Source of the DNA: a virus
Length of the DNA stretch: 64,000 nt
Direction: 5' to 3' (one strand)
IMG/VR virus record: IMGVR_UViG_3300040801_005525
Location: 1-64,000 of that record
Shown: piece by piece, positions 1-64,000 of the stretch
How positions within the stretch are numbered: position 1 is the first letter of the stretch
How the letters are laid out: each line of letters begins with the position of its first letter
The notes under the pieces: generated by a model
Told to the model about the DNA's origin: nothing
What the model saw: only the letters and a program-made list of their open reading frames with translations
The model's database searches: none
Translations under genes and position numbers: made by a program

Positions 1-225
1 CTCGGTCTGGACAGGCTCGATCGGCGCATCCTCGATCAAGGCCTGGGTGAGCCCGAGCCCGCTTCGCTCCTGGAGGCCCAGGTAGAAGGAGGCATGGCCC
101 TGGCTGTCGAGGTCGACGACGAGGAGGCGCTGGTCAGGCCAGATGTCTGCGAGGCCCACGGCGACGTGCACGGCGGTCGTGGTCTTCCCCACGCCCCCTT
201 TCTCTGCTGCGACGGCGATGATCAT
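1..225 (-). CDS. parA: ParA/Soj-family partition ATPase (3' part outside window)
   Basis: Manual translation from ATG 225: MIIAVAAEKGGVGKTTTAVHVAVGLADIWPDQRLLVVDLDSQGHAS. Deviant Walker A KGGVGKTT and the DLDxQG motif. Not in the ORF track because it is truncated. Confidence 0.9.
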   Translation of the reverse strand, partial: MIIAVAAEKGGVGKTTTAVHVAVGLADIWPDQRLLVVDLDSQGHASFYLGLQERSGLGLTQALIEDAPIEPVQTE

Positions 226-232
226 GGTTCAC

Positions 233-835
233 TTATCCTTGTGGTGAAAGGTCTCGGAAGACGAAGAAGGGAAGGAGCACTCCTGCCGCGGTGACGAGCG
301 CCCCTGACACGACGATCGAGGGCTCCTTGAGCTTGATTCCTGTGGCGACGAGCCCACCTCCCATGCTGCCTGCAACAAGACCTGTGGCCATGGATACGGG
401 GCGCGCATCCTTGTTGTCCCCCACCGCCAGGGCACCACCGAGTAGACCGAGTGCGGCGAGCCCGAAGACCGCGCCGGCCGTCTCGCTCGAGCTCGAAGAC
501 TCCTCCTCTTCAAACTTTGGGGCCTGATTCTGGCGCAACCCTGCGACCTCGGCCTCGAGGCTTGCGATACGCCCCGTCATCACGACGAGCTCTGGAGTAG
601 GAGGTGCGGCGGCCTCGCCCACCTGGCTGACCTCGGGCTCGATGGGGGCGGATGGTCGCTCGCTGATGGCCTTCGAGATCGTGCGCGCGTTCGCAGTGAT
701 CATGTAGGCGAGCGGCACGGCCTCCTTCTGCGTGATACGCTCACGCGCAGATTGGGCCCACGCTGGGGAGCTCGTGCACACGGTGATGAGCATCGCCATG
801 CAGAGCGCGCGTCTCAGTGTGGTCAGTAGTTGCAT
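233..835 (-). CDS. Hypothetical exported/membrane protein
   Basis: N-terminal signal peptide ending AWA-Q, short coiled coil, glycine-rich hydrophobic C-terminal helices. Confidence 0.7.
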   Translation of the reverse strand: MQLLTTLRRALCMAMLITVCTSSPAWAQSARERITQKEAVPLAYMITANARTISKAISERPSAPIEPEVSQVGEAAAPPTPELVVMTGRIASLEAEVAGLRQNQAPKFEEEESSSSSETAGAVFGLAALGLLGGALAVGDNKDARPVSMATGLVAGSMGGGLVATGIKLKEPSIVVSGALVTAAGVLLPFFVFRDLSPQG

Positions 836-1392
836 GATCCCATCCTCTTTTGCGTCACGTCCATGGTGCGCAGCTCACGCGCTGAGTCATTGCCACACAG
901 GCGCCCCTCGTCCATCCCGGTCATCTTGCCCCCCACGAACTCACCAATGTAGTGCGCGCATGCGGTATCATGGTCCCAGATCAAAAACTCGATGCCGCCC
1001 TTTTTGCAGGCATAGAAGGGTGCCCCCATGGCCTTGATCGCGCTCTCCTTCGAGATGCCCACGAACATCGCCATGCGAGGATCGGGACGCGAGGCGAGCT
1101 CTCCGTCTCTCTTGTGTTTCTCGCGCAGCATCGTGTTCGTGTGTTCAAGCTTCTGCGCGTCGAGCTCGCGTTGAAACGCGAGCCCTTTGCGAGCGTGTTC
1201 GGCGCGTTCATTGAGCGCCGCCGCGCGCCTTGCTCCTGCCCCATCATCTCTTTTGGCCATGGCCAACGCGAGAGGCACCATGAGCAGCCCGACAAGACCA
1301 AGCGCCCCAAACACATACAGGGTGATGCGCTGGTTCTTCTTCTTGCGGCCCTCGGGGGAGAGTTGGCCGTGCATATAGGGTTCATGTGACAT
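823..1392 (-). CDS. Hypothetical single-pass membrane protein
   Basis: Basic stretch RKKK followed by a TM helix (ITLYVFGALGLVGLLMVPLALAMA). Start codon uncertain. Confidence 0.65.
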   Translation of the reverse strand: MSHEPYMHGQLSPEGRKKKNQRITLYVFGALGLVGLLMVPLALAMAKRDDGAGARRAAALNERAEHARKGLAFQRELDAQKLEHTNTMLREKHKRDGELASRPDPRMAMFVGISKESAIKAMGAPFYACKKGGIEFLIWDHDTACAHYIGEFVGGKMTGMDEGRLCGNDSARELRTMDVTQKRMGSCNY

Positions 1393-1474
1393 GAGACAAA
1401 GGTGTCCTGCACAACCAGAGCTTGTTGCCTTGAGCAAGCCCTCGCGTTAAAATAATCAAAGTGTAATGAAGAGG

Positions 1475-1723
1475 TTAGGAGTTTGCGACGCGCTCGGAGA
1501 TGTGCTGACCGTTTCGATACCACTCGAGCAGGGTCTCAGGCGTCAAGTTCAGCTTCTCGATGAACTCGAGCACAGTCTGCTCTGGCGCATATCCCGAACG
1601 CTCCATGTTCGAAATGCTGACCCGGGAGCACCCCACGCGCTTGCTGAAGGCGTCCTGGTTCAAACCCAGGAAACCTCGCAGGGCGATGAGCGCCTGAATC
1701 AACTCTCTGTTTGTGTCACTCAT
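1475..1723 (-). CDS. XRE/Cro-CI family HTH repressor
   Basis: LRGFLGLNQDAFSKRVGCSRVSISNMERS fits the HTH_3 pattern. Divergent from the long early operon. Confidence 0.85.
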   Translation of the reverse strand: MSDTNRELIQALIALRGFLGLNQDAFSKRVGCSRVSISNMERSGYAPEQTVLEFIEKLNLTPETLLEWYRNGQHISERVANS

Positions 1724-1960
1724 GCTCTTCCTTGATGAACCGACATGGCTCTCGTGTACGTGGGATGAATAGTAAAATCGTCACGACAAAATGACAACAC
1801 ACTCTGTCAAAACAAGCTGTTTTCACAATATTACGACACCATAGGTCTGAACGCATGTTCAATCGATCCATACATTCGATCGTCATGAGATCGATCATAG
1901 GGATCCAGTGATGCGATCGTCAATTCAAAGTGTTAAATCATATTGTTTTTACAAAATGTA

Positions 1961-1988
1961 TTGACAGGATGTGGAAGGGCTCTAGAAT
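1961..1988 (+). promoter_or_regulatory. Sigma70-type early promoter
   Basis: TTGACA (1961-1966), 16-bp spacer, TAGAAT (1983-1988), with an AT-rich UP-like tract upstream, about 100 bp before the first rightward gene. Confidence 0.75.
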
Positions 1989-2088
1989 TTGAAGAGTCGA
2001 AGCAAGACACCACCTCTGTATCGATTCCCCACAAGATCACTCTGAAGCTCACGACGAGCCTCCTCACCCACCGGCCGGAGAAGAAGCC

Positions 2089-2541
2089 ATGCACACCCAA
2101 CTCTCAGAAGCGTACGTCTTTCACATCAACTGTCTGCGCAACATGCACTCCACCCATCCTCGCTTCAGGGAGCGCCTCCTGTCTGGCGCGCTCGGGAGCG
2201 TCATGGCGCTCGAGCACAGCGAGCAGCAGCGCGACATCGACGACCTGATCATGACCTGCCTGCTCGCCGTGGACGCCTACCAGGAGCTCGCCGATGACGT
2301 GAGCGCGATGAAGGCCGAGTGCCGAAAGCGCATGAGAGGCAACGAGGTCGTGGACATCAATCGGGCAGGGCGCGAGCTGGCCGCGTTCGATGAGCAGCTC
2401 ACGCTCGTGCTCACCCAGCGCGACAGGGTGCACGAGCTCTTCAGGAAGCTTGAGGAGATCATCAGGCGTACCCAACCCTCACTCCCTGGCATGACCGTCC
2501 AGGGTGGCCAGTTCGTCGAGCTCTCCCCGCGCCCGGCCTGA
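2089..2541 (+). CDS. Hypothetical protein (helical)
   Basis: GGAG upstream, first ORF after the promoter, genome-typical codon usage. Confidence 0.75.
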   Translation: MHTQLSEAYVFHINCLRNMHSTHPRFRERLLSGALGSVMALEHSEQQRDIDDLIMTCLLAVDAYQELADDVSAMKAECRKRMRGNEVVDINRAGRELAAFDEQLTLVLTQRDRVHELFRKLEEIIRRTQPSLPGMTVQGGQFVELSPRPA

Positions 2542-2594
2542 TTGCTTCTTCCCAGGACGTTCTCCCATCCCCCCTTACTCGAGGACACCACACC

Positions 2595-3041
2595 ATGACC
2601 AAGCACTTGACCGCCCTGCACACGCACTTCCACGTGTTCGCCGAGGACGACCTCGACCTGGTCGATGAGGTCTCCCCGCTCGAGCTTGGCGAGGTGCTCG
2701 CCCGACTCGCCACACAGGACACCCCGCTCACCCCTGAGCAGTCCGCACACCTTCGCGCCCAGGTGCCGCGTGAACTCGGTGAGGCCCATGACAGGGACTC
2801 GAGAGCCTGCATCTGGCGCATGGACGTGCAGGACGCCCACGGCAACCCCGCACACCTCACGATCCGCATCCCGCACGAGCAGGGCGCGCCAGTGACGCTC
2901 GGGTTCGTGCCGCCCGGGGAGGGCACATGGATCGACGAGCGCTTTAGCCAGGAGGTGCCGGGTGTGCTCGAGCCCACACGCGCCCATGACCCGACAGGCG
3001 GCAAGGCCATCGCCGCCAAACTCCTCGCTCAGCTCAAATAA
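2595..3041 (+). CDS. Hypothetical protein
   Basis: GAGGA RBS, typical codon usage. Confidence 0.75.
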   Translation: MTKHLTALHTHFHVFAEDDLDLVDEVSPLELGEVLARLATQDTPLTPEQSAHLRAQVPRELGEAHDRDSRACIWRMDVQDAHGNPAHLTIRIPHEQGAPVTLGFVPPGEGTWIDERFSQEVPGVLEPTRAHDPTGGKAIAAKLLAQLK

Positions 3042-3070
3042 ACTCTCCCTCTCCACACAGGACACTTCTC

Positions 3071-3394
3071 ATGCGCACACCACAAAGCCCAAGCTGTACG
3101 CCGTGCTCGTCATCCCTCTGCATCGACGACTTGAAGGCGGGTCGCATCACGCTCGAGGAGGGCGCGCTCATCAGCGAGGTGGGGCGCACGCCCTTCGATG
3201 ACCAGGACGTGGTGCAGTGGGGGGTGGGGAGGGTCTCTTCTTTGATCCTCGAAGGGGAGGACTACTCGGAGGATGGGAGCCCGTGCGTGGTGATCGTCGT
3301 GCACGTGACGCAGAGCGATTCCCCTGAGGATACGAGGTATTGGCTCTTCCCTACAGGTACACACGTTCACCTCATTAATAATTCGGGTTTTTGA
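3071..3394 (+). CDS. Hypothetical protein
   Basis: AGGA RBS, fits operon tiling. Confidence 0.65.
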   Translation: MRTPQSPSCTPCSSSLCIDDLKAGRITLEEGALISEVGRTPFDDQDVVQWGVGRVSSLILEGEDYSEDGSPCVVIVVHVTQSDSPEDTRYWLFPTGTHVHLINNSGF

Positions 3395-3404
3395 GCAAAT
3401 CAGC

Positions 3405-3701
3405 TTGACCCCGGATCCCCACCATGATCGAATGGATAAGGTCACCCAGATGACTCTGACGCCCTACACCAAGCGCACCCTCCGCCACGGTCACCTCGTG
3501 AGCACCGTGCAGCTCTCGCCCCGACGTTTCGAGACGCAGGTCTTTGCGCTCATCGACGGGGAGCCCGACTTCACGCACGTGTGCGAGGAGTGTGTGGGGC
3601 TCACGTTGACCGAGGCGCGACACCAACACGGCACGATCCTCTACCGCCTGAGGCGCGCACACGAGCAGGGCATCGCCCCCTATGGAGACAAGGCAGCATG
3701 A
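3405..3701 (+). CDS. Hypothetical protein (start uncertain)
   Basis: Stop overlaps next ATG (ATGA). Confidence 0.6.
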   Translation: MTPDPHHDRMDKVTQMTLTPYTKRTLRHGHLVSTVQLSPRRFETQVFALIDGEPDFTHVCEECVGLTLTEARHQHGTILYRLRRAHEQGIAPYGDKAA

Positions 3702-4267
3702 CGACGCTCTACACACACGAAGATCGCGACGGCGATGAGGTCGAGCTCGAGCTTGATATGGGAGAGCTCTTCCTCCATGTGAACAGCAAGAGTGATGAAT
3801 TCACCACATCCGCCTTGATCGAGGATGAGGCACAAGCCCGTGGGCTCGCCAGCGCGCTCGGCGCCCACTTTGGCTACGAGGTGCTCTTTCGCCCCGTGAC
3901 GCACGACCCTGTGACCTTCACAGGAGAGGGAGACTCGATGCTCGTCTTCGAGCTGCTCGAGTCAGAGCACACCTTTGTGCTGTTGATTCGCGGGACTGGA
4001 AACACCTCCGGGCTCGATGCGCGTGCCGCGCACATGCTCAAGGGCTTCATCACCCACGTGTCATCTGGGCAGGTGTTCTCCCGCTTTGGCGTCATGCTCG
4101 ATGGGTTCGGTGGCACGAGCCTGCTCGAGCTCGAGGTGGATCACACGCACGTGACCCTGAAGCTTGGTGGCTCGAAGCCCGTCCAGGCGCACGTCTCTGA
4201 GCTCGACGAGCTCATCCCGCTCATCGAGCGCGGCCTGTTCGACCTCGCACACAAAGAAGAAAAATAG
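3698..4267 (+). CDS. Hypothetical protein
   Basis: ATG 3698 coupled to upstream stop. Begins MTTLYTHEDRDG. Confidence 0.7.
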   Translation: MTTLYTHEDRDGDEVELELDMGELFLHVNSKSDEFTTSALIEDEAQARGLASALGAHFGYEVLFRPVTHDPVTFTGEGDSMLVFELLESEHTFVLLIRGTGNTSGLDARAAHMLKGFITHVSSGQVFSRFGVMLDGFGGTSLLELEVDHTHVTLKLGGSKPVQAHVSELDELIPLIERGLFDLAHKEEK

Positions 4268-4308
4268 ACCCCCACCCCCCTCTGCACTCACCTGACGAGT
4301 TTGTCACC

Positions 4309-4872
4309 ATGGCCCGCTCACGCGATGACCTGAACCCCGCTGCACGACGCGCGCTCAAAGACCACCCTGGCTTGTTCGAGGGCGTGCTCCTCGGAGAGAG
4401 CCTCGACTCGATCGCGCGCCAGTACGACCTCGACGCGAGGATCACCTTGCGCGCCTACTTGCTCTACCGCGAGCAGCTCGTCGAGGAAGAACGCGCGAGG
4501 CTCGCCCTGGCGCTCATGCCCGAGACCGAAGAACAGGCCGCCGAGCGCCTCGCCCTGTTCAAGGGGCAGGGTGTGGCGCCGCAGCGCATGATGGATGAGA
4601 GGCGCCATCGCGAGCTCGAGGCGCGCCTTGGCGATGAAGCAGGTGAGAGACCCTGGGAGAGGTGGATGAGCCGACTCGCGCTCAGCACCATGCTCGAGAT
4701 CACCGCAGGGCAGCTCAATTATCGTTTCGCCAACTGGCCGCACTACCACAAGAGGCCCGCCACCCCCGAGGAGATGGAGGAGCACGGCGATGCGCTCGTG
4801 TGCCGCGTGATAGGGGGAGAGCCTCACAGTGCCAAATCGTACCAGAGACAACCCGTGCCACGACGCACATGA
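4309..4872 (+). CDS. Hypothetical protein, possible HTH DNA-binding
   Basis: Segments ESLDSIARQYDL and SRLALSTMLEITAGQLNYR look HTH-like. Confidence 0.6.
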   Translation: MARSRDDLNPAARRALKDHPGLFEGVLLGESLDSIARQYDLDARITLRAYLLYREQLVEEERARLALALMPETEEQAAERLALFKGQGVAPQRMMDERRHRELEARLGDEAGERPWERWMSRLALSTMLEITAGQLNYRFANWPHYHKRPATPEEMEEHGDALVCRVIGGEPHSAKSYQRQPVPRRT

Positions 4873-4886
4873 CAAGGAGGTCATTC

Positions 4887-5147
4887 ATGCTCACGCTCAC
4901 ACGAAAATCAGGCGAGGTCATCGTCATCACGCTCGAGGACGGGCGCCAGATCGAGGTGGTCGTCAAGGAGATCCGAAGAAACCAGGTCAGGCTCGGCATC
5001 GAAGCGCCACGCTCCTGCATGATCCACAGAGAGGAGCAGCTCGCCGAAGAGCCCGCTCCCCTCGAGCCTGTCCAAGTCGAGGAGCTCGACGAGCAAGAAG
5101 AGCTCCCCTACGAGCCATGCCGCGTGCTCTCGAGGGGGCGCCGATGA
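4887..5147 (+). CDS. csrA: Carbon storage regulator CsrA/RsmA-family RNA-binding protein
   Basis: MLTLTRKSGEVIVI...IEVVVKEIRRNQVRLGIEAPRSCMIHREE is the CsrA signature. AAGGAGG RBS, acidic tail. Confidence 0.92.
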   Translation: MLTLTRKSGEVIVITLEDGRQIEVVVKEIRRNQVRLGIEAPRSCMIHREEQLAEEPAPLEPVQVEELDEQEELPYEPCRVLSRGRR

Positions 5148-5256
5148 GTGCCGAACACTGTGCGCTGCGCGCCGCCAATGAGGTGTTCGAGCCGAGCTGG
5201 ACCGAGCGCCTGATGGCGCTGTGGCGACGCCTTTGTCGCAAGGAGGATGTGCTGTG

Positions 5257-5919
5257 ATGAGCTGTGATCTGACTCGACTCGACGACTATCACCACCTGGT
5301 CGTGCTCCCGGAGCGCCAGGGCGTGGTCATGATGCACTCCTCTCGCGAGCCTGACATTCTGGTGTGCTGCCATGAAGACGACCTTATCAGGGTGACCTCT
5401 CAGGTTGCATCGGGAGGTGTCGTGCTCGAGGGCGAGTCGTCAGACTTCATCGCCCGCATCAAGGCAGCTGGTGAGCTTGGCCGCCACAGCAGGAAGGGCG
5501 AGGCGAGCTACGAGGCTGCCGTCTCATGGAACAAGGCGCCCGCGCTGTGCTGGGACAGCGTGGAGACCGGCGATGACCTGAAGATGATGGCGCGTCAGGC
5601 TCGAGAAGAGCTCTGTCATGAGCGCCGCAAGCCCGAACGCTTGAGAAACCTCGAGAGAGAGGAAGAGCTCAGGATCGACGCGCTCCACTGCCTTCAGCTC
5701 GCCGAGGAGTTCAACAGGAATGAGCCCTGGGACGAGCAGGAGTTCTTCTTCGACCGGGTCAAGCACCTGTATGGCGTCGAGGAGCTGCCCGAGCGCTTTG
5801 CCGAGGTGGGGGTCCATCGCACCGAGCATTGCACCTGGATCCTCAGGGTGCTCCAGCGCACAGCTCACCTGATCAAGCTCCATGAGCACTACCAGCAACG
5901 AGCGACTCGCTATGCATGA
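5257..5919 (+). CDS. Hypothetical protein
   Basis: AAGGAGG upstream, coupled ORF. Confidence 0.7.
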   Translation: MSCDLTRLDDYHHLVVLPERQGVVMMHSSREPDILVCCHEDDLIRVTSQVASGGVVLEGESSDFIARIKAAGELGRHSRKGEASYEAAVSWNKAPALCWDSVETGDDLKMMARQAREELCHERRKPERLRNLEREEELRIDALHCLQLAEEFNRNEPWDEQEFFFDRVKHLYGVEELPERFAEVGVHRTEHCTWILRVLQRTAHLIKLHEHYQQRATRYA

Positions 5920-6124
5920 CACCGCACGACTTGTGCAGATCCGCCTGCGCCATGATGAGCTCGCGCTCACCTTGAAGCGTCTCGCTGACCGATACGGGTG
6001 CCGCCCGAGCAGGACACAGCGCGTCTTCGATGAGGTGTGGAGCTGGGGGCGCCAGGCGCACGAGGACTACACACAGAGCGCGCAGCATGCGCACGAACTT
6101 GGAGACGAAGACACATGGGAATGA
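5912..6124 (+). CDS. Hypothetical protein
   Basis: Overlapping start/stop tiling. Confidence 0.55.
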   Translation: MHDTARLVQIRLRHDELALTLKRLADRYGCRPSRTQRVFDEVWSWGRQAHEDYTQSAQHAHELGDEDTWE

Positions 6125-6330
6125 GGATCATCTACCATGACGTGCCTGGCCCTGAGGCCTTCGAGGAGATGCACGAGGTGCTCGACACCATGCACACGCG
6201 CTACCCCAGGGAGCGCCGCAGGCCTGGATTCGCGGGTGCGGTGGCGTTCGCGGGAGGGACGTGGAAGTGGCTTGCTTACTACACGAAGACGGCGCTGGTG
6301 ATCCGGTGTGAGGGGGAGGTGCAGACGTGA
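6121..6330 (+). CDS. Hypothetical protein
   Basis: ATGA overlap with upstream stop. Confidence 0.6.
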   Translation: MRIIYHDVPGPEAFEEMHEVLDTMHTRYPRERRRPGFAGAVAFAGGTWKWLAYYTKTALVIRCEGEVQT

Positions 6331-6530
6331 GACGCGCGATCCTCCTCTTCGCCCTGTGTGCCCTCCTCGGGACGGCCATGCTCCTCGTGGGCTGGCTCGT
6401 GACCGTGCCGGACCCTTTTGACCCTGCCCAGATGAAGCGTGAGTGGTTCCTGATGGGGGCTGCGATGTGGGGGATGGGGGGATTTCATCTTTTGACTGAA
6501 TGGATTCTGGAGAAAACCCATGTCGAGTGA
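6327..6530 (+). CDS. Small two-TM membrane protein
   Basis: GTGA overlap, GGAGG RBS, two hydrophobic helices. Confidence 0.6.
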   Translation: MRRAILLFALCALLGTAMLLVGWLVTVPDPFDPAQMKREWFLMGAAMWGMGGFHLLTEWILEKTHVE

Positions 6531-7593
6531 ACAACAAAAACGCGTCGCGTCCGCACAATCCATCGCCACACGCCTGACGTTCGTGTCCTATGACGCCATC
6601 GCCGGTGTCATCACGCTGAGCAACCAGGGCTGCCCTGTCTGGGTAGGCGCGCTCCCTGGCGGGATGGTGGGGGTGTGGGGAGACTATGGCACCGCGATGT
6701 TCCGCATGCACAGCTTGACCCACCCTCTCACCGCCCTGAAGTGGGGCGCCACCATGGGAGAGGGCTACCTCGAGGAGAAGTACCGGATCGGGATGGGCGA
6801 GGCCTCTGATGAGTTCCACATCGACACGGCGTTCGAGGAGCTCGAGGAGTTCGTCAGGGATTGCTGCCACGAGGAGATGGAGGAGATGCTCGAGCAGGGC
6901 GGTGAGCTGCCTCGCTACATCCAGCGCATCAACGAGGTGCGTGAAGAGTTTGACTCGGAGACCACGCAAGGCGAGTTCATCAGCAAGCTCGGTGAGCACT
7001 ACGATCCCGAAGCGTTCTATTGCATGGGCGAGGTGACACGTCAGCGCGTGCTCAATGCGGGTGTCATCATGCGCCGTGCCTGGGAGCTTCTGCTCGCGCA
7101 CGAACCCACCGTGCAGCCGTCAGAGAGTGTCGTGCGTTTTGGCATGGCCCACGACGACGGCCACCCGATCGATGGGTGGCACGCCCACGAGCATGTGGAC
7201 GACGCCATCGAGGAGTTCCTCGAGTGGTGTGAGCAGGGCCATGTGGAGGAGGAACGCATCAAGGCGCGCATCTACGTGTGCAGGATGGAGCGCCTGAGTG
7301 AGATCGATTTCGAGCGCGGATGGAAGAGCTCCATCGAAGACCTCGATGCGGATCCTGAATCATCATGGAGCGAGGCTGACGTCACGTTCAACGCACACAC
7401 CAGGGCGCAGCTCGAGGCCCATCTCGAGACGTTCTCGAAGAGCGTCCACACGAACCTGTTCTTTCCCTCTTCGCGCTACATGACCATCGAAGTCGAACGC
7501 CAGGGCGAGGAGGAGTTCAAGGTGCACACGCCGCTCGAGATTCATCAGTGGGAAGTCTGGGAGAACGGGAGGGCGAAGCGTCATGAGTGGTAA
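6520..7593 (+). CDS. Hypothetical acidic protein
   Basis: 357-aa ORF, GGAG RBS, typical codon usage. Confidence 0.8.
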   Translation: MSSEQQKRVASAQSIATRLTFVSYDAIAGVITLSNQGCPVWVGALPGGMVGVWGDYGTAMFRMHSLTHPLTALKWGATMGEGYLEEKYRIGMGEASDEFHIDTAFEELEEFVRDCCHEEMEEMLEQGGELPRYIQRINEVREEFDSETTQGEFISKLGEHYDPEAFYCMGEVTRQRVLNAGVIMRRAWELLLAHEPTVQPSESVVRFGMAHDDGHPIDGWHAHEHVDDAIEEFLEWCEQGHVEEERIKARIYVCRMERLSEIDFERGWKSSIEDLDADPESSWSEADVTFNAHTRAQLEAHLETFSKSVHTNLFFPSSRYMTIEVERQGEEEFKVHTPLEIHQWEVWENGRAKRHEW

Positions 7594-8221
7594 GAAGAAG
7601 ATCGAATACACAGTCGAGAGCGTGATCTCGCAGGAGTTTCTGCCGCTTGGTTTCAAGGTGCTCTCGGAGCTCGTGAAGCCTGGTGGACAGGGCGTGTGCA
7701 GAGGATGGCACACCCTAAGAGGTCCATACACGCCCGAGGTGTACTCAGAGATGGTCGCGCACTTCAAGCGCTTCGGGTGGGAGGTCGTTCATGAGAGCAA
7801 GGGCGAACAGATCGTGGCGCTCATCAGACGTGAGAGTCTGTTCCACATCATGATCGGTCCCGAGGGCGATGGGTTGGCCGCCGAGCTCGAGGTGTATGAC
7901 ACCTGTGCAGGGTTTGCGGCGATGCTCGCCGTCACGCACGGAATCGAACCTGTCTTCTGTGAGCCTCCCAGCACCATCGTTCACATCCAGGACACCCTCG
8001 AGACGCTCGGGGAGCTCGCCGCGCGCTACCCCACAGAGCGTTTCGGACAGCTGCTCCTGAACGCCCTGCGCAGCCACGCTAGGCCGTTCCCGTTCAATGA
8101 CACGGATGCCTACGAGCGCAACATCAAGCTCTTCTCGCGGCTCTTCACGATGGGGGACAGGGAGATGCTCGACGCGATCCAGGGACGCCTCGAGGCACAT
8201 CCTGATGGGGGCGCGTCATGA
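7583..8221 (+). CDS. Hypothetical protein
   Basis: Coupled ORF, GGGAGG upstream. Confidence 0.75.
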   Translation: MSGKKKIEYTVESVISQEFLPLGFKVLSELVKPGGQGVCRGWHTLRGPYTPEVYSEMVAHFKRFGWEVVHESKGEQIVALIRRESLFHIMIGPEGDGLAAELEVYDTCAGFAAMLAVTHGIEPVFCEPPSTIVHIQDTLETLGELAARYPTERFGQLLLNALRSHARPFPFNDTDAYERNIKLFSRLFTMGDREMLDAIQGRLEAHPDGGAS

Positions 8222-9075
8222 ACTTCGACAGCGGACGATATGCCGAGGTGCGCGCGCTGTGCACCACACGTCAAGGGGCGCACTGGTGGGAGGCGGCATG
8301 GATGCACGCGCGACGCATCGAGGAGCCCGAGCAGCGCGCGCTCGCTACAGAGCACGTACAGGGTACGTTCGGTGAACACCTTGCTCAAGTGCAGGAGACA
8401 GGCGCGCCACGTCATCATGGCCAGCTCAGGGCCTATCACTTCACTCCGGAGCACTTTGTACAAGCTCAGATGATCTTCAAGGTGATGACCAGGCACCTGC
8501 GTGACTACGCCTTTTACATGCAGGCCGCAGCGAAAATGGGGCTCGGTGACAAGCTTCTCATCGAGTCGCGTGGAGAGGATACCGCACGCACCACCACACG
8601 CATCAACTCCACGCGTACACTTGACCTCCGGGGGAAAGGCACGCCGCGCTACCATGATCTTCACATCCCGCTCATCTTCAAGGTGCCGAGCGTGGTGTGC
8701 TTTCTGGGCACTGTGAACAACCTGTTCGCCTTCGACCTCCACCCCGACCACATCCATGTCTGGGCCAACCCCTACAGCTACCACACAGCTCATCTCGCTC
8801 AGGAGTTCGAGAGGCGTGAAGGGTTCAAGGTCAGTTGCCTGTCCGAGCATGAAGGTGCTGAATTGCCCATGCCTGCTGTGAAGTACGGGACTGATCTCGA
8901 GCGACACGCCAAGTGGTCCTCGTCCAAGTGCATGCTTACCGAGCGTCAGATCCTCGAGCGTGCATGGCTGCTCCACGAGCGTCATGATCACCTTTGGCCC
9001 GAGGAGCTCGTGAAGCGCGTGCTCGAGATGAGCTACCTCGATGATGAGCGCTTCGAGAAGTGGGTGGGACAATGA
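8218..9075 (+). CDS. Hypothetical protein with N-terminal YAEVRA motif
   Basis: ATGA overlap. Member of the shared N-terminal motif family (see findings). Confidence 0.75.
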   Translation: MNFDSGRYAEVRALCTTRQGAHWWEAAWMHARRIEEPEQRALATEHVQGTFGEHLAQVQETGAPRHHGQLRAYHFTPEHFVQAQMIFKVMTRHLRDYAFYMQAAAKMGLGDKLLIESRGEDTARTTTRINSTRTLDLRGKGTPRYHDLHIPLIFKVPSVVCFLGTVNNLFAFDLHPDHIHVWANPYSYHTAHLAQEFERREGFKVSCLSEHEGAELPMPAVKYGTDLERHAKWSSSKCMLTERQILERAWLLHERHDHLWPEELVKRVLEMSYLDDERFEKWVGQ

Positions 9076-9890
9076 GCTCTCTCGACTACGCACAGCGATG
9101 GGCGGAGCAGGAGTCACGCTGGGTGAGCCACAGGCAGCTCTGTGACACCCGCGTCATCGAGGCGGCGCCCCTCCCCGAGGAGGATGCCAAGGCGTTCATC
9201 ATGACCCACCACTACTCGGGCTCCTACCCTGCCGCGCGCTGCCGTGTGGGGATCTATGAGCGCGGCAAGCTCGTCGGGGTGTGCGTGTTTGGCATCCCCG
9301 CTGGCCCCACAGTCCTCGAGACGTGGACGGGGTTTGGCCAGGACGAGGCCGTGGAGCTCTCCAGGTTCGTGTTGCTCGACTCTGTGGGGTACAACGCCGA
9401 GAGCCATGCGTTGAAGCTCGCGCGCCGCGTCCTGCTCGAGCACCTCCCCGAGCTGCGCGCGCTCGTCTCCTTTTCTGACCCCGTGCCGCGCTACACGCTC
9501 ACAGGCGCGTGCGTGCTCCCTGGCCACCAGGGCACCATCTACCAAGCCACCAATGGCGCCTACCTCGGGCGCACAACCCCACGCACGCTCTACCTCGATG
9601 CCGAGGGTCGCGTCATCTCGGCGCGTGCCATGCAGAAGGTCGCCCAACAACAACGCGGCCATGAGTACGCCGAGCGGCTTATCGTCGAGGCCGGGGCACC
9701 TCCCCGACGCGCTGGCGAGTGCCCGAAGGCGTGGCTCGCGCGCGCGAAGAGGTGCCTGCGCAAGATACGACATACGGGCAACCACGGCTATGTCTGGGGC
9801 TTGAAGCGAGGCGTGAGTTTTGCCTCGAAAGCGGCCTATCCCAAGCAGGTCGATCCGGTCCAACTCGGGCTTGTGGGGGTGTCTCGATGA
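9072..9890 (+). CDS. Mom-family (GNAT-fold) DNA adenine modification protein
   Basis: FIMTHHYSG, LVGVCVFG, ELSRFVLLD, NAES, LVSFSDP and GHQGTIYQATN are hallmark motifs of Mu Mom-like proteins. Confidence 0.85.
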   Translation: MSSLDYAQRWAEQESRWVSHRQLCDTRVIEAAPLPEEDAKAFIMTHHYSGSYPAARCRVGIYERGKLVGVCVFGIPAGPTVLETWTGFGQDEAVELSRFVLLDSVGYNAESHALKLARRVLLEHLPELRALVSFSDPVPRYTLTGACVLPGHQGTIYQATNGAYLGRTTPRTLYLDAEGRVISARAMQKVAQQQRGHEYAERLIVEAGAPPRRAGECPKAWLARAKRCLRKIRHTGNHGYVWGLKRGVSFASKAAYPKQVDPVQLGLVGVSR

Positions 9891-10057
9891 TGACCCAGGA
9901 CACCATATTTTGTCGGCCTCCTTACGACGCACACATGCTCGAGCTTGAAGAGAAGGGGCTCGTGTACTGGCAGCCCATTCATCTCTGGCTCCCCGATGGC
10001 GGGGTGTGGAAATTGACACCACAGGGCGTCGACTTCTTTGCGCAGAGCGTCCCATGA
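9887..10057 (+). CDS. Small hypothetical protein
   Basis: ATGA-coupled at both ends. LELEEKGLV...WKLTPQG resembles a winged-helix C-terminal fragment. Confidence 0.55.
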   Translation: MMTQDTIFCRPPYDAHMLELEEKGLVYWQPIHLWLPDGGVWKLTPQGVDFFAQSVP

Positions 10058-10683
10058 TCGGCTACGCATCACGCACAGGCACCAGGCGCAACCTGGACGC
10101 TTTGAGGGGAGCCGGGTGGCGCCTGCTCATCAGCGCCACGGGCGTGCACAGACACGAGGGATTCAGGTACGGCATCGACAATGGAGCCTGGACTGCATTT
10201 CAGGCGGGCGAGGACTGGGACACGCCCGCTTATCGTGGCCGCTTCGAGGCCCTGCTCATCACACATGGACAGGACGCAGACTGGATCGCAGTGCCAGACA
10301 TTGTGGAGGGTGGGCTCGTCTCGCTCGCCGTGAGTTTGCGGTGGCTCGAGATGCTGCGCGAGGAGTTCCCCGCGCAGACCTTCCTCATCCCCGTGCAAGA
10401 CGGGATGTGTGGTGAGGATCTCGACCCCTACTTGGATGCATGCACAGGCGTCTTCGTCGGGGGTTCGACCTCATGGAAAGAGCAAACCGCGCACATCTGG
10501 GGGGCGGTCTGTCGCAAGCATGACGCATGGCTCCATATCGGGCGTGTCAACTCCAGAAGGCGCATCAAGCTCTGCGCGCTCGCTGGAGCACATTCGTTCG
10601 ATGGCACGAGCGTGAGTCGTTTTGCAAAGACTCTCCCGAGGCTCGACGCCGAGCGGCGTCAGCAATCCTTCGTCTTCAACTAA
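10054..10683 (+). CDS. TGT/DpdA-like (tRNA-guanine transglycosylase fold) protein
   Basis: Ordered motifs IDNGA, VPDIV, IPVQDG, VFVGGS, LHIGRV and SFDGTS parallel the TGT/DpdA barrel motifs DSG, D, PVxQG, GG, HxLG and SxD. Confidence 0.6.
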   Translation: MIGYASRTGTRRNLDALRGAGWRLLISATGVHRHEGFRYGIDNGAWTAFQAGEDWDTPAYRGRFEALLITHGQDADWIAVPDIVEGGLVSLAVSLRWLEMLREEFPAQTFLIPVQDGMCGEDLDPYLDACTGVFVGGSTSWKEQTAHIWGAVCRKHDAWLHIGRVNSRRRIKLCALAGAHSFDGTSVSRFAKTLPRLDAERRQQSFVFN

Positions 10684-10723
10684 GAGAACCACCCACCCCC
10701 TCCCCACAGCACGGATTTTCATC

Positions 10724-12379
10724 ATGGTACAGACGCACAAGAAGAAGACCCCCTACACCTGCCTGACGCTCTTCAGCGGCATCGGGGGAGGGGCGCTCGG
10801 GTTCCAGCAGGCGGGCTATGAACTCGTCGGGGGACTCGACTCCTGGGAAGAGGCGTGCATCGACTACGAGTACCTCACGGGCAGCAAGGCGCACCACGTG
10901 GACCTCGCCACGCTCGAGCCGCACGAGCTGCGCGCCCTGGTCGGCGCGCGCAGGCCTGATGTCCTGTTCACCTCGCCGCCCTGCAAGGCCTTCTCGGGCT
11001 GTCTGCCGCAGGCCAAGTCCAGGACCGCGAAGTACGTGGCGCTCTCGAGCCTCGCCGAGCGTGGCGTGTGGCTCGCGCTCGAGGCCTGGGACACTCCACC
11101 TCCCATCATCCTGATCGAGAACGTGCCTCGTATCCAGTCACGCGGGCGCAACTGGCTCGATGCCATCACGAGCTTGCTCCACGGCTATGGCTACGCGGTG
11201 ACAGAGAGCACGCACGACTGCGGGGAGCTCGGTGGACTCGCGCAGAAGCGCAGGCGCTTTCTGATGATCGCCCGACACGTGCCTCAAGTCGGTGAGTTCG
11301 TCTATGAACCTCCAAAACAGGTGCTGCGGGGGGTGGGGGAGGTCTTCTCTCTGCTCCCTGTCCCTGTCCCAAAACAGGACGTGCAGCCGGGCGGGGTGAT
11401 GCACACGCTCGGGAACCTCTCGGCGATGAACTGGCTTCGGCTCGCCCTCGTGCCAGCTGGCGGGGACTGGCGAGACTTGCCCGAGCGCGTCATGCTCCCT
11501 CACCGCGCCGCGCGCCAGAATGGGTGCTATGGGGTCGTGGGGTGGGAGGATGCGGCGCGCACGGTCGTGGGGCATGCCACGGTGCAGGCGGCGCGCTCGA
11601 ACGTCGCAGACCCGAGGGTGACGTGTGTGAGGCGCCCGGGCAGCGAGGGCGTCACCTCCTGGGATGCCCCCTCGACCACCGTGATCGCACATGGGCGCCA
11701 CTTCAATGGACCCTGGCAGGTGGCAGACCCCCGAATCACGTTCGCGCCGAGGAGCTCGTGCTACGGGGTGCAGGAGGAAGGCGAGCCTGCATGCACGGTC
11801 ATCGGCCACGCCCACCACGACAAGGGACGCTACATCTTCGCCGATCCCCGTCTCACCTGCTCGCCACGCGCCACGGCCTACGGGGTGCAGTCCTTCGCGG
11901 AGAGCTCGGGGTGCATCGTCGGCCATGCATGCCATGACAACGGACGCTACGCGGTGGCTGATGAGCGCGACGTGATGCGCGCCACGCACGTCCTGCGCAC
12001 GCGTGATGGCGAGATCTACCTCGAAGGCGAGCCGCTCGACCTGGAGAGCAGAAAGGCCATGCACCTCGTCATCGCGGCGCGCGATGGCACGTGGCACAGG
12101 CCGATGACGACGCTCGAGCTCGCCGCGTTGCAGAGCTTCCCGATGTGGCATCAGGGCGACTGGCTCAAGCTCCATGGCGAGAACAAGGCTGCATGGCGCC
12201 AGAAGATCGGGAACGCGGTGCCGCCGATGACGGCCAAGGCCATCGCCGAGACGATCGCGCGAAGCCTCGATGCCTCGCTTCACGGTGCGTTTCTGATGGC
12301 CGGTGAGCCCGTGTGGGTGCAGCCTGATGATGTGGCAGAAGAGGTACAGGTCGATGATGGACTTGAACAACGAGGTTGA
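10724..12379 (+). CDS. DNA (cytosine-5)-methyltransferase with repeat-expanded variable region
   Basis: Motif I FSGIGG, IV SPPCKAFS, VI ENV, VIII QKRRR, IX RPMTTLE, X GNAVPP. Confidence 0.92.
   Translation: MVQTHKKKTPYTCLTLFSGIGGGALGFQQAGYELVGGLDSWEEACIDYEYLTGSKAHHVDLATLEPHELRALVGARRPDVLFTSPPCKAFSGCLPQAKSRTAKYVALSSLAERGVWLALEAWDTPPPIILIENVPRIQSRGRNWLDAITSLLHGYGYAVTESTHDCGELGGLAQKRRRFLMIARHVPQVGEFVYEPPKQVLRGVGEVFSLLPVPVPKQDVQPGGVMHTLGNLSAMNWLRLALVPAGGDWRDLPERVMLPHRAARQNGCYGVVGWEDAARTVVGHATVQAARSNVADPRVTCVRRPGSEGVTSWDAPSTTVIAHGRHFNGPWQVADPRITFAPRSSCYGVQEEGEPACTVIGHAHHDKGRYIFADPRLTCSPRATAYGVQSFAESSGCIVGHACHDNGRYAVADERDVMRATHVLRTRDGEIYLEGEPLDLESRKAMHLVIAARDGTWHRPMTTLELAALQSFPMWHQGDWLKLHGENKAAWRQKIGNAVPPMTAKAIAETIARSLDASLHGAFLMAGEPVWVQPDDVAEEVQVDDGLEQRG
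11520..11970 (+). repeat. Four 39-aa (117-bp) internal repeats in the methyltransferase
   Basis: ADPR/ADER codons begin at 11606, 11723, 11840 and 11957 (exact 117-bp period). Each unit is roughly YGV..W....TV.GH......ADPR. Confidence 0.85.
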
Positions 12380-12381
12380 AA

Positions 12382-12975
12382 ATGAAGGACAGGATCAAGG
12401 TAAGCGTCGCGCGTGATTTCAGCAGGTTTCCGGGCGGCCGCTACAGGGCGCAGGGGGAGACGAGCGGCGAGGCGCTGCGTGATGATGTGCTCGTGCCTGC
12501 GCTCAAGGAGGCCGAGGTCGTGGAGGTGTACCTGGGCGATGTGCTCGGGCTTGGCGCGAGCTTCCTCGAGGAGGCGTTTGGCGGGCTCGTGCGACGTGGG
12601 GGATTCACCCAGGCCGAGCTCGATCGCAAGCTCGTGCTCAAGGGAGGTATCGACTCGGATCACGAGGACATCAGGAGTTACATCGCAGACGCAGATGCCA
12701 TCAAAAGTGAGGAGCAGCTGTACGAGCTTGCTTTGCGTGAGGATCCATTCGAGCAGCCTGACCATGTCATGACGCAGAGTGAAGAGGGAAAGACAGGGAT
12801 CTGCTCGATGAGCGGGCTCAAGTGTCCCTATTGCCTCGAGCGCCAGAGTTTCTTCGATGAGCCCATGGAGGGTGACTCGGATGTGGCGCGATACACCTGT
12901 GAATCATGCGAGCGAGAGTTCATGCTCGAGCTGTCATGGGGAGTCACGTGCTACAACACATGGAGGGCAACGTGA
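12382..12975 (+). CDS. STAS-like (DUF4325-type) protein with C-terminal Zn ribbon
   Basis: DFSRFPGGRY..SGEALR..L..ASFLEEAFGGLVR, then CPYC...CESC. Confidence 0.75.
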   Translation: MKDRIKVSVARDFSRFPGGRYRAQGETSGEALRDDVLVPALKEAEVVEVYLGDVLGLGASFLEEAFGGLVRRGGFTQAELDRKLVLKGGIDSDHEDIRSYIADADAIKSEEQLYELALREDPFEQPDHVMTQSEEGKTGICSMSGLKCPYCLERQSFFDEPMEGDSDVARYTCESCEREFMLELSWGVTCYNTWRAT

Positions 12976-13304
12976 CCACCTACACACAACGACGCGCCGA
13001 TGCGGTCTATGCGTGGGCGCTTCGGCACGCCGAGGCACACTCTGCTCTGCTCGAGCGCCTCATCGATGGCGTCTATCGCACCTGTGATGTGGGCTGCGTA
13101 AGCTTCTCACTCGATCAGCGCAAGATCAGTGATGGCACAAACGAGTTCGAGCCGCTGCTCGAGGGGAGTGAGGTGCTGTCGTGGAAGCTCGTGTCCTCCT
13201 CGGATGTGCATGGGCCAGCAGAGCAAGCATGGCAACTCGTGCCAGCACATGCGGATGCGATCTGGTGTGCGCTACAGGACCATCCAAGCAGGAAGGAGAC
13301 GTGA
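12972..13304 (+). CDS. Hypothetical protein
   Basis: GTGA overlap, GGAGG RBS. Confidence 0.6.
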   Translation: MTTYTQRRADAVYAWALRHAEAHSALLERLIDGVYRTCDVGCVSFSLDQRKISDGTNEFEPLLEGSEVLSWKLVSSSDVHGPAEQAWQLVPAHADAIWCALQDHPSRKET

Positions 13305-13711
13305 TGGAGGCATGCATCATCAAGATTCCACCTTCGGCGATCTCCGAGTCGAGGTGCAGGCTTTGCGACAGAAACGACGATTCACTGGAATGGATTGTCG
13401 ATGGTGAGGCCATATGTGATTGGTGTTGCGGTTTCATCATGGGTCCATATTACACGCCAGATCCTGATAAACTTCGCAACGCGATCGAGGAGAAGAGGAA
13501 GGAAGGACATGTCGAAGTGTCCTGGTTGGTCAGGCATGCTCATCCCTTCCACCGTGCTGGTCACAAGTGCGTTGCGAAGTGCTCGCTGTGTCAGCGCCTT
13601 GAGTTTGAGCATGATGAGAGGGCGAAGATGGTGTCGCAGTGGGATGGCTTGATAGCGGTAGACGACGCATTCAAACGTGCGCTCCGCAAGCTCGAAGCAG
13701 GAGGTGCGTGA
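13304..13711 (+). CDS. Cys-rich hypothetical (Zn-binding) protein
   Basis: CRLC, CDWC and CSLC. AAGGAG RBS. Confidence 0.65.
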   Translation: MEACIIKIPPSAISESRCRLCDRNDDSLEWIVDGEAICDWCCGFIMGPYYTPDPDKLRNAIEEKRKEGHVEVSWLVRHAHPFHRAGHKCVAKCSLCQRLEFEHDERAKMVSQWDGLIAVDDAFKRALRKLEAGGA

Positions 13712-14043
13712 TGCCGATCGATGCTGAATGGAAGAGCCTCTACCCGGCAGACTGGGACGCCATCAGCCTCGCCGTGCGCGAGGATGCAGGCTGGGTGTGT
13801 GAGTGGTGCGACGTAGCGCAGGGGGCAAAGATAAAGCGCCCTGGTGACAAGACCACGATCGTCGTGCTCACCGTGGCACACCTCGACCATGACCCGAGGC
13901 ACTGCGACAGGGAGAACCTGCGGGCACTCTGTCAGAAATGCCACATCAACTATGACAAACGCCCCGGACAGCAGCGAAAGCGGGAGATGCTTCGCGCCGA
14001 GGTGCTCCACGGGCAGACGAGCATGTTTGGAGAAGGCGCATGA
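13711..14043 (+). CDS. HNH endonuclease-family protein
   Basis: YPADWDAIS..CEWC..LTVAHLDHDP..ENLRALCQKCH. Confidence 0.85.
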   Translation: MPIDAEWKSLYPADWDAISLAVREDAGWVCEWCDVAQGAKIKRPGDKTTIVVLTVAHLDHDPRHCDRENLRALCQKCHINYDKRPGQQRKREMLRAEVLHGQTSMFGEGA

Positions 14044-14642
14044 TCAAGCGAGTCAAAGAGATGACATTTGATGACGTGTTTCCCGGCATGGTCGGGATCA
14101 GTGAAGATATGACGCTCATGACCGAAGATGGAGTGGGGACACAGCGCGCTCGCCGAGAGGTGGGGATCTATGTGACGTTCGATGAGCGCCAGAGTCTCCC
14201 GGCAGAAGGTCTGGAGGAGCCCGAGATGAGGATGAGCACGCGTCAGACCATCCTGTCGAAGTTCCAGAAGAAGTTCCTTCGCGCCGAGGCGAGCCACATC
14301 GAGCCAGTGCGCCGTGTATGTGAGCCGTTCGATGTGCACATCGAGCAGCTTGATGCGCACATCCTTGGCCATGCCGGACGACGTGGCTGGGCGCTGATAA
14401 GCCCCTCGGCGCTCGCTCTCTATCATGATGAGGAGGACCCGTTCCCCATGCTCATCCTCGAGCATATGGGCAACCGAAGCGCGTGGATCGTGCACTCGAT
14501 TGTGTATGTCGATGAGATGGAGGGTCGGGAGATGACCGCTGATGAGTTGCTCGCCGGTCTCGCTGGCGAGATTCGTGCCGCGCAGGATCGCGCTCGTCAC
14601 GTGCCCCGGCCTGACTTCCGTATCGACTTTGGGTGGTACTGA
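14040..14642 (+). CDS. Hypothetical protein
   Basis: ATGA overlap, typical codon usage. Confidence 0.7.
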   Translation: MIKRVKEMTFDDVFPGMVGISEDMTLMTEDGVGTQRARREVGIYVTFDERQSLPAEGLEEPEMRMSTRQTILSKFQKKFLRAEASHIEPVRRVCEPFDVHIEQLDAHILGHAGRRGWALISPSALALYHDEEDPFPMLILEHMGNRSAWIVHSIVYVDEMEGREMTADELLAGLAGEIRAAQDRARHVPRPDFRIDFGWY

Positions 14643-15055
14643 TGGACCGCATCAAACTCTGCGTGGCGGGCTCACGCCATCTTCACGACCAGGCGCGCGT
14701 CGAGCAGCTCATCGTGAAGGGCTTGCACGAGCTGGGCATCAACCCGAAGCTCGTGCACACGCTCATCAACGGCAAGTGCCCCTATGGCGGCGTGGATGCA
14801 TGCGCTGAAACATGGGCGCGTCGCATGGGCATCCAGATCGAACTCTATCCGGGTCGAGGCGGCAAGGGTGGGTTCCCGGCGAGGAACAAGCAGATGGCGC
14901 AGCGCGCCACACACGCCATCCTCATCTACGCCGCGCATCACGCGTGCCGGGGCACGCAGGACATGCACACGCAATGGATAGGCGTGCACGGCGCCACGGC
15001 CGACAACATCATCACCTACACCATCGATGAAGAGGGCAGCGAGGTCGATCCATGA
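14642..15055 (+). CDS. SLOG/YspA-like (DUF2493-type) protein
   Basis: VAGSR, GxCxxGGVD..AETWA, and G..ARNKQMA. Confidence 0.75.
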   Translation: MDRIKLCVAGSRHLHDQARVEQLIVKGLHELGINPKLVHTLINGKCPYGGVDACAETWARRMGIQIELYPGRGGKGGFPARNKQMAQRATHAILIYAAHHACRGTQDMHTQWIGVHGATADNIITYTIDEEGSEVDP

Positions 15056-15252
15056 GCAACTACAGGAACCACAGAAGAGACGAACACCGGCGCACCGAGC
15101 ATGGTCCGCGATGGGAGAGCGCTGACCCTGGCAAGGGCTGCAACTCCACGCATGTGGCGCGCTCGCGGCGCAAGTGGAGGACCAGGCGGCGCCGCCGTGA
15201 GAGACGACATGGGCTTGACGAGATCAACACATTGACGCATGAGGAAGAATAA
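15052..15252 (+). CDS. Small Arg-rich protein
   Basis: ATGA overlap. Contains RSRRKWRTRRRRRERR. Confidence 0.6.
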   Translation: MSNYRNHRRDEHRRTEHGPRWESADPGKGCNSTHVARSRRKWRTRRRRRERRHGLDEINTLTHEEE

Positions 15253-15253
15253 G

Positions 15254-15826
15254 ATGAACGCAGATAATTCCGATATATGGGGCGAGTTGCGAAGTGCGTG
15301 TGCTCATTCACAGAGCAAAGGCATGCTCATGCTCGCGCGTATCGACCGTATGGAGATCGAGGAAAGCGAGCGCAGACAACTCTATGCTTATGCCAGTGAT
15401 CATGGCGTGGAGAGGCCAGGGCACATCCTGAGTTTCGTGCAATCCTGTAGCGAACGTCGCAATCCCAACTTCGACTTGGAGATGCTCGAGGACCTCCAGG
15501 ACATCATGCGTTGGTGGCACGCCCATCATCGCATGACACATCCCGACTGCCTTGCTGTGCAGGCCTCCCATCAATATGGCGAGCGGCCTGATGGGGAGCG
15601 ATGGCGCTATCACTTCAGGTTGGCCTTGCAGCCCACGTTCCCACGCATGTCAGACCAAAGGCTCAGGACGTATCATGATGACTACCCAACTCCTGATGCA
15701 ATGGATGAGTGGTGGACGCATATCTTCAACGAGTGGGTGGTCGCACCACAGGGACAAATGAGAGGAGGACGCGCCGAGGTGTTCTTCTTCTGTGGCAAGT
15801 TTTTTCGCACGAGGCAGGCAAGATGA
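15254..15826 (+). CDS. Hypothetical protein with N-terminal WGELRS motif
   Basis: GAGGA RBS, motif family member. Confidence 0.7.
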   Translation: MNADNSDIWGELRSACAHSQSKGMLMLARIDRMEIEESERRQLYAYASDHGVERPGHILSFVQSCSERRNPNFDLEMLEDLQDIMRWWHAHHRMTHPDCLAVQASHQYGERPDGERWRYHFRLALQPTFPRMSDQRLRTYHDDYPTPDAMDEWWTHIFNEWVVAPQGQMRGGRAEVFFFCGKFFRTRQAR

Positions 15827-16515
15827 AGCTGATGATCGTGGGCGATGTGCATGCCCAATACAAGCACATGGAGCACGTCATCAGCTTGGCGCTCGAGCAG
15901 CTCGGGCCGGTCGACAGGATCGTGCAGGTGGGGGATTTTGGCTTCTACCCTTCTTATGTCAGGCGCCGCTGGCGCGACTTCGGGGTGCCCATGCACTTCA
16001 TCCGCGGTAACCACGAGGAGCACGATCGCCTCCCCATCGATCAGGTTGCGACAGGCCCGATGGCCACCCCATGCGGTCCCTGGGAGTTCATCGGTGATGG
16101 CTATGTGGATGAGCACGAGGTGCTCCACATCGGCGGCGCGTGGAGCATCGATCGGCAGTACAGGCAGCTCATCGCGGTGCAGAAGCCGGACTTCATCGAC
16201 GTGTGGCGGCCCACAGAGCAGATGAGCGAGGCGACGATCGAGCGGCTGTGGGGAGAGCTCAAAGGCCAGAGCTTTCGCGCGGTCATCACGCACGAAGCGC
16301 CCGAGTTCCTGTTTCCACAGCTCGTGACCACACGCGTCGAGGAGCCAAACCGCACGGCGGCTTTCCTCGAGCGGCTCGCGCGCTCCATCACGACCCCCAC
16401 CTGGTGCTTTGGCCATCACCACAAGGGCCTGCACGTGCACCACGATGGCACGAGCTTCCACTGCATCGACATGCTCGGCGGCACAAGCTCGCCGGTCCAC
16501 CTCCTGGAGATCTGA
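15823..16515 (+). CDS. Calcineurin-like metallophosphoesterase
   Basis: GDVH, GDFG, GNHE, THEAP and GHHH motifs. Confidence 0.9.
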
Positions 16516-16517
16516 CC

Positions 16518-17315
16518 ATGATGTATGACTACCTCGACCTGCTCGGAGATGTGCTCGAGCACGGCACCCCATCAGATGACCGCACAGGGACGGGCACCCG
16601 CTCGATCTTTGGCGCGCAGCTGCGCTTCGACCTCGCGCAGGGCTTCCCGGCCGTGACCACCAAGCGCCTCTACTTCAAGGGCGTGGTGTGCGAGCTGCTC
16701 TGGTTCCTCAAAGGCTCCACGAACTCGCGCGAGCTCGAGCGCCAGGGCGTCAAGATCTGGCGTGAATGGGCGGATGCAAACGGCGAGCTCGGGCCGGTGT
16801 ACGGGGCGCAGTGGCGATCCTGGGCTGGCGCCGATGGCGCGACCCATGACCAGATCGCGCAGGTCATCGCGTCGATCCGCCACAACCCCAACTCGCGCCG
16901 GCACATCGTGAGCGCGTGGAACGTCGCGGAGCTCGACCAGATGGCGCTCCCCCCATGTCACGTGCTCTTCCAGTTCTATGTGAGGGGTGGAAAGCTCTCG
17001 TGCCAGCTCTACCAGAGGAGCGCTGACCTGTTCCTGGGTGTGCCGTTCAACATCGCGAGCTACGTGCTCCTGACGCACATGATCGCGCAGGTCACCGGCC
17101 TCGAGGTGGGGGAGTTCATTCACACCTTTGGTGACGCGCACATCTATGAGAACCACGTCGAGCAGGTGCGTGAACAGCTCTCGCGCAGGCCTTATGATGC
17201 GCCACGTCTTGTACTCGACCCTGGCATCACGCACATTGATCACTTCGCCCTCGAGCACATCCGCCTCGAGGGGTATGAGCACCACCCCGCCATCAAGGCG
17301 CCGATCGCGGTGTGA
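16518..17315 (+). CDS. thyA: Thymidylate synthase
   Basis: [42 protein letters not shown] and DAHIY. Confidence 0.97.
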
Positions 17316-17337
17316 CCGCATAAAGGAGAGCGAGCCC

Positions 17338-18105
17338 ATGCAGGATGACGCGAAGATCATGAGTACGTTTGGCGACTTGCGTGCGGCATGTCACAACAAG
17401 GATACCGAAGCCCTGTCCTCCATATACCTCGATGGAATTGATGAAGAGGCTGCGATCTCCTATGCGTTCGAGCACCTCGAAGAGAACGCCATCCTGGCAA
17501 GGGCACTTCGCTGGCATGATCAGGACGGGCAAGAGTGCTCACCCGTCTGGGCTCTATTTCAGCAAGAAGGCTCCGTGAACCTGACCTTGTTCGGAGGCCT
17601 CAAGTTCTGGAGCAGCGATGGGACATACGAGAGGCGCATGTTTCTTCTGAGTATCATCGATCTCGTGCAAGGGGCCCAACCGCAACTCTCTGATTCGCTT
17701 GGCTTTGACCCCTTTACTGCCTCACGCACATTCATCGAAACCAAGGAGAGGCTCCTTGACGAAAGGCAGATAAGAACCATGTGCACTGACCTCGACTTTT
17801 GCCAGGGATGGGAGTTCATGGATTTCGCCACGCCCAAAGAGCAGAACATGCATTTTTGCACTATGTATACGCTTGAGGTGCTCATTTGGAGCCTGGAGTT
17901 CATATGGCAATACGGTCAGGCTCATAGGCTATGGACATCTGCGCTCAATGCAGTGTCTTACCACCGAGCTTGCAGTGATGCTGGCGATCTCAAATACACC
18001 CTGGCCGAGCTTGTTGAAGAACACACCTTTGACTTCAATACGACCATGATGGGCCTCATCAGAGAGAGATGGATGGCCCATAGGGCGTCGATGATTTCCC
18101 GTTAA
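17338..18105 (+). CDS. Hypothetical protein with N-terminal FGDLRA motif
   Basis: AAGGAG RBS, visibly lower GC than neighbours, motif family member. Confidence 0.7.
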   Translation: MQDDAKIMSTFGDLRAACHNKDTEALSSIYLDGIDEEAAISYAFEHLEENAILARALRWHDQDGQECSPVWALFQQEGSVNLTLFGGLKFWSSDGTYERRMFLLSIIDLVQGAQPQLSDSLGFDPFTASRTFIETKERLLDERQIRTMCTDLDFCQGWEFMDFATPKEQNMHFCTMYTLEVLIWSLEFIWQYGQAHRLWTSALNAVSYHRACSDAGDLKYTLAELVEEHTFDFNTTMMGLIRERWMAHRASMISR

Positions 18106-18218
18106 TCCATGTACAATTCATGCAAAGATTTGTACATGAGGGTTGAATCATGAGATCGCTCGTGAGATCATGTGTGATGTACGCACATCCATGAATTCAC
18201 ACAAGAAAGAGCCTCCTC

Positions 18219-18767
18219 ATGCGTCTTTGTGACACCGACATCTTGCACGAGCTCGAACACGGCGATCTCCAAATCACGCCTCTCCCCGAAGACCAGGCAC
18301 GCTGGCTCCAGCCCGCTGGCGTGGACCTGCGCCTCGCTTGTGAGTTCCGGCGCCTGAGCCCCTACCTCGCGTGCATCCGCCCGCACGCGCTGACCGGGGA
18401 GGAGTTCGACGAGCCCTGTGACCTGAACGCCGATGGCGAGTTCAGGCTCGCGCCTGGGGAGTTCGCGTTGGCGCGCACCATGGAGTACGTCAAGATCCCA
18501 CGCGACCTGTCTGCGAACCTCGATGAGCGCTCGACCTACGCACGGTGCGGGGTCTTGATGCACCTCGTGGCCGGGAACATCGAGCCAGGGTTCGAGGGGC
18601 ACATCACGCTCGAACTCGCGAACCTCACCCCCTGCCCCGTCTTCCTGAAGCCAGGCGAGCCGGTGGTCCAGATGACCCTGAACGCCCTGTCCGATGTGCC
18701 AGGGCGTGACTACACCACGAAGGGAGGGCGCTACCAGCGCTCCCATGGCTGCATCGCCCCGCGCTAA
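18219..18767 (+). CDS. dcd: dCTP deaminase
   Basis: QPAGVDLRL, LAPGEFAL..TMEYVKIP, RSTYARCG and IEPGFEGHITLELAN. Confidence 0.9.
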   Translation: MRLCDTDILHELEHGDLQITPLPEDQARWLQPAGVDLRLACEFRRLSPYLACIRPHALTGEEFDEPCDLNADGEFRLAPGEFALARTMEYVKIPRDLSANLDERSTYARCGVLMHLVAGNIEPGFEGHITLELANLTPCPVFLKPGEPVVQMTLNALSDVPGRDYTTKGGRYQRSHGCIAPR

Positions 18768-18791
18768 CCCTCTTTGCCCCCCTCTCACATC

Positions 18792-20423
18792 ATGCATCTT
18801 TACGCCCACATCGCCGCCTGCAAGATCGACGAGACCGACGCCGATCGCGAGGCCAAAGCCCTCCTCGAGAAGATGAAAAAGAACCCCTCCCCACCCCCCT
18901 CTGCACCCGTGATGCACGACGATGACGTGCGCACGATCGACCACACTCCCGATCTTGCCGAGCGCACCGCGCGCCCCAACCAGCCAAAATCCCCTACGCG
19001 CGACATGGCCTTTGCTGACGGGCCACCTCCACGCAACGTGAAGATGCGACTCATCGAGTTTGCACGCTACTTCACGATCACCGAGGGCGCGCTTCGATTT
19101 CGTGGCAAGAACCCTGATTGGCCCGAGTTCCACATCGAGTCGAGCGGGAGGGGAGGCAAGCCTGCGCTCATCTGGTATGGCGATGCGATCATCCCTGACG
19201 AGGGGGATGGCGGCGATGCGCCGGAGCTCGACGACGACCTGGTCGCTGACGAGGGTCTGCTCGAGGACGTGGATGACGGCGCCGACGTGTCGAGCACCGC
19301 GTCAGGGGACGCATCGGAGGTGGCGGACCTGCGCAGGCAGCTCGAGCAGCTCGAAGCCAAGGTCAAGGACTTCGAGAGCGTCAAGACATCGAGGGACGCG
19401 TGGCGCGCACAGTACGAGGAGGCCGATGCACGCGCCGAGCAGCTCGAGGCGCGCGTCACCGCGCTCGAAGGGGAGGTGGCACGAGGTGAGGAGAGGCTCA
19501 CCCAGAGGACAAAACGCCACGAGGACGATGTGCGCGACTTCGGCGCCGAGCGCGACCGATGGAAGAAGGATGCGCTCGCGCTGCAAGAGGACATCGACGC
19601 CTGCCACGACCTGCTCGATGAGGATGAGGATGCGGCGACTTGCAATGAGGCGAGGAGCCCGAAGCTCTCACGTCGCATCACGCTCACGCTTGGGATCTTC
19701 CAGAGCATGAAGCTCGTCAGGGATGGGGAGATCGAGAAGCTGACCCGTGAGAAGACCGAGCACCTCGCGCAGCTCGACGAGGCACGACAGAGTGCAAATA
19801 ACTGGAAGAGCGAGTGCGAACGTGTCAGCGCACACATGCTCGCCTGTCACAAGTTGTTCGCGCGCGAGGGCGAGCCCAAGGATGATCGTTTGCTCGAGGA
19901 GAAGGTGCGCGAACTCCTCACCTCTTATGACCTCGTGAGCGATGCACTCACGCAGGCACGTGACGAGATCAACGCGATCGAGGCGCGCCACACGGAGAGG
20001 TTCGACACGTTGTGCGCGGCATATAGGGAGGCGTGCACACGGCACGAGGAGGCGATGGCCACGCTCCGCCATGAACTCGATGAAGCTGAAGCGCGGTTGC
20101 GGGAGCACCAGGAGACAGAGACGAACGTGCACCAGGTCAAGGAGGCTCACGGGGCAACCGAGGTGTGCGCGAGCGGTGCAGAGGGGAGGGGTGGGGATCT
20201 TCTCTCTTCTCTGATCGAGGTCAACCCGAACGACATGGTGGACTGGACCATTCATCTGGACGCGCGAGTGCATGCAGTCAGACAGTGTGCCCCTGATGAG
20301 CTCGATCCGGGGCAGCTCGTCAAGCTCGTCAATGACCTGGCGCACATGCTCGGCGAGGAGAAGAGTTACAGCATGTGCAAGCTCGCCACGGTGTATGCAC
20401 ACATGATGAGGAAGAGGGTATGA
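18792..20423 (+). CDS. Long coiled-coil protein
   Basis: Heptad-rich acidic central region. Pro-rich and possibly HTH-like N-terminus. Confidence 0.75.
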   Translation: MHLYAHIAACKIDETDADREAKALLEKMKKNPSPPPSAPVMHDDDVRTIDHTPDLAERTARPNQPKSPTRDMAFADGPPPRNVKMRLIEFARYFTITEGALRFRGKNPDWPEFHIESSGRGGKPALIWYGDAIIPDEGDGGDAPELDDDLVADEGLLEDVDDGADVSSTASGDASEVADLRRQLEQLEAKVKDFESVKTSRDAWRAQYEEADARAEQLEARVTALEGEVARGEERLTQRTKRHEDDVRDFGAERDRWKKDALALQEDIDACHDLLDEDEDAATCNEARSPKLSRRITLTLGIFQSMKLVRDGEIEKLTREKTEHLAQLDEARQSANNWKSECERVSAHMLACHKLFAREGEPKDDRLLEEKVRELLTSYDLVSDALTQARDEINAIEARHTERFDTLCAAYREACTRHEEAMATLRHELDEAEARLREHQETETNVHQVKEAHGATEVCASGAEGRGGDLLSSLIEVNPNDMVDWTIHLDARVHAVRQCAPDELDPGQLVKLVNDLAHMLGEEKSYSMCKLATVYAHMMRKRV

Positions 20424-21160
20424 CGACATTCGGCGATGTGAGGAGTGCCATTCAGAACGGGTCGCGTTGCCCGAGCCTCGGGAGGGTGCCCGAGGAAGAC
20501 AGGGCGGCGTGCATCGCTTATGTGGAGCGGGCCGGGGAGAGGGCCGTGGTGGAGTCCTCGGTGTTCATCGGCCAGGTCAGGATGCCGAGCCCCTACGTGG
20601 GGTCAGATGAGGAGGACATCGATGTGCCGTGCACAGACATCAGCAGGATCGGGGAGTGCCACTCATGGCGCGTGCACCGGCTCGGGCTAGAGAGTGTAGC
20701 CTCATCGGAGGAGATGGACACGCGGCTCATGATGAACAGGTGGGTGTGCGACAAGCTGCTCGATCGGCTCGATGGATGGAAGGCCGTCATCGAAGGCGAG
20801 CCTGAATTGTCTGGACTTCGAGAGCGTCTCTTCGTTCTGCCTGAACGCCTGGTCAAGCTTCTTGTCTCCGACATGGATTGGCTCGACCTCGAGTACAGGA
20901 TTCGGGGGCAGTTGCTGGGTCACGCTCAACTCCTTCGCCGTGTCGCATCTGGAAGTGCAGGAGCTCTATTCTGGGACACGCTCGAACTCATGGATGCGAT
21001 GATGGAGAGCGCCATGCACGGAGATCCAGTGAGTTTGGACTTCGAGATGGTGCATCTCTTCGCCAAGACCGAGGAGGCCATCGAAGACCTGAAGCTCGAT
21101 CTGATGCGGTTCATTCTATGGAGCGCTGAACGAAGTGACTTCGTCCTGAGGCCTGCATGA
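20420..21160 (+). CDS. Hypothetical protein with N-terminal FGDVRS motif
   Basis: ATGA overlap, motif family member. Confidence 0.7.
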   Translation: MTTFGDVRSAIQNGSRCPSLGRVPEEDRAACIAYVERAGERAVVESSVFIGQVRMPSPYVGSDEEDIDVPCTDISRIGECHSWRVHRLGLESVASSEEMDTRLMMNRWVCDKLLDRLDGWKAVIEGEPELSGLRERLFVLPERLVKLLVSDMDWLDLEYRIRGQLLGHAQLLRRVASGSAGALFWDTLELMDAMMESAMHGDPVSLDFEMVHLFAKTEEAIEDLKLDLMRFILWSAERSDFVLRPA

Positions 21161-21717
21161 TGTTCAACGAGGTATTCGGAGAGGTACGCGCACTGTGTGC
21201 GGAGAGGGCATGGGCCAAGGCTTATCGCGCCACACAGCACGAGGCGTTCGCACAGCCACAACGCGAGGTGCTCATCTCCTATGTGGACGAGGCTCGCGCA
21301 GGCAAGAGGTTTGACCAGCAGCTCGTCGGGCCAAGGGTGCTTGCCGCTGGAGAGGAGCATGTGTACGAACCTCTCTACGTCCCCGAAGGTCCTGTCGAGT
21401 TGATGGCCCACGTGCGGGTGACGTTCCCACGTTTTGGGAATCGCGCGCACTCATTCCTTCCTGAACGCGCCAGGGTCAAACTCGAGATCCTCGTAGGCGG
21501 CTTGAGGATGGAAGCCTTCGAGGAGGTGGAGCCTCACGCGCACTCTGACGAGCTCGCCGTCATGCTGCTGTGTGAGGGCACACTTCCCACGTTCTCTCAT
21601 CTGGAGCCAAGGTGTACATGCGAGCTGAAGTTTCTCATTGGAGAGAGGTTCATGAACTACAAGGACGCCACGCTCACAGCCGTCACGCTCTCGCTCAATT
21701 CGGGGAGGTTCTTCTGA
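21157..21717 (+). CDS. Hypothetical protein with N-terminal FGEVRA motif
   Basis: ATGA overlap, motif family member. Confidence 0.7.
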   Translation: MMFNEVFGEVRALCAERAWAKAYRATQHEAFAQPQREVLISYVDEARAGKRFDQQLVGPRVLAAGEEHVYEPLYVPEGPVELMAHVRVTFPRFGNRAHSFLPERARVKLEILVGGLRMEAFEEVEPHAHSDELAVMLLCEGTLPTFSHLEPRCTCELKFLIGERFMNYKDATLTAVTLSLNSGRFF

Positions 21718-21732
21718 TGTGAACGAGTGAGG

Positions 21733-21978
21733 CTACTCTTCTTCGTTGCGATCAGCTTGAGTTCTGCTGTCCAGGTCTGCTCGAGCATCTGCTTCTGCCT
21801 CTTCTCTTGTTTCGAAGAAAATTGTATGAAGGCATGGCCCTACCGATCCCCCGTGTGGGTTTTCGTGCAAGGGGTATGAATAATACCAGCGTTCATCATC
21901 GTCCTGGATGATGTGAACCTTGACGGTGTTTCCCTTGGCGTCGAGCATGTCTATTTCGAGCGTCCTACGTGTCCCCAT
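21733..21978 (-). CDS. Hypothetical protein
   Basis: GAGGAG RBS, convergent on the early operon. Confidence 0.65.
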   Translation of the reverse strand: MGTRRTLEIDMLDAKGNTVKVHIIQDDDERWYYSYPLHENPHGGSVGPCLHTIFFETREEAEADARADLDSRTQADRNEEE

Positions 21979-22223
21979 GCTTAAATCTCCTCGAGAGTGT
22001 CACTATGGTCATTTTTGGAGAGGCCACGATCTCAAAAAGCGTGCCATGTGTAAAGCAACTCTGAATTCCGATAACACCTGTTATGTCCACTTTTCCTATT
22101 CACCCCTTTTATTTTGTTTTCTCTTTCTTTTTGAAGGGTTGTGCTCGACTTGAACGGTGATGAAGAGAGGCGCTGAGATGGAGCTCATCCTGAGCCCTTT
22201 TGTTTCATCGTATGACGAGCAGA

Positions 22224-22541
22224 TCATGAATCATCATGCACGTCGTGCATGCCCGTCACATCGGAGAAGAGCTCCGGTCTGATTTCAACACGGAGGAGCT
22301 TCTCTCCAGTCGGGGTCTTTTGATAGATGGTCTTCTCAACCATCATGACACCCGGGACAAAATCCTCGAGCTCGTCACCAAAGGCACTGAACAACTCTGC
22401 TGAACTGTAACTGCGCGTGTGCTTCACGAATGTCGAGTTCGCCTCTTCCTTTGCAGCGTTGGCTTCCCTGAGCCTCTTACGTGCTCGAGGTCGTCTTCTA
22501 TTCTTGTCGCGGTTACGCCTTGTGCCTCGCCGAGCTCCCAT
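22224..22541 (-). CDS. Protein with Arg-rich N-terminus
   Basis: Begins MGARRGTRRNRDKNRRRPRARKR. Confidence 0.6.
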   Translation of the reverse strand: MGARRGTRRNRDKNRRRPRARKRLREANAAKEEANSTFVKHTRSYSSAELFSAFGDELEDFVPGVMMVEKTIYQKTPTGEKLLRVEIRPELFSDVTGMHDVHDDS

Positions 22542-22552
22542 GGGACCCCCTA

Positions 22553-22777
22553 TCAGAACACGAGCATGACTTCGCGCTCATTGCCTTCTTTGTCTCTGAG
22601 AATGACCGTGCTGCCCTGCTGTGTTTGCTCGAGCAACGCATCGTAAAGCACCAGAGAATTGCGGATGACCTGAGTGAGAGACTCGGCCTGAGCGGTCTCT
22701 TTCACCCGCTCGAGCCGATCTCTGACGCTGGTCGAAATACGCAGGTTGAGACGCACAGTCTCTGCGCTTTCTGCCAT
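22553..22777 (-). CDS. Ribbon-helix-helix (CopG-like) DNA-binding protein
   Basis: VRLNLRIS beta strand, then RDRLERVK and SLTQVIRNSL helices. Confidence 0.75.
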   Translation of the reverse strand: MAESAETVRLNLRISTSVRDRLERVKETAQAESLTQVIRNSLVLYDALLEQTQQGSTVILRDKEGNEREVMLVF

Positions 22778-22791
22778 GGTTTTGCCTCTTT

Positions 22792-23052
22792 TCAGGAGCG
22801 CCTGTACCAGAGCATGGCGAGAATGAGGACTCCAAGACCCATGTGATGTGTCCAATCCACGACCCCCTTGCAGACCAGGACGATCATCAGGATGATGAAC
22901 ATCGTGATCGAGATCCAGGGAGAATGTGAGATGTAGAAGCACGCTGTGAGTAGAGGATTTCGTTGTGAGACGACCTCCATCTCAAGGCCTTTTCTGTACG
23001 CTTCACGCTCACCTTTGCTCGGGTCAAAGGGCTCCATATGTGGGGTGCTCAT
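22792..23052 (-). CDS. Small membrane protein
   Basis: GGAG RBS, two hydrophobic segments. Confidence 0.5.
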   Translation of the reverse strand: MSTPHMEPFDPSKGEREAYRKGLEMEVVSQRNPLLTACFYISHSPWISITMFIILMIVLVCKGVVDWTHHMGLGVLILAMLWYRRS

Positions 23053-23605
23053 GCTTGAGTCTCCATGGTCTATGGTGCTCTCCCTTGTCTGGGGAGAGTA
23101 CCCCATGGAAACCAAGACAGAGCACGAGAGTCATCACGAACATCATGATGAACTCTTGTGTCTGCAAGCTGGGTTTCCTTCGAAGGCGCGCCCGTCTGGT
23201 TTCTCTACTTCGATGGTTCAACGTGCATTATGTAGCGTTCTTTTTGCGAACTGAATCAGAAGTTAAGAGAGGTGACAGGGCGCCAGGCTCATCATCGAGC
23301 CACCAATGGAAACAAACTCTCTCTTACACTTTCTCCCCAAAGGGAGTGCTGCCGTCAGGCACATCACCAATTTAGGCGCCAGTTTTCTTCGCGTCAAGCT
23401 GTGTGAAGCAATTTGGCACCTGCTGAACAAATTAGCTCATTGAAGAGACAGAATGAGCAGGCAGGCTATGCACTAGTACGTCCCTTCCATGCCCATGATG
23501 TGACCATGTCTTCAGAAGAGCGAAGAGCCATAATTTAACTTGACCGATGTTCAGTGTTTGGGGTGTCATGTGTCTCCATCTCGAACCCAAGCAAAGGAGC
23601 ACGCC

Positions 23606-23977
23606 ATGAGCCAGGATCCCATCATGCCCCAGATCCATACCCGCAAGAAGAAGAGCACACGCGGTGTCGTCATTACCGAAACCGAGGGGCGCGTGATCGT
23701 GTGTCCCATGCCCATGATGGATGTGAGGCTCGTGCTGCGCGCCAGGTGGGAGGATGAGCCTTACATCAAGGAGCTTGGCACCACGGGCAACGCGTGTTGG
23801 ATGGGGCAGCTGTGGACAACTGGACCGGATGCGCGCGCACTGCGCGATGAATGGGGGGAGGTGCTCGAGTTTGGGGAGGAGACCATGGAGCGCCTGATGC
23901 AGCTCGGCCTCGATCTGTTCGCGGGGCACTACGACGAGGACCTTCAGTACAGAGAAGATGCAACCAAGCCAGAGTGA
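23606..23977 (+). CDS. Hypothetical protein
   Basis: AAGGAG RBS, followed by a terminator. Confidence 0.7.
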   Translation: MSQDPIMPQIHTRKKKSTRGVVITETEGRVIVCPMPMMDVRLVLRARWEDEPYIKELGTTGNACWMGQLWTTGPDARALRDEWGEVLEFGEETMERLMQLGLDLFAGHYDEDLQYREDATKPE

Positions 23978-24021
23978 GTAAGGGCGTGTGCCCTTCTCTA
24001 CTCCCGCCTATTCAGGACCAC

Positions 24022-24057
24022 AAAGAGGCTCCGAGCATGACTGCTCGGGGCCTCTTT
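24022..24057. terminator. Bidirectional intrinsic terminator
   Basis: AAAGAGGCTCCGAGCA-tgac-TGCTCGGGGCCTCTTT between convergent genes. Confidence 0.8.
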
Positions 24058-24401
24058 CATTTTACCTCGTGCCACATCGTCTTGGCCCGGTTCGTGTTGT
24101 TCTCCTTCTCCACGATCTCGAAGCCCCCTTCTACGCTGAACTCTCCGAGCGCCACGCGCTCGCCTTCACTAGGAGCGAGCACGAACACGCGCTCGCTCCT
24201 CTTCTCCCTGTGCACGAGCCGCACGTGCATCACGCTCCAGCCCGTCACACGCTTTGTGCGCCACGCGATGCGCGCACCCTCTCCGTCACGCTCCACGCCC
24301 TCATCGAGCAGCTCCTCGACGCCATCATGGCGCACCTCGAGCTTGAACAGGGGGCTTGTGCCCTCATGCACCTGGATGCTGTGGGGATCTTCGTCTTTCA
24401 T
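24057..24401 (-). CDS. Hypothetical protein
   Basis: ATGA overlap with upstream gene. Confidence 0.65.
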   Translation of the reverse strand: MKDEDPHSIQVHEGTSPLFKLEVRHDGVEELLDEGVERDGEGARIAWRTKRVTGWSVMHVRLVHREKRSERVFVLAPSEGERVALGEFSVEGGFEIVEKENNTNRAKTMWHEVK

Positions 24402-24841
24402 ATCAACTCATCTCGATGCATGTCATACCTGTGAATGGCGCGCACGAGCTCGGGCCACTTGCGCATGCACACGCCCTCGCTCATCTGCTCGAGCACATCA
24501 TAGGCCCAGCCGAAATGGTTTGCATAGACCACGTCGTCTTCGCACTCCTCGAGCAGCTCGAGCTCCTGCACCTCATAGGTGCCACCGAGCTCGCTGTTGA
24601 GGGTGAAGCTCACCCACCAGCCCTCCCCGTCTTGCTTTGGGGTGACGCACTCCATGAGCGTGCACTCGCGCCACGTGCGCACCAGGCGGGCGGTCATCCG
24701 CTCGAAGTTGATGACGCGCACGAGCTGCCCGGGGCCCTTTGGCGCGGTGAGCATGAACGCCCTGAACTCCTCCTGTTGTGCGGCGCGTCGCATGTGTGTG
24801 TCCTCGTCTCCTGTCATGATCTGTCGTGCGCGTGGGTGCAT
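24398..24841 (-). CDS. Hypothetical protein
   Basis: GAGGACACC-ATG leader. Confidence 0.7.
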   Translation of the reverse strand: MHPRARQIMTGDEDTHMRRAAQQEEFRAFMLTAPKGPGQLVRVINFERMTARLVRTWRECTLMECVTPKQDGEGWWVSFTLNSELGGTYEVQELELLEECEDDVVYANHFGWAYDVLEQMSEGVCMRKWPELVRAIHRYDMHRDELI

Positions 24842-24867
24842 GGTGTCCTCTCTTTGTGTGTGGGGTG

Positions 24868-25653
24868 TCAAGATGTGTGCAGGCGCTTGCCTGCGGCTGA
24901 AGCGAGCGTACGGTTCAAGCGCTCGCGCAAGTCCTCGTCGAGTCGAAGGTGGATCGTGCCCTTCTTGAAGGGCTTCAAGGCACACCATCCAAGCTCACGC
25001 CATACCCCGAACTCGAGCCCGAGCTCGTTCAACACGTCATACTCTTCGTGGAGCGTGCCCATCGACGCCACGGCGCCGTGCAGATGCCCGAGCCTTTTTA
25101 AGTCATAGAGCCGGTCCCTGAACTGGTAGCCGATGCGTGGCACATCGGTGTAGCTATACAGCGCGTGCTCGATGATGAGGCGTGGCCCAAAGCTGGGCGC
25201 GTCATTGCTCCTGTAGCCGCGGTGGAGCGCGCGCCACATGTCATACACGCTCTGTGTGAGCACCTCGGGCGCGCTCGCCCTGGCCTCGAAGAGCGTGGCC
25301 ATGAGGTTGTCGTGTGTGAGATCGGGGAAGCGATCAGCATACAGATCGCTCGTGAGCTTGTCGCGCTGCTCGGCGCTCATTAGCTCACCGAGCGTACGTT
25401 CGAGCAGGTGCTGCCACAGCGCGCGATCGATGTGCAACGCCTTGACGATCGCCTCGTCACTCTCCCAGGCGCTCGCCCAACCAAGCCGCTCACCCACGAC
25501 ATGCCCCGCTAACCCAGAGCCTGTGATCGCCTGCATGGCGCCGTTCATCTCGACATAGGCCTCGTGCATGCGCTTTGCGGCCTCGAGCGCGCGTGTGCGT
25601 GCGTCAAGGATGCGCGTCGTCTCGCGCTGCTCCTGTGTGGTCAAGTCATCCAT
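24868..25653 (-). CDS. DUF4942-like protein
   Basis: LWQHLLE..GELMSAEQRD..PDLT..NL.ATL, YRSN..FGPRLII, and FKKGTIHL..DLRERLN resemble DUF4942. Confidence 0.65.
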   Translation of the reverse strand: MDDLTTQEQRETTRILDARTRALEAAKRMHEAYVEMNGAMQAITGSGLAGHVVGERLGWASAWESDEAIVKALHIDRALWQHLLERTLGELMSAEQRDKLTSDLYADRFPDLTHDNLMATLFEARASAPEVLTQSVYDMWRALHRGYRSNDAPSFGPRLIIEHALYSYTDVPRIGYQFRDRLYDLKRLGHLHGAVASMGTLHEEYDVLNELGLEFGVWRELGWCALKPFKKGTIHLRLDEDLRERLNRTLASAAGKRLHTS

Positions 25654-25728
25654 GTCATCCTCGTCGAAGTATGCGGTGCGTGTCTGTGAGTAAGGAAGAG
25701 AGAGAAGAAGATCCCCCCCTCCCCTCTG

Positions 25729-26121
25729 CTAGACCCCTTGTGGAGCGATGTGTCCCATCCATGCGGTGTCGATGCGGTGGAAGCTCGTGCCGTTGAAGCG
25801 GTAGAACTCGCCATCCACGCGGTAGAGGACGCCCTGACACAGCTGCGCCCTGTGCGCATCAGCGAGCTCCCACATCGTCTCGTAGGGGTTCGAGATCTTG
25901 CGGTAGAGCCCGAGCGTGAGGAGTTGCCTTGTGGGGAGCGTGAAGCCCTGGCGTGTGGCCTCTTCGAGGTCGTGCGCGAGCGCCGTGGGGGCGAGCTCCG
26001 AGTCGAGCCACCCGGAGCGGGTGTGGTGGACATGGCCCGTGGCGTCCAGGCAGTCGAGCTGAAAGCCGCGGCCCTGTGAGGCGTGAGAGAGGCAAAGCGT
26101 TCGAGTCGTGAAGGTGTGCAT
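25729..26121 (-). CDS. Hypothetical protein
   Basis: GAGGACATC-ATG leader. Confidence 0.65.
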   Translation of the reverse strand: MHTFTTRTLCLSHASQGRGFQLDCLDATGHVHHTRSGWLDSELAPTALAHDLEEATRQGFTLPTRQLLTLGLYRKISNPYETMWELADAHRAQLCQGVLYRVDGEFYRFNGTSFHRIDTAWMGHIAPQGV

Positions 26122-26195
26122 GATGTCCTCGCAGAGCAGAAGTCAGAGGGAGGGGGGAGAGTGGCGCCCTCCCCCCGTGTAAGAGAGGGAGAGGG

Positions 26196-26561
26196 TCAAT
26201 ATTGGCCGTGGAGCGCCTGCCACGCTTCGGGCTCTTCCTGCTGCCTCCTCTCCTCCTCTTCGACTTCATCCACACGCTTCTGCGTGGTCACGCCCATCCC
26301 CTCACACACTTCACAGTCCACGTCGAAGTCGTAGCCGCGCCAGTCCTGACCGCTCCAACCGCCCTTGCCCTGACAGCAGGGGCAGTCGATGACCCCGAAG
26401 CGCCTGACGATCTCGGCGAGCTGGATGTCACGGAGCGTCTCGCTCCAGAGCTCCTCTGTGGCGCGATAGTAGGCGCCCTCCCAGTCTCCCTGAGCCATGT
26501 CGCTGCGAATCTCACCGATCGTCAGGGCGTCCATCTCTTCTTGTTCTTTGTAGTCTGTCAT
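26196..26561 (-). CDS. Protein with IGEIRS motif and DnaJ-type CxxCxGxG zinc finger
   Basis: CPCCQGKG and CEVCEGMG. AAGGAG RBS. Confidence 0.7.
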   Translation of the reverse strand: MTDYKEQEEMDALTIGEIRSDMAQGDWEGAYYRATEELWSETLRDIQLAEIVRRFGVIDCPCCQGKGGWSGQDWRGYDFDVDCEVCEGMGVTTQKRVDEVEEEERRQQEEPEAWQALHGQY

Positions 26562-26653
26562 GAGGGGCTCCTTTGGAGCAGCGGGCCACGTTTTGTCACT
26601 CCGGGCCACGGGGGGAGGGTGGAGGGCGTCATGTCCTCCTCGCTACACCACCT

Positions 26654-26681
26654 ATTATAGTCACCCCATCGATCACGGCAA
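26654..26681 (-). promoter_or_regulatory. Sigma70-type promoter for the leftward cluster
   Basis: TTGCCG, 16 bp, TATAAT on the minus strand, with an AT-rich tract upstream. Confidence 0.6.
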
Positions 26682-26780
26682 GGTGGTTTTGTAAATATTT
26701 TTTCTTTGATTTTTATTTCTTGTCAATATATTGTAGTCGTGCTCTCTGACCACTCACCTTACTTCAGACCAGGAGACCTC

Positions 26781-27851
26781 ATGAGTTCCCGCATTAAATA
26801 CGACTCCGCACAGGCCGCTTCATGGCTCGAAATGCTTCAGACCACCAAGAAGGGGGCGAGCGACCTCATCGGTGTGAGCAGGCCACGCTTTGACAAGATC
26901 CTCGAGCAGGGAGCGAGCGACACCGAAGCGCTCGCCATGAAGTTTGTCGAACGTGAGCATCTTCAAGCCGCAAGGCTCGCTTCACAGATGTCCCCGATGA
27001 CCGCAGTCAAGCTTGCCTTCGAGAACATCGAATCCATCTATCGTAAGGAGGAAGGCACGACCGATCATGACACGGGGATCGAGCTTGGAGATGAGGGGAG
27101 GCTCGTGTTGCCTTCACCTGGGTTGGTCGTCGTGACAGGACCACCCTCGAGTGGAAAGTCTTCCCTGCTGCGCCAGCTCGTCTCGCAGAAACCCATGGCG
27201 AGCCAACTTGCTTATCTCTGTCTCGAACAACCCATGACCGAAGCCGTCATCAAGCTCATGTGCCAGGTCGCGCGTATCCACTCGAGTCACATCAAGACAG
27301 CGCGCCTCAGCGAGAATGACTGGGCACGACTCATCAAGGCTGCTGGCGATCTCTCCGAGGCAAACGTGAGCATGATCGGTCAAACCTGGGCGCTCGATGA
27401 CATCATCGAGCATGTGCACGCCTTACACGCCACACGCGGACTCGATGCCTTCGTGCTCGACGGCCTTGGTCTCGTCGAAGTGCACGATGCGCGATCACGA
27501 TCCGAGGAGCTCGCACGTGTGGTACGCAAGCTCAAAAAGCTTGCCTATGAGCTTGGCATTCTCGTCGTCACCAGCGCCCATACTCAGAGCCAAACAGCGC
27601 GCCACAAGCGACCATCGCTCGCAGACATCGAGCAAGCTCCCGGTCCTCTTCACTACGCAGACACGATCCTCGCATTGCACCGTGAAGAGCTCTTTGACCC
27701 AAACTCTGAACTCAGGGGGATCGCGGAGCTCCATACGCTCAAGCATCCTGACGGGCAACTCAGGACAACGCCCCTGCGCTTCTTCCCCCAATACGGACGC
27801 TTCGAGCCGCTCAGTGAGAAGGATCGGCAAGATGCATTCTCCTTCCTCTGA
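26781..27851 (+). CDS. HTH fused to a degenerate DnaB-like (SF4) helicase ATPase domain
   Basis: N-terminal TKKGASDLIGVSRPRFDKI. Then GPPSSGKS, CLEQ, LSENDWARL, VLDGL, LKKLAYEL, RPSLAD, ADTILALHR and KHPDG. Confidence 0.85.
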   Translation: MSSRIKYDSAQAASWLEMLQTTKKGASDLIGVSRPRFDKILEQGASDTEALAMKFVEREHLQAARLASQMSPMTAVKLAFENIESIYRKEEGTTDHDTGIELGDEGRLVLPSPGLVVVTGPPSSGKSSLLRQLVSQKPMASQLAYLCLEQPMTEAVIKLMCQVARIHSSHIKTARLSENDWARLIKAAGDLSEANVSMIGQTWALDDIIEHVHALHATRGLDAFVLDGLGLVEVHDARSRSEELARVVRKLKKLAYELGILVVTSAHTQSQTARHKRPSLADIEQAPGPLHYADTILALHREELFDPNSELRGIAELHTLKHPDGQLRTTPLRFFPQYGRFEPLSEKDRQDAFSFL

Positions 27852-28054
27852 GCCGGAGCGTAAATAAATTTACAAACCGATTGAGCGGTAGTGACTTGCA
27901 CCTGGTCGCGTCGAGGACAAAACGTGATGGATTTGGTGGGCGCCCCAAACGTCCCAGCTTTTCTGTGTGGTAAAACGTGGCGGGAAAGTTTCACCCGATG
28001 TGATGGCTATTCTGGATTTTCATTCGGGAGGGATTTCGAGGACTTATCGGCAAA

Positions 28055-28107
28055 GGTGAAATAATTACACCAAATGCATTGACAGGTGAAATGATTGCAC
28101 CTATATT
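28055..28107 (+). promoter_or_regulatory. Sigma70 promoter with two 17-bp quasi-palindromic operators
   Basis: TTGACA (28079-28084), 17 bp, TATATT (28102-28107). GGTGAAATAATTACACC at 28055-28071 and GGTGAAATGATTGCACC at 28085-28101. Confidence 0.85.
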
Positions 28108-28147
28108 GGGTTTCAGAAGGCAATGACGCCTACCACGGAGACTCGCC

Positions 28148-28729
28148 ATGCAGACCATCATCACCCTTACCGAAGTCCGCACCCTCACAAACGGCAGCAG
28201 ACTCGCCCGCTACGAGCTGCGCGGCCAGCGCTGCGCTTCTTTCGTGCCACGCCAGGGTGACGCGCTCGCATGGCTCCTCTCCTCTCTCTCGCTTACTCAG
28301 GAGCCCGCCATGCAAGACGAGCTTGCCGAGGTGCGCAGCATCATCCACGCCGCAGGCTGGGATCGATGGCGCAAGGCCATCGACGCCGTTCACACCATCA
28401 AGGGCGATGCACAGCGCACCGCACAGCTCATGGTCGAGCAGGCGCTTCGTACCGAGTGGATCGCTACACTCGACCGCGCCGAAGCGCTGCTTCAGCAGCA
28501 CCTCGACGAGGAGCTTACCGAGTGGGCTGCCGACATGACCGACGCGATGCGCGCCGAGGTCGTCGAGGTCGTCGCAGAGCGCCAGGCCGCTTTCGCAGCG
28601 CGCCGCAGCGAGATCCGAAGCACGGCGGCCCACACCCTCATCGAGACCTTTCGTAAGCTCGAGGCGCTCGCGCAAGCAGTCCGCTTCGAGGAGAGCACAC
28701 GCATCTGTGACGTGCTCGGCTGCCGCTAA
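28148..28729 (+). CDS. Hypothetical helical protein
   Basis: GGAG RBS, first gene after the promoter. Confidence 0.75.
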   Translation: MQTIITLTEVRTLTNGSRLARYELRGQRCASFVPRQGDALAWLLSSLSLTQEPAMQDELAEVRSIIHAAGWDRWRKAIDAVHTIKGDAQRTAQLMVEQALRTEWIATLDRAEALLQQHLDEELTEWAADMTDAMRAEVVEVVAERQAAFAARRSEIRSTAAHTLIETFRKLEALAQAVRFEESTRICDVLGCR

Positions 28730-28764
28730 TCCCCACCTTGCCCCTCACTCTACAGGAGATCATC

Positions 28765-29196
28765 ATGACACACCGACTCTACGCCCCCACCGCTGCCGCG
28801 CTCACAGAGACCACCCACCAAGACATGCCCGACGACGCGCCAGAGGGTGCATTCCTCGCAAGCGGTGGACGCCTCGAGCTCGTCACCCCCCGCACCTTCT
28901 TCGTCCGTCAAGGCGGAGCATGGATCGAAATGGACCGAGACGCCTGGCACGAGGCGCGCCGAGCTGCGGTCTGGCAGGCTCGCGCCACGACACACACGAG
29001 CGAGTGGCTTGCCGAGTGGCGAGCACAGATGGGAGGAAGCGAAGCGCACCCCTTGACGCAAGAGCAGCTCGCCGAGATCCTCGGCGTCTCAGTGAGAGCC
29101 GTCAAGGGGTGGGAAAAGGACGGCTCACCTCAGCCCTATCTGTGGCGCGCGCTCCGAGACTGGGAGGCGCACAGGTACGATGCGATCGAGGAGTAA
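28765..29196 (+). CDS. Protein with C-terminal XRE HTH
   Basis: LTQEQLAEILGVSVRAVKGWEK. AGGAG RBS. Confidence 0.85.
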   Translation: MTHRLYAPTAAALTETTHQDMPDDAPEGAFLASGGRLELVTPRTFFVRQGGAWIEMDRDAWHEARRAAVWQARATTHTSEWLAEWRAQMGGSEAHPLTQEQLAEILGVSVRAVKGWEKDGSPQPYLWRALRDWEAHRYDAIEE

Positions 29197-29339
29197 CCGT
29201 CAGCGAGACACCCCTCGCTGACTCCACCAACAAAAACGCCCCTCCGTGTGAGGGAGGGGCATCACTGCAATACGCCTCGCGGCATCACTGCAATGACTGG
29301 ACTGTCAGTGTAGCGCGAGGCTCACACGAGGACAAGACC

Positions 29340-29966
29340 ATGACTCATGAGATCATCACCCCGAACGGCACCACGTGGACCTTTACCATGGATGAGGAGA
29401 CCGCGCGCGCTGGCGACGTGGATCACCATATCCTCATCGACCCCGAAGCGCACACGGCCACCTATTCGTGGATCTCGAGGGGCTCCACAGCATCGAGCGT
29501 GTGGCATCGGCTTGAGCGATCGATCGCCGTGCCCGAAGGGTCAACCCGTGAGAGCGTCCTCGGTCTGCTCGAGGATGGCGCCTACTTCGACGCCGTGGAG
29601 GCTGCATGGCAGGGCGCGCAGTGGGATGGCTCGAATCATCGCGGCATGTGGGACGAGGATGGCATTATGGCGCTCGCAGACTGGGAGGTGCATGGCCAGT
29701 TCGAGGTACTCTTTACCGGAGACGAGGCGCTCGACCAGCTCCTCTATGGCGCCTCCTCACGCGAACTCTTCGAGGAATGGCTCGAGCTTGGCCCCGCGAG
29801 CCACCAGAGCGACGACTTTGCCTATGACCCTGCCGAGTACGAGAAGAGCCTCTTTGCACACCTTGCGCAGCAGGATCAGGATGACTTGCGCATCGACGAA
29901 GAGGACGAGGAAGACATGGCGCTGTGGCGCGCACTCCAGAATCAGATCAATGTGCGACAATCCTGA
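29340..29966 (+). CDS. Hypothetical acidic protein
   Basis: GAGGA RBS, ends before a terminator. Confidence 0.7.
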   Translation: MTHEIITPNGTTWTFTMDEETARAGDVDHHILIDPEAHTATYSWISRGSTASSVWHRLERSIAVPEGSTRESVLGLLEDGAYFDAVEAAWQGAQWDGSNHRGMWDEDGIMALADWEVHGQFEVLFTGDEALDQLLYGASSRELFEEWLELGPASHQSDDFAYDPAEYEKSLFAHLAQQDQDDLRIDEEDEEDMALWRALQNQINVRQS

Positions 29967-29991
29967 GTTTGCGCCTTGCACAAGAAACGCA

Positions 29992-30022
29992 AAGAGCCCG
30001 CGTCGTGATGACGCGGGCTCTT
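29992..30022. terminator. Terminator hairpin between convergent transcription units
   Basis: AAGAGCCCGCGTC-gtgat-GACGCGGGCTCTT, a perfect 13-bp stem with T-rich flanks in both directions. Confidence 0.8.
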
Positions 30023-30028
30023 CTTATT

Positions 30029-30113
30029 CGCTGCAACCCGGAACCGCCCCGGGACTCGTTTTCTCCGGCTCTCACGGAGCAAAATAGCTCTTCTCATTGA
30101 GGCTTATTGCAGC
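30029..30113 (-). ncRNA. tRNA-like cloverleaf RNA (non-canonical)
   Basis: GCTGCAA-TA-AGCCTC/AATGAGAA/GAGCT-A-TTTTGCTCCG/TGAGAGC/CGGAGAAAA-CGAGT-CCCGG/GGCGGTT/CCGGG-TTGCAGC-G. Shows a 7-bp acceptor, D-like arm, extended anticodon-like arm, 5-nt variable region and a 5-bp T-like stem with 7-nt loop. Confidence 0.65.
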
Positions 30114-30132
30114 ACAGTTTCATCCTATCGAG

Positions 30133-30588
30133 TCACCAGCGCCACACGGCAAAGCTCACCGCGGTCGTCACGGCCACGCTCACCCCACACGGCACCCGCG
30201 CATCGAGTTCGCCCTGCGCGGCAGGCACGCACAGCGCGGTCGCGGCGCCAAAGGACGCAGCAAGAAGCACGATGCCCCAAGTCGGACGGCGTGAGAGACT
30301 GGCGATCGTGTCGTCCTTCTGAGCTTCACGTGCCGCGCAGTCCTGGGCGCGCACTGTGCAGGCGTCTTTGTCTCGCTCGCACTTGTGCTTGTCAGCGCGG
30401 CACATGTGCACCTCGCGCGCGTCCTTGACGGCTTGTCGGTAGAAGTTCTTCGTGACGATCTTGGACTCGGGAGGGGGTGACTCACTCATCAACGGCGAGG
30501 AGCTCTGCGCGAAGCTCGGCCCACTCTTGATTGAGAGGATGATCAGGATCGCTAATGTCAGGAGGATCCGGCACTGTATCGATCTCAT
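30133..30588 (-). CDS. Exported Cys-rich protein with C-terminal TM (spanin-like position)
   Basis: Signal peptide ending SFA-Q, Cys-patterned coiled coil, hydrophobic C-terminus. Overlaps the upstream gene by 107 bp. Confidence 0.55.
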   Translation of the reverse strand: MRSIQCRILLTLAILIILSIKSGPSFAQSSSPLMSESPPPESKIVTKNFYRQAVKDAREVHMCRADKHKCERDKDACTVRAQDCAAREAQKDDTIASLSRRPTWGIVLLAASFGAATALCVPAAQGELDARVPCGVSVAVTTAVSFAVWRW

Positions 30589-30880
30589 GATGGTCCTCGG
30601 CGGTCATGATGGTCGGGTCGAGCACGATCGGAGGGAGTTCGATCGGAGGGAACTCGCCCTGCTCGGGACGTGGTGCTGTGGGGGGTGGGGAGGGGGTCTC
30701 TTTTCTGTCTTTGAGGAGCGTGAGCACGAACAGCGCGCCAAGTGGCGGGAGCAGGCAGGCCAAGAAGAGCTTCGCCGCCCACACACGCCTCGTCGTGGCC
30801 CACACCGTGGCGCTCATCACCACCAACACGCCCCACAGTACGAGCAGGATGAGGTGTGCCGTCGTCAGCTGGTCGATCAT
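30482..30880 (-). CDS. Membrane protein with Pro-rich tail (lysis module)
   Basis: Two N-terminal TM helices, AGGAGG RBS. Confidence 0.65.
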   Translation of the reverse strand: MIDQLTTAHLILLVLWGVLVVMSATVWATTRRVWAAKLFLACLLPPLGALFVLTLLKDRKETPSPPPTAPRPEQGEFPPIELPPIVLDPTIMTAEDHHEIDTVPDPPDISDPDHPLNQEWAELRAELLAVDE

Positions 30881-31542
30881 GGCGCCCTCCTGTAGCGCAC
30901 GACCGCCCACAGCTGGGCCTCGCCCGTCAGGGTGAGTGGGTGCGCGTCCACGAGGATCTTGACGCCGTTGACCATGAGCTCGGCGCCGCGCACGACCTCG
31001 CCCCGCAAGGCGCGCGCGAGCGGCCAGGACCTCGGCGGGAGCTCGTGCCCCTCCCAGTCATAGACGGGGCCGATCTGCTCGGCGAGCTCGCGCAGGGTGT
31101 CCGCGTCGAGATCCCGGTCCGTGAGCATCAGGATGTGCAGCGCGCCGCCGTTGCTGATCACGTGGGTCAAGTCGTGCGCCCACACATCCACGCCCTCATC
31201 GAAGGTCTTCAAGACCTTCTCGAAGAGCTCCCTGAGCCTGGCGCGCTCGCGGCGCTCGACCGTCAAGTCCACCTCGAGCGCGTCGATCCTGTACTTGAAG
31301 CGCAGCACGGTGCGCTCGCAGTCCTCGTCCTTCTGCTCGAGCTCTGTGAGGTGCAGCTCGCGCAGCTCACGCACCAGGCGCTCGAGCTCCTCGATGCGGT
31401 GCTGCTTGATCCTCACCTGATCTTGCAGGTCCACGGCGAGATCCATGGCGCTCGTCTCCTCGCCAAGCCCTGGCTGGCTTGCCCTGAGCGCCGCGGCAAA
31501 GTCCTCTCCCCCCAGAATCGTCTTGGTGACGTCGTCGCTCAT
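30877..31542 (-). CDS. Coiled-coil protein with C-terminal PAS-like domain
   Basis: ERERARLRELFEKVLKTFDEGVDVW...VYDWEGHELPPRSWPLARALRGEVVRGAELMV...VDAHPL...AVVRYR. Confidence 0.6.
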   Translation of the reverse strand: MSDDVTKTILGGEDFAAALRASQPGLGEETSAMDLAVDLQDQVRIKQHRIEELERLVRELRELHLTELEQKDEDCERTVLRFKYRIDALEVDLTVERRERARLRELFEKVLKTFDEGVDVWAHDLTHVISNGGALHILMLTDRDLDADTLRELAEQIGPVYDWEGHELPPRSWPLARALRGEVVRGAELMVNGVKILVDAHPLTLTGEAQLWAVVRYRRAP

Positions 31543-31919
31543 CCATCTGCCTTTCTTGTCAGGGAGGGTGCCGCATCGGCGAGGTTGAGGGAGTCGGACA
31601 CCTCGTCGAGCCCTCGCGCCTCGAGGGTGTGCCGCGTCTCGCGCAGCTTGTCTTGCAACTCCTCGACCTTCTGCTCGAGCGCCTTGCACCTGTCCTGATA
31701 GTAGAGCACGCGTGCCGTCTCCGAGTCCTCGAGCTCCTTGATGCGCGCAGCCTGCGCCTCGATGGTCTTGGCCTGGGTGTCGGTCGCATCCTTGGCGGAG
31801 CCACGTTTATAATCGAGCGTCCAACGCCAGCCATAGACGAGCAAGGCCACAGCGCCACCAAGGGTCATCCCCTTTGGCGACATGATCAGTTCGAGGAGGT
31901 TTGGATCGGGCGTGGCCAT
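31539..31919 (-). CDS. N-terminal TM plus coiled-coil protein
   Basis: AGGAGG RBS, one TM helix, then heptads. Confidence 0.7.
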   Translation of the reverse strand: MATPDPNLLELIMSPKGMTLGGAVALLVYGWRWTLDYKRGSAKDATDTQAKTIEAQAARIKELEDSETARVLYYQDRCKALEQKVEELQDKLRETRHTLEARGLDEVSDSLNLADAAPSLTRKADG

Positions 31920-32326
31920 CGTGGAGCCTCCTGACTGGTGTAGAGGGTGAGGGCCGCGAGCAGCGCAGCGACCCCGTAGGAGGGTGTGGAGGTGAGCCAC
32001 ACGGAGGTCTCGCCAAAGGCCACCACGCAGGCACACCACCACACCAGGCAGAATGCCAGGACGATCCAGCGCACACACAGCGCCACACGACCAGGGATGA
32101 TGGCGAGGATCAGGTCACACACCCCGAGGAGGAGCGGCACGAGCCCTGCGGCGCCCTGGATGCCGCCATACTCCGCCCATTCGTACATGTCGCGCAGCTC
32201 GGGCGGCAGCAGGCGCGCGCCCACCAACACCCAGAGCCCCCACCATATGAGCCAGGTCGAGTGCGCGGCGGCAGCGGGGTTGCACGCCCGCAGAATGCGT
32301 CGAGGGGTCTGGAGTAGGCGTCTCAC
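31886..32326 (-). CDS. Four-TM membrane protein (holin candidate)
   Basis: GGAGGA RBS, GTGA overlap, four hydrophobic helices. Confidence 0.65.
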   Translation of the reverse strand: MRRLLQTPRRILRACNPAAAAHSTWLIWWGLWVLVGARLLPPELRDMYEWAEYGGIQGAAGLVPLLLGVCDLILAIIPGRVALCVRWIVLAFCLVWWCACVVAFGETSVWLTSTPSYGVAALLAALTLYTSQEAPRWPRPIQTSSN

Positions 32327-32622
32327 TTGTCCTCCTCCTTGATCGACACCTCGCCCGAGATCTCGAGCTTGGAGCCGCCCGGCCCCTCCGCACGCAGGCC
32401 CGCGTAGCGTCGCAGCCCCACGAGCGTCACCGTGCCCGCCACGCAGAGCACGGCGCCGATCAGGCCAAAGTACACATAGGGCATCAGATCCTCGCGCTGC
32501 TCTGTGGCGAGCTGGGTCAGGAGCAAGCCCGCACCGCTGGCGAGCACGACGAGGATCCCCGTGAGGATCAGGAGGTAGCCGCTTCGCTCGTGCGGCTCGT
32601 CAAGGGGTGATGGGGTGGCCAT
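32323..32622 (-). CDS. Two-TM membrane protein (holin candidate)
   Basis: Two TM helices with a charged tail, directly after the endolysin. Confidence 0.65.
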   Translation of the reverse strand: MATPSPLDEPHERSGYLLILTGILVVLASGAGLLLTQLATEQREDLMPYVYFGLIGAVLCVAGTVTLVGLRRYAGLRAEGPGGSKLEISGEVSIKEEDK

Positions 32623-32648
32623 GGAGTACTCCTCTGGTGAAGCGTGAA

Positions 32649-33281
32649 TCAGCGCAGCGCGCTGCCGGTGAAGTGATGGAGCTCGAAGCGGTACGCATGC
32701 AGGCAGTCCTTGAGGGGCCGCTCGTTACGCACCACACCCTCGCCGCGTGTTCCATCGCCGAGGGTGCCGATGGCGTTGCCCTCCACACACGCGATGACCC
32801 CTCTCTCCAGATCAGGCGGTCCCTCGGCGAGCATGATGTGATCCCCCTCGGGCCTGTTGGTCCTCGGCGTGTCGAGGATCACGATGTCCCCGCGGATCGC
32901 GTCCTTCGGGTCGAGGCGCTCCATCCTCGGCACCCCTGCGCGCCTGTATTGCCTGTCTGAGACGAGGCGTGTGCACGAGGGGATCACGAAGGTGGCCATC
33001 AGCGGGTTGATCGACACATCGAGGCATTGCCCCGGCATGATGAAGTCCCCGACCTCCATGCCGCAGGCCGCCACGTGGATCCCACACCACATCGTGTCGC
33101 TCGTCTCCTTGTAGCCGCCGTGTTTGTCGATGGCCCACCCCCATCTCACCAGACGAAAGAGGCGCTCGATCTCGAGCCTGTCGCCCACATAGCCGCGCTG
33201 GATGTCCCGAATGGTGAGCTCCCAGTTGGCAAGCGCTGCGTCGACGAGGGCGTCGCGCAGCTGTTCAATGGTGATCGTCAT
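32649..33281 (-). CDS. CHAP/NlpC-P60-like endolysin
   Basis: WCG (catalytic Cys), GDIVI, GDHI (His) and VEGN in CHAP order. Confidence 0.7.
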   Translation of the reverse strand: MTITIEQLRDALVDAALANWELTIRDIQRGYVGDRLEIERLFRLVRWGWAIDKHGGYKETSDTMWCGIHVAACGMEVGDFIMPGQCLDVSINPLMATFVIPSCTRLVSDRQYRRAGVPRMERLDPKDAIRGDIVILDTPRTNRPEGDHIMLAEGPPDLERGVIACVEGNAIGTLGDGTRGEGVVRNERPLKDCLHAYRFELHHFTGSALR

Positions 33282-33774
33282 GGGGCACCTCGTGATGGGG
33301 AGTGGGGTTAAAGCGCTCGAACAGCTGCCTGTACTGGTCAGGGAGTCGAAGTGGCATCGGCCCTTGTGACCACGCCACGCTCCCCACGAAGAAGTGAAAG
33401 ATGAAGACGCAGGTCACGACCCAGTGGTGGCGAGGCTGGCCCACGCCGAGCGCCGCGCACGCAATGAGCCCTGCGCCATACACGGCGAGCGCCACGGTCA
33501 CCTGCCACGGCGTGCGAAAAAGCTGGGGGCCAAACAAATGCCCCGAGAGCACGCCGCAGCCTGCCGGGATGAACGCCACGAAAAGGCTCCACAGCGCAGT
33601 CTGTTCGCTGATGGTGTCGCCAAGCTTCGTGCTCACCGCAGGCAGGATGTCATAGAGGATCACGAGGATCGTGCCGAGGAGGAGCAGCCCGAGCGTAAAC
33701 TCGAGGTAATCCCCCTTTTTGATGCGCTCCACGAGCTCTCGCTCGCTCGACTGCGTCGGGGTAGGTCTTTGCAT
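33265..33774 (-). CDS. Four-TM membrane protein
   Basis: Four hydrophobic helices, GGAG RBS. Confidence 0.7.
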   Translation of the reverse strand: MQRPTPTQSSERELVERIKKGDYLEFTLGLLLLGTILVILYDILPAVSTKLGDTISEQTALWSLFVAFIPAGCGVLSGHLFGPQLFRTPWQVTVALAVYGAGLIACAALGVGQPRHHWVVTCVFIFHFFVGSVAWSQGPMPLRLPDQYRQLFERFNPTPHHEVPHDDHH

Positions 33775-33893
33775 GAAGTCTCCGCTGAGATAGGGGGGGA
33801 TGGCGCCTCAAGGGAGGACACCTCGGACAAGCCACCCGATCAGGAGCCCTGCGAGCACACACCCCATGTGCGCTCGTAAGCCCCAAAGCCTGA

Positions 33894-34208
33894 TCAGGTA
33901 GGCCCGTTTGGGTCCGTCCAGGGCACGAGGTTGAAGGCGCCCGCGAGCTCCACGAGCGAGGCATACTCCTGCTGCCCCTCGCTCCCCTCGTCGACATACG
34001 CCCATACGAGCCCCGTGATGCCCCCGAGCTGCTCGATCTGAGCGGCAGGGGCGCTGCCTTGCCCCCCATAGTGCGTGATGGTGTGTGAGCCTGAATTCAG
34101 GGCGAGCGCCACGGTCAGGCCCGCAAGATCCGGGGCCTGGTTGAGCACATCCTGTCTGATGCGTTGAATGTCTGCGGCTGGGCCGTACAGGGCGATTTCT
34201 CGTCTCAT
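33894..34208 (-). CDS. Hypothetical protein
   Basis: GAGGACACC-ATG leader. Confidence 0.65.
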   Translation of the reverse strand: MRREIALYGPAADIQRIRQDVLNQAPDLAGLTVALALNSGSHTITHYGGQGSAPAAQIEQLGGITGLVWAYVDEGSEGQQEYASLVELAGAFNLVPWTDPNGPT

Positions 34209-34239
34209 GGTGTCCTCTCCATCATGGTGGTCAATAAGG

Positions 34240-34680
34240 TCAGATCGCGGGGATCGGCTCGTAGGGCTTGACGCCAAAGTCGCGCATCACCTCGCGGCGG
34301 TCATGCAGCACGACCCAGCGCCCCTCCTGCTTGATCTTGTGTGCGAAGAGCAGCGCGATGCACCGCCCCTCAGGCCCGAGTCGTGCGATAAACGTGTCCC
34401 CTCCTCGGAACACCTCCTTGACCCCGGAGTCGGGCAGAGGCTCCGGGTAGAGCTCGCGGTACACGATCGCGAGCGAGAAGCGCGTCACGACCTCCGAGGG
34501 GATCGCGAGCTCGGCGGCGTAGTGGGTGTGCGTGTGCCCCCCCTCGTTGCTCCACTCGGGGTCAAAGTTCACGAAGTGCTCCCCGAGCTCCTTGAACGCC
34601 TCGTTCACGATGCGTTGTGCGTCCTCCCTGTCCTCGCGTGGCACGAGCACAAAGAGCCTGGTGTCATTACGTGGGGTCAT
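34240..34680 (-). CDS. Hypothetical protein
   Basis: Coupled to the upstream gene. Confidence 0.65.
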   Translation of the reverse strand: MTPRNDTRLFVLVPREDREDAQRIVNEAFKELGEHFVNFDPEWSNEGGHTHTHYAAELAIPSEVVTRFSLAIVYRELYPEPLPDSGVKEVFRGGDTFIARLGPEGRCIALLFAHKIKQEGRWVVLHDRREVMRDFGVKPYEPIPAI

Positions 34681-36100
34681 CTTCTTTGCCTCCGCAGGTC
34701 CAGTTCATGTCATCGCAGTAGCGCTCCCAGCGCGTCAGCTCGGTCACCGTCATCTCGGCGCGCTTGACCCCAAAGCCCCTGAGGTCTCCCTCGAAGAAGA
34801 AGCCAAGCGAGGTGCCCCCCGAAATCCTCCTGCACCCGAGGGTGAAGGTGGTCATGGCCGTCTCGACAGAGCTCGAGCCGCTCTGTGTGACGATGGGCGT
34901 CACCTCATCAGGGGAGACCCATGCCGCGATGTCGACGCTGCGCGCGCCCGACCCCGTGGGGCCCTCGACCACCTCGATGACCGTCCAGTCGTCTGCCGGA
35001 TCCACGCCAAAGAAGGTGTCGACTGTGGCGCCTGCGCGCCGAATGAAGGGGTAATGGTTGTTGAAGCGTGCATAGGCCGACACCCATGTGCCGCTGTCAT
35101 CGTTGCCCGCGCTCCACATGTACCTGTAGCTCGAGGAGCCTGCGGTCATGTCGCTGTGCGCCATGGCGACCGTGTAGGTCTCCCCGGGGTTAAACCACGA
35201 GGCGATCGCGTCGATCTCGATCTTGTCGTCCACGCCATCAGCCTCTGCGGCACCAGGCACGCCCCCTGCGTCCGCGCGATAGGTGTAGCGCGCGCTGCCC
35301 GTGCTCGTGCCGTCGATCCCGAGGTTTCGCCCGAGCCAGGAGGTGATCCCATCCCCGTCGACATAGCCCTGGTCCTCGAGATCCTGGTAGTCCCAGTACT
35401 CATCAAACAGCAGCTCGGGTGCCTGGCGCACGCTCGCCGTGGGGGCGCTCGTGGCGTCGTCGCTGCCTGCGCCATTTTCGGCAGTGACTGTACACGTCAG
35501 CTGCGCGCCCACGTCCTCGTACTGCACGACATAGGTCGAGAGCGTGGCGCCAGACAGGGCCACGCCATCACGCTTCCACTGGTAGGCATACGTGATGGGG
35601 GTGGTGCCCGTGACGCTCCCGTCGCTCACCGAGAGCGTCTGACCTTCCTTGGCCTCCCCCGAGATGACGGGGTCCACGATGAAGGCGGGCGCCTGCGCGC
35701 CCACGACCACATCCACGGGGTCACTCGTACCCGTCACATCGGGATCGATGCCGTTCGAGTACACCTCATTGAGGCGCACTTGCTTGCCCGCCTGGCCGCT
35801 CGAGGTCGAGAGCGTCAAGCTGTCGGTGCCATTGAGCTCGACCCACAGCCCCGAATCGAGCCGAAGCTCCCAGTAGCGCCGCACGAGGCTTGGCGCAGGT
35901 TGCCCCGCATAGGTGCCTCCTGTTCCAGTGACATCCTCCCCGGCATTGACCTCGTTCGGCGCGCTCGGGGGAGTGACGACGCTCGGCACCACGGTTTGTG
36001 CCCCGGGCACATAGTCCGTGAGCAGGACGTGGCGCGCGATGCGTGGCCCCATCGTGGATTGCGCGCTCGCCGCCCTGAATGTGCTCTGCTTGATGGTCAC
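34667..36100 (-). CDS. Virion/tail protein with Ig-like domains and a probable lectin-like C-terminus
   Basis: PVISGEAKEGQTLSVSDG..TYAYQWKRDG..SGAT..TY..DVGAQLTCTVTAENGAGS. The C-terminal FEGDLRGFGV..ELTRWERY is LamG-like. Confidence 0.7.
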   Translation of the reverse strand: MTIKQSTFRAASAQSTMGPRIARHVLLTDYVPGAQTVVPSVVTPPSAPNEVNAGEDVTGTGGTYAGQPAPSLVRRYWELRLDSGLWVELNGTDSLTLSTSSGQAGKQVRLNEVYSNGIDPDVTGTSDPVDVVVGAQAPAFIVDPVISGEAKEGQTLSVSDGSVTGTTPITYAYQWKRDGVALSGATLSTYVVQYEDVGAQLTCTVTAENGAGSDDATSAPTASVRQAPELLFDEYWDYQDLEDQGYVDGDGITSWLGRNLGIDGTSTGSARYTYRADAGGVPGAAEADGVDDKIEIDAIASWFNPGETYTVAMAHSDMTAGSSSYRYMWSAGNDDSGTWVSAYARFNNHYPFIRRAGATVDTFFGVDPADDWTVIEVVEGPTGSGARSVDIAAWVSPDEVTPIVTQSGSSSVETAMTTFTLGCRRISGGTSLGFFFEGDLRGFGVKRAEMTVTELTRWERYCDDMNWTCGGKEDDPT

Positions 36101-36104
36101 AGCC

Positions 36105-36488
36105 TTACCCCGCCAGCTCGATGATGGTCACAGGCTCTTCCTCGCTCGAGTAGACCTCGGCGGCGGAGAGCCTCACAGTGCACTGCACGAAGGCGGGCTC
36201 GGCATCGAGCGCCTGCGTCTGTGTGGGGGAGAGCGTCGCGCGCACATAGGGCCCCGTGCTCTGCGCCCCGTCCGTGTCGCGCAGACTGAAGATGTCGGCT
36301 TCAGGCGAGCCATTGGCCGAGTCGAACGAGACGAGCGCCTCGCCGCGCTCATCGACCACCACGAGCTTGAATGTGATGCCCGCACCTCCGGTCAACATGT
36401 CCTCACCAAAGGCATCCTTCGGGCGCCACTCGCGCGCCCAGGTGTTCCCCTTCTTGATGGTGTCTTCGGGGGCATAATAGCAGCTCAT
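36105..36488 (-). CDS. Tail-associated hypothetical protein
   Basis: GAGGAG RBS, beta-rich. Confidence 0.65.
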   Translation of the reverse strand: MSCYYAPEDTIKKGNTWAREWRPKDAFGEDMLTGGAGITFKLVVVDERGEALVSFDSANGSPEADIFSLRDTDGAQSTGPYVRATLSPTQTQALDAEPAFVQCTVRLSAAEVYSSEEEPVTIIELAG

Positions 36489-36581
36489 GGGGCTCCTCTT
36501 GGCGCAAAAAGGCCTTGGCGATCGTCACGTGTGCGACGAATCGGTTCAGGTGTGCTGTGGGGGGTGGGATGGGGTCTTTTT

Positions 36582-37208
36582 CTAGTAGATCAGGGGGAGG
36601 TCGGCGGGCTGGTACCAGGCCTCGGTGAGGTAGCCCTGATCGAGGATGGCAGGGTTGCCGCTCTGGCTGAGGGAGACCTTGTAGCGCACCTCGAAGGGCA
36701 GCGGCACGAGCTCGCCTGTGTCCACATCGACATAGCGGGTCGAGGCCACAACCATCTCGAAATACCCCTCGACCCAGACCTCTCCAACGAGGGGCTGGTC
36801 GAGCACGATCGTGTCGAGCAGCCCCTCGCCATACACCGTGTCGGCGCCATCGTGGGCGATGTGGCGCGCGCGCCAGAGCTCCACTTCGAGCTTCATGTTC
36901 GACACATAGAACTCGCACAGGAGCGCGACGTGTGTCGCCTGCGTCTTGAAGGGGCGATGGGGCCGGATGTACGCGCTCTGGCTTGTGAGGTCCGGCGCGC
37001 TCCCTGCCACATCGGGGGCGGTGGTCCACCCCGCGCTCGTGGTGATGAAGGGCTCCCCTTCATAGAGAGAGGCGATGCTCCCTGATCGGGCGTGCCGGTG
37101 GTGAGCGCGTGAGGCGAGGCGTTGCGCGCTGCGGGCCGTGATGAGCCTGCCGGGGAGCCTGTCCCCGAGCGGTTCGGGCTCGTGATGGGTGGCCATGTCA
37201 AGGGGCAT
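36582..37208 (-). CDS. Minor tail protein (putative)
   Basis: Position in the tail-tip cluster. Confidence 0.6.
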   Translation of the reverse strand: MPLDMATHHEPEPLGDRLPGRLITARSAQRLASRAHHRHARSGSIASLYEGEPFITTSAGWTTAPDVAGSAPDLTSQSAYIRPHRPFKTQATHVALLCEFYVSNMKLEVELWRARHIAHDGADTVYGEGLLDTIVLDQPLVGEVWVEGYFEMVVASTRYVDVDTGELVPLPFEVRYKVSLSQSGNPAILDQGYLTEAWYQPADLPLIY

Positions 37209-38916
37209 AGTAACTCGTCACCGAGGGGAAGATCTGTAGACCACAACGCGCCAGGGTCGCCTCCGGGCCGCTCGCGTTTTCGCTCACAGGCACAGGCACA
37301 GAGACAGGGGTCGCCGCGACACGCAGAGATAAGGGGCGGTCACGCTGGGCAAGCGTCATCGCGTCGAGCTTCAGGGTGAGCTTGAAGAGCGTGAGCAGCC
37401 CGAAGTCCACCTCGTAGAGCGCGCCTTCTTTCAGGGTGGGGAAGCGTCGCGTGGTCGCGTCCGCTTCATAGCGCCAGTAGAGCTGGATGAGCGCGGGCCA
37501 CACGGGCGCGAGGCTCGTGGGCACATGCTCGAAGGTCTGCACCGCCTCCACGCTCTGGATCGTGGTGAAGGCGCCCCCATCTGCGGGGGCGCGCACATCG
37601 GCCACAAACTCCCAGTCGAGCGCATGGGCCTGCTCCCTGAGCGCCTCGAGGTGGTCGACGAGCGTGTCGGCCACGAAGTACGGGAGGCATTGCAGCCACA
37701 CCTCCACGGTCTCACCTGGCTCGATGAGCTTCAGGCTGCGCGTGAGCACCCGGTCTCGCCCCTCGATGCTCGGGATGCCGTGCGTGCCATCGCCGAGCAG
37801 ATAGACGGCGCGCTCCTCCCGGCGCCCCATCACCTCGCCATCGCTGTAGGTCTCGCTCACCCCGTGTGCGAAGAGCTGATGGACGCGTGGTCGCGCGACC
37901 ACATGCTCGAGCGAGACGGGCGGCAGCTGCTCCACCACGCTCTTCACAGGCACGTTCGGTCGGAGCTGTCCAGGCACAGGGGTGCGCGCCCTGTGCCGCT
38001 CGCGCACATGGATGTGGCGAAGCTGCACATAGCTCGAGAGGCCCCACATCACATCGAGGTCACGCTCCCAGTTGATGCCAGAGAGGTCCGGGTAGTCATC
38101 AGGCCACACCGCCACGGCGTTGACATCCCCCTTGCTGCTCGTGACCTCGTTGACGTTGAAGAGGCGCTGATGGATGTCTGGATAGCGCGCGTTGACGAGC
38201 GCCTGAGGGAGCTGCACGAGGGTCTCGGGGCCCACCGCGCCGCCAGGCAACCCGAAGGTGAGGCGCTGGGTGGTGTAGTTCGAGATGCTCCCCCAGGAGG
38301 CGGTGTGCGGGTGAATGAAGTCCTCGTCAGCAAAGAGCACACTTCGTCCAAACTTCGCCTCACGTCGTGCGATGAGCCCGAGCGGGGTGCGCGCCGCGAG
38401 CGTGCTCGTGCGGATCCACACCCGCAGCCCTGTGTAGAGCGTGCCGCGTGGAGGGGAGGTGATGGGCACACGCACGCGCACCCCCTCATAGAGGGCACTT
38501 CCCTCGACCTTGACCACGCCACTTGTCCCAAAGCCCACGATCTCGACCTTGAGGTAGCCAAAGGCGAGCAGGCTCCCCACATAGATGTTCTGGGAGGTGG
38601 CGAGCGTGTTGCAGTGCAGGTGCACCATGCACTCGAGCTCGGTGAGTGTCGGGGTCACCGGGTGAATGCCGGTGCCGACGCACAGCCAGCGCTCACTCGA
38701 GTATGCCCTGTCGCCCGAAAAGTTCGAGCCGCTCTGGTTGGCCGTCGCCCAGCGGTGCGCGCACGCGTTGCCCCCCTCACGCTCGAGCCACAAGAGCTGG
38801 TTCTGGAGCATGTGCGCCGCGTGCGTGTCACACGGCTCCTCGCCCTCGAGCGCCTCGTCCCCGAACATGTCCGAGTCGATGGCCTGGAAGTGCGTGCCAT
38901 CGAGCTGCTCATCCAT
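37198..38916 (-). CDS. Minor tail protein (putative)
   Basis: AAGGAG RBS, 572 aa, downstream of TMP. Confidence 0.65.
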   Translation of the reverse strand: MDEQLDGTHFQAIDSDMFGDEALEGEEPCDTHAAHMLQNQLLWLEREGGNACAHRWATANQSGSNFSGDRAYSSERWLCVGTGIHPVTPTLTELECMVHLHCNTLATSQNIYVGSLLAFGYLKVEIVGFGTSGVVKVEGSALYEGVRVRVPITSPPRGTLYTGLRVWIRTSTLAARTPLGLIARREAKFGRSVLFADEDFIHPHTASWGSISNYTTQRLTFGLPGGAVGPETLVQLPQALVNARYPDIHQRLFNVNEVTSSKGDVNAVAVWPDDYPDLSGINWERDLDVMWGLSSYVQLRHIHVRERHRARTPVPGQLRPNVPVKSVVEQLPPVSLEHVVARPRVHQLFAHGVSETYSDGEVMGRREERAVYLLGDGTHGIPSIEGRDRVLTRSLKLIEPGETVEVWLQCLPYFVADTLVDHLEALREQAHALDWEFVADVRAPADGGAFTTIQSVEAVQTFEHVPTSLAPVWPALIQLYWRYEADATTRRFPTLKEGALYEVDFGLLTLFKLTLKLDAMTLAQRDRPLSLRVAATPVSVPVPVSENASGPEATLARCGLQIFPSVTSYYAP

Positions 38917-41332
38917 GGGGGTCTCCTTTGACCGCGCCACCTGGCTCGCGGATCTGGTCAGCGTCATTGGCGTAGTAGGCGTGCGCGCGCTCGAAGCATT
39001 CGACGTGCGCGGTGTTCGCATAGGTGTCCGAGCGTGCGAGCCGCACCACGCGCTTCCAGGACACGTTCGTCATGGTCTCGCCATAAGCGGGACTCTTCAC
39101 ATAGAGCGTGTCGCCCACAATGTGTGCGACCGTGGCGAGCACGTTCCCCGACCACCTCACGCCCCAGGGCTCCCAGATCTCGATCTCATCGCCCACCTTG
39201 AAGCTCTGCGCGTCCGGGTCATCGAGCCCATAGAGCGCCCCTCCTGTCAGCTGCCAGAAGCCGCCGGTCTCGACCGCGGCCTCGATGCGCATCGACGGGG
39301 CCCGAAGGCGCGCGAGCAGCGCGGTGTTCCAGCTGATGAGCAGCATCTCGAGCGCGCAGGTCAGGTTCTTGATGCCAAACCCTCTGGCGATGAGCATCCC
39401 GGTGAACCGCACGCGTGTATCGAGGTCTTCGAGCGAGGGGTTCGTGATGAGCTTCGGGCGCGCGCCAGGCACGGGTACAGGAAGCCTTGGGTCCTCGGGG
39501 AGCCCTTGCGCGAGCGTGACGAAGCTCCCGATGTCATAGGGGTCGAGATCGAGCGTCTTCGAGTCTGGCGCCACGACCGAGAGCCTTGGGAGCGAGAGGT
39601 AGGCGAGCGCCCCCTGGGCGCGAAGCTGGGCGGAGAGCAGATCCCCTGCATCGCCGTCACCGCGCGTGATGAGCGCGCTCTTCGGGATCGTGCGCAGGTC
39701 GAGTTCGATGGCGTAGGGGGAGGCCACCTCGAGCTTCTCGCTCCCCTCGTAGTCGCCTGCGGCGCCGAGCTTCACGATGATCTCCGAGGGCGCCTCCCAT
39801 GGCAGACCTCCCACCTGGGCCCTGACCTCCTCGACGGCTTGCGTGTAGGCGTCCTCGATCTTCAGGGTGCCGCCCTGTGCGGGCGAAATGATGCGTAACC
39901 CCTGAGCCTGGGCAGCGCAGAAGGTGCGCACATCGAGCGCGGCGAACCCCTTGACGCTCAGCCGGTTTGCCTCGGTGACCGCCATGAACTGCCCGGCAGG
40001 GCCCATCACCATCTCGAAGGTGTCGAACACACTTGGCACCTCGCCATCCCAGCCGAGCAGGATCTGCTCGAGCGGCAAGGCATCCTGGCATGCCTCGATC
40101 GCCTCAGCCCATGACGCATGATCGAGCAGGTAGGACACATCCCTGCTCCACACCGGCGTGTGCACATCGAAGCGCTCGGCATCAAAGGAAATGAGGCCCT
40201 GCAAGCTCGTGCTCGTCAGGAGCGCATACATCACCGCGGCGCGGTTGTAGGGGTTGTAGAGGGCGCGTGCACTGCTCGCGAGCGCGCTCGACGCGCTCAC
40301 GGGTTGGCCTGTGCGCGCGTCGAGCTCACGCGAGATGAGGTAGACCTCGCGCACCTCCAGGCCCGCGCTCGACACGTCCTCGATCACGCCACCTGTCTCG
40401 AGCATCTGTGGACCCGAGCCGAGCAGCGCGACGCCGCCTGCAAGCTCCTTCAGGTTCCCCAGCCGGATCTCGTCCTTGCCCGGCGTGTACTTGCCAAGGA
40501 AGAGCCCCTGGCCGATCTGCAAGGCGACGATGCTGTACTGGGTGGAGATGGTCTTCTTGACGCCAGGGAGCGCGCCGGTCATGTCGATGAAGCCCGAGGC
40601 GTAGAGCGCGCCCGTGGCGCCGATGCGTGTGAGCTTGATGTGCGCGCGCGCGGTGAGCGTCCCCATGGCGCGCGCCATGGGCATCTGCCCGAGCGCTTCG
40701 AACCCGCTGGAGCACTGCAAGGTGAGGGTCGTGCACGTGTCGTCTGTGGCCATGGCGGTGAGCACGCCATGCCAGCGCGGCACGTACGCATGCTCCACGG
40801 GGTCATACACCACGAGCTGCACATCACGCCCTTTCTTCTGAGGCGGCCCGAGGTAGACCCCCGCGCCCACAGGGTAGGCGCTCTTTTTGGACTCCCAGAA
40901 GCCTCGCACGCTCCCGATGTAGCCGACTCCTGGCGAATAGGCGCCGAGCTTGATGGCCTCGCGTCCGATGAAGACGACCCTGTCCTGATGGCCCTCGACC
41001 CACAGGGGGATCGTGCCCCCCTCGCGCGTGGCGGGCGCGGAGAGTGTGGCAAAAGGGATGGGCTCCTGCCACTGGAGCATCTCGACGACTTTGGTGTGCC
41101 AGGGCATCTCGAAGGCGTAGGCGCTCGTCTGCATGGTGCGCGCGATGGGGTCGACCGCATCATTCACGCTCTCAGGCATCTGCTCGAGCGTGTAGTCCTC
41201 GAGCTCCACACCCCCTGGCGCAGGCGTGATCCTGTGCCACTTTCGAAAGCCGAAGATCGTGGCCGCGAGCAGGGTCTCATCCCGCCCGAGCCCCAGGATC
41301 TTCAAGCCGTACTGGAGGTCTTGATCGCTCAC
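38909..41332 (-). CDS. Large tail tip/hub protein (putative)
   Basis: 807 aa, second gene after TMP. Confidence 0.65.
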   Translation of the reverse strand: MSDQDLQYGLKILGLGRDETLLAATIFGFRKWHRITPAPGGVELEDYTLEQMPESVNDAVDPIARTMQTSAYAFEMPWHTKVVEMLQWQEPIPFATLSAPATREGGTIPLWVEGHQDRVVFIGREAIKLGAYSPGVGYIGSVRGFWESKKSAYPVGAGVYLGPPQKKGRDVQLVVYDPVEHAYVPRWHGVLTAMATDDTCTTLTLQCSSGFEALGQMPMARAMGTLTARAHIKLTRIGATGALYASGFIDMTGALPGVKKTISTQYSIVALQIGQGLFLGKYTPGKDEIRLGNLKELAGGVALLGSGPQMLETGGVIEDVSSAGLEVREVYLISRELDARTGQPVSASSALASSARALYNPYNRAAVMYALLTSTSLQGLISFDAERFDVHTPVWSRDVSYLLDHASWAEAIEACQDALPLEQILLGWDGEVPSVFDTFEMVMGPAGQFMAVTEANRLSVKGFAALDVRTFCAAQAQGLRIISPAQGGTLKIEDAYTQAVEEVRAQVGGLPWEAPSEIIVKLGAAGDYEGSEKLEVASPYAIELDLRTIPKSALITRGDGDAGDLLSAQLRAQGALAYLSLPRLSVVAPDSKTLDLDPYDIGSFVTLAQGLPEDPRLPVPVPGARPKLITNPSLEDLDTRVRFTGMLIARGFGIKNLTCALEMLLISWNTALLARLRAPSMRIEAAVETGGFWQLTGGALYGLDDPDAQSFKVGDEIEIWEPWGVRWSGNVLATVAHIVGDTLYVKSPAYGETMTNVSWKRVVRLARSDTYANTAHVECFERAHAYYANDADQIREPGGAVKGDPHG

Positions 41333-41344
41333 ACACGCACCTGT

Positions 41345-42259
41345 TCAGGAGTGGACATAGGTCGAGGCGAGCACCTCACACCGGAGTTCGAGCTGGTAGA
41401 GCTCCCCTTTGGCCTCGACAGGGCGCTCGCCGATGCAGGCCGTGAACCTGTTGCGCTGCTCGGCATCATCGATCCTCAGGGCCTCGACCCCCGTGGCGGG
41501 GAGCTCGAGGGTGTGGGTCGAGGCCGCGTTGTGCACCACGAGCATCGGCTCCATGCGGGAGAGCGTGTGGCGCCAGAGCTGCTGGAAGGTGTTGTTCCCA
41601 TCGTAGCGCGCCGCGCACACCTTGCGCGCCATGGCCGGAAACTCGGCGTTCCTCGTGTGGCGCACCATCCCGCCTGGCATCTTCCTGTAGAGCAAGGTGC
41701 GCAGCACCTTCGTGCCCCAGCGCCAGTTGCCAAGGGCGTGGTCATACTGCTCGTGCACCTCGTCCTGGAGCTTGAACGAGGCGCGACGGTGCGTGGTGAG
41801 GTTCCCCTCGATGGCATAGGGCGTGAGGTAAGGCCCACCAAACGCGACAATCACATCCTCGGGGTGCTCCGGCGTGAGCGCGCTCATGCCGAGCAGGCCC
41901 ACAGGAAGCGTCCAGTTCGGGTGGGTCACAAACCAGGTGTAGGTCGGGTTCGCGGCGAGCGTGAGCGCGAAGCCGGTGCCAGGCATGCGTGAGAGGCGAG
42001 GGGTGCGCACGGCGATCTGCACGCTCGTCAGGTTCGAGTAGATCGCCTGGCTGATCGCCTGCACCAGCGCCTTGAAGAAGGAGGGGTAGGCGGTGCTCCA
42101 CATCGGCGAGTTGCCGCGGTCCATCCACAGCCAGTAGCGCCCCACGGGGAGCGTGATGGTGAAGATCTGGCCGCCAAAGTCGATCACAAGAGTGTTGTTC
42201 GCGCTCGTCAGGAGCACGCTCCCCACGATCCAGTCAGCTTCAAAGGGCGCACGGGCCAT
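41345..42259 (-). CDS. Distal tail protein candidate
   Basis: AGGAGG RBS, first gene after TMP. Confidence 0.6.
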   Translation of the reverse strand: MARAPFEADWIVGSVLLTSANNTLVIDFGGQIFTITLPVGRYWLWMDRGNSPMWSTAYPSFFKALVQAISQAIYSNLTSVQIAVRTPRLSRMPGTGFALTLAANPTYTWFVTHPNWTLPVGLLGMSALTPEHPEDVIVAFGGPYLTPYAIEGNLTTHRRASFKLQDEVHEQYDHALGNWRWGTKVLRTLLYRKMPGGMVRHTRNAEFPAMARKVCAARYDGNNTFQQLWRHTLSRMEPMLVVHNAASTHTLELPATGVEALRIDDAEQRNRFTACIGERPVEAKGELYQLELRCEVLASTYVHS

Positions 42260-42276
42260 GAGGCAAAGCCCTCCTG

Positions 42277-45200
42277 TCAAGCCGAGCGCGCGAGCGTGCG
42301 GCGGGTGTCCTGATCGCTGGCTTGCCTGATCTCGCGCGCGATCTGCGGCGCGCTTTGCAGGAGCGTCGCGTTGTCAAAGCTGATCTGGTAGGTGATCGAG
42401 GTGGGCGCCTCGAGCTGGTCACGCAGCGCCCTGGCGTAGGCCTCGGCGCTCTTGGTGCGCTCGACTTCCAGGTCAAGCCGCGTGGCACGTGCAGCGCCCG
42501 CACCCGCCCCGCTCGCGCCCCCTCCGGAGCCTCCCGCCCCCGAGGCCCCGGCCACGCCCGCCACGATGCCATACTTGAGCGCGCTCGCCCCATGCAGCGC
42601 GGCGCCCTGCGCGAACGCAGGCACACCCGTCGTGGCGAACAGCGCGAGGTTCGCGAGCGCGGCGGCGCTCTCGATGAAGACCTGCGTCTTCGCGCGCTTC
42701 TTCGCATCCTTGATGAACACGTCGGCGAGCTCGCTGCCGATGCCTGCCACCGCAGACAGCGCGCTCTGGGTGAGCTTTGCCGCATCGGCCGCCGTCTTCT
42801 GGCTCGCCGCATACTCGAAGGTCTGCGCGGTCAGCGCACCCACGCTCTCAGTCACGCTCGAGAGCACCCCGAGGCGCTCCTGAAGCTGGGCCTGGTTGCG
42901 CTGCTCGAGCTCGAACTCCTGCTCGAGCTGCTCGATCCTGCGGTCGAGGAAGTCCGTGCTCCCCCCGCGCGCAGCCACGTTGTCCCGGTTGGCGCGCAGC
43001 TCATCGATGCCCGATTGACGCTCGGCGAGCAGGTCTCGGCTCAAGCTCGAGGTGTCCACCGAGAACCCCTGCACGGCGCCCTGCGTGACCGCATCGGGGA
43101 CGAGGCGAGCGCGCTGCTTCTCGATCTCGAAGAGCTCGCGCGTGGCGGTCATCTCGGCGTTCCGGATGCGGAGCGCTTGCTCCTCTTGCGTGAGCGCGCT
43201 CTGCCTGATCTGGGTGATCTGTTGCGCGAGTTCGAGATCGATGAGGCGCATGGCCTGCGCTTCTCCCGCAAGCCGCGCCGATTCGATGCGCGCGCTCTGA
43301 AGCGCCTCGACCTCGGCGCGCTCCAGGGCGGCGAGCTCCGTGAGCCTCGCCTGGTTGACGAGGTACTCCTCCTCGACACGACCACGCGCGCCGAGCTCCT
43401 CGTTCTGCCTGATCTGGGCGATGCGGCTCCGGGTCTCGAGTTCGATGGCCTCGCGCTGCTTGCCCTGGGCGCGCAAGATCGCCACCTGGCGACGCGTGGA
43501 CTCTTCGGCGCGCTCCTGCTCGATGGCCTCGAGTTCATCGGTGAGCTCTCGCTCGATCCGCACACGCTCGGCCACGAACTCATCGTTCAAGAGCTTCAAG
43601 AACCTCTCCTGCTTCTCCTCCTTGACGCGCGCGAGCTCCTCCTCGTTGGCGAGGATCTTCTCGTCGAGTTCGAGCTGTTTCAAAGCGGCGCGTGCCCTGG
43701 CCTCCTCCTGCCGTGTGCTTGCCGAGGCCAACTCTCTGTTCAGGATGAGCAGCTGCTCGCGATGAAAGATCTCTGCGTCGGTGATGTAGTCGATGCGCGC
43801 GCGAGAGGACGCAGGGGGTGTATCCCCCTCATCGGGCACCACAGGGGCTCTGGGCTGTCGCACCACGTTCCCGAAGCCCTCGAGCACGGCCGCCGAGCCT
43901 GAGGCCGTCAGGCTGGTCGTGAGCTCATATTGTGTGGCGAGCGCACGGTTCGAGGCGATGATGGCCTCCTCCATCTCGCGGTAGCGCTCGGAGAGCGTCG
44001 AGAGCGACTGCCCTGCCACAAACGCGATCTCGGGCTGGGTGCGAAGCCGCTCGTTCACACCGCTCACACGCTCACTTGCCGCGGCGAGCGCCTCGCCGAA
44101 CTCATCCCCGATCTTCGCGCTCGCGGCGTACGCCCTGCCCGACTCATCGACGAGTCGGTTGGTGTCCTCGAGGACCACGCCGATGTCCTCGAGGTTGTCC
44201 TCGAAGTTCGTGGTGAAGTCGTCGATGTTCTGGGCGGCCTCGGAGAAGTCGAAGGTCAACGCGTTGAAGAAGGCGCGCGTGGCGAGCGTCCCGTTCTCGA
44301 GCGTGCGCAGGTAGATGCGCCCCGCGCGCGTCACGACACCAAGACCCTGCGCCACCTCGATGAGCCCGCCACCGAGGCGCGCGAGCACAGGGATGGCGAG
44401 GCTCCCCGCATCGAGCAGCGCGACGAGCACATCGACCCCCTCCTCGGCGAGCACGTCGAACTGCTCGAAGAGCGCGTTGTTCTTCTGGAGTTCCTGCCCT
44501 TGCCCGGAGAGCGCGATCGCGCTCTCCTTGACCACAGGCAAGAAGCGCTTGCCGATCGTGATGGCGTTGGCCTCCATGACGCTCAGGAAGATCCTGCCCT
44601 GTGCGCTCGCCGTGTCGTTGACCGTGGCGTTGAACTCGCGCGCGGTGCCCTCGGCGGCCTTGAAGCGCGCCGTGTAGCGATCGAGCACGCCCGTGCCCTG
44701 ATTCAAGACGGTGATGAGCGAACGGCCCGCCACCTCCCCAAACAACCGAAGCACATCGGCGTTCGAGATGCCTGCGGCCTCGAGGTCGCGCAGCACATCG
44801 GCGAGCTGGCGCACGCTCCCGTCGCTGTTCTTGACCTCGACGTTGTACTTCTTCAGGACCGCCTGGCCCTCGGCCGTGGTCTTTTGCAGGCGAGAGAGCG
44901 CGTTGGCCGTGGCGCGGCCTGCGCGGGTGGACTTGATGCCCGAGTTCGCGAGCGCGGCGAGGATCGCGGCGGTGCCCTCGAGCGTCTGGTTCGAGGCGCT
45001 CGCAATGCCCGCGGTGTAGCTAAACGCGTTGCCGAGCTCCTCGACGTTCGTGTTCGCCCCGGTCGACGCGCTCACGAGCACATCGTTGACGCGCGCGAGG
45101 TCTTTGACCTCGAGGTTCAAGCCCGTGAGGATGTTCGTGGAGATGTCTGCGGCGCGCGCGAGATCGAGGTTCCCTGCGGCGGCGAGCTCGAGGCTCCCGG

Positions 45201-45825
45201 GCAGCGCCCCCACGCTCTTCTGGGCGTCGAGCCCTGCCTGGGAGAGGAATTGCAGGGCGCTTGCGGCCTCACGTGCGGTGAAAAGCGTCCTCTGAGACTG
45301 CTCGAGCGCGGCCTCATCAAAGAGCGCGAAGTTCCCCCCTCCGCTGATGGCGTCGACACGCGCGAGCTGCTGGGTGTATTCGGCGGCCGTCTCCACGCTC
45401 GACTGCAAGGCGCGTCCCTGCACGAGCACCGCGTCGGTCAGGACGCGGATGCCCCCTTCGACGAGCTGAATGCCTGCGTAGACCCCCGTGTAGCGTCTGG
45501 CCACGATCCCGAGCGCGTCAGACTGCCCACGGTAGGCGCGCGTGCTCTGACGGATCGCGCGCACCTCGGCCTGGGAGAGCCTGTTCTTGGCCGTGGCGGT
45601 CTTCAAGAGCTCTTGCACGGCGCGGCGCTGGTCTCGCGCGGCCTTGAACTGTGCGTTCGCGGCGCGGGCGGCCTCCTGGCTCGAGCGCGTGACGCGCTTG
45701 TTCGCACGCGCCACGGTCGCCAGATCGCTCACCAACTCCCCGTACTCGCCCTTGAACGCGGCGAGCGTGCGCGTGGCCTGATCGGCATCGGCTGTGACCT
45801 CGAGCTCGAGGTATTCGGCGCGCAT
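42277..45825 (-). CDS. Tail tape measure protein (TP901-type core)
   Basis: FTAREAASALQFLSQAG..LPGSLELAAAG..DLARAADI..NTNVEELGNAFSY..LANSGIK..AG. Long and helical. Confidence 0.92.
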   Translation of the reverse strand: MRAEYLELEVTADADQATRTLAAFKGEYGELVSDLATVARANKRVTRSSQEAARAANAQFKAARDQRRAVQELLKTATAKNRLSQAEVRAIRQSTRAYRGQSDALGIVARRYTGVYAGIQLVEGGIRVLTDAVLVQGRALQSSVETAAEYTQQLARVDAISGGGNFALFDEAALEQSQRTLFTAREAASALQFLSQAGLDAQKSVGALPGSLELAAAGNLDLARAADISTNILTGLNLEVKDLARVNDVLVSASTGANTNVEELGNAFSYTAGIASASNQTLEGTAAILAALANSGIKSTRAGRATANALSRLQKTTAEGQAVLKKYNVEVKNSDGSVRQLADVLRDLEAAGISNADVLRLFGEVAGRSLITVLNQGTGVLDRYTARFKAAEGTAREFNATVNDTASAQGRIFLSVMEANAITIGKRFLPVVKESAIALSGQGQELQKNNALFEQFDVLAEEGVDVLVALLDAGSLAIPVLARLGGGLIEVAQGLGVVTRAGRIYLRTLENGTLATRAFFNALTFDFSEAAQNIDDFTTNFEDNLEDIGVVLEDTNRLVDESGRAYAASAKIGDEFGEALAAASERVSGVNERLRTQPEIAFVAGQSLSTLSERYREMEEAIIASNRALATQYELTTSLTASGSAAVLEGFGNVVRQPRAPVVPDEGDTPPASSRARIDYITDAEIFHREQLLILNRELASASTRQEEARARAALKQLELDEKILANEEELARVKEEKQERFLKLLNDEFVAERVRIERELTDELEAIEQERAEESTRRQVAILRAQGKQREAIELETRSRIAQIRQNEELGARGRVEEEYLVNQARLTELAALERAEVEALQSARIESARLAGEAQAMRLIDLELAQQITQIRQSALTQEEQALRIRNAEMTATRELFEIEKQRARLVPDAVTQGAVQGFSVDTSSLSRDLLAERQSGIDELRANRDNVAARGGSTDFLDRRIEQLEQEFELEQRNQAQLQERLGVLSSVTESVGALTAQTFEYAASQKTAADAAKLTQSALSAVAGIGSELADVFIKDAKKRAKTQVFIESAAALANLALFATTGVPAFAQGAALHGASALKYGIVAGVAGASGAGGSGGGASGAGAGAARATRLDLEVERTKSAEAYARALRDQLEAPTSITYQISFDNATLLQSAPQIAREIRQASDQDTRRTLARSA

Positions 45826-45876
45826 GGGGAGGCGGCCTCCTGGCAAGGGGGTGCTGTGGGGGGGATAGGGAGGGGG

Positions 45877-46321
45877 TTATTTGTATTTTTTCTTGAGCTC
45901 GTCGTGGACCTCGGCTTCGGCCGCAAGCCAGATGTCATCGCCGATGTCGGCAAGCTCGGTGATCCAGTAGGGCTTGTGGTAAAGGTCCCCCAGTCGACCT
46001 GGCCTGATGAGCTTGAGATAGGTGTGGGCCAGGTCCCCGGCTCGACCATAGTCATGAGGGCGCCGCTCGGGATCAGGCACATCAAAGCCTTCGGCCTGTC
46101 CGAGCTCGCGCCACAGGTCCATCTCAGGAAGCCTCATGAGCTCGTCATGCAGCGCTTCACACTCCTCACAAGGGAAGAGGTCTGTGCCGCAGAAGGGGTC
46201 GTGGTCGTTTCGAAGGTGCGCCACATCCATGGCGAGGCGCTCCTTGCTCTGGGCGTGCTCCTCGGGGACCGACTTGCTCCTGAGGAGCGCGCGTTCAAGC
46301 AGGTCGGTCAGGTTTTTTTTT
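45877..46321 (-). CDS. Tail assembly chaperone -1 frameshift extension (gpT-like)
   Basis: The -1 frame after the A9 run reads NLTDLLERALL... to a stop just before TMP. Confidence 0.75.
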
Positions 46322-47069
46322 CCTCGGCATCGAGCCCTTCTGCAATGGCATACCCGAGCGACACGAGGTTCTTGAGCATCATGGCGCTGTCCCCGAGGCG
46401 CAGCAGCACGCCGTTCTGACGATACTCCTCGCTCTCCTCGCGCCAGATGACAGGCACGCGGTCGTTGCTGCCCTCCGAGCGCTTGGTGAAGTTCGACAGG
46501 CGGGTGACATACTTCATGGCGAGCGCGAGGTGGTGTTTGACATCCTCGAACTCGAGCACGTGGAATACACCACGACGCGGCGCCCATTGAACGTGTGCGT
46601 GACCATGCGCATCAAGCTCGACTTCCTCGAGGAAGAGGTCCGGATCTTCAAAGGCTTCCTCCTCCTCCTCGGACGGGTTGGGCTCCTGAGAGGGAGAGTC
46701 TGTCTCGGCATCCTCTTCGGCCTTTGCAGAGGCTTCGACCTCGGCCTGATCCTCAGAAGGCGCTTCATCCTTTGGTGCGAAGTGGCTCCACGGTGCCACC
46801 TTGATTTTGATGCGTGCGCCCGGTTCGCCCTGCACCTCGATCTCCACGAAGCGCCCATGCAATAACTCGCTGAGACGCTCGAGCTCTCCATCAATGAGCT
46901 CCTCCTCCTTGCGCTGGACAATCTGGTCCTGCCGACGCCACTTCTGGCGATCCTCCAGCGTCACGGGATTGAACCAGATCTTGGGTACGCTGCGTTGGTC
47001 GTACTTCTCCGCATCGCGGTACTGCAACGGAACGAAGCTCTTCTCGTCATCGATAAAAAATTCAGCCAT
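46308..47069 (-). CDS. Tail assembly chaperone (gpG-like)
   Basis: Lies between tail tube and TMP. Ends GAG GAA AAA AAA ACC TGA. Confidence 0.75.
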   Translation of the reverse strand: MAEFFIDDEKSFVPLQYRDAEKYDQRSVPKIWFNPVTLEDRQKWRRQDQIVQRKEEELIDGELERLSELLHGRFVEIEVQGEPGARIKIKVAPWSHFAPKDEAPSEDQAEVEASAKAEEDAETDSPSQEPNPSEEEEEAFEDPDLFLEEVELDAHGHAHVQWAPRRGVFHVLEFEDVKHHLALAMKYVTRLSNFTKRSEGSNDRVPVIWREESEEYRQNGVLLRLGDSAMMLKNLVSLGYAIAEGLDAEEKKT

Positions 47070-47179
47070 CACATCACGCAAATACACACGAGCAAGGAAG
47101 CGACAGACCTGATGGACATGCCGCTTCCTTGCCCATGCTTGTGGGGGTTATGGGGAGAGGGAGAGGGGCAGGGGGAGGA

Positions 47180-48211
47180 TCAGGCGAGCTTCTCGAAGCG
47201 CATCAGGTAGTTGTCATCGCCGTTCAGAGCCTGGGCGAGGTAGTCCACGGTGAACTGCTTTCTGGAGTTGCCGCTGCCCGGCTGCATCGTGGTCCAGCGC
47301 ATGTTCGGGAAGCTGATGCGGAAGAGGTTCACGCCGTCGTTGATCTCGAGCACGAAGTCCAGATCGAGGTCGTTGTTGTGCACGCGCTTGACCCAGTTGC
47401 CAGGGCCGGTGTCCGCGATGAGCGTGTCGAGGAACTTCAGGGTGAGCTGGCCACCCATCTCGCCCGGGTCCATGATGATCTCGCTCACGCCCTCATCACA
47501 CGCCTCGATGTCCTCGGTGTTGTCCTCGAACGTGTTGTTCGGCGAGAACGTGAACGCGTCGATCCCGAGGTCGAAGTACGCGTCCGCGCTGTCACGCTCC
47601 TTGACCTTGGCGCTGACGCACTTGCCCTTGAAGAATCCCACCCCAAGGCCCTTGGTGGCAGGCCCAGGGATCGTGGCCACCCCTGCAAACTCCTCATAGA
47701 ACCCGTGCAGGGCACGCAGGGTCAGGTCGAGGATCACAGCCCCCGTGCCCTGGATCTGAAGGTTGAAGGTGCCGCGCGTGCCGAGGTGTTTCTGGCGGGC
47801 GAGGTTCCCGTTGCCATCCTCTCGCCACAGCCCATAGAACACGGAGTCCGGCCAGTTCGCACTCGTCGGGCCATACTCGGCGTAGTTCCCCACGCCAGCA
47901 GACCCCTCGGTGTCCTTGATGATGGCGCCGCAGGCTTGCAAAGCGGCATCCGAGGCGCTGATGGCGGCGACCTGATCGACCAGGAACCCGAGCTTGTTCT
48001 GGAAGGTCAGCCCGAGGTAGCCATGTTCGCGATCGCCCGCACTCGAGGTGGGGTAGAGCTCGAACTCCTCGTCATTCTCGAAGGTGTCCTGGTGATCATA
48101 GCCAGGCTGCCCCGCGAGACGCATCGCGTCCACGGGCTCGGTGTCGGTGCCATAGGCCGCAGGGTTCGTGATGCCGAGCACCGCGCCGTATTCTTCATAG
48201 ACTCTGCCCAT
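47180..48211 (-). CDS. Major tail tube protein
   Basis: 343 aa, acidic and beta-rich, canonical position before chaperone/TMP. Confidence 0.75.
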   Translation of the reverse strand: MGRVYEEYGAVLGITNPAAYGTDTEPVDAMRLAGQPGYDHQDTFENDEEFELYPTSSAGDREHGYLGLTFQNKLGFLVDQVAAISASDAALQACGAIIKDTEGSAGVGNYAEYGPTSANWPDSVFYGLWREDGNGNLARQKHLGTRGTFNLQIQGTGAVILDLTLRALHGFYEEFAGVATIPGPATKGLGVGFFKGKCVSAKVKERDSADAYFDLGIDAFTFSPNNTFEDNTEDIEACDEGVSEIIMDPGEMGGQLTLKFLDTLIADTGPGNWVKRVHNNDLDLDFVLEINDGVNLFRISFPNMRWTTMQPGSGNSRKQFTVDYLAQALNGDDNYLMRFEKLA

Positions 48212-48254
48212 GGGGGTGTCCTCTGGTTCGTGGGGGATGGTGGGGGAGGTGGGT

Positions 48255-48962
48255 TTAGAGGTTCGGGACGTACTGGTGCTGCTCGATGCGAAGCTCGAGG
48301 TAGACGATGTTGATGGCGAGCTGCTGCACCTGCCCCACGGCGTTCCTCACGGAGGTGGAGAACTGCACGGTGAGGTCGTCGACGATCTTCAGGTCCTGGC
48401 ACACAGGCGAGTGCTTGCAGCGCGCAAGGAGCATGTATTTGAGCGCGCCGATGTAACACATCGCCCGGTGGGAGAGGATCTCCTCGTCCTCGAGTAGGCG
48501 CCCCACAAACACCTCGCCTGGCGGCAGCTGGTCAGGCGCCCTGCCCTGCGCGTCTTCCTCCTCATCACGCACGGGCTCGTGCCCTCCCGCAGACAGCATC
48601 AGCGCGACGCCAAAGGAGAGCTCCACGCGTGACTCGAACGAGCCGCCGTTCGACAGGCTTCGCGCCCCCTCGTCTTCCTGGGTGGGCAGCGTGGGCCCCA
48701 CGAACAGACACGTCGACTCGCTGCGGGGCGAGAGGTTGTCGGGCGTGGGCTGCACCTGCGTGATGATGCGCTTTGGCGCCGGGAGATAGAGCCCGTTTGT
48801 GGTGGAGTACGGCAGGCCGTCAGCGTTCTCCTCCACGTCATAGAGCGCGTGAAGGTCTGCCTCGAAGTGGTGGCGCAGCTGGTAGCGCAGGTAAGCATTC
48901 GTGCCCCTCCACCCCTCGTCCACGCCCACCTCATAACCATTCTGTAAGGGGCTGGCGGGCAT
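48255..48962 (-). CDS. Tail completion/terminator protein (putative)
   Basis: Position only. Confidence 0.5.
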   Translation of the reverse strand: MPASPLQNGYEVGVDEGWRGTNAYLRYQLRHHFEADLHALYDVEENADGLPYSTTNGLYLPAPKRIITQVQPTPDNLSPRSESTCLFVGPTLPTQEDEGARSLSNGGSFESRVELSFGVALMLSAGGHEPVRDEEEDAQGRAPDQLPPGEVFVGRLLEDEEILSHRAMCYIGALKYMLLARCKHSPVCQDLKIVDDLTVQFSTSVRNAVGQVQQLAINIVYLELRIEQHQYVPNL

Positions 48963-48978
48963 CTGAACGGCTCACGGG

Positions 48979-49533
48979 TCAGGGGGTGAGTGCAGGGATG
49001 GGGGTGTTCGCGGGGAGGCCTCGCCTCAAGACATCCGTGAAGACGTCTTTGGCGAGCTCGCGCTTCTGTGCGGCGCGCATCGCAAACGGGTTTCTCCCCG
49101 GATAAGGCTCGCCAAACTGGTTGGTGCCCCCTCTGAAGAGCTTGACGATGTGGGGGTGCACGGCGCCAAACTTCACGCTGCGGTCGTTCACCTCGAACAC
49201 GTGGCCGGGGTCATTGGGGTCGGTGAGCGCGGGGAAGAGCCTCTCCTTGCCCCCCTTCTCCCAGCGCAGAAGATCGAGGTGCCCGAGGATCGCGCGCTTG
49301 TAGGCGGCATACTTCGGGTTGTAGCCCGCCCAAGGGGTGCCGCCGTGGGCGCCTGCGGTGGCAAACTGGCGCCTCAGGTGCGCGAGCAGGTAGCGGTGGG
49401 TGTGCATGAGCGGGCGGCGCATCGACTTGAGCGCGCGGATCATGCGAGACAGGGTCCGCTGGGTGTGCGCGGTCTTCGCGCGGTCGATCTTGATATCGAT
49501 GACAGGGAGGAAGGTGGCGTTGGCGAGGCTCAT
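48979..49533 (-). CDS. Virion morphogenesis (tail completion) protein
   Basis: RRQFAT.G..GGTPWA....YAA.K and FG....GG....PGRNPF resemble the Mu gpG-like family. Confidence 0.65.
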   Translation of the reverse strand: MSLANATFLPVIDIKIDRAKTAHTQRTLSRMIRALKSMRRPLMHTHRYLLAHLRRQFATAGAHGGTPWAGYNPKYAAYKRAILGHLDLLRWEKGGKERLFPALTDPNDPGHVFEVNDRSVKFGAVHPHIVKLFRGGTNQFGEPYPGRNPFAMRAAQKRELAKDVFTDVLRRGLPANTPIPALTP

Positions 49534-49943
49534 GACAGCCCCCTGCCAATCACGCGACGCGTGCGGCGTGCGCAGGGAGGCTCGGCATCGCCCATCTCAC
49601 GAAGGTGCGCGTGCTCAAGCTCGGCTTCGAGTGCCTCGGCTTCCCTGCGCAGCCGCTCTGTGCTCTCCCCGCTCATGCCAAAGCGCCGATCCACCTCATA
49701 GGCGGCCGCGGCGATGATCCCGGCCTTGAGCTTCTCGTGGGCATCGGGGTGCTCATCGAGGTCACCGAGGATGAAATCTCGCGAGGTGAGGATCGTGTTG
49801 AAGCGCGCCGCAGCGCGCACAATGAGCCCCTCGACCTGCTCGAGGTTCAGGCGCTGTGAGGTCGCCGTGATGGTCGCCCCATCGACGTGGCTTGCCTCGA
49901 GGACCTGTGTGGCCGTGACGCCATGTGTCAAGACTTCGCCCAT
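49530..49943 (-). CDS. Head-tail joining protein (putative)
   Basis: Position, helical adaptor-like pattern. Confidence 0.5.
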   Translation of the reverse strand: MGEVLTHGVTATQVLEASHVDGATITATSQRLNLEQVEGLIVRAAARFNTILTSRDFILGDLDEHPDAHEKLKAGIIAAAAYEVDRRFGMSGESTERLRREAEALEAELEHAHLREMGDAEPPCARRTRRVIGRGLS

Positions 49944-49944
49944 G

Positions 49945-50430
49945 CTAGAACCCCGGCGTCATGCGGTAGGGCGCCCAGAAGGTGCGCTTGATCTCGCGTT
50001 CGGTGTAGACACGTCGTCCCTTGTGTAAGGACTGCGCGCTCGTGTGGAACGAGGTCGTCTCTTTCGTGCCATCGCCAAGATCACGCGTGATCGACTTGAT
50101 GGTCTGCCCCTCGCGTAGCTCACCCACGAGCTTCCCGCTCTCCGTGCTCGTGAAGTAGTGCCGGTCGGCATCTTCATCGATCTTGATGGCGTCAAAGCGT
50201 GTGCGCACCCACTCCACGACCCCGTTTCTGACGCGCGCGGGGATCTTCATCTCCACGCCATCTGCGTCGACAAAGGGGTTGTTGCAGTAGGTGTCTGCGA
50301 CCTCCAGCGCCTCCTCGACGAACAGGGTGAGCTGCGCATCCCACACGGCGTCATCCTTGGCGAGACGCAGCAGCGGCTTGACGAAGGCGAGGTCGATCCC
50401 CGAACGGTCTGTGACGGCGGTGCAGGGCAT
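49945..50430 (-). CDS. Head-tail connector (gp6/gp15-like)
   Basis: LAFVKPLLRL..D..L..A..YCNNPF..IPARVR..LW-like..PYR. Confidence 0.7.
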   Translation of the reverse strand: MPCTAVTDRSGIDLAFVKPLLRLAKDDAVWDAQLTLFVEEALEVADTYCNNPFVDADGVEMKIPARVRNGVVEWVRTRFDAIKIDEDADRHYFTSTESGKLVGELREGQTIKSITRDLGDGTKETTSFHTSAQSLHKGRRVYTEREIKRTFWAPYRMTPGF

Positions 50431-50463
50431 GGGGTGCGCCTCGGTGTGTGCTGGGGTGATAAG

Positions 50464-50736
50464 CTACTTGGGGGCGTCTTCGCCCTGCGCGGCTTGTGCA
50501 GAAGGGGGTGGGGTCTCTTTTTTCTTCTTCTCGAGGGCGAGCTCTTTCTTGAGCGCCTCGGCCCTGGGCTTGAGCTCGGCGTAGCGCGCCTTGTCCTCGG
50601 GCGGGATCACGACACCCTCACGGATGAGCGCGGCGACCTTGATGGGCTGTTTCAGGGTGCAGTACTCGTACTGCTCGAACACACGGCCCGAGACTTTGCG
50701 CTGCACGGTGAAGATGGGGAGAGAGGGGGTGGCCAT
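50464..50736 (-). CDS. Hypothetical protein
   Basis: GAGGA RBS. Confidence 0.6.
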   Translation of the reverse strand: MATPSLPIFTVQRKVSGRVFEQYEYCTLKQPIKVAALIREGVVIPPEDKARYAELKPRAEALKKELALEKKKKETPPPSAQAAQGEDAPK

Positions 50737-50772
50737 CGCATGTCCTCGCTGTGTAGGGGGAAAGGAGAGGGT

Positions 50773-50813
50773 GTGTCGTGAGAAGCCTTGAAGCTCAGGG
50801 CTTCTCACGACAC
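50773..50813. other. Long intergenic hairpin
   Basis: GTGTCGTGAGAAGCCTTGA-agc-TCAGGGCTTCTCACGACAC, about a 19-bp stem with no U-tract. Confidence 0.75.
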
Positions 50814-50817
50814 GAGA

Positions 50818-51234
50818 TCAGATCAGCCCGTGCTCGGTGAGGAAGGCCTCACGGCGAGCCGCGAGCTCTTCTTGCGTGCCCTTGCCAGAGAGGCCCTCGA
50901 CGGCGGCGACCGCGCTCCGCAAGGCGCCGAAGTCCTCGATGTCCACATCGATGAGCTTCTGGATCTCGGGGGTGACCACGAAGTCCTTGTCAGGCTCTCC
51001 CTTCTTATGCGCGCCTTCCTCGGACTGCGCGGGGGGTGCAGGCGGGGCCGTGGGCTCTGACCTCGAGGAGGTGGGCCTCGCCAGGAACTCGGCGGGGCAG
51101 TCGATGATGCCCTGCGCGTGAAGGTACATGAGCGTGGAGGGGTGGCGCTCTGGACACGCGTCGCCACTCTTGTACGAGACACCCTGCATGGTGTGCTTGG
51201 TGCGAAAGACAGGGCCAGTTTGCTTGGTCGTCAT
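50818..51234 (-). CDS. Hypothetical head-associated protein
   Basis: Follows MCP. C-terminal SGKGTQEEL resembles SAP/HeH-type helical motifs. Confidence 0.6.
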   Translation of the reverse strand: MTTKQTGPVFRTKHTMQGVSYKSGDACPERHPSTLMYLHAQGIIDCPAEFLARPTSSRSEPTAPPAPPAQSEEGAHKKGEPDKDFVVTPEIQKLIDVDIEDFGALRSAVAAVEGLSGKGTQEELAARREAFLTEHGLI

Positions 51235-51276
51235 GGGGATGGACTCTTCTTTTAAGGGAGGGGGAAAGGGGACTCA

Positions 51277-51311
51277 TGACGAGGCAGGCGATGGTCTCAC
51301 CTGCCTCGTCA
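51277..51311. other. Perfect 12-bp hairpin just downstream of the capsid gene
   Basis: TGACGAGGCAGG-11 nt-CCTGCCTCGTCA. Confidence 0.75.
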
Positions 51312-51331
51312 CGTTCGGCGAGCGCGCGGCA

Positions 51332-52852
51332 TCAACCCGCCTGAGGCGCCTCGTTGAAGCTGCCGCGACGGAAGGCCTGGGGCTGCTCGACGATGAGCAC
51401 CTCGAGCTGCTCGGCGAGCATGACGACCATGTTCTTCACGAAGAAGTCCGCGTGCTGCTCGGCGACCCTCAGGGTCATCTCCTCGTTGTAATAGACAGGC
51501 GCCTGGTTGAAGTCCCCCACGAGGAAGTCACCACGCTTCAGGAGCCCGCACAGGATCACGCGCACGTTCCAGAGCATCATCTGCCCGTTCTGGTTGGTGT
51601 AGCTCATGCCCATGATGTACTGCCCGTGGTCATCCTTGGCGAGCTCGATGTCCTCGGCATCGAACGGGTTCAGGACCACGTAGTTCGGCATCACGCCGAG
51701 GTCATACAGGCCGGTCATCGCGCGGCGCACCGCGTCACGCTTGGTGTCGCCCACGACCCCATTGCTCCACAGGTAGGCCGGGATGTTCGTGTTCGAGAAG
51801 AACCCGAGCATGTTCCCGTTCTGCCCGTCGCCATAGAGGTAGTTGTACACGGCGCTCTTGCGCACCTTGACGGGGAGCTTGCGCTCGATGGAGTCGACGA
51901 TGGTCGAGGCGGTCTTGAGCAGACGATTCGAGACAGGGATCCAGCCTGCGATCGTCTCGAGTTGAGAGCTCTTCTCCTCGTACTTCGCCTCGAGCTCGGG
52001 CTTGAGCTCGGTCTCTGCGGTGTACGCAAACTTGTCCGCGGTGACCTCCACGCCCTGGGCATGGGCGGCGGTGAACGCGTCGACGGTGATGACGTTCGTC
52101 GCCACGTTGATGGCGGAGATGGTACGCTCCTCGCCCCCGACGCTGATCTTTGTGCCCACCACGAAGGCGCGCGCGTTGCTCACCGTGAGCGTCGTGTCGG
52201 CGATGGCCACGGCGGCGGCGAGCTTGTCGATGAGCTTGATGGGGGTGGTCTCCTCGATCCACTGCACCTCGCCTGCGCTGGTCTCGATGCGGGGGAGGAT
52301 GTCATCCAGGCCGATCATCGTCTCTAGTGCGTCGACGACCTTGCCGGTGCGCTCCACGTCCTCGATGGGGTTGCCGTTTGCATCCGTGCTCGTGAGCGCG
52401 GCGCGGGTCACCGGCTTGCGAGGCATGTCACGGGTCTTGATGGTGATGGCGCCGCTTCGCTGACCTGACTTCAGGCTCTCGAACAGCTCGCTCTCGACCA
52501 TGATCTGGCCTGCGCGCTTGCGCTGACCTGCCTCGGGCGTGCGGGCGTGCTTCTGGATGAGCTTCTCGAGGTCATCAAGACGCGTCATCACCTCGCCGCC
52601 TGCCTTCTCGTCGTCGAGCTCGGCAAGCCGGGTCTTCAATGTCTCGACCTCCGAGGAGAGCTTGGTGACCTGCTCGGTGGACAGCGTGCTCGCCTCCTGG
52701 GCAGCGCGGCTCGACTCCGCGGCCTTTTCGCTTGCCTCACGAGCCTGGGTGAGCTGGGTGGTGACGGTGGTGGACAGGGTGGTCACGCTCGCGAGGATCG
52801 TGTCCATGTCTGCGTTTCGGGTCGAAGTGGGTGCGGTGTTGGTGTCGCCCAT
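51332..52852 (-). CDS. Major capsid protein, HK97 fold, with coiled-coil delta domain and an inserted domain
   Basis: AETELKPE, TIAGWIPVSN, LYGDG, VLNPFD, KDDHGQYI, LVGDF, FVKNMVVMLAE and QPQAF. Confidence 0.92.
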   Translation of the reverse strand: MGDTNTAPTSTRNADMDTILASVTTLSTTVTTQLTQAREASEKAAESSRAAQEASTLSTEQVTKLSSEVETLKTRLAELDDEKAGGEVMTRLDDLEKLIQKHARTPEAGQRKRAGQIMVESELFESLKSGQRSGAITIKTRDMPRKPVTRAALTSTDANGNPIEDVERTGKVVDALETMIGLDDILPRIETSAGEVQWIEETTPIKLIDKLAAAVAIADTTLTVSNARAFVVGTKISVGGEERTISAINVATNVITVDAFTAAHAQGVEVTADKFAYTAETELKPELEAKYEEKSSQLETIAGWIPVSNRLLKTASTIVDSIERKLPVKVRKSAVYNYLYGDGQNGNMLGFFSNTNIPAYLWSNGVVGDTKRDAVRRAMTGLYDLGVMPNYVVLNPFDAEDIELAKDDHGQYIMGMSYTNQNGQMMLWNVRVILCGLLKRGDFLVGDFNQAPVYYNEEMTLRVAEQHADFFVKNMVVMLAEQLEVLIVEQPQAFRRGSFNEAPQAG

Positions 52853-52981
52853 GATGTGTGATCTCCGTGGGGTTTGTACGAAAAAACCCCACGTCCTGGA
52901 CCTGAACGCGGTCCGGGAGGTGAGGCGGCTGGGGTGAAGGAAGGAAGAAAGAGAGGTGGGTGAAAGAGAGGTGAGGGTGGC

Positions 52982-53785
52982 CTACATGATGGCGAGCTGC
53001 GCGTGCGCGAGCTCGAGCGAGAGCAAGACCTTCTTGGCGGCCTGATCTCGAGCGCGCTCATCCATCTGCGCGACCTCGGCGCGCACGGCGGGGGGCACGG
53101 CGGGCACCTCGATGGGCACATCCTTGCCCGACTTGATGGCGTCGAGCTCGGCCTTCAAGGTCTGCATCATCTCGAAGAGCTGCGCGTGGGCCTGCTCGGG
53201 GGCATGCGCCGCGAGCGCGGCGAAGCGCGCGCCCTTGTCGCGAAGGCTTCGCACGCTCTCCACGGTCGCCTGATCGTTGGCGGGGTAGGTCACCACGCTG
53301 TACTCGGCAAGGCGCGCCACGAGGATCTCCTCGGTGGCGTTCTGGTAGATGGGGTTGAACCACATGTCCCACCAGTCCTCGGGCGGCTCGATGAGATCCC
53401 CTGTGGTGTCATCACGCCACCGTGAGACGAGCGTCCAGAACCCGATCGAGAGCCCGTCGATGCTGCCATCGTTCAGGAGGATCAAGGCGTCCTTGCCGCG
53501 CGTCGTCTGGCTGACCTTCGCCTCGCCGAGCAGGCCCTTGTCGTCCTCCTCGAGCGAGAGGATCTTGCCGATGGGCTCATCGGTCTTGTGCTGCCACAGG
53601 AACTTGACCTTCCCCTCCTTGAACTCCTTGTCGATCGTCTCGGTGAAGGCGCCCTTGATGAGCTTCGTGCCCCAGGAGTCCTTGACGTCGAACACGCTCG
53701 CGTAGCCCGAGACGATGCCCTCCTTGAGCTTCTCGAGCCCATCGGGCGCGAGTCTGCAATTCCACTGTCGCTGGTGGTCGATCAT
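52982..53785 (-). CDS. HK97-family prohead protease
   Basis: GYASVFD, GAF, FLWQH..PIG, EDDKGL, GLSIGF and EYSVVTYPAN. Confidence 0.93.
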   Translation of the reverse strand: MIDHQRQWNCRLAPDGLEKLKEGIVSGYASVFDVKDSWGTKLIKGAFTETIDKEFKEGKVKFLWQHKTDEPIGKILSLEEDDKGLLGEAKVSQTTRGKDALILLNDGSIDGLSIGFWTLVSRWRDDTTGDLIEPPEDWWDMWFNPIYQNATEEILVARLAEYSVVTYPANDQATVESVRSLRDKGARFAALAAHAPEQAHAQLFEMMQTLKAELDAIKSGKDVPIEVPAVPPAVRAEVAQMDERARDQAAKKVLLSLELAHAQLAIM

Positions 53786-53820
53786 GATGACGTCATCCTG
53801 TGAGGAGAGAAGAGGAGCGC

Positions 53821-55146
53821 TCAGGGCGCGATCGAGGGGAGCCCGAGCTCGAGGTAGTCGTTGATCTGGTCGTTGGTGTACCCGAGCTTCTTGAGCCGAA
53901 GCGCGCTGTTGAGCTTGGCGTCGAGCACCGCTTGCATCGCGGGGATGCGGGTCTCATCGGGCACGATCACCAGGTCCTCGCCGAACTCGTAGGCGAGGTC
54001 CGAGGTGAGCATCTGGCAGATGCGGCGCAGGTAGGCCATGACCGTCTGGAGCCAGAAGATGTCGAAGGCGCCCTGCACGTTCGAGTAGTTGGCGTTCTCG
54101 AAGTAGGTGGCCACAGGGGGCGGCACGTGGAAGAGCGCGAGCAGGTCATGGCGGTAGTGCACGCGCTGCTCGAGGAACTGCATCTCGCGCGGGGACAGAG
54201 AGAGCCCGTGGATCGTGGCCCCGTTATCGAGGATCAGGACCTTGCCGTCCTGCTCCGCGTCGGTCGTGGCATCGAGCCGCTCACGACGCTCGTTGTAGGC
54301 GAACTCGTTGAGCTCCTCTTCGAACATCACCGCGGCGCTTGGCCTGCCCTGGCGCCCTGCGACCTTCTTCTGGTAGCCGAGCGCCTCGGTGTCCGAGTCG
54401 ACGGCGAGCGCCGCGCTCCGCAGCACGCTCGAACCCCACCACGGGTTGCACGGGTCAGGGAGCATGATGTGCCCGACATCCTCGGGGTTCCAGCGCTCGA
54501 CGACCTGGCTCCTCGCGATGGTCGAGCGGCGCCTGTAGTGGTCGAGGATGGCGCGTGAGCCCTGGCGCGCCTCGATGGGCGTCATGTCATCGGGGCTCAC
54601 CTGATCGAGCTCGATGGGCAGCCCGTCGCTGCTTCGCAGGGCCTTCAAGAAGAGCCCGTTTCCCGCGAGCAGGATGTGCTGGACCATGCGCTCGATGAAG
54701 TCGGACTGGGGCTGGTAGGTGTTGGGCTGGTCGATCACGTGTTGCAGGCGCTGCGCGCTGACCTTGTTCGTGGTGATGACCTTGCCATCACGCTGGCGCC
54801 GGCGCACGACGAGCGGCACCGTGGCGACGTTCTGCGCGATCAGATCGACGCACAGCCTCACCACCGCGGCCTTGTGAAAGCCGTCACGCGTGGCAAGCTT
54901 CAGGCTCATCGCCCCATCCCTGTGGGAGAGCGAGGAGGTGGTCGACGAGGAGACCGGGCGATGGGCCGTCAGGCTCAGGCCGAGCGTCCCCGTGCCGATC
55001 GGGGGGTTCAAGTCCGAGCGCAGCCGGGCGGGGCCAGCTTCCGCATGCACGGAGGGAGAAGATGCCCCGTCTGCGAGCTGGCGCGCCCTGTAGGCCCACA
55101 CCGACTCCCCCTGTCGCCACGCCGCGATACGCTCTGAAAAGCTCAT
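53821..55146 (-). CDS. HK97-family portal protein
   Basis: VRLCVDLIAQNVATVPL, PNTYQ, LLAGN, GKVLILDNG, EMQFLE, FHVPP and ANYSN. Confidence 0.92.
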   Translation of the reverse strand: MSFSERIAAWRQGESVWAYRARQLADGASSPSVHAEAGPARLRSDLNPPIGTGTLGLSLTAHRPVSSSTTSSLSHRDGAMSLKLATRDGFHKAAVVRLCVDLIAQNVATVPLVVRRRQRDGKVITTNKVSAQRLQHVIDQPNTYQPQSDFIERMVQHILLAGNGLFLKALRSSDGLPIELDQVSPDDMTPIEARQGSRAILDHYRRRSTIARSQVVERWNPEDVGHIMLPDPCNPWWGSSVLRSAALAVDSDTEALGYQKKVAGRQGRPSAAVMFEEELNEFAYNERRERLDATTDAEQDGKVLILDNGATIHGLSLSPREMQFLEQRVHYRHDLLALFHVPPPVATYFENANYSNVQGAFDIFWLQTVMAYLRRICQMLTSDLAYEFGEDLVIVPDETRIPAMQAVLDAKLNSALRLKKLGYTNDQINDYLELGLPSIAP

Positions 55147-55189
55147 GGTGCCCTGGGCAAAAGAAGGAGAGGTGAGAGAGGGGCGCGAT

Positions 55190-56806
55190 CTAAGTCCAGC
55201 CGATGTGTGCGGTGCGCCTCGGCGCGATGACGTCATCGGCGAACGCGTAGACGAGCGCATCGGCGTGATCAGGAGACTGCGAGGAGCCACGGCGGCGCTT
55301 CATCTCATCCTTGCGCTCGACCTGGATGAGCCCTGCCGTGCTGCGCTTCTCCTTGAGCCAGGAGAGCTGGTCGATGAGCTTGGGGTCATTCGGGATGCTG
55401 ATGCACTCCTCGAGCGGGTAGCCTGCGCCCCGGGTCACGTTCTCATAGGTCTTTCGGAAGCGCTCGCGCACGTTCCAATAGAGCTCGGCCCTCAGGTTCA
55501 CAAAGAGCTCGTGACTGCGGCGCCCGTCAGGCCACCTTCGCCGCGTGGCCTTCGCCGAGAACTTGATGCCCTGCGCCTTGAAGTGCGCGGGGAGGTCGTG
55601 CAGGGCGAGCTGATGGGGCGGGAGATCCCCGAGCGCCACGCGCAGCGCCTCACCCACGCCGAGCACGTCATAGGAGAGGCAGGAGGCCCCCTCCTCCCCG
55701 CAACGCTGCAAGATCCGCTCGGCGCTCTCCTCAGGCAAGAGTCCATGCCAGCTCTCCCCCTCGAAGACGAGCGGCCCGCAGCGTGGGTAGAGCACGTTCG
55801 AGTCTCCTGTCAGGCCCACGTCGAAGCCTGCCGAGATGTGCGCGCCGCCCGAGACCTTGAACCCCACGGCCGCCTTGACCCAGGCTGGCGGGATGACGCT
55901 CCCCTCGGCGCTCCCGAGGAAGTCCATCATGACCTCCTGGGCAAAGCCTCTGGGGTCATGGGCGCTCTCTTGCCTCATGCGCTCGAGCCAGTGCGCATCC
56001 CTCCAGGGCACACAGTCCCAGGGCATCTCGAAGAGGCGGGTGACGCCCTGCTTGATGCGCTGGGCAAAGGGATTATCGAGCCCGTTGGGGGTCGAGATCT
56101 CGATCAGGACCTCGGTGTTGTTCAGGATCCCGCGCAGGCGCTCCAAAGGGTTGTCGCTCTTGGCGGCCTCGTCCCACACGTAGATCGAGGCGCGGCCCCC
56201 CACGCCCATGTTCTTGCCGATCTCGCCGGTGATCGAGCTGCCGGTGTCCGGGAACACGATCGCGAGCTTCTTGGAGTGGTCATCGCGCTTGAAGCCTGGC
56301 GCGACCACGGCCATGAACCACTTGGGCAAGCGCGCCATGAGGATGCGCGCCTTCTCGAACAGGCTGTCGGGATCCCCCAGGACATCGAGGCTCTTCTCGG
56401 TGCGTGACCCGAAGGTGGCCTTGAAGCCCTTCTGGAAGAGCCCGGCCCACACCGAGTAGGCGATGAGCACCCAGGAGGCGCCCACGCCGCGGCATTTGAG
56501 GATCGAGGCGTTCAATTTGTCGCGGCGCCACAGCCCGATCTCGATGAGGAGCTCGCGCTGGCGCTCATAGAGCTCGAAGGGCACATAGCCCGGGACATCC
56601 TTGCCGGGGTTGCGTGGGTCATAGGTCCAGGCGAAGTGATCGATGAAGAAGGCCACATCCCTGCGACACTTCTCGATGACCTTGGCCTGGAAGTCGGGAT
56701 CCCCCTCGCAGCGCCTCTGGAACTTCAGGCGTTTTTCTGCGGCCTGTCGCCAGAGGTCATGCGCACGCGCATCGCTCGTCTTGAGGCTCGCGAGCTCCTG
56801 CACCAT
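55190..56806 (-). CDS. terL: Terminase large subunit
   Basis: Walker A KCRGVGAS, Walker B WDEAA, ISTPNG, nuclease motifs FDVG, YDVLGVG and SPDHADA. Confidence 0.92.
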   Translation of the reverse strand: MVQELASLKTSDARAHDLWRQAAEKRLKFQRRCEGDPDFQAKVIEKCRRDVAFFIDHFAWTYDPRNPGKDVPGYVPFELYERQRELLIEIGLWRRDKLNASILKCRGVGASWVLIAYSVWAGLFQKGFKATFGSRTEKSLDVLGDPDSLFEKARILMARLPKWFMAVVAPGFKRDDHSKKLAIVFPDTGSSITGEIGKNMGVGGRASIYVWDEAAKSDNPLERLRGILNNTEVLIEISTPNGLDNPFAQRIKQGVTRLFEMPWDCVPWRDAHWLERMRQESAHDPRGFAQEVMMDFLGSAEGSVIPPAWVKAAVGFKVSGGAHISAGFDVGLTGDSNVLYPRCGPLVFEGESWHGLLPEESAERILQRCGEEGASCLSYDVLGVGEALRVALGDLPPHQLALHDLPAHFKAQGIKFSAKATRRRWPDGRRSHELFVNLRAELYWNVRERFRKTYENVTRGAGYPLEECISIPNDPKLIDQLSWLKEKRSTAGLIQVERKDEMKRRRGSSQSPDHADALVYAFADDVIAPRRTAHIGWT

Positions 56807-56813
56807 GGTGGAC

Positions 56814-57320
56814 TCACTTCAACCCGTCAGCGAGCTCACGGTCGAGCTCGTCATCAGTGAGCTCGGCGGCAGCCTTCTGCTGGGCGAGCGTGGCGCTCGC
56901 GATCGCCCCGGAGTGCTCGACCTTGTAGGAGGAGCGAAGGTGCGGGAAGAGCCTCTCACCAAGCCACGCATCGGCCTTCCAGTCCACGAGCGCCTTGGCG
57001 TGGGACTTCTCGAGGATCTTTGCGGTGAGGTGTTGCTCGGCGACGGCTCGCGCGTGCGCGCAGCTGTAATAAAACTCGAGGTAGACGGCTTCACTGGCGG
57101 CCTCGGGCGTCGCACACACGACCTCTTCATCGAGGGTGGGGTCGGCTTCAAAGAGCGCCATGAGGCGCTCGGCCTCCTTCTTGCCTCGCGACATCCAGCG
57201 GTGGTAGGCCTGGCGGGTGATGCGATGGAGCCCACACACGACCTCGATGCTCACGGTCTTCTTGAGCTCCTCGGCGATCGCCGAGGTCAGCTCGGGGGTG
57301 CATTTGGTGGGTCGGGCCAT
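56814..57320 (-). CDS. terS: Terminase small subunit
   Basis: MARPTKCTPEL HTH N-terminus, DWKA.AW..ER.FP and KVEHSG. Directly upstream of terL. Confidence 0.8.
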   Translation of the reverse strand: MARPTKCTPELTSAIAEELKKTVSIEVVCGLHRITRQAYHRWMSRGKKEAERLMALFEADPTLDEEVVCATPEAASEAVYLEFYYSCAHARAVAEQHLTAKILEKSHAKALVDWKADAWLGERLFPHLRSSYKVEHSGAIASATLAQQKAAAELTDDELDRELADGLK

Positions 57321-57352
57321 GGTGGTGTGAGGGGGTGTGGAGGAGAGGGGTT

Positions 57353-57547
57353 TTAGTCGCAGAGGATGTCGCGGGTGTCGAGGTAGTCCCGCACCCTCTC
57401 GCTGTGGGGGGGTGGGGGTCCTTTTTTCTTGATCCAGTGAAGGAGCACATCACGGGAGAGGCCAAGCGAGGCAGCCAGATCATCGAGGTCAAGGAGCCCT
57501 AACCGATGAGCCCTGCGCACTCTGCATACAAGACAGCACGAGCTCAT
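57353..57547 (-). CDS. Small HTH protein
   Basis: AAGGAG RBS before ATG 57547. Contains LDDLAASLGLSRDVLLHWIK. Confidence 0.65.
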   Translation of the reverse strand: MSSCCLVCRVRRAHRLGLLDLDDLAASLGLSRDVLLHWIKKKGPPPPHSERVRDYLDTRDILCD

Positions 57548-57591
57548 GGCGGTCAGCGCTCCTTTTTGGTCTTCGATGATGAAGAGGAGGG

Positions 57592-57753
57592 AGATCGAGC
57601 GTGAGCATCCTATGGGGAGGGGAACCACGTCACGAGGGTCACAGGTGGAGAACCCTGTGCGCAAAAGGCTCTGGCTCGTGTAGAGAGAAGGAAGCCAAAG
57701 CCCTGAAGAAATGTGACGCGAGGCCCTTGCCCGCAAGATGTTCAGCACGATCC
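57592..57753 (-). ncRNA. Highly paired structured RNA candidate in the late-operon leader
   Basis: A long irregular helix (GGATCGTGCTGAACATCTT../..AGGATGCTCACGCTCGATCT; CGCGTCAC/GTGACGTG) closes two hairpins (GGCTTTGGCTT/GAGCCAGAGCC; CACAGG/CCTGTG). Confidence 0.55.
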
Positions 57754-57938
57754 TTTCTAAGGAGAGAGATGGCATGGTGAGTCCGTATCGCCTGGCCTGC
57801 TCATCCCGTGGTGTGTGAGGTCTGCGCCTCTACCCTACTGCAACACACCCACGCGTCACGTGCATAATTAATCCATAAAAATCAAAAACTTACACAAATA
57901 AACAAGACTTCTTTGTGCCGTCTAGATTCCTGACGGCA

Positions 57939-58244
57939 TCAGGGAGGCGGGGGGCTCTGCGGCGTGAGCTCGAGCGAGAGCTCCAGGATGCTGATCAGGG
58001 CGCGAGTGCGATCGAGCTCGTCCACGAGCCGGGCCTCTTCGGCCTTCAACACCTCGAGATCACGCTGCGTCTGGCGGGGGCCATAACCGAGCACACGCTC
58101 GGTGCGCTTCCAGTCGAGCACCTTGCTCACCAGGTCACGCACACTCTTTGGGGGGTTGCGGTGCAGATAGCCCGCCCAGAGTCGCGCGGGTTGAGTGCGC
58201 AGCTTCAGGACGACGCGCGCGTAAAGGTAGCGGTCTTTCTTCAT
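57939..58244 (-). CDS. Hypothetical basic protein
   Basis: ATGA overlap with upstream gene. Confidence 0.6.
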   Translation of the reverse strand: MKKDRYLYARVVLKLRTQPARLWAGYLHRNPPKSVRDLVSKVLDWKRTERVLGYGPRQTQRDLEVLKAEEARLVDELDRTRALISILELSLELTPQSPPPP

Positions 58245-58825
58245 CTCACATCCTCTCTTCGTTGCCGGGCAAGGCGTCTTCGCTCCTCGGCGAGCGCGTC
58301 ATCGAGCAGCGCCATCACTTCATCGCTCCATCCAAGGATCTCCTCATCGGGGAGGTGCGCGAGCTCGGGGTGCCGTGTGCGGTGGTTCTTGAGCACGCGC
58401 CCCCTCGTGCAGAAGGTCTGCTTGGGAAAGGGAGGGGCGAGCTTGGCGTGGTCGCTCAACCCGAGCCGACGGCGCTCCTTGCGCCACTCATCGAGCGTGC
58501 CCTGCTGGTGGTTCTCACGCAGCTCCCTGGGAAGCCTTGGCCGATCGCGCAGCCCGTGCACCCAGTCATCGGCGAAGACCTGCCCCTTGTGGGGAGGGAT
58601 GGTCCTGGCGAAGCGCGCGAAGAAGTGGGAGAAGTCAGCCAGGTCAGGCGCCCACCACGGCTCGGGGTCAGGCGGCGTGGAGGTGTCGATCTTCTGGCGC
58701 GCGGTGTCGAACGCGTTGATGGCGCACTGCTCCTGCAAGAGCAGGTACACCAGGACGAAGTGCAGGCCGTTGTGGATGTCTGCGAGCGCGCAGATCTTGA
58801 CGTCATCGTGCATGGGGCATGTCAC
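58241..58825 (-). CDS. Hypothetical protein
   Basis: Typical codon usage. Confidence 0.65.
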   Translation of the reverse strand: MTCPMHDDVKICALADIHNGLHFVLVYLLLQEQCAINAFDTARQKIDTSTPPDPEPWWAPDLADFSHFFARFARTIPPHKGQVFADDWVHGLRDRPRLPRELRENHQQGTLDEWRKERRRLGLSDHAKLAPPFPKQTFCTRGRVLKNHRTRHPELAHLPDEEILGWSDEVMALLDDALAEERRRLARQRREDVR

Positions 58826-58843
58826 ATGAGGGAGGAGTGAGAG

Positions 58844-59065
58844 TCAGGGCAAGGGCGCGCATCCAGCGCGGGCAAGAAGATGGGCACAGTGATCGACGGC
58901 CTCGGCGAGGCTGCACAGCCCGAGGGTCGCAGCGCGGGACGATTCAGCGAGCTGCTCGAGCACAAAGAGGGTGCGCGCCCAGCGCACATCAGGGCGCCTG
59001 TCGATCCATCGCGCAAGCCCTTCGCGCAAGAGTGGCTCTCTCCAGTGATGTCTCGTGTCAATCAT
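58844..59065 (-). CDS. Hypothetical protein
   Basis: GGAG RBS, overlaps upstream stop. Confidence 0.5.
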   Translation of the reverse strand: MIDTRHHWREPLLREGLARWIDRRPDVRWARTLFVLEQLAESSRAATLGLCSLAEAVDHCAHLLARAGCAPLP

Positions 59066-59858
59066 CGAACTCTCCCTGTGCCACGAGCAAGAGCAAGTCT
59101 CTGTGCTGTTGATGTGCTTCATCGACGGTCAAACACTGAACTTGTTCCACAAGGCATCCTCCATGCTTTGTGCCCAGGCCACCTCGCCATACAGATGAGC
59201 TGTACACGTACACATCACGAGTTCGAGAGGTGAAGGGGGTGTAGTCACGTGCGTCTCGGACGCATCGAAGCGTGGACACTGTCAGATCACCCACGCGAAA
59301 CCTCCAACCAGGATATTTGACTCGCGAGAGATCCGCAGGATCGTGCATCCGCAGCATCGGGGGCTGGCGCTGAGCTCGAGCTTTCACCCATTCAATAAGT
59401 CGCACGCTCTTTTCTCTGCCATGGTCTGGACTGCGAAGCCTCCTACAGAGCGCACATGACCTTTCACACTCACGGCCCGGCACATGCTTGAGATGAAGCA
59501 CAGCATCAAGGCGCTGAGGTTTCACGAAGACCCTGATATACACGGATGCGCCGCGCTCTTCATCGAACGTCCTAACATCTTCGACGAGTTCCACGGTCAC
59601 GCCGAGATACGCATCGAGGTAAGGCTCGATGTGTGCGATCAACCAGCGAATGGCATCATCACGCTCATCAGACCACGCGATCTCAAGATAGCCCCCGTGC
59701 ACGTCTCGCTCTTCATCCCACGTCACCTCACAGGTCAAGACATCCAGGCCCTGCCCACCACACGCATGCATGAGCGCCTGCCTGACCTGCATCGCATCTA
59801 CAGACGTGACAACATAGGGCACGTTATCGATGACCTTCACGATACGCTTCACACCCAC
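59058..59858 (-). CDS. Hypothetical protein
   Basis: Operon tiling, GGAGG RBS. Confidence 0.65.
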   Translation of the reverse strand: MGVKRIVKVIDNVPYVVTSVDAMQVRQALMHACGGQGLDVLTCEVTWDEERDVHGGYLEIAWSDERDDAIRWLIAHIEPYLDAYLGVTVELVEDVRTFDEERGASVYIRVFVKPQRLDAVLHLKHVPGRECERSCALCRRLRSPDHGREKSVRLIEWVKARAQRQPPMLRMHDPADLSRVKYPGWRFRVGDLTVSTLRCVRDARDYTPFTSRTRDVYVYSSSVWRGGLGTKHGGCLVEQVQCLTVDEAHQQHRDLLLLVAQGEFDD

Positions 59859-60388
59859 CCTCCCCGCTCACAAGCCTCGCCGCTGACACGCCTTCGCATC
59901 CACGCGATCGCGCGCCCATCACACTCCACCTTTCGAAGGGTGGTGCAGCGATGCCTCGCGAGGAATCCCTTGATGCCCTCGACCCATTCGCCTGGCGTCT
60001 CGTCATAGAAGATCGAGCCCCCACCCACGTACTCGATGCACTCGTGGGAGAGGCCTATCCCCTCCTCTTCGCCGTTGATGACCACGCAGGACGAACCAGA
60101 CACAGACTCATCCTCGGGCCACCACGTCACGTCGAACGGGATGCCACGACGCACCGCGTCGATGAGGAGCTCGCACACGATGGCGAGCTCGCGCTCTGCT
60201 GCGCTCTGTGGCCAGGGCGTGCAGGTACGCCAAGGGGTGGGGAAGGTCGCACATCTGCCATCCCACGCATGCCCACATACCTGGAGTCGTGCACACCGCA
60301 TGACCACGGCGTCACGAGGGCAGGGTTGAGGCACAGGTTCACTCAGCACACCACAGTCCCCTTGAATGCGACACACTACCCCCATCAC
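59849..60388 (-). CDS. Cys-rich hypothetical protein
   Basis: AAGGAGG RBS, GTGA overlap. Confidence 0.6.
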   Translation of the reverse strand: MMGVVCRIQGDCGVLSEPVPQPCPRDAVVMRCARLQVCGHAWDGRCATFPTPWRTCTPWPQSAAERELAIVCELLIDAVRRGIPFDVTWWPEDESVSGSSCVVINGEEEGIGLSHECIEYVGGGSIFYDETPGEWVEGIKGFLARHRCTTLRKVECDGRAIAWMRRRVSGEACERGGWV

Positions 60389-60810
60389 TCCTCCTTCACG
60401 CTCGACAAAGAACCCGACTCGGGCCTCTCCTTGTGAGCACGAACCATTGCCTCATAGCGCGCAATGACTTTCTCCCTGGTACCGTTGTCCTCCAAACCCC
60501 GAAGCGTCACAAACTTCCTGGCGTGCCACCACGCTACCCAGGACATCAGCAATGCGAACCCAACGCAAATCAATGTCGAGATGAGCCTTGCTGTATGGTT
60601 GGGCGCAAAGGGACACACCACAAGCCCGGCTACCCATAGGATCAGAGCAAAGAGGCTCGCAAAGATCATGTCTCCAGCAAGACCCCCCTCCCATCCGATC
60701 CACCAACGCACCCACCACACCGGATGGACCTGACGCGCTGTGTCGAGAGCCACCCCGCGCTCGAGCTTCTTGAGGCGCCTTGTCGTGCGCCATGCCTGCC
60801 ACAAATTCAC
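60385..60810 (-). CDS. Membrane protein
   Basis: AAGGAGG RBS with GTG start, two TM helices. Confidence 0.65.
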   Translation of the reverse strand: MNLWQAWRTTRRLKKLERGVALDTARQVHPVWWVRWWIGWEGGLAGDMIFASLFALILWVAGLVVCPFAPNHTARLISTLICVGFALLMSWVAWWHARKFVTLRGLEDNGTREKVIARYEAMVRAHKERPESGSLSSVKEE

Positions 60811-60980
60811 TCTTCCTCCTTGATGTGTTCGAGCTCGCCGCACGCTGTCTCATGCGTCGCAGCGTGAAGGTGTTCGTTATGCTCCTGATTCTGCTCTTGT
60901 TTCAGAACCTTCGCGTTCCTCTTTCTTCCTCGGGAGCGTGGCCTGTCCCGACTCCTCCTTTTCTTTCGTCGTGTCGCCAT
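60807..60980 (-). CDS. Small Arg-rich protein (57 aa, below ORF-track cutoff)
   Basis: Manual translation MATRRKKRRSRDRPRSRGRKRNAKVLKQEQ...KEEE. GAGGAGG RBS, fills the gap exactly. Confidence 0.6.
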   Translation of the reverse strand: MATRRKKRRSRDRPRSRGRKRNAKVLKQEQNQEHNEHLHAATHETACGELEHIKEEE

Positions 60981-61265
60981 CTATTCCTCCTCTCGATAGG
61001 CGAGGATCGTCCTGTGCGTCTCCTCGCTCGATGTATCAGGAGTCACCTCGGCGTGCTCATCGAGCACCTCACGGGGACTCGCACTCATGACCTCCCAGGG
61101 ATCGGTCGCATAGCGTGCGGTGACATACTCGGGCGTGATGCTCAGCTCGGCGCTCGGCCAGCGCCTCGCCATGTACGCCACCACGGCCTCTTGCGAGGTA
61201 CACAGGGCAAGGAGCCCACCCTCCCGCGTCGCCGAGTTGTAGACAGTCACAGGCCAGATCTTCAC
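60981..61265 (-). CDS. Hypothetical protein
   Basis: GAGGAGG RBS, GTGA overlap. Confidence 0.6.
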   Translation of the reverse strand: MKIWPVTVYNSATREGGLLALCTSQEAVVAYMARRWPSAELSITPEYVTARYATDPWEVMSASPREVLDEHAEVTPDTSSEETHRTILAYREEE

Positions 61266-61762
61266 ATCCCCTCCTCGATCTGCACGAGCACGGGCTGTCG
61301 TGTCACAGGGCACATCGTGTAGTGCGTATGCGGCATGGGCACATGACCGAGCAACGCGAACACCTCGAGGTCTGAGTGATCCTCACCACATCGCGCGCAG
61401 CATCGAATGCCCATCTTGTGCGTGGCAACGGGCATCTTGTGCACCTCGGGCAACTTCATGTGGTCGATCAACTGCCCGCCACGCTCCCTGATGTACCCCA
61501 TCATGAGGGTGGCGAGCCCTCCTGACATGGCCGCACGACTCAGAGGCTCTGGCGGATGAGGCTCGATGCGCGCGATGAGCTCGAGCGCATCGCGCATTCT
61601 GTTGATGCAGGAAGCCACCTCCTGCCACGCGAGCTCGACCTGGTCACTCGTCTTGGGCCACAACCGGCTCTTGGTCTTGAAGCCGCACGCCGTGCACTGG
61701 CTATCCCCATCAGGGCGCCTCTCCATCACGATCTGGTCACTCCCACACTCCGGACAATTCAT
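61262..61762 (-). CDS. Double Zn-ribbon protein
   Basis: CPECG..CTACG and CARCG..H..MCP. Confidence 0.7.
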   Translation of the reverse strand: MNCPECGSDQIVMERRPDGDSQCTACGFKTKSRLWPKTSDQVELAWQEVASCINRMRDALELIARIEPHPPEPLSRAAMSGGLATLMMGYIRERGGQLIDHMKLPEVHKMPVATHKMGIRCCARCGEDHSDLEVFALLGHVPMPHTHYTMCPVTRQPVLVQIEEGM

Positions 61763-62157
61763 GCGGTCTTCTCCTCTTCCATGTCTTTCCCGAGCCCTTC
61801 CTCGAGCTGTTCAATGACCCGTGAGAGCGTCCAGTGCGCCTCTTTGAGATCTTGCAGCGCGCCCTTCCCGCCTGAGCGCTTACCAAGGCACAAGAGCTTC
61901 TTGATGGCATGCGCCACGCCATAGTCTGTCACGTGATAGGCCGCGCACACGTCGTACACATCGATCTGCACGCCACGAATGATCTTGTTGTACGGGTTCT
62001 GCTTCTTTGCCCGGTCGATGTCGAACCCCACAGGGGCAGGCTGTGCAGGCACCGCTTCCGCGAACAAGGGGCGGTTGCATTGATGACACACCTCACCCTC
62101 CTCGCCCATCAAGGGCGGCGCGCCGCACCCCGCGCAACGGATCTTGAACTCACTCAT
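61759..62157 (-). CDS. Zn ribbon plus conserved phage domain (DUF3310-like)
   Basis: CAGCG..CHQC, then IDVYDV..HAIKKLL..GKR..K...QDLKEA...L.R.IE. Confidence 0.65.
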   Translation of the reverse strand: MSEFKIRCAGCGAPPLMGEEGEVCHQCNRPLFAEAVPAQPAPVGFDIDRAKKQNPYNKIIRGVQIDVYDVCAAYHVTDYGVAHAIKKLLCLGKRSGGKGALQDLKEAHWTLSRVIEQLEEGLGKDMEEEKTA

Positions 62158-62546
62158 CCCTTCACCTTTCCAAAGATCGTCCTGTCATCGATGTCTTGAG
62201 CTGCAAACCAGTCTCGAAGACGCCCTGCTGACGCACACGAGAGGGGCGCGTGGAGCTTGAAGCACCCGCTCACGAGCTCCATCGTGAATGCCACCCCCTC
62301 CCCCACCTGCACCCGGCGCATCACGAGCACGTCCCCGTTGCCAAGTGGGAGCTTGATCTCGCCCTCGGGCTGGGGCGCAAGCCAGGGCTCAGGGTCATAC
62401 GTGAACCCGTGTGGGAGGTTCAGCCTGGCGAGCGCTTGCGCGGGGGTCTCCCAGAGGTGATCACACGCGCTGCATTCACAGTGCATCTCATGGTCGTGGT
62501 CCCCCACCGCCCCACACTCTGGGCATGTCATCATGTGCGGAGTCAT
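62154..62546 (-). CDS. Zn-ribbon protein
   Basis: CPECG..CSACDHLW. Confidence 0.65.
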   Translation of the reverse strand: MTPHMMTCPECGAVGDHDHEMHCECSACDHLWETPAQALARLNLPHGFTYDPEPWLAPQPEGEIKLPLGNGDVLVMRRVQVGEGVAFTMELVSGCFKLHAPLSCASAGRLRDWFAAQDIDDRTIFGKVKG

Positions 62547-62549
62547 GCA

Positions 62550-62780
62550 CTATCCCTCGCTGAGCCTTCGAAACTCTGCCTTGAATGCCAAGAAATCGAA
62601 CGCCTCCTTGGTCTTGTCTGGATGCACGACGAGTACGCCTGTCATCGTGAACTTGAGCCGGGTGAGACACGTCGTGATGTAGATGAACCTTTCGATCACC
62701 ACGCGCTCTCCCGTACTCCTGCACTCGTACTCCCCACCCTCCTCGAGGAAGTTCAAGGGATCTGGCACACCGCGATTCAT
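62550..62780 (-). CDS. Hypothetical protein
   Basis: GGAGG RBS, ATGA overlap. Confidence 0.55.
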   Translation of the reverse strand: MNRGVPDPLNFLEEGGEYECRSTGERVVIERFIYITTCLTRLKFTMTGVLVVHPDKTKEAFDFLAFKAEFRRLSEG

Positions 62781-64000
62781 GCATCCTCCCTGGGCGGGCA
62801 CATCGCCCTGAACCCCTTGCAGGGCTCGAAGCGACACGCCACGTCATGGAGCGTCACGTGCTTGCCGCGCGCCATGTCCATCACGACAGGGAGAAGCTCA
62901 GCGTGCGCCTCCTTGCACCTGAGCGCGAGGCCCTTGAAGTAGTCATGATCGCGTGGCGCATCACCCCACAGAGTGTCCCAGCGAAGGAGCATGCCTCCCG
63001 CACACGCTTTCAAGCCCGTCACGCCGATCTTCCACACCTTGAACGCCTCGAAGTGCGCGGCGTACTCCGCCATGAGCTCCTCCTCGTGCAACCCCTGCTC
63101 GAGCAGGTAGGTCTTGAACGCCTCCCATGTGTCGAGCTGGGCGTTCCAGCACGTCTCCACCACGCGCTTGTAGGAGCAGTCGAACTTGAGCGCATGCATG
63201 CGCACGTAGGCTTGCGTCTTGACCTTGACCCGGTGCACGACCTCGCCGTTTTGCTCGAGCTGCACGACGAGCCCCTCGTGCAAGCCGCTCTTCATCTCGA
63301 CTGAAAAGATGGCATCCTCGATGCTGCCGCTGTAACGCTCGGGCAAGGGAAGGGCGAGGTGCACGCTCAACCCCTCCATCGCCTCAAAGCCCATGTAGTG
63401 ACCCCATGGATGCTCGGCGTCAGGGTGCACATAGACGGCATGGAGCACGAGCCCCGTCAACTGCCCGTAGCGCGTGATGATCCTGTTCTCGGGGTGAATG
63501 AGCTCACAGATGAGCGTCTTGCCGTACACGTACCTGGGGTCGAGCGCGCTCGCGTCATGCGAGGTGAGGATCGCGCGCGCCGCTTCCACGAAGCTCCACC
63601 CGGTCAAACCCTGTGTGCCCTCCCCTGCCCCGCGTGTGGCGAGCAGCACCTCTCCCTCATGCTCGAAGATCTGGATCATCGTGCCATCGAGCTTCTCGCA
63701 GAGCACGGCCTGGGCGCCCTCGTCGAGCAGGGTGTCGTGCAGGGTCGTGGCCGCCTGATGCAGCCCCAGGTTGTACATCTTGACGAGCGGGAGGCTCACC
63801 ACGCGGTAGGGATCGCGCGCGTACACGATGCCCTTTGAGAGCAGCTCGTGAGGCTTCGCTGGCTCGGGGAGTTGCGGGCCACAGGTCGCCACGATCAGGC
63901 CATGGGCCATCTCGCGCTTCTTGATGCGGGGATCGGCGTCGATCTCGCGGAGCACACCGTGAGGGCACTCGGTCAAGGTCCTGAGCAGGTAGGGGATGTG
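62777..64000 (-). CDS. RNA ligase, T4 Rnl1-like (5' end probably outside window)
   Basis: KMYN, motif I EKLDGT, ATRG, ELIHPENRII, EGLVV and VKVKT..Y. The frame is open to the window edge (HIPYLLRTLTEC). Confidence 0.85.
   Translation of the reverse strand, partial: HIPYLLRTLTECPHGVLREIDADPRIKKREMAHGLIVATCGPQLPEPAKPHELLSKGIVYARDPYRVVSLPLVKMYNLGLHQAATTLHDTLLDEGAQAVLCEKLDGTMIQIFEHEGEVLLATRGAGEGTQGLTGWSFVEAARAILTSHDASALDPRYVYGKTLICELIHPENRIITRYGQLTGLVLHAVYVHPDAEHPWGHYMGFEAMEGLSVHLALPLPERYSGSIEDAIFSVEMKSGLHEGLVVQLEQNGEVVHRVKVKTQAYVRMHALKFDCSYKRVVETCWNAQLDTWEAFKTYLLEQGLHEEELMAEYAAHFEAFKVWKIGVTGLKACAGGMLLRWDTLWGDAPRDHDYFKGLALRCKEAHAELLPVVMDMARGKHVTLHDVACRFEPCKGFRAMCPPREDA

Follow-up and report, generated by a model that had tools for sequence, protein, structure and literature searches.

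A co-directional, tightly packed plus-strand operon of a phage encodes a Mom-like DNA adenine modifier, a minimal TGT-fold protein resembling DpdA and a C5 cytosine DNA methyltransferase (Table 1). The best-supported reading of this arrangement, and in our judgement the probable one, is that the three enzymes modify A, G and C independently of one another as anti-restriction, a reading in which we infer the donor base, the chemistry, the targets and the escape from restriction. Coordinates refer to a window of 64,000 nucleotides, the whole stretch of DNA that was analysed, which belongs to the record of an 82.8-kb phage contig approximately 82% complete. The three enzyme identities proposed in an earlier note on this DNA are supported by Pfam family PF25680 for the Mom-like protein, by PF00145 for the methyltransferase and, for the barrel between them, by its fold, its active-site aspartates and the linkage of its family to preQ0 genes.

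Table 1. Features of the modification genes and their immediate surroundings
Feature	Coordinates	Strand	Length	Basis or remarks
Upstream gene	8218..9075	+	285 aa	ATGA overlap with the start of the Mom-like gene; same operon
Mom-like GNAT-fold DNA adenine modifier	9072..9890	+	272 aa	PF25680, phrog_1384, fold
Small ORF	9887..10057	+	56 aa (40 aa if the start is Met17, at 9935)	Between the Mom-like and barrel genes
Minimal TGT-fold, DpdA-like barrel, putative DNA guanine / 7-deazaguanine transglycosylase	10054..10683	+	209 aa	Invariant D42, D82, D183; without Zn subdomain
C-rich leader before the methyltransferase gene	10684..10723	+	40 bp	Motif CCCCACAGCAC at 10702-10712
C5 cytosine DNA methyltransferase	10724..12379	+	551 aa	PF00145, phrog_116, motifs

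Gene order and the Mom-like and methyltransferase genes

Read from the sequence, the ATG of the Mom-like gene (9072-9074) overlaps the TGA of the gene upstream (9073-9075), the ATG of the small ORF (9887-9889) overlaps the TGA of the Mom-like gene (9888-9890), and the ATG of the barrel gene (10054-10056) overlaps the TGA of the small ORF (10055-10057). The barrel gene ends in TAA at 10681-10683, leaving 40 bp before the ATG of the methyltransferase gene. The ATGA coupling of Mom, small ORF and barrel gene and the spacing of the Dcm-type gene, both described in the earlier note, are thus true in the sequence itself. A script counted 10 start/stop overlaps of 4 bp between 5 and 22 kb, with that at 10054 left out of the count, and about 11 in 17 kb is the norm for this operon, in which the gene upstream of Mom is coupled likewise; because ATGA overlaps are generic here, the coupling is no specific evidence for a functional trio. 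No sigma-70-like promoter was found between 5500 and 14500, and terminator-like matches in the same region were weak, with none in the gap before the methyltransferase gene. The motif in this leader matches 11 times across the window with at most one mismatch (2.3 expected), and its 4 exact copies each lie in a leader on the coding strand.

The 285-aa upstream protein belongs to no Pfam, PHROG or NCBIfam family, has no homologue near Mom or the barrel gene in the other loci fetched and gave no usable match in the Atlas search, and nothing ties it to modification functions. The small ORF has a coding-like GC composition (GC1/2/3 = 0.61/0.39/0.70), but an alternative gene call begins it at Met17, in which case its overlap with Mom would vanish. 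It likewise lacks a Pfam, PHROG or NCBIfam family and a homologue in any locus fetched, and all its Atlas matches score below 0.9 and count as leads only. With its single Cys it is not a Com-type zinc finger, and a role as Com-like regulator was rejected on this ground and for its position downstream of Mom. A phage-encoded tRNA-Gly feeding Mom was rejected too, as the window has no tRNA gene. The downstream thymidylate-synthase homologue scores 440 bits with NF002497 (cut-off 327) and is a canonical ThyA, and the dCTP deaminase is likewise of the canonical type; thymine hypermodification through this ThyA was rejected on these grounds.

The Mom-like protein matches PF25680 with 99 bits (cut-off 27.1, E 3.8e-28) and phrog_1384 with E 7e-30, and a profile of its family finds Mu Mom (8BV8) in the PDB with E 2.5e-12. 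An AF2 model (pLDDT 92) gave 8BV8_A as the best Foldseek match (E 4.4e-10, target-normalised TM 0.72), the next GNAT protein following at E 4e-5. Residues H47, Y48, R98, S111, D136 and Y157 align with Mu H58, Y59, R111, S124, D149 and Y159 and are invariant or nearly so among 35 homologues; in Mu Mom, R111 and S124 are essential, as is R151, and H58, Y59, D149 and Y159 are listed with them (PMC13219725). Mu R151 has no clean counterpart: the alignment shows an insertion of 11 residues at this point, behind the D136 motif, and an invariant arginine, R140, stands close by, four positions past D136. Coverage of Mu Mom runs out at residue 193, inside its HTH-like insertion (residues 175-209), and the model places helices at 184-191, 197-206 and 218-227. 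The protein therefore shares with Mu Mom its Pfam family, its fold and six active-site residues, but it differs from the 231-241 aa of Mu Mom in its greater length, with a longer C-terminal part, and does not retain the dimer residue W48. Unlike in Mu, no gene for a com-like zinc-finger regulator runs into its start, and the gene sits in the middle of a long operon and not at the genome end.

The methyltransferase matches PF00145 with 95.7 bits (cut-off 22, E 4.9e-27) and phrog_116 with E 1e-50. Like phage Dcm-type C5 methyltransferases (phrog_116; Pseudomonas phage phiCTX orf41 type), it presents the motifs in canonical order, with FSGIGG (residue 17; motif I), PPCKAFS (85; IV, PC), ENV (132; VI), QKRRR (174; VIII, QxRxR) and GNAVPP (496; X), and parts of the gene show approximately 70% DNA identity to Pseudomonas phage methyltransferases. 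It differs from them in its variable region, which spans about 270 aa and contains four diverged tandem TRD-like repeats of 39 aa, ending in ADPR/ADER at residues 295, 334, 373 and 412; no tandem repeat was found there at the DNA level. This long region accounts for a TIGR00675 score (74.9) under the cut-off of 100.65. Multispecific C5 methyltransferases of Bacillus phages with tandem TRDs offer a further comparison.

The 209-residue barrel

Structure comparison confirmed that the protein is a (beta/alpha)8 barrel of the TGT type: the best 50 matches by Z score (15.4-15.9) are TGTs, with 204 of the 209 residues covered, and the Foldseek BFVD matches include phage proteins named queuine tRNA-ribosyltransferase. 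Neither Pfam nor NCBIfam has a family that matches the protein; PF01702 (TGT) finds nothing at E up to 10, whether in this protein or elsewhere in the 82.8-kb record, and PF20314 (DUF6610, DpdA4) does not match the protein at that threshold either. Sequence and profile searches of the PDB with the protein or its alignments returned no TGT, and its PDB matches to eIF4E and N-acetylneuraminate lyase were judged to be chance. No sequence library makes the TGT/DpdA-like call on this gene.

Alignment by hhalign gave a probability of 98.9% against gp40 of the Arthrobacter actinophage Aoka, a protein of 208 aa annotated as DpdA-like, which indicates clear homology. Against DpdA3 (Cellulophaga phage phiST CGPG_00065) the value was 0.7% over 14 columns, with a single-sequence template of limited sensitivity, and against single TGT or DpdA1 sequences it reached only 2-7%, the profile of CAjan DpdA1 holding only 7 close relatives of little diversity. 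In the best paths, D42, D82 and D183 fall under D89, D143 and D264 of E. coli TGT; with CAjan DpdA1, D42 meets the LDSGAF motif and D183 the SCDSSS motif. Given these low probabilities, the residue mapping rests on the agreement of fold and motifs. The three residues sit at the C-terminal ends of strands 3, 4 and 8 and are invariant or more than 90% conserved within the family; in TGT and DpdA alike, the three Asp that act as general acid/base, in base recognition and as nucleophile are invariant (PMC10164549). A Gly-Gly loop after strand 6 and an aromatic residue four positions past D42 are also conserved in the family. The Zn subdomain (CxCxxC...H) is absent: only 26 residues follow D183, no CxCxxC occurs, and the alignment with TGT stops at TGT residue 278.

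Taken by its fold, active-site residues and gene linkage, the barrel can be read as a putative minimal, Zn-less DpdA. It shares the TGT-type TIM barrel and the three predicted catalytic Asp with CAjan gp35 (DpdA1) and the DpdA of S. Montevideo (PDB 7UI4), and its family, like phage and bacterial DpdA, is linked to queC, queD, queE and folE. It differs from DpdA in size (209 aa against approximately 300-400 aa) and in lacking the Zn subdomain, and from the individual subfamilies in that its similarity to DpdA1 stays at the level of motifs, that none to DpdA3 is detectable and that PF20314 (DpdA4) gives no match. Compared with the bacterial TGTs of Z. mobilis and E. coli, the identity is 12%, the barrel insertions and the C-terminal Zn-binding, tRNA-holding domain are missing, and the gene lies amid phage DNA-modification and replication genes and not beside queA or yajC.

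Genomic company of the barrel and Mom-like genes

The barrel family comprises approximately 3,000 clusters at 50% identity, spread over proteobacterial, acidobacterial and myxobacterial prophages, plasmids, and marine and soil phages, and its proteobacterial branch is annotated as 'hypothetical' (PHROG 15826, 'unknown function'). The closest relative, from ENA (P0002), is 83% identical, and the best bacterial relatives, 59-61% identical, are scattered over several phyla. Many records with the gene are classed as proviruses, and it is common in bacterial chromosomes. Its conserved neighbours are preQ0-pathway genes and DNA methyltransferases, with replication genes also among the usual ones. 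Of 80 viral barrel loci, 24 had QueC, 14 QueD, 5 QueE and 3 FolE, with at least one of them in 38 of the 80, and of 80 metagenome loci, 14 had QueC and 17 QueD; 80 Mom loci, used as control, had no QueC, QueD or QueE and a single FolE match. One protein (P0183) is a fusion of the barrel with QueC, and many members adjoin one pathway gene only, either QueC or QueD. In the present 82.8-kb record, genes for QueC, QueD, a radical-SAM protein and FolE are all absent. QueC is likewise missing from 21 of the 26 near-complete virus records with a barrel gene, so that this singleton state is normal for the family, and singletons without pathway genes have been reported for some phage DpdA (PMC6884629).

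We ran a Mom HMM on the flanking sequence fetched for 240 barrel loci, 80 each from viruses, bacterial genomes and metagenomes, and found Mom beside the barrel gene in none (0/240). Conversely, a DpdA-like gene came immediately after Mom in one of the 80 Mom loci (L120, on another viral contig), which also has a C5 methyltransferase upstream. Among 50 whole virus records with a barrel gene, Mom exceeded the Pfam cut-off in one, 30 kb away, and the combination of Mom and a DpdA-like gene is rare overall (1-2 of 50 records). Methyltransferases lie near Mom in roughly one locus in six and near the barrel gene in one in three, as expected if modification genes simply gather in the same part of phage genomes. 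The pairing of Mom with a DpdA-like gene is thus not conserved. The tight packing of Mom, small ORF and barrel gene and the second, independent neighbourhood in L120 leave some room for functional interplay. The one hint at binding between Mom and the barrel is the adjacency of their genes.

Probable parallel modification and its alternatives

Of the two proposals in the earlier note, parallel modification of A, G and C as anti-restriction agrees best with these results, and the sequential build-up of a new hypermodified base fails the co-occurrence check. The operon would then hold a modification island of three mechanistically unlinked enzymes, each altering a different base of the phage dsDNA after replication. 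By analogy with Mu Mom, the Mom-like enzyme would transfer glycine from host Gly-tRNA(Gly) to N6 of adenine, with rearrangement to N6-carbamoylmethyl-adenine. In the DpdA-like barrel, D183 would attack C1' of deoxyguanosine, guanine would leave, D42 serving as general acid, and be replaced by a 7-deazaguanine base, with D82, Q115 and G136-G137 as the base pocket. This base would most likely be preQ0 from the queuosine pathway of the host, since folE and queCDE are absent from the phage record, complete to the extent given above. The C5 methyltransferase would make m5C, possibly at several target sequences in view of its four TRD-like repeats, a multispecificity that we infer from these repeats only.

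The most serious competitor concerns the barrel, which could be tied to 7-deazaguanine without being a DNA transglycosylase, acting instead on tRNA, in salvage or hydrolysis of deazapurine nucleosides or nucleotides or as a base-excising glycosylase, or could insert a base other than preQ0. The absence of the Zn subdomain and of insertions outside the barrel, which leaves little of the nucleic-acid-binding surface of TGT and DpdA, would fit such a role, as would the lack of similarity to DpdA3 and of Pfam TGT or DUF6610 matches and the many relatives beside QueC or QueD alone. We nevertheless consider it unlikely, because the three Asp, the Gly-Gly loop and the aromatic residue after D42 are conserved (roles in PMC10164549), the gene usually lies near those for DNA methyltransferases and replication, and all phages with known 7-deazaguanine DNA have a gene for a DpdA-type protein (PMC10516641).

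It seems improbable to us that the genes instead supply the modification side of restriction-modification or defence modules carried by prophages, so that a linked nuclease would recognise the DNA of lysogen and phage as self. The many proviral records, the frequency of the barrel gene in bacterial chromosomes and an HNH endonuclease gene 1.3 kb downstream (13639-14043) speak for it, but such HNH genes are widespread in phages as homing or packaging nucleases, and the neighbourhood of the three genes showed neither a restriction endonuclease nor a homologue of DpdB or DpdC-K. Bacterial DpdA does operate within a restriction-modification system (PMC10164549), yet stand-alone anti-restriction is an established function of orphan methyltransferases, Mom and phage DpdA (PMC6884629, PMC13219725). 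The joint pathway, which we hold to be very improbable, would have the DpdA-like protein insert a 7-deazaguanine that the Mom-like, tRNA-dependent transferase then decorates with an amino acid from a charged tRNA, for example on an exocyclic amine, giving a new hypermodified guanine, perhaps with the 56-aa protein as adaptor and with L120 as a second instance. Mom does acylate an exocyclic amine (PMC13219725), and the ATGA packing and the L120 gene order accord with such a pathway. However, the two genes rarely travel together at the loci or in the whole records surveyed, the packing is generic in this operon, the small ORF has no homologue in the loci fetched, the record contains neither QueF nor another gene for the synthesis of an amine-bearing deazaguanine, and the Mom-like protein retains the active site of an adenine modifier at the six aligned positions, R151 excepted. 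If this pathway were nevertheless true, it would represent a guanine hypermodification not yet described.

Under parallel modification, with all three enzymes active, A, G and C would all be modified in the DNA of a single phage, a combination of which we found no report in the literature. The more useful result is the 209-aa barrel, as it belongs to a very large family that lies outside Pfam and is labelled as of unknown function in PHROGs. If its assignment is true, it would be the smallest transglycosylase scaffold of its kind and a cheap marker for 7-deazaguanine DNA, and it would make it possible to test directly how the Zn domain and the barrel insertions contribute to substrate choice.

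Organization of the operon

The virus record, 82,837 bp long and with an estimated completeness of ~82%, supplies the window with its initial 64 kb and carries terminase and tail genes on its minus strand and, on its plus strand, a long operon spanning about 2 to 21.7 kb. Reading the sequence confirmed the order of the three modification genes, their start/stop couplings and the 40-bp gap described in an earlier note. The 4-bp start/stop overlaps are a generic feature of this operon, a script counting 10 of them between 5 and 22 kb in addition to that at 10054. The leader ahead of the methyltransferase gene contains CCCCACAGCAC, which has 11 matches in the window against 2.3 expected (0 of 100 shuffles reached 11), comprising the exact copies in the table and 7 further sites with one mismatch. 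This motif may be a promoter or translation signal of the phage.

Genes of the operon, exact copies of the leader motif, and locus L120, a second viral contig on which a C5 methyltransferase, a Mom and a DpdA-like gene stand in a row
Feature	Coordinates	Strand	Remark
Upstream gene, 285 aa	8218-9075	+	TGA overlaps ATG of Mom-like gene
Mom-like gene, 272 aa	9072-9890	+	TGA overlaps ATG of small ORF
Small ORF, 56 aa	9887-10057	+	TGA overlaps ATG of TIM gene
TIM gene (minimal TGT fold), 209 aa	10054-10683	+	overlaps small ORF stop
C5 methyltransferase gene, 551 aa	10724-12379	+	preceded by 40-bp C-rich leader
DUF4325/STAS-like protein gene	12382-12975	+	2 bp past methyltransferase stop
HNH endonuclease	13639-14043	+	same operon
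YspA/SLOG-like protein, weak	14633-15055	+	under Pfam cut-off
Metallophosphoesterase	15709-16515	+	same operon
ThyA, canonical	about 16515-17315	+	same operon
dCTP deaminase, canonical	18219-18767	+	same operon
CCCCACAGCAC, exact copies	10702, 30673, 36552, 45851	coding	C-rich leaders
L120 C5 methyltransferase	4633-5937		upstream of Mom
L120 Mom	5934-6731		between methyltransferase and DpdA-like gene
L120 DpdA-like gene, actinophage type	6734-7609		cut by contig end

The genes downstream of the methyltransferase are ordinary nucleotide-supply genes, and thymine hypermodification was discarded since they gave no sign of it, ThyA and dCTP deaminase both being canonical. The C-terminal part of the DUF4325 STAS-like protein also matches the CxxC zinc-binding model NF047912 weakly, short of its cut-off.

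The Mom-like protein and the methyltransferase

The Mom-like protein matches PF25680 (99 bits) and phrog_1384, and a profile built from 35 homologues retrieved the Mu Mom crystal structure 8BV8 (E = 2.5e-12). This structure was also the top match of its AlphaFold model (pLDDT 92; E = 4e-10), five orders of magnitude better than other GNATs. Mu Mom uses Gly-tRNA(Gly) to attach glycine to the N6 position of adenine in dsDNA, with R111 and S124 as essential residues, named alongside H58, Y59, D149, R151 and Y159 (2026 study, PMC13219725). In the alignment, R98, S111, H47, Y48, D136 and Y157 correspond to Mu R111, S124, H58, Y59, D149 and Y159, while Mu R151 falls at an 11-residue insertion, a region that includes the invariant R140. 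The protein is taken to be a predicted active momylase, and its glycine donor would be host-derived, as no tRNA genes were found in the window.

The methyltransferase matches PF00145 and phrog_116 and presents motifs I, IV, VI, VIII and X in canonical order. Its variable region (residues about 263-420, window 11500-12000) has a 39-aa unit repeated four times in tandem, with divergence between the copies; each copy resembles the core target-recognition motif and closes with ADPR or ADER (residues 295, 334, 373 and 412), and no repeat was found there at the DNA level. This tandem arrangement suggests a multispecific enzyme that may have several target specificities.

A minimal DpdA-like family

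The TIM protein has no Pfam, NCBIfam or PDB sequence match and falls in PHROGs family 15826, of 'unknown function', but its family is large and well conserved (1,605 matches among 90% clusters; 3,007 clusters at 50% identity). The family is homologous to a 208-aa protein of Arthrobacter phage Aoka, gp40 (hhalign 98.9%, E = 1e-17), annotated 'DpdA-like tRNA-guanine transglycosylase', and shows no detectable relationship to DpdA3 of Cellulophaga phage phiST. Against E. coli TGT or CAjan DpdA1, used as single-sequence targets, probabilities were only 2-7%; at this low level, the best paths put D42, D82 and D183, all invariant, under TGT D89, D143 and D264, VQDG under IIQG and FVGG under AVGG, and align D42 and D183 with the DpdA1 motifs LDSGAF and SCDSSS. 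[quoted passage not shown] The Zn subdomain is absent because the chain stops 26 residues past D183, and the family would be a Zn-less minimal DpdA branch outside the named subfamilies DpdA3 and DpdA4, with a resemblance to DpdA1 at the level of motifs.

Gene context is the strongest functional evidence on this family. Among 80 viral TIM loci, the commonest neighbours were QueC (24), N6/N4 methyltransferase (21), QueD (14), C5 methyltransferase (10), QueE (5) and FolE (3), as a rule immediately beside the TIM gene and transcribed in the same direction, and at least one preQ0 gene was present in 38; in the control set of 80 viral loci centred on Mom, QueC, QueD and QueE were never found and FolE once. 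Metagenome TIM contigs, with a mean length of only 5.6 kb, carried QueC in 14 of 80 and QueD in 17 of 80. According to published work, a DpdA-type protein is encoded by all phages whose DNA is known to contain 7-deazaguanines (PMC10516641), and we consider it quite probable that the TIM gene works like DpdA.

QueC was found in 16 of 50 whole virus records with a TIM gene, in 5 of the 26 near-complete ones and in 1 of 80 bacterial-genome loci (mostly Paraburkholderia, Caballeronia, Pseudomonas and sphingomonads), and this scarcity in near-complete and bacterial records indicates that a singleton TIM gene relying on the host queuosine pathway is the usual state. Singleton DpdAs have been described (PMC6884629). 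The present record, in which no QueC, QueD, radical-SAM, FolE or TGT genes were found, would likewise be in this usual state.

The barrel also occurs in other forms: a 433-aa TIM-QueC fusion (P0183), a 912-aa protein with a PD-(D/E)XK nuclease domain (P0123) and a 499-aa fused form from a marine virus (BFVD A0A0F7L9Z1). Copies from Paraburkholderia, Caballeronia and Burkholderia (L169-L199, L190) are extended at the N-terminus by a conserved stretch of about 60-80 aa, absent from phage forms, and one bacterial copy sits on a Burkholderia contaminans plasmid. Gene 101 of Erythrobacter phage ZS04 (L081:5001-5642), a homologue with 46% identity, is annotated 'DarB-like antirestriction protein', which looks like a mis-annotation; its counterpart in the related phage vB_EliS_R6L is labelled 'hypothetical'.

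Joint or independent action

The earlier note named the three enzymes correctly and proposed either parallel modification of A, G and C or a sequential pathway to a new hypermodified base. The second proposal predicts that the genes co-occur in related phages, and a Mom HMM detected Mom beside the TIM gene in 0 of 240 locus flanks (80 viral, 80 genomic and 80 metagenomic, the three sets being partly redundant with each other). Across the 50 whole virus records, one had an above-cut-off Mom, 30 kb distant, and one more a sub-threshold match. Starting from 80 Mom loci, only L120 has a DpdA-like gene directly downstream; the Mom ORF of L120 begins mid-domain and its C-terminus carries the N-terminal HHYS motif, so that it looks rearranged or tandemly duplicated. 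C5 methyltransferases were present in the surroundings of Mom at 9 of 80 loci and in those of the TIM gene at 10 of 80. In L084, a homologue of the present methyltransferase (42% identity) comes directly after Mom. The small ORF and the upstream gene had no homologue in any Mom or TIM locus examined.

Such a pattern is not that of a conserved pathway of several enzymes, and joint action of the three enzymes is highly unlikely; it is consistent with modification genes that are mobile independently of one another and gather in one part of the phage genome. Under the co-occurrence criterion set in the note, the sequential pathway fails and parallel modification stands. Three modifications that act after replication and independently of each other, on A, G and C, and would serve restriction evasion, are the most likely mechanism, one we hold with somewhat better than even confidence. 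What is new here is the rare combination of enzymes and a large uncharacterised family of minimal DpdA-like proteins.

Follow-up and report, generated by a model that had tools for sequence, protein, structure and literature searches.

A rod-shaped structured RNA ahead of the packaging genes of an uncultured microbial-mat phage, a candidate leader of its late operon

The gap ahead of the packaging genes of an uncultured phage from a microbial-mat metagenome contains a 162-nt element that folds, as minus-strand RNA, into a long irregular rod leading to a three-way junction. The fold is stronger than that of any of 200 shuffled sequences, a contig from an RNA library spans the whole element, a tandem promoter-like motif found in this region only accompanies it, and the open reading frame (ORF) that overlaps it is not conserved as a protein. 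These observations are tentatively read, at a confidence somewhat short of even, as the rod-bearing 5' leader of the late/packaging operon, which would be transcribed on the minus strand from an upstream promoter (P1) and act both as a stable RNA and as a cis-acting gate, with a second promoter (P2) embedded in it. Within this reading, we infer the strand, the RNA ends, the use of the promoters and the gating mechanism. The window is the analysed stretch of 64,000 nucleotides, counted from position 1, of a linear IMG/VR virus record that is 82.8 kb long and ~82% complete; the GC content of the phage genome is ~63%.

The virion-gene block of the phage occupies 27 kb of the minus strand, from ~57.5 kb down to ~30 kb. 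The element sits in a 391-nt gap (57938-57548) ahead of a small helix-turn-helix (HTH) gene, and the first-pass annotation was right that this gene and terS lie downstream of it; terL (phrog_2) comes next, followed by an ORF that the same annotation named as a putative portal. Pfam and PHROG searches assigned no known family to the minus-strand genes upstream of the gap. The 101-aa and 194-aa proteins encoded there have no Pfam family and no PHROG of known function, their sole matches (E ~0.05-0.09) being to DUF2924 and to a PHROG of unknown function. The gene for the 194-aa protein (58241-58825, minus strand) lies two genes upstream, and its product has a single homologue (68%), encoded on a contig of 899 nt from ENA. 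The proteins nearest to it in structure are weakly sigma-70-like (TM 0.33-0.38, low-confidence Atlas model), and the AF2 model of the 194-aa protein has a pLDDT of 46; on these models the protein is a possible candidate for a late activator or sigma factor. The features of the region are as follows.

57915-57936, minus strand: weak terminator-like hairpin with a GCCGUC/GACGGC core (from sequence; fold -13.5 kcal/mol)
57862-57915, minus strand: AT-rich tract (windows at or below 30% GC), putative UP-like element or activator site of P1
57832-57859, minus strand: P1, GTGACG-16 nt-TAGGGT, promoter-like bipartite motif with a predicted start at ~57826-57824
57587-57822, presumably minus strand: metatranscriptome contig from run X4, 236 nt, word depth 13, 0 differences
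57754-57822, minus strand: 5' part of the RNA, 69 nt, with the CU-rich run CAUCUCUCUCCUUAG (z -0.5, within chance)
57592-57753, minus strand: 162-nt rod plus three-way junction, the core structured element (MFE -73.4, z -6.2)
57665-57704, minus strand: hairpin 1, 13 bp (3 G.U) with the 14-nt loop CCUUCUCUCUACAC (z -4.4 alone)
57640-57659, minus strand: hairpin 2, 6 bp with the 8-nt loop GUUCUCCA (z -2.8 alone)
57607-57633, minus strand: P2, GTGACG-15 nt-TAGGAT, second copy of the motif and putative promoter
57559-57564, minus strand: AAGGAG, a good Shine-Dalgarno (SD) sequence of the HTH gene, ahead of an internal AUG at 57547
57353-57547, minus strand: 64-aa HTH gene, first gene past the element, with weak MerR_1/HTH_17 likeness
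56814-57320, minus strand: terS, small terminase subunit (phrog_4102, E 6.5e-19)

The weak hairpin at 57915-57936 lies directly past the stop of the upstream 101-aa ORF; it was missed by the terminator scan and gives a weak ES205-like Rfam alignment at E 8, which is chance level. Further downstream, terS has no SD sequence, and the 32 nt (57321-57352) that separate its ATG from the stop codon of the HTH gene are rich in C (CCCCUCUCCUCCACACCCCCUCACACCACC), which suggests HTH-coupled translation or leader-independent initiation. Another C-rich word, CCCCCACCCCCC, occurs 8 times with at most 1 mismatch, against 0.32 expected: at 3219, 4269, 6469, 11328, 18888, 30680 and 62501, and at 57407-57418 (minus strand), inside the 64-aa HTH gene. 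The match of terL to a metagenome-assembled genome (MAG) of the Bradymonadaceae, at 41%, offers a weak lead toward a host in the Bradymonadales.

The fold of the element has been evaluated against shuffled sequence. Its minimum free energy (MFE) is -73.4 kcal/mol, compared with -48.4 +/- 4.0 for 200 dinucleotide shuffles, 0/200 of which folded as well; the resulting z of -6.2 is inflated, as the boundaries of the element were picked to maximise the fold. The claim that the 162 nt fold on the minus strand is thus supported, and the centroid is identical to the MFE structure, which is also kept when flanks are added (236-, 326- and 331-nt contexts). An irregular helix of about 40 bp leading to a three-way junction had been proposed; the helix and the junction are there, with 34 pairs in bulged arms of ~41 nt. 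At the junction, an 8-nt single strand is followed by hairpin 1, a short U-rich linker and hairpin 2. The two hairpins had been described as 11 bp and 6 bp, of which the second length is right and the first is corrected to 13 bp. Both loops are pyrimidine-rich, as had been stated, and the pyrimidine content of the RNA is 58.5%. A branched hairpin that the first-pass annotation placed at 57807-57853 did not survive the comparison with shuffles (z -0.9, inside the shuffled range).

The argument that G-U pairs favour the minus strand also holds, with 8 G.U pairs in the minus-strand structure vs 2 A.C 1x1 mismatches, although the plus strand of the element still folds to -71.4 kcal/mol (z -5.0). 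On that strand hairpin 1 breaks up, and the loop sequences read UGGAGAAC and GUGUAGAGAGAAGG. The long arms of the rod were not detected as an inverted repeat by a DNA-level repeat finder, and this result, together with the count of G.U pairs and A.C mismatches, indicates that the helix forms better in RNA of the minus strand than in DNA or in RNA of the plus strand. In a genome-wide scan of local folds, the element ranks ~16th among windows of at least 110 nt, and most of the windows ranked above it include perfect palindromes, iterons or terminators. The strongest local folds are located at 74433-74614, 79932-80175 and 76132-76370 of the genome and at 23040-23312 and 50743-50893 of the window. 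They include long perfect palindromes and tandem CGAAACTGAGTTTCG-type repeats near a parB-like gene, and a perfect 20-bp hairpin at ~50.8 kb is also among the strongest folds of the genome; the likely roles of these loci are those of operators, of a centromere or iterons, and of a terminator.

Evidence for an RNA comes from the habitat of the phage. The phage is present in four public runs from one sample of one study, and one of the four runs (X4) is a metatranscriptome. The 236-nt contig assembled from X4 takes in the entire rod and extends beyond it by 69 nt in the 5' direction and by 5 nt in the 3' direction. Contigs from the DNA runs, which are 3-9 times larger than X4, have depths of 2.5-10.3 over 55000-60000, compared with the depth of 13 for the X4 contig, a comparison to be read in the light of the fact that contigs carry no strand, RNA-end or level information and that an RNA library may contain DNA. 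Contigs from two of the DNA runs (X1, 57621-58242; X3, 57696-57888) continue across 57822, where the X4 contig ends. Over the rest of 55000-60000, X4 contributes just a depth-2 piece at 57036-57199, and such holes prove nothing about silent late genes. The contig at 57587-57822 is read as a stable RNA that would be transcribed from the minus strand, with ends near those of the contig. The depth-2 piece, which lies over terS, carries 5 differences; each of the 4 that are listed is a G>A change as read on the plus strand, or C>U in the sense of terS. Residues are altered by two of the changes (T62I, A70V), in a part of TerS that is also variable in the 71% homologue. These differences may reflect a variant strain or a strand-specific C-to-U change, between which so low a depth does not discriminate.

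A promoter-like motif would place the start of this putative RNA. P1 consists of GTGACG (57859-57854), a spacer of 16 nt and TAGGGT (57837-57832), and its predicted start falls 2-4 nt from the end of the RNA contig at 57822. P1 was searched for after the contig end was known; the count of matches in the genome came afterwards, as an independent result. The pattern GTGACG-N14-18-TAGGRT has 2 matches in the 82.8-kb genome, both on the minus strand and both in this region, against 0.02 expected. The second match, P2, lies within the DNA encoding the 3' arm of the rod, with a predicted start at ~57600, 53 nt before the HTH AUG. Both copies are in direct orientation, and their hexamers are conserved whereas their spacers (15 and 16 nt) differ, a pattern that, at the level of sequence, would be expected of promoters. 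The hexamers match the sigma-70 consensus poorly, and a consensus sigma-70 scan called neither P1 nor P2 as a promoter, which points to a possible need for an activator or a phage factor. P1 lies directly below the AT-rich tract, which the first-pass annotation had placed at about 57862-57915 and which is real: 40-nt windows with a GC content of 30% or less occur at just nine places of the 82.8-kb genome, and 57853-57919 is one of them. Four other AT-rich tracts, near 1.9, 26.7, 28.1 and 80.6 kb, have a TTGACA hexamer, and three of them have a -10-like hexamer 17 nt downstream of it. An 11-nt stretch of the 5' arm of the rod, CCUCGCGUCAC (57713-57723, minus strand), is complementary at 10/11 positions to the -35 part of P1, GUGACGCGUGG (57849-57859), which would be transcribed solely in read-through from the upstream operon; an alternative pairing of the two is possible on sequence grounds.

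The 3' end of the RNA would have to arise in another way than at an intrinsic terminator. A terminator scan of the minus strand (57200-58400) found no terminator-like site, and the rod is followed by CCCUCCUCUUCAUC with no U run; canonical intrinsic terminators are present elsewhere in the phage, at ~24.0 and ~30.0 kb. The 60 nt past the last stretch of the rod are C-rich and G-poor (C/G 1.75). Given that there is no intrinsic terminator, the 3' end would derive from Rho-type premature termination or from mRNA decay trimmed to the helix. The distance from the end of the contig to the AUG of the first late gene is just 40 nt, which is too short for a separate promoter and SD and counts in favor of a leader position. 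The SD of the HTH gene is predicted to be paired equally in transcripts from P1, from P2 and from read-through. A clamp in which CUCCUU (57764-57759) pairs with the SD across the rod was considered and dropped, as the SD is equally paired without the rod; this independence, as modelled, counts against the cis-acting part of the leader reading.

The element is neither a protein-coding gene nor a member of a known RNA family, as judged by the searches performed. The first-pass annotation had pointed to a 140-aa ORF (57353-57775) as the competing protein explanation, and this ORF is not conserved. Its one real homologue among 1.84 billion representatives (P0124, 64 aa, 70% identity) aligns to residues 80-140 alone. 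The GC content by codon position of the 76 N-terminal codons is 0.51/0.51/0.66, compared with 0.63-0.72/0.43-0.47/0.81-0.88 for five long neighbour genes and 0.65/0.45/0.69 for the 64-aa HTH gene. The 140-aa ORF was rejected as a real gene, with its sole homologue 64 aa long and its N-terminal part lacking the GC signature of coding sequence. At gathering thresholds, Rfam 15 gave 0 matches over the whole window, and at E<=10 the matches over 57300-58100 were chance-level miRNAs, lncRNAs, snoRNAs and an sRNA (ES205), none of them near threshold. With the RNA-library contig spanning the element, no Rfam match and the failure of the 140-aa ORF, the suggestion of an undescribed noncoding RNA or leader has gained ground; by sequence comparison, the element appears to be an orphan structured RNA of no known family.

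Relatives of the region are few. The closest is a single 10,322-nt Logan contig, with 70% identity to the HTH protein (P0124), 71% to TerS (P0002) and 62% to TerL (P0005); apart from this contig, relatives of TerL reach at most 47% (up to 49% over short pieces). Among viral contigs, searches by terS returned no relatives and those by terL a best long match of 34%, with short pieces up to 49%. Isolate phages reached at most 33%, genome contigs yielded 80 loci (at most 38% among full-length matches), and metagenome contigs searched by terS yielded 6 loci (25-41%). The hairpin-1 pattern had no match in viral contigs, and exact or degenerate patterns of the RNA had none in metagenome contigs. A degenerate hairpin-2 pattern was found at 14 loci in viral contigs, and 0/14 matched a covariance model of the element. 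This single-sequence model found no homologue of the RNA at 61 related loci, in 48 genomes from the order of a Bradymonadales MAG, or in the rest of the phage; one 19-bit match was rejected as lying inside a 480-aa ORF. Across 23 distant relatives, no consistent pattern of structure emerged in the gap ahead of terL, and one candidate (L002) was set aside: its z was just -3.3, and by eye its sequence resembles a tRNA. The fold is accordingly known here from a single sequence, which counts against the leader reading.

The same phage has a second rod. A 211-nt stretch of the genome at 74030-74240 (minus strand) has a rod-like fold (-86.5 kcal/mol, z -5.9) in a ~420-nt leader that follows a TTGACA-17-TCGAAT promoter. 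The rod itself, at 74038-74234, stops 15 nt short of the ATG of the gene that comes next. The two rods share no sequence, as local alignment is within the shuffled range and the covariance model gives no match. The presence of a second rod in another long leader suggests that this phage may habitually carry long rods in its leaders.

Collectively, these results are consistent with the following model. On the minus strand, the gap at 57938-57548 would control the packaging/virion operon, and P1, consisting of the AT-rich tract and GTGACG-16-TAGGGT, would start transcription near 57825. The first ~236 nt would begin with 69 loosely folded nt, continue into the 162-nt rod and persist as a stable RNA, whose 3' end, produced by Rho-type termination or by decay trimmed to the helix, would lie a few bases past the base of the rod. 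The location of P2 inside the DNA encoding the rod means that the late genes could be read either through the rod (from P1 or by upstream read-through) or without it (from P2). The rod leader would then gate late expression in cis, whether through attenuation, through interference with P2 or by serving as a processing or stabilising hairpin. The order of the parts along the DNA is that expected of a cis leader on the putative minus strand: P1 at 57859-57832, the contig at 57822-57587, the SD at 57564-57559 and the AUG at 57547. The nearly equal folding of the plus strand (z -5.0) counts against this minus-strand reading.

Several other explanations have been weighed against the cis leader. An unlikely one is that P1 produces a free-standing, trans-acting small RNA, which would bind a protein or the purine-rich ribosome-binding sites of host or phage mRNAs through the CU-rich, anti-SD-like single-stranded motifs CUCUCUCCUUAG, CCUUCUCUCUACAC and GUUCUCCA, or would keep the late genes shut as an "RNA immunity factor" of the P1 C4 / P4 CI type. 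The RNA-library contig of just 236 nt at depth 13 and the CU-rich runs in the two hairpin loops and the 5' part of this 58.5% pyrimidine RNA are what such a molecule would show, but the RNA has no intrinsic terminator, though the phage uses canonical ones elsewhere, and at 40 nt from the first late gene it must belong to the 5' UTR of that gene. Duplex predictions against 157 start regions were not above the random-window background, which weakens the earlier idea of an anti-SD sRNA, and no complementary site was found downstream in the operon beyond generic CU-rich/SD-like pairing. The RNA is probably not a free-standing trans-acting one. It is distinctly unlikely that the rod serves simply as an RNase III-type processing or stabilising site that sets the stability and translation of the late mRNA, with the RNA that was seen being the protected product. 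A 34-pair bulged helix in a 5' leader beside a start codon, and a second long rod 15 nt before an ATG in another leader, fit this explanation; the RNA contig runs unbroken through both arms, which speaks against it, although contigs cannot show cuts.

The region might also matter chiefly as DNA, the motif copies and AT-rich tract forming a pac- or cos-type packaging element that is bound and bent by TerS or the HTH protein, with the RNA an incidental stable by-product. In many phages cosB or pac sites lie directly upstream of terS, and both the direct repeat of the motif and the AT-rich tract are in keeping with such a site, but this explanation is very unlikely: the helix needs 8 G.U pairs and bulges and is not seen as an inverted repeat by the DNA repeat finder, conserved hexamers with differing spacers (15/16 nt) are promoter-like, the RNA contig starts 2-4 nt from the start predicted for P1, and the assembled contig does not end here. 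A plus-strand RNA, either antisense to the late leader or a GGA-bearing sponge of the CsrA/Rsm type, draws on the plus-strand fold (-71.4 kcal/mol, z -5.0) and on contigs that carry no strand information. It is highly improbable, as hairpin 1 breaks up on that strand, the ratio of G.U to A.C is 8:2 in favor of the minus strand, neither copy of the unique motif is on the plus strand, and there is no promoter-like site left of 57587 and no terminator right of 57822. The opposite strand had been called GGA-rich, but its 6 GGA are set against a genome mean of 3.6 (sd 2.2), with at least 6 in 18% of genome windows and 4 on the minus strand of the element, and the link to CsrA is weakened with it. 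Little credence is given to a bolder reading, in which the ~236-nt RNA would be a free-standing regulatory RNA of a new family, abundant while the virion genes are off, that acts as a "lock" or decoy (an immunity RNA of the P1 C4 / P4 CI type, an anti-SD or a polymerase mimic), its gene overlapping the true late promoter P2 so that RNA synthesis and late firing exclude each other.

The candidate leader can be compared with known systems. In lambda-type late control, pR' gives rise to a 194-nt '6S' transcript that ends at tR' and is read through with Q. Similar to that system, a promoter just past regulatory genes would produce a short, abundant leader at the head of a very long late operon, whose genes would be reached solely by transcription through it. 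In contrast, the element here has no intrinsic terminator, no Q-family protein is recognised upstream by Pfam or PHROG, and the element forms one long rod plus three-way junction with a second promoter-like motif inside. Gram-positive temperate phages have activator-dependent late promoters (RinA/ArpU/Ltr type) and structured leaders before terS. The succession of small regulator genes, a non-consensus promoter, a long structured untranslated leader and terS is shared with the present phage, whereas the host lineage is another one, the GC content is high and there is no terminator; searches of the phage proteins against Pfam and PHROG gave no match to the Ltr/ArpU/RinA family. Leader hairpins processed by RNase III, such as those of the lambda N leader and the T7 R sites, resemble the element in being long irregular double-stranded helices in a 5' leader or intercistronic region beside a ribosome-binding site. 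The element is larger, however, it has a three-way junction at its end where those hairpins have a simple loop, and its cleavage is putative.

Comparisons with discrete RNAs are also instructive. The element resembles the pRNA of phi29 in its similar size near packaging genes, and in having a helix of the 5' and 3' ends, a three-way junction, a U-rich linker and two hairpins. In contrast to pRNA, both of its loops are rich in pyrimidines, with no 4-nt Watson-Crick complementarity between them by eye, the phage has a classical terS/terL pair, and the pRNA family is unmatched in Rfam at E<=10; the proposal of a packaging-associated RNA is weakened by these differences. Bacterial 6S RNA associates with the RNA polymerase holoenzyme and serves as the template for product RNAs, whereas nothing ties the element to the polymerase. 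Like the element, 6S RNA is a ~160-240-nt rod whose two ends pair with each other, with a break in its middle and a small 3'-side hairpin, but the element has a true three-way junction in place of a central bubble flanked by coaxial stems. Covariance models of 6S RNA gave no match at E<=10 (Rfam, 57300-58100), and the case for a 6S-like mimic is correspondingly poorer. Sponges of the CsrB/RsmY type carry many GGA in loops, unlike the element (6 on the plus and 4 on the minus strand vs a mean of 3.6, sd 2.2). The loops of the P1 C4 and P4 CI immunity RNAs are complementary to targets downstream in their own operon; duplexes predicted for the element stay within the random-window background, and the pairing seen is of the generic CU-rich/SD-like kind. 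Finally, the cabRNAs of staphylococcal phages vary in sequence between phages, and the cabRNA of phi80alpha, ~400 nt, maps inside the terS and terL coding sequence (PMC10686824). Like them, the element would be a structured, discrete RNA from a phage terminase region, but it lies in non-coding DNA upstream of terS. What is distinctive here is that there is no terminator, that a promoter-like motif lies inside the helix, and that the RNA evidence comes from the phage's own habitat.

To our knowledge, how late (packaging and virion) genes are switched on outside the model phage groups is mostly unknown, and the region described here provides a testable case of such switching in an uncultured, high-GC mat phage. 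It links three features: an orphan structured RNA that is represented in environmental RNA, a tandem promoter-like motif unique to the region, and a copy of that motif within the DNA that encodes the helix. If the fold is not conserved in related phages, the element would be one more structured 5' UTR. If the fold is conserved, it would represent a new leader-RNA family and would suggest that synthesis of the leader and firing of the late promoter compete.
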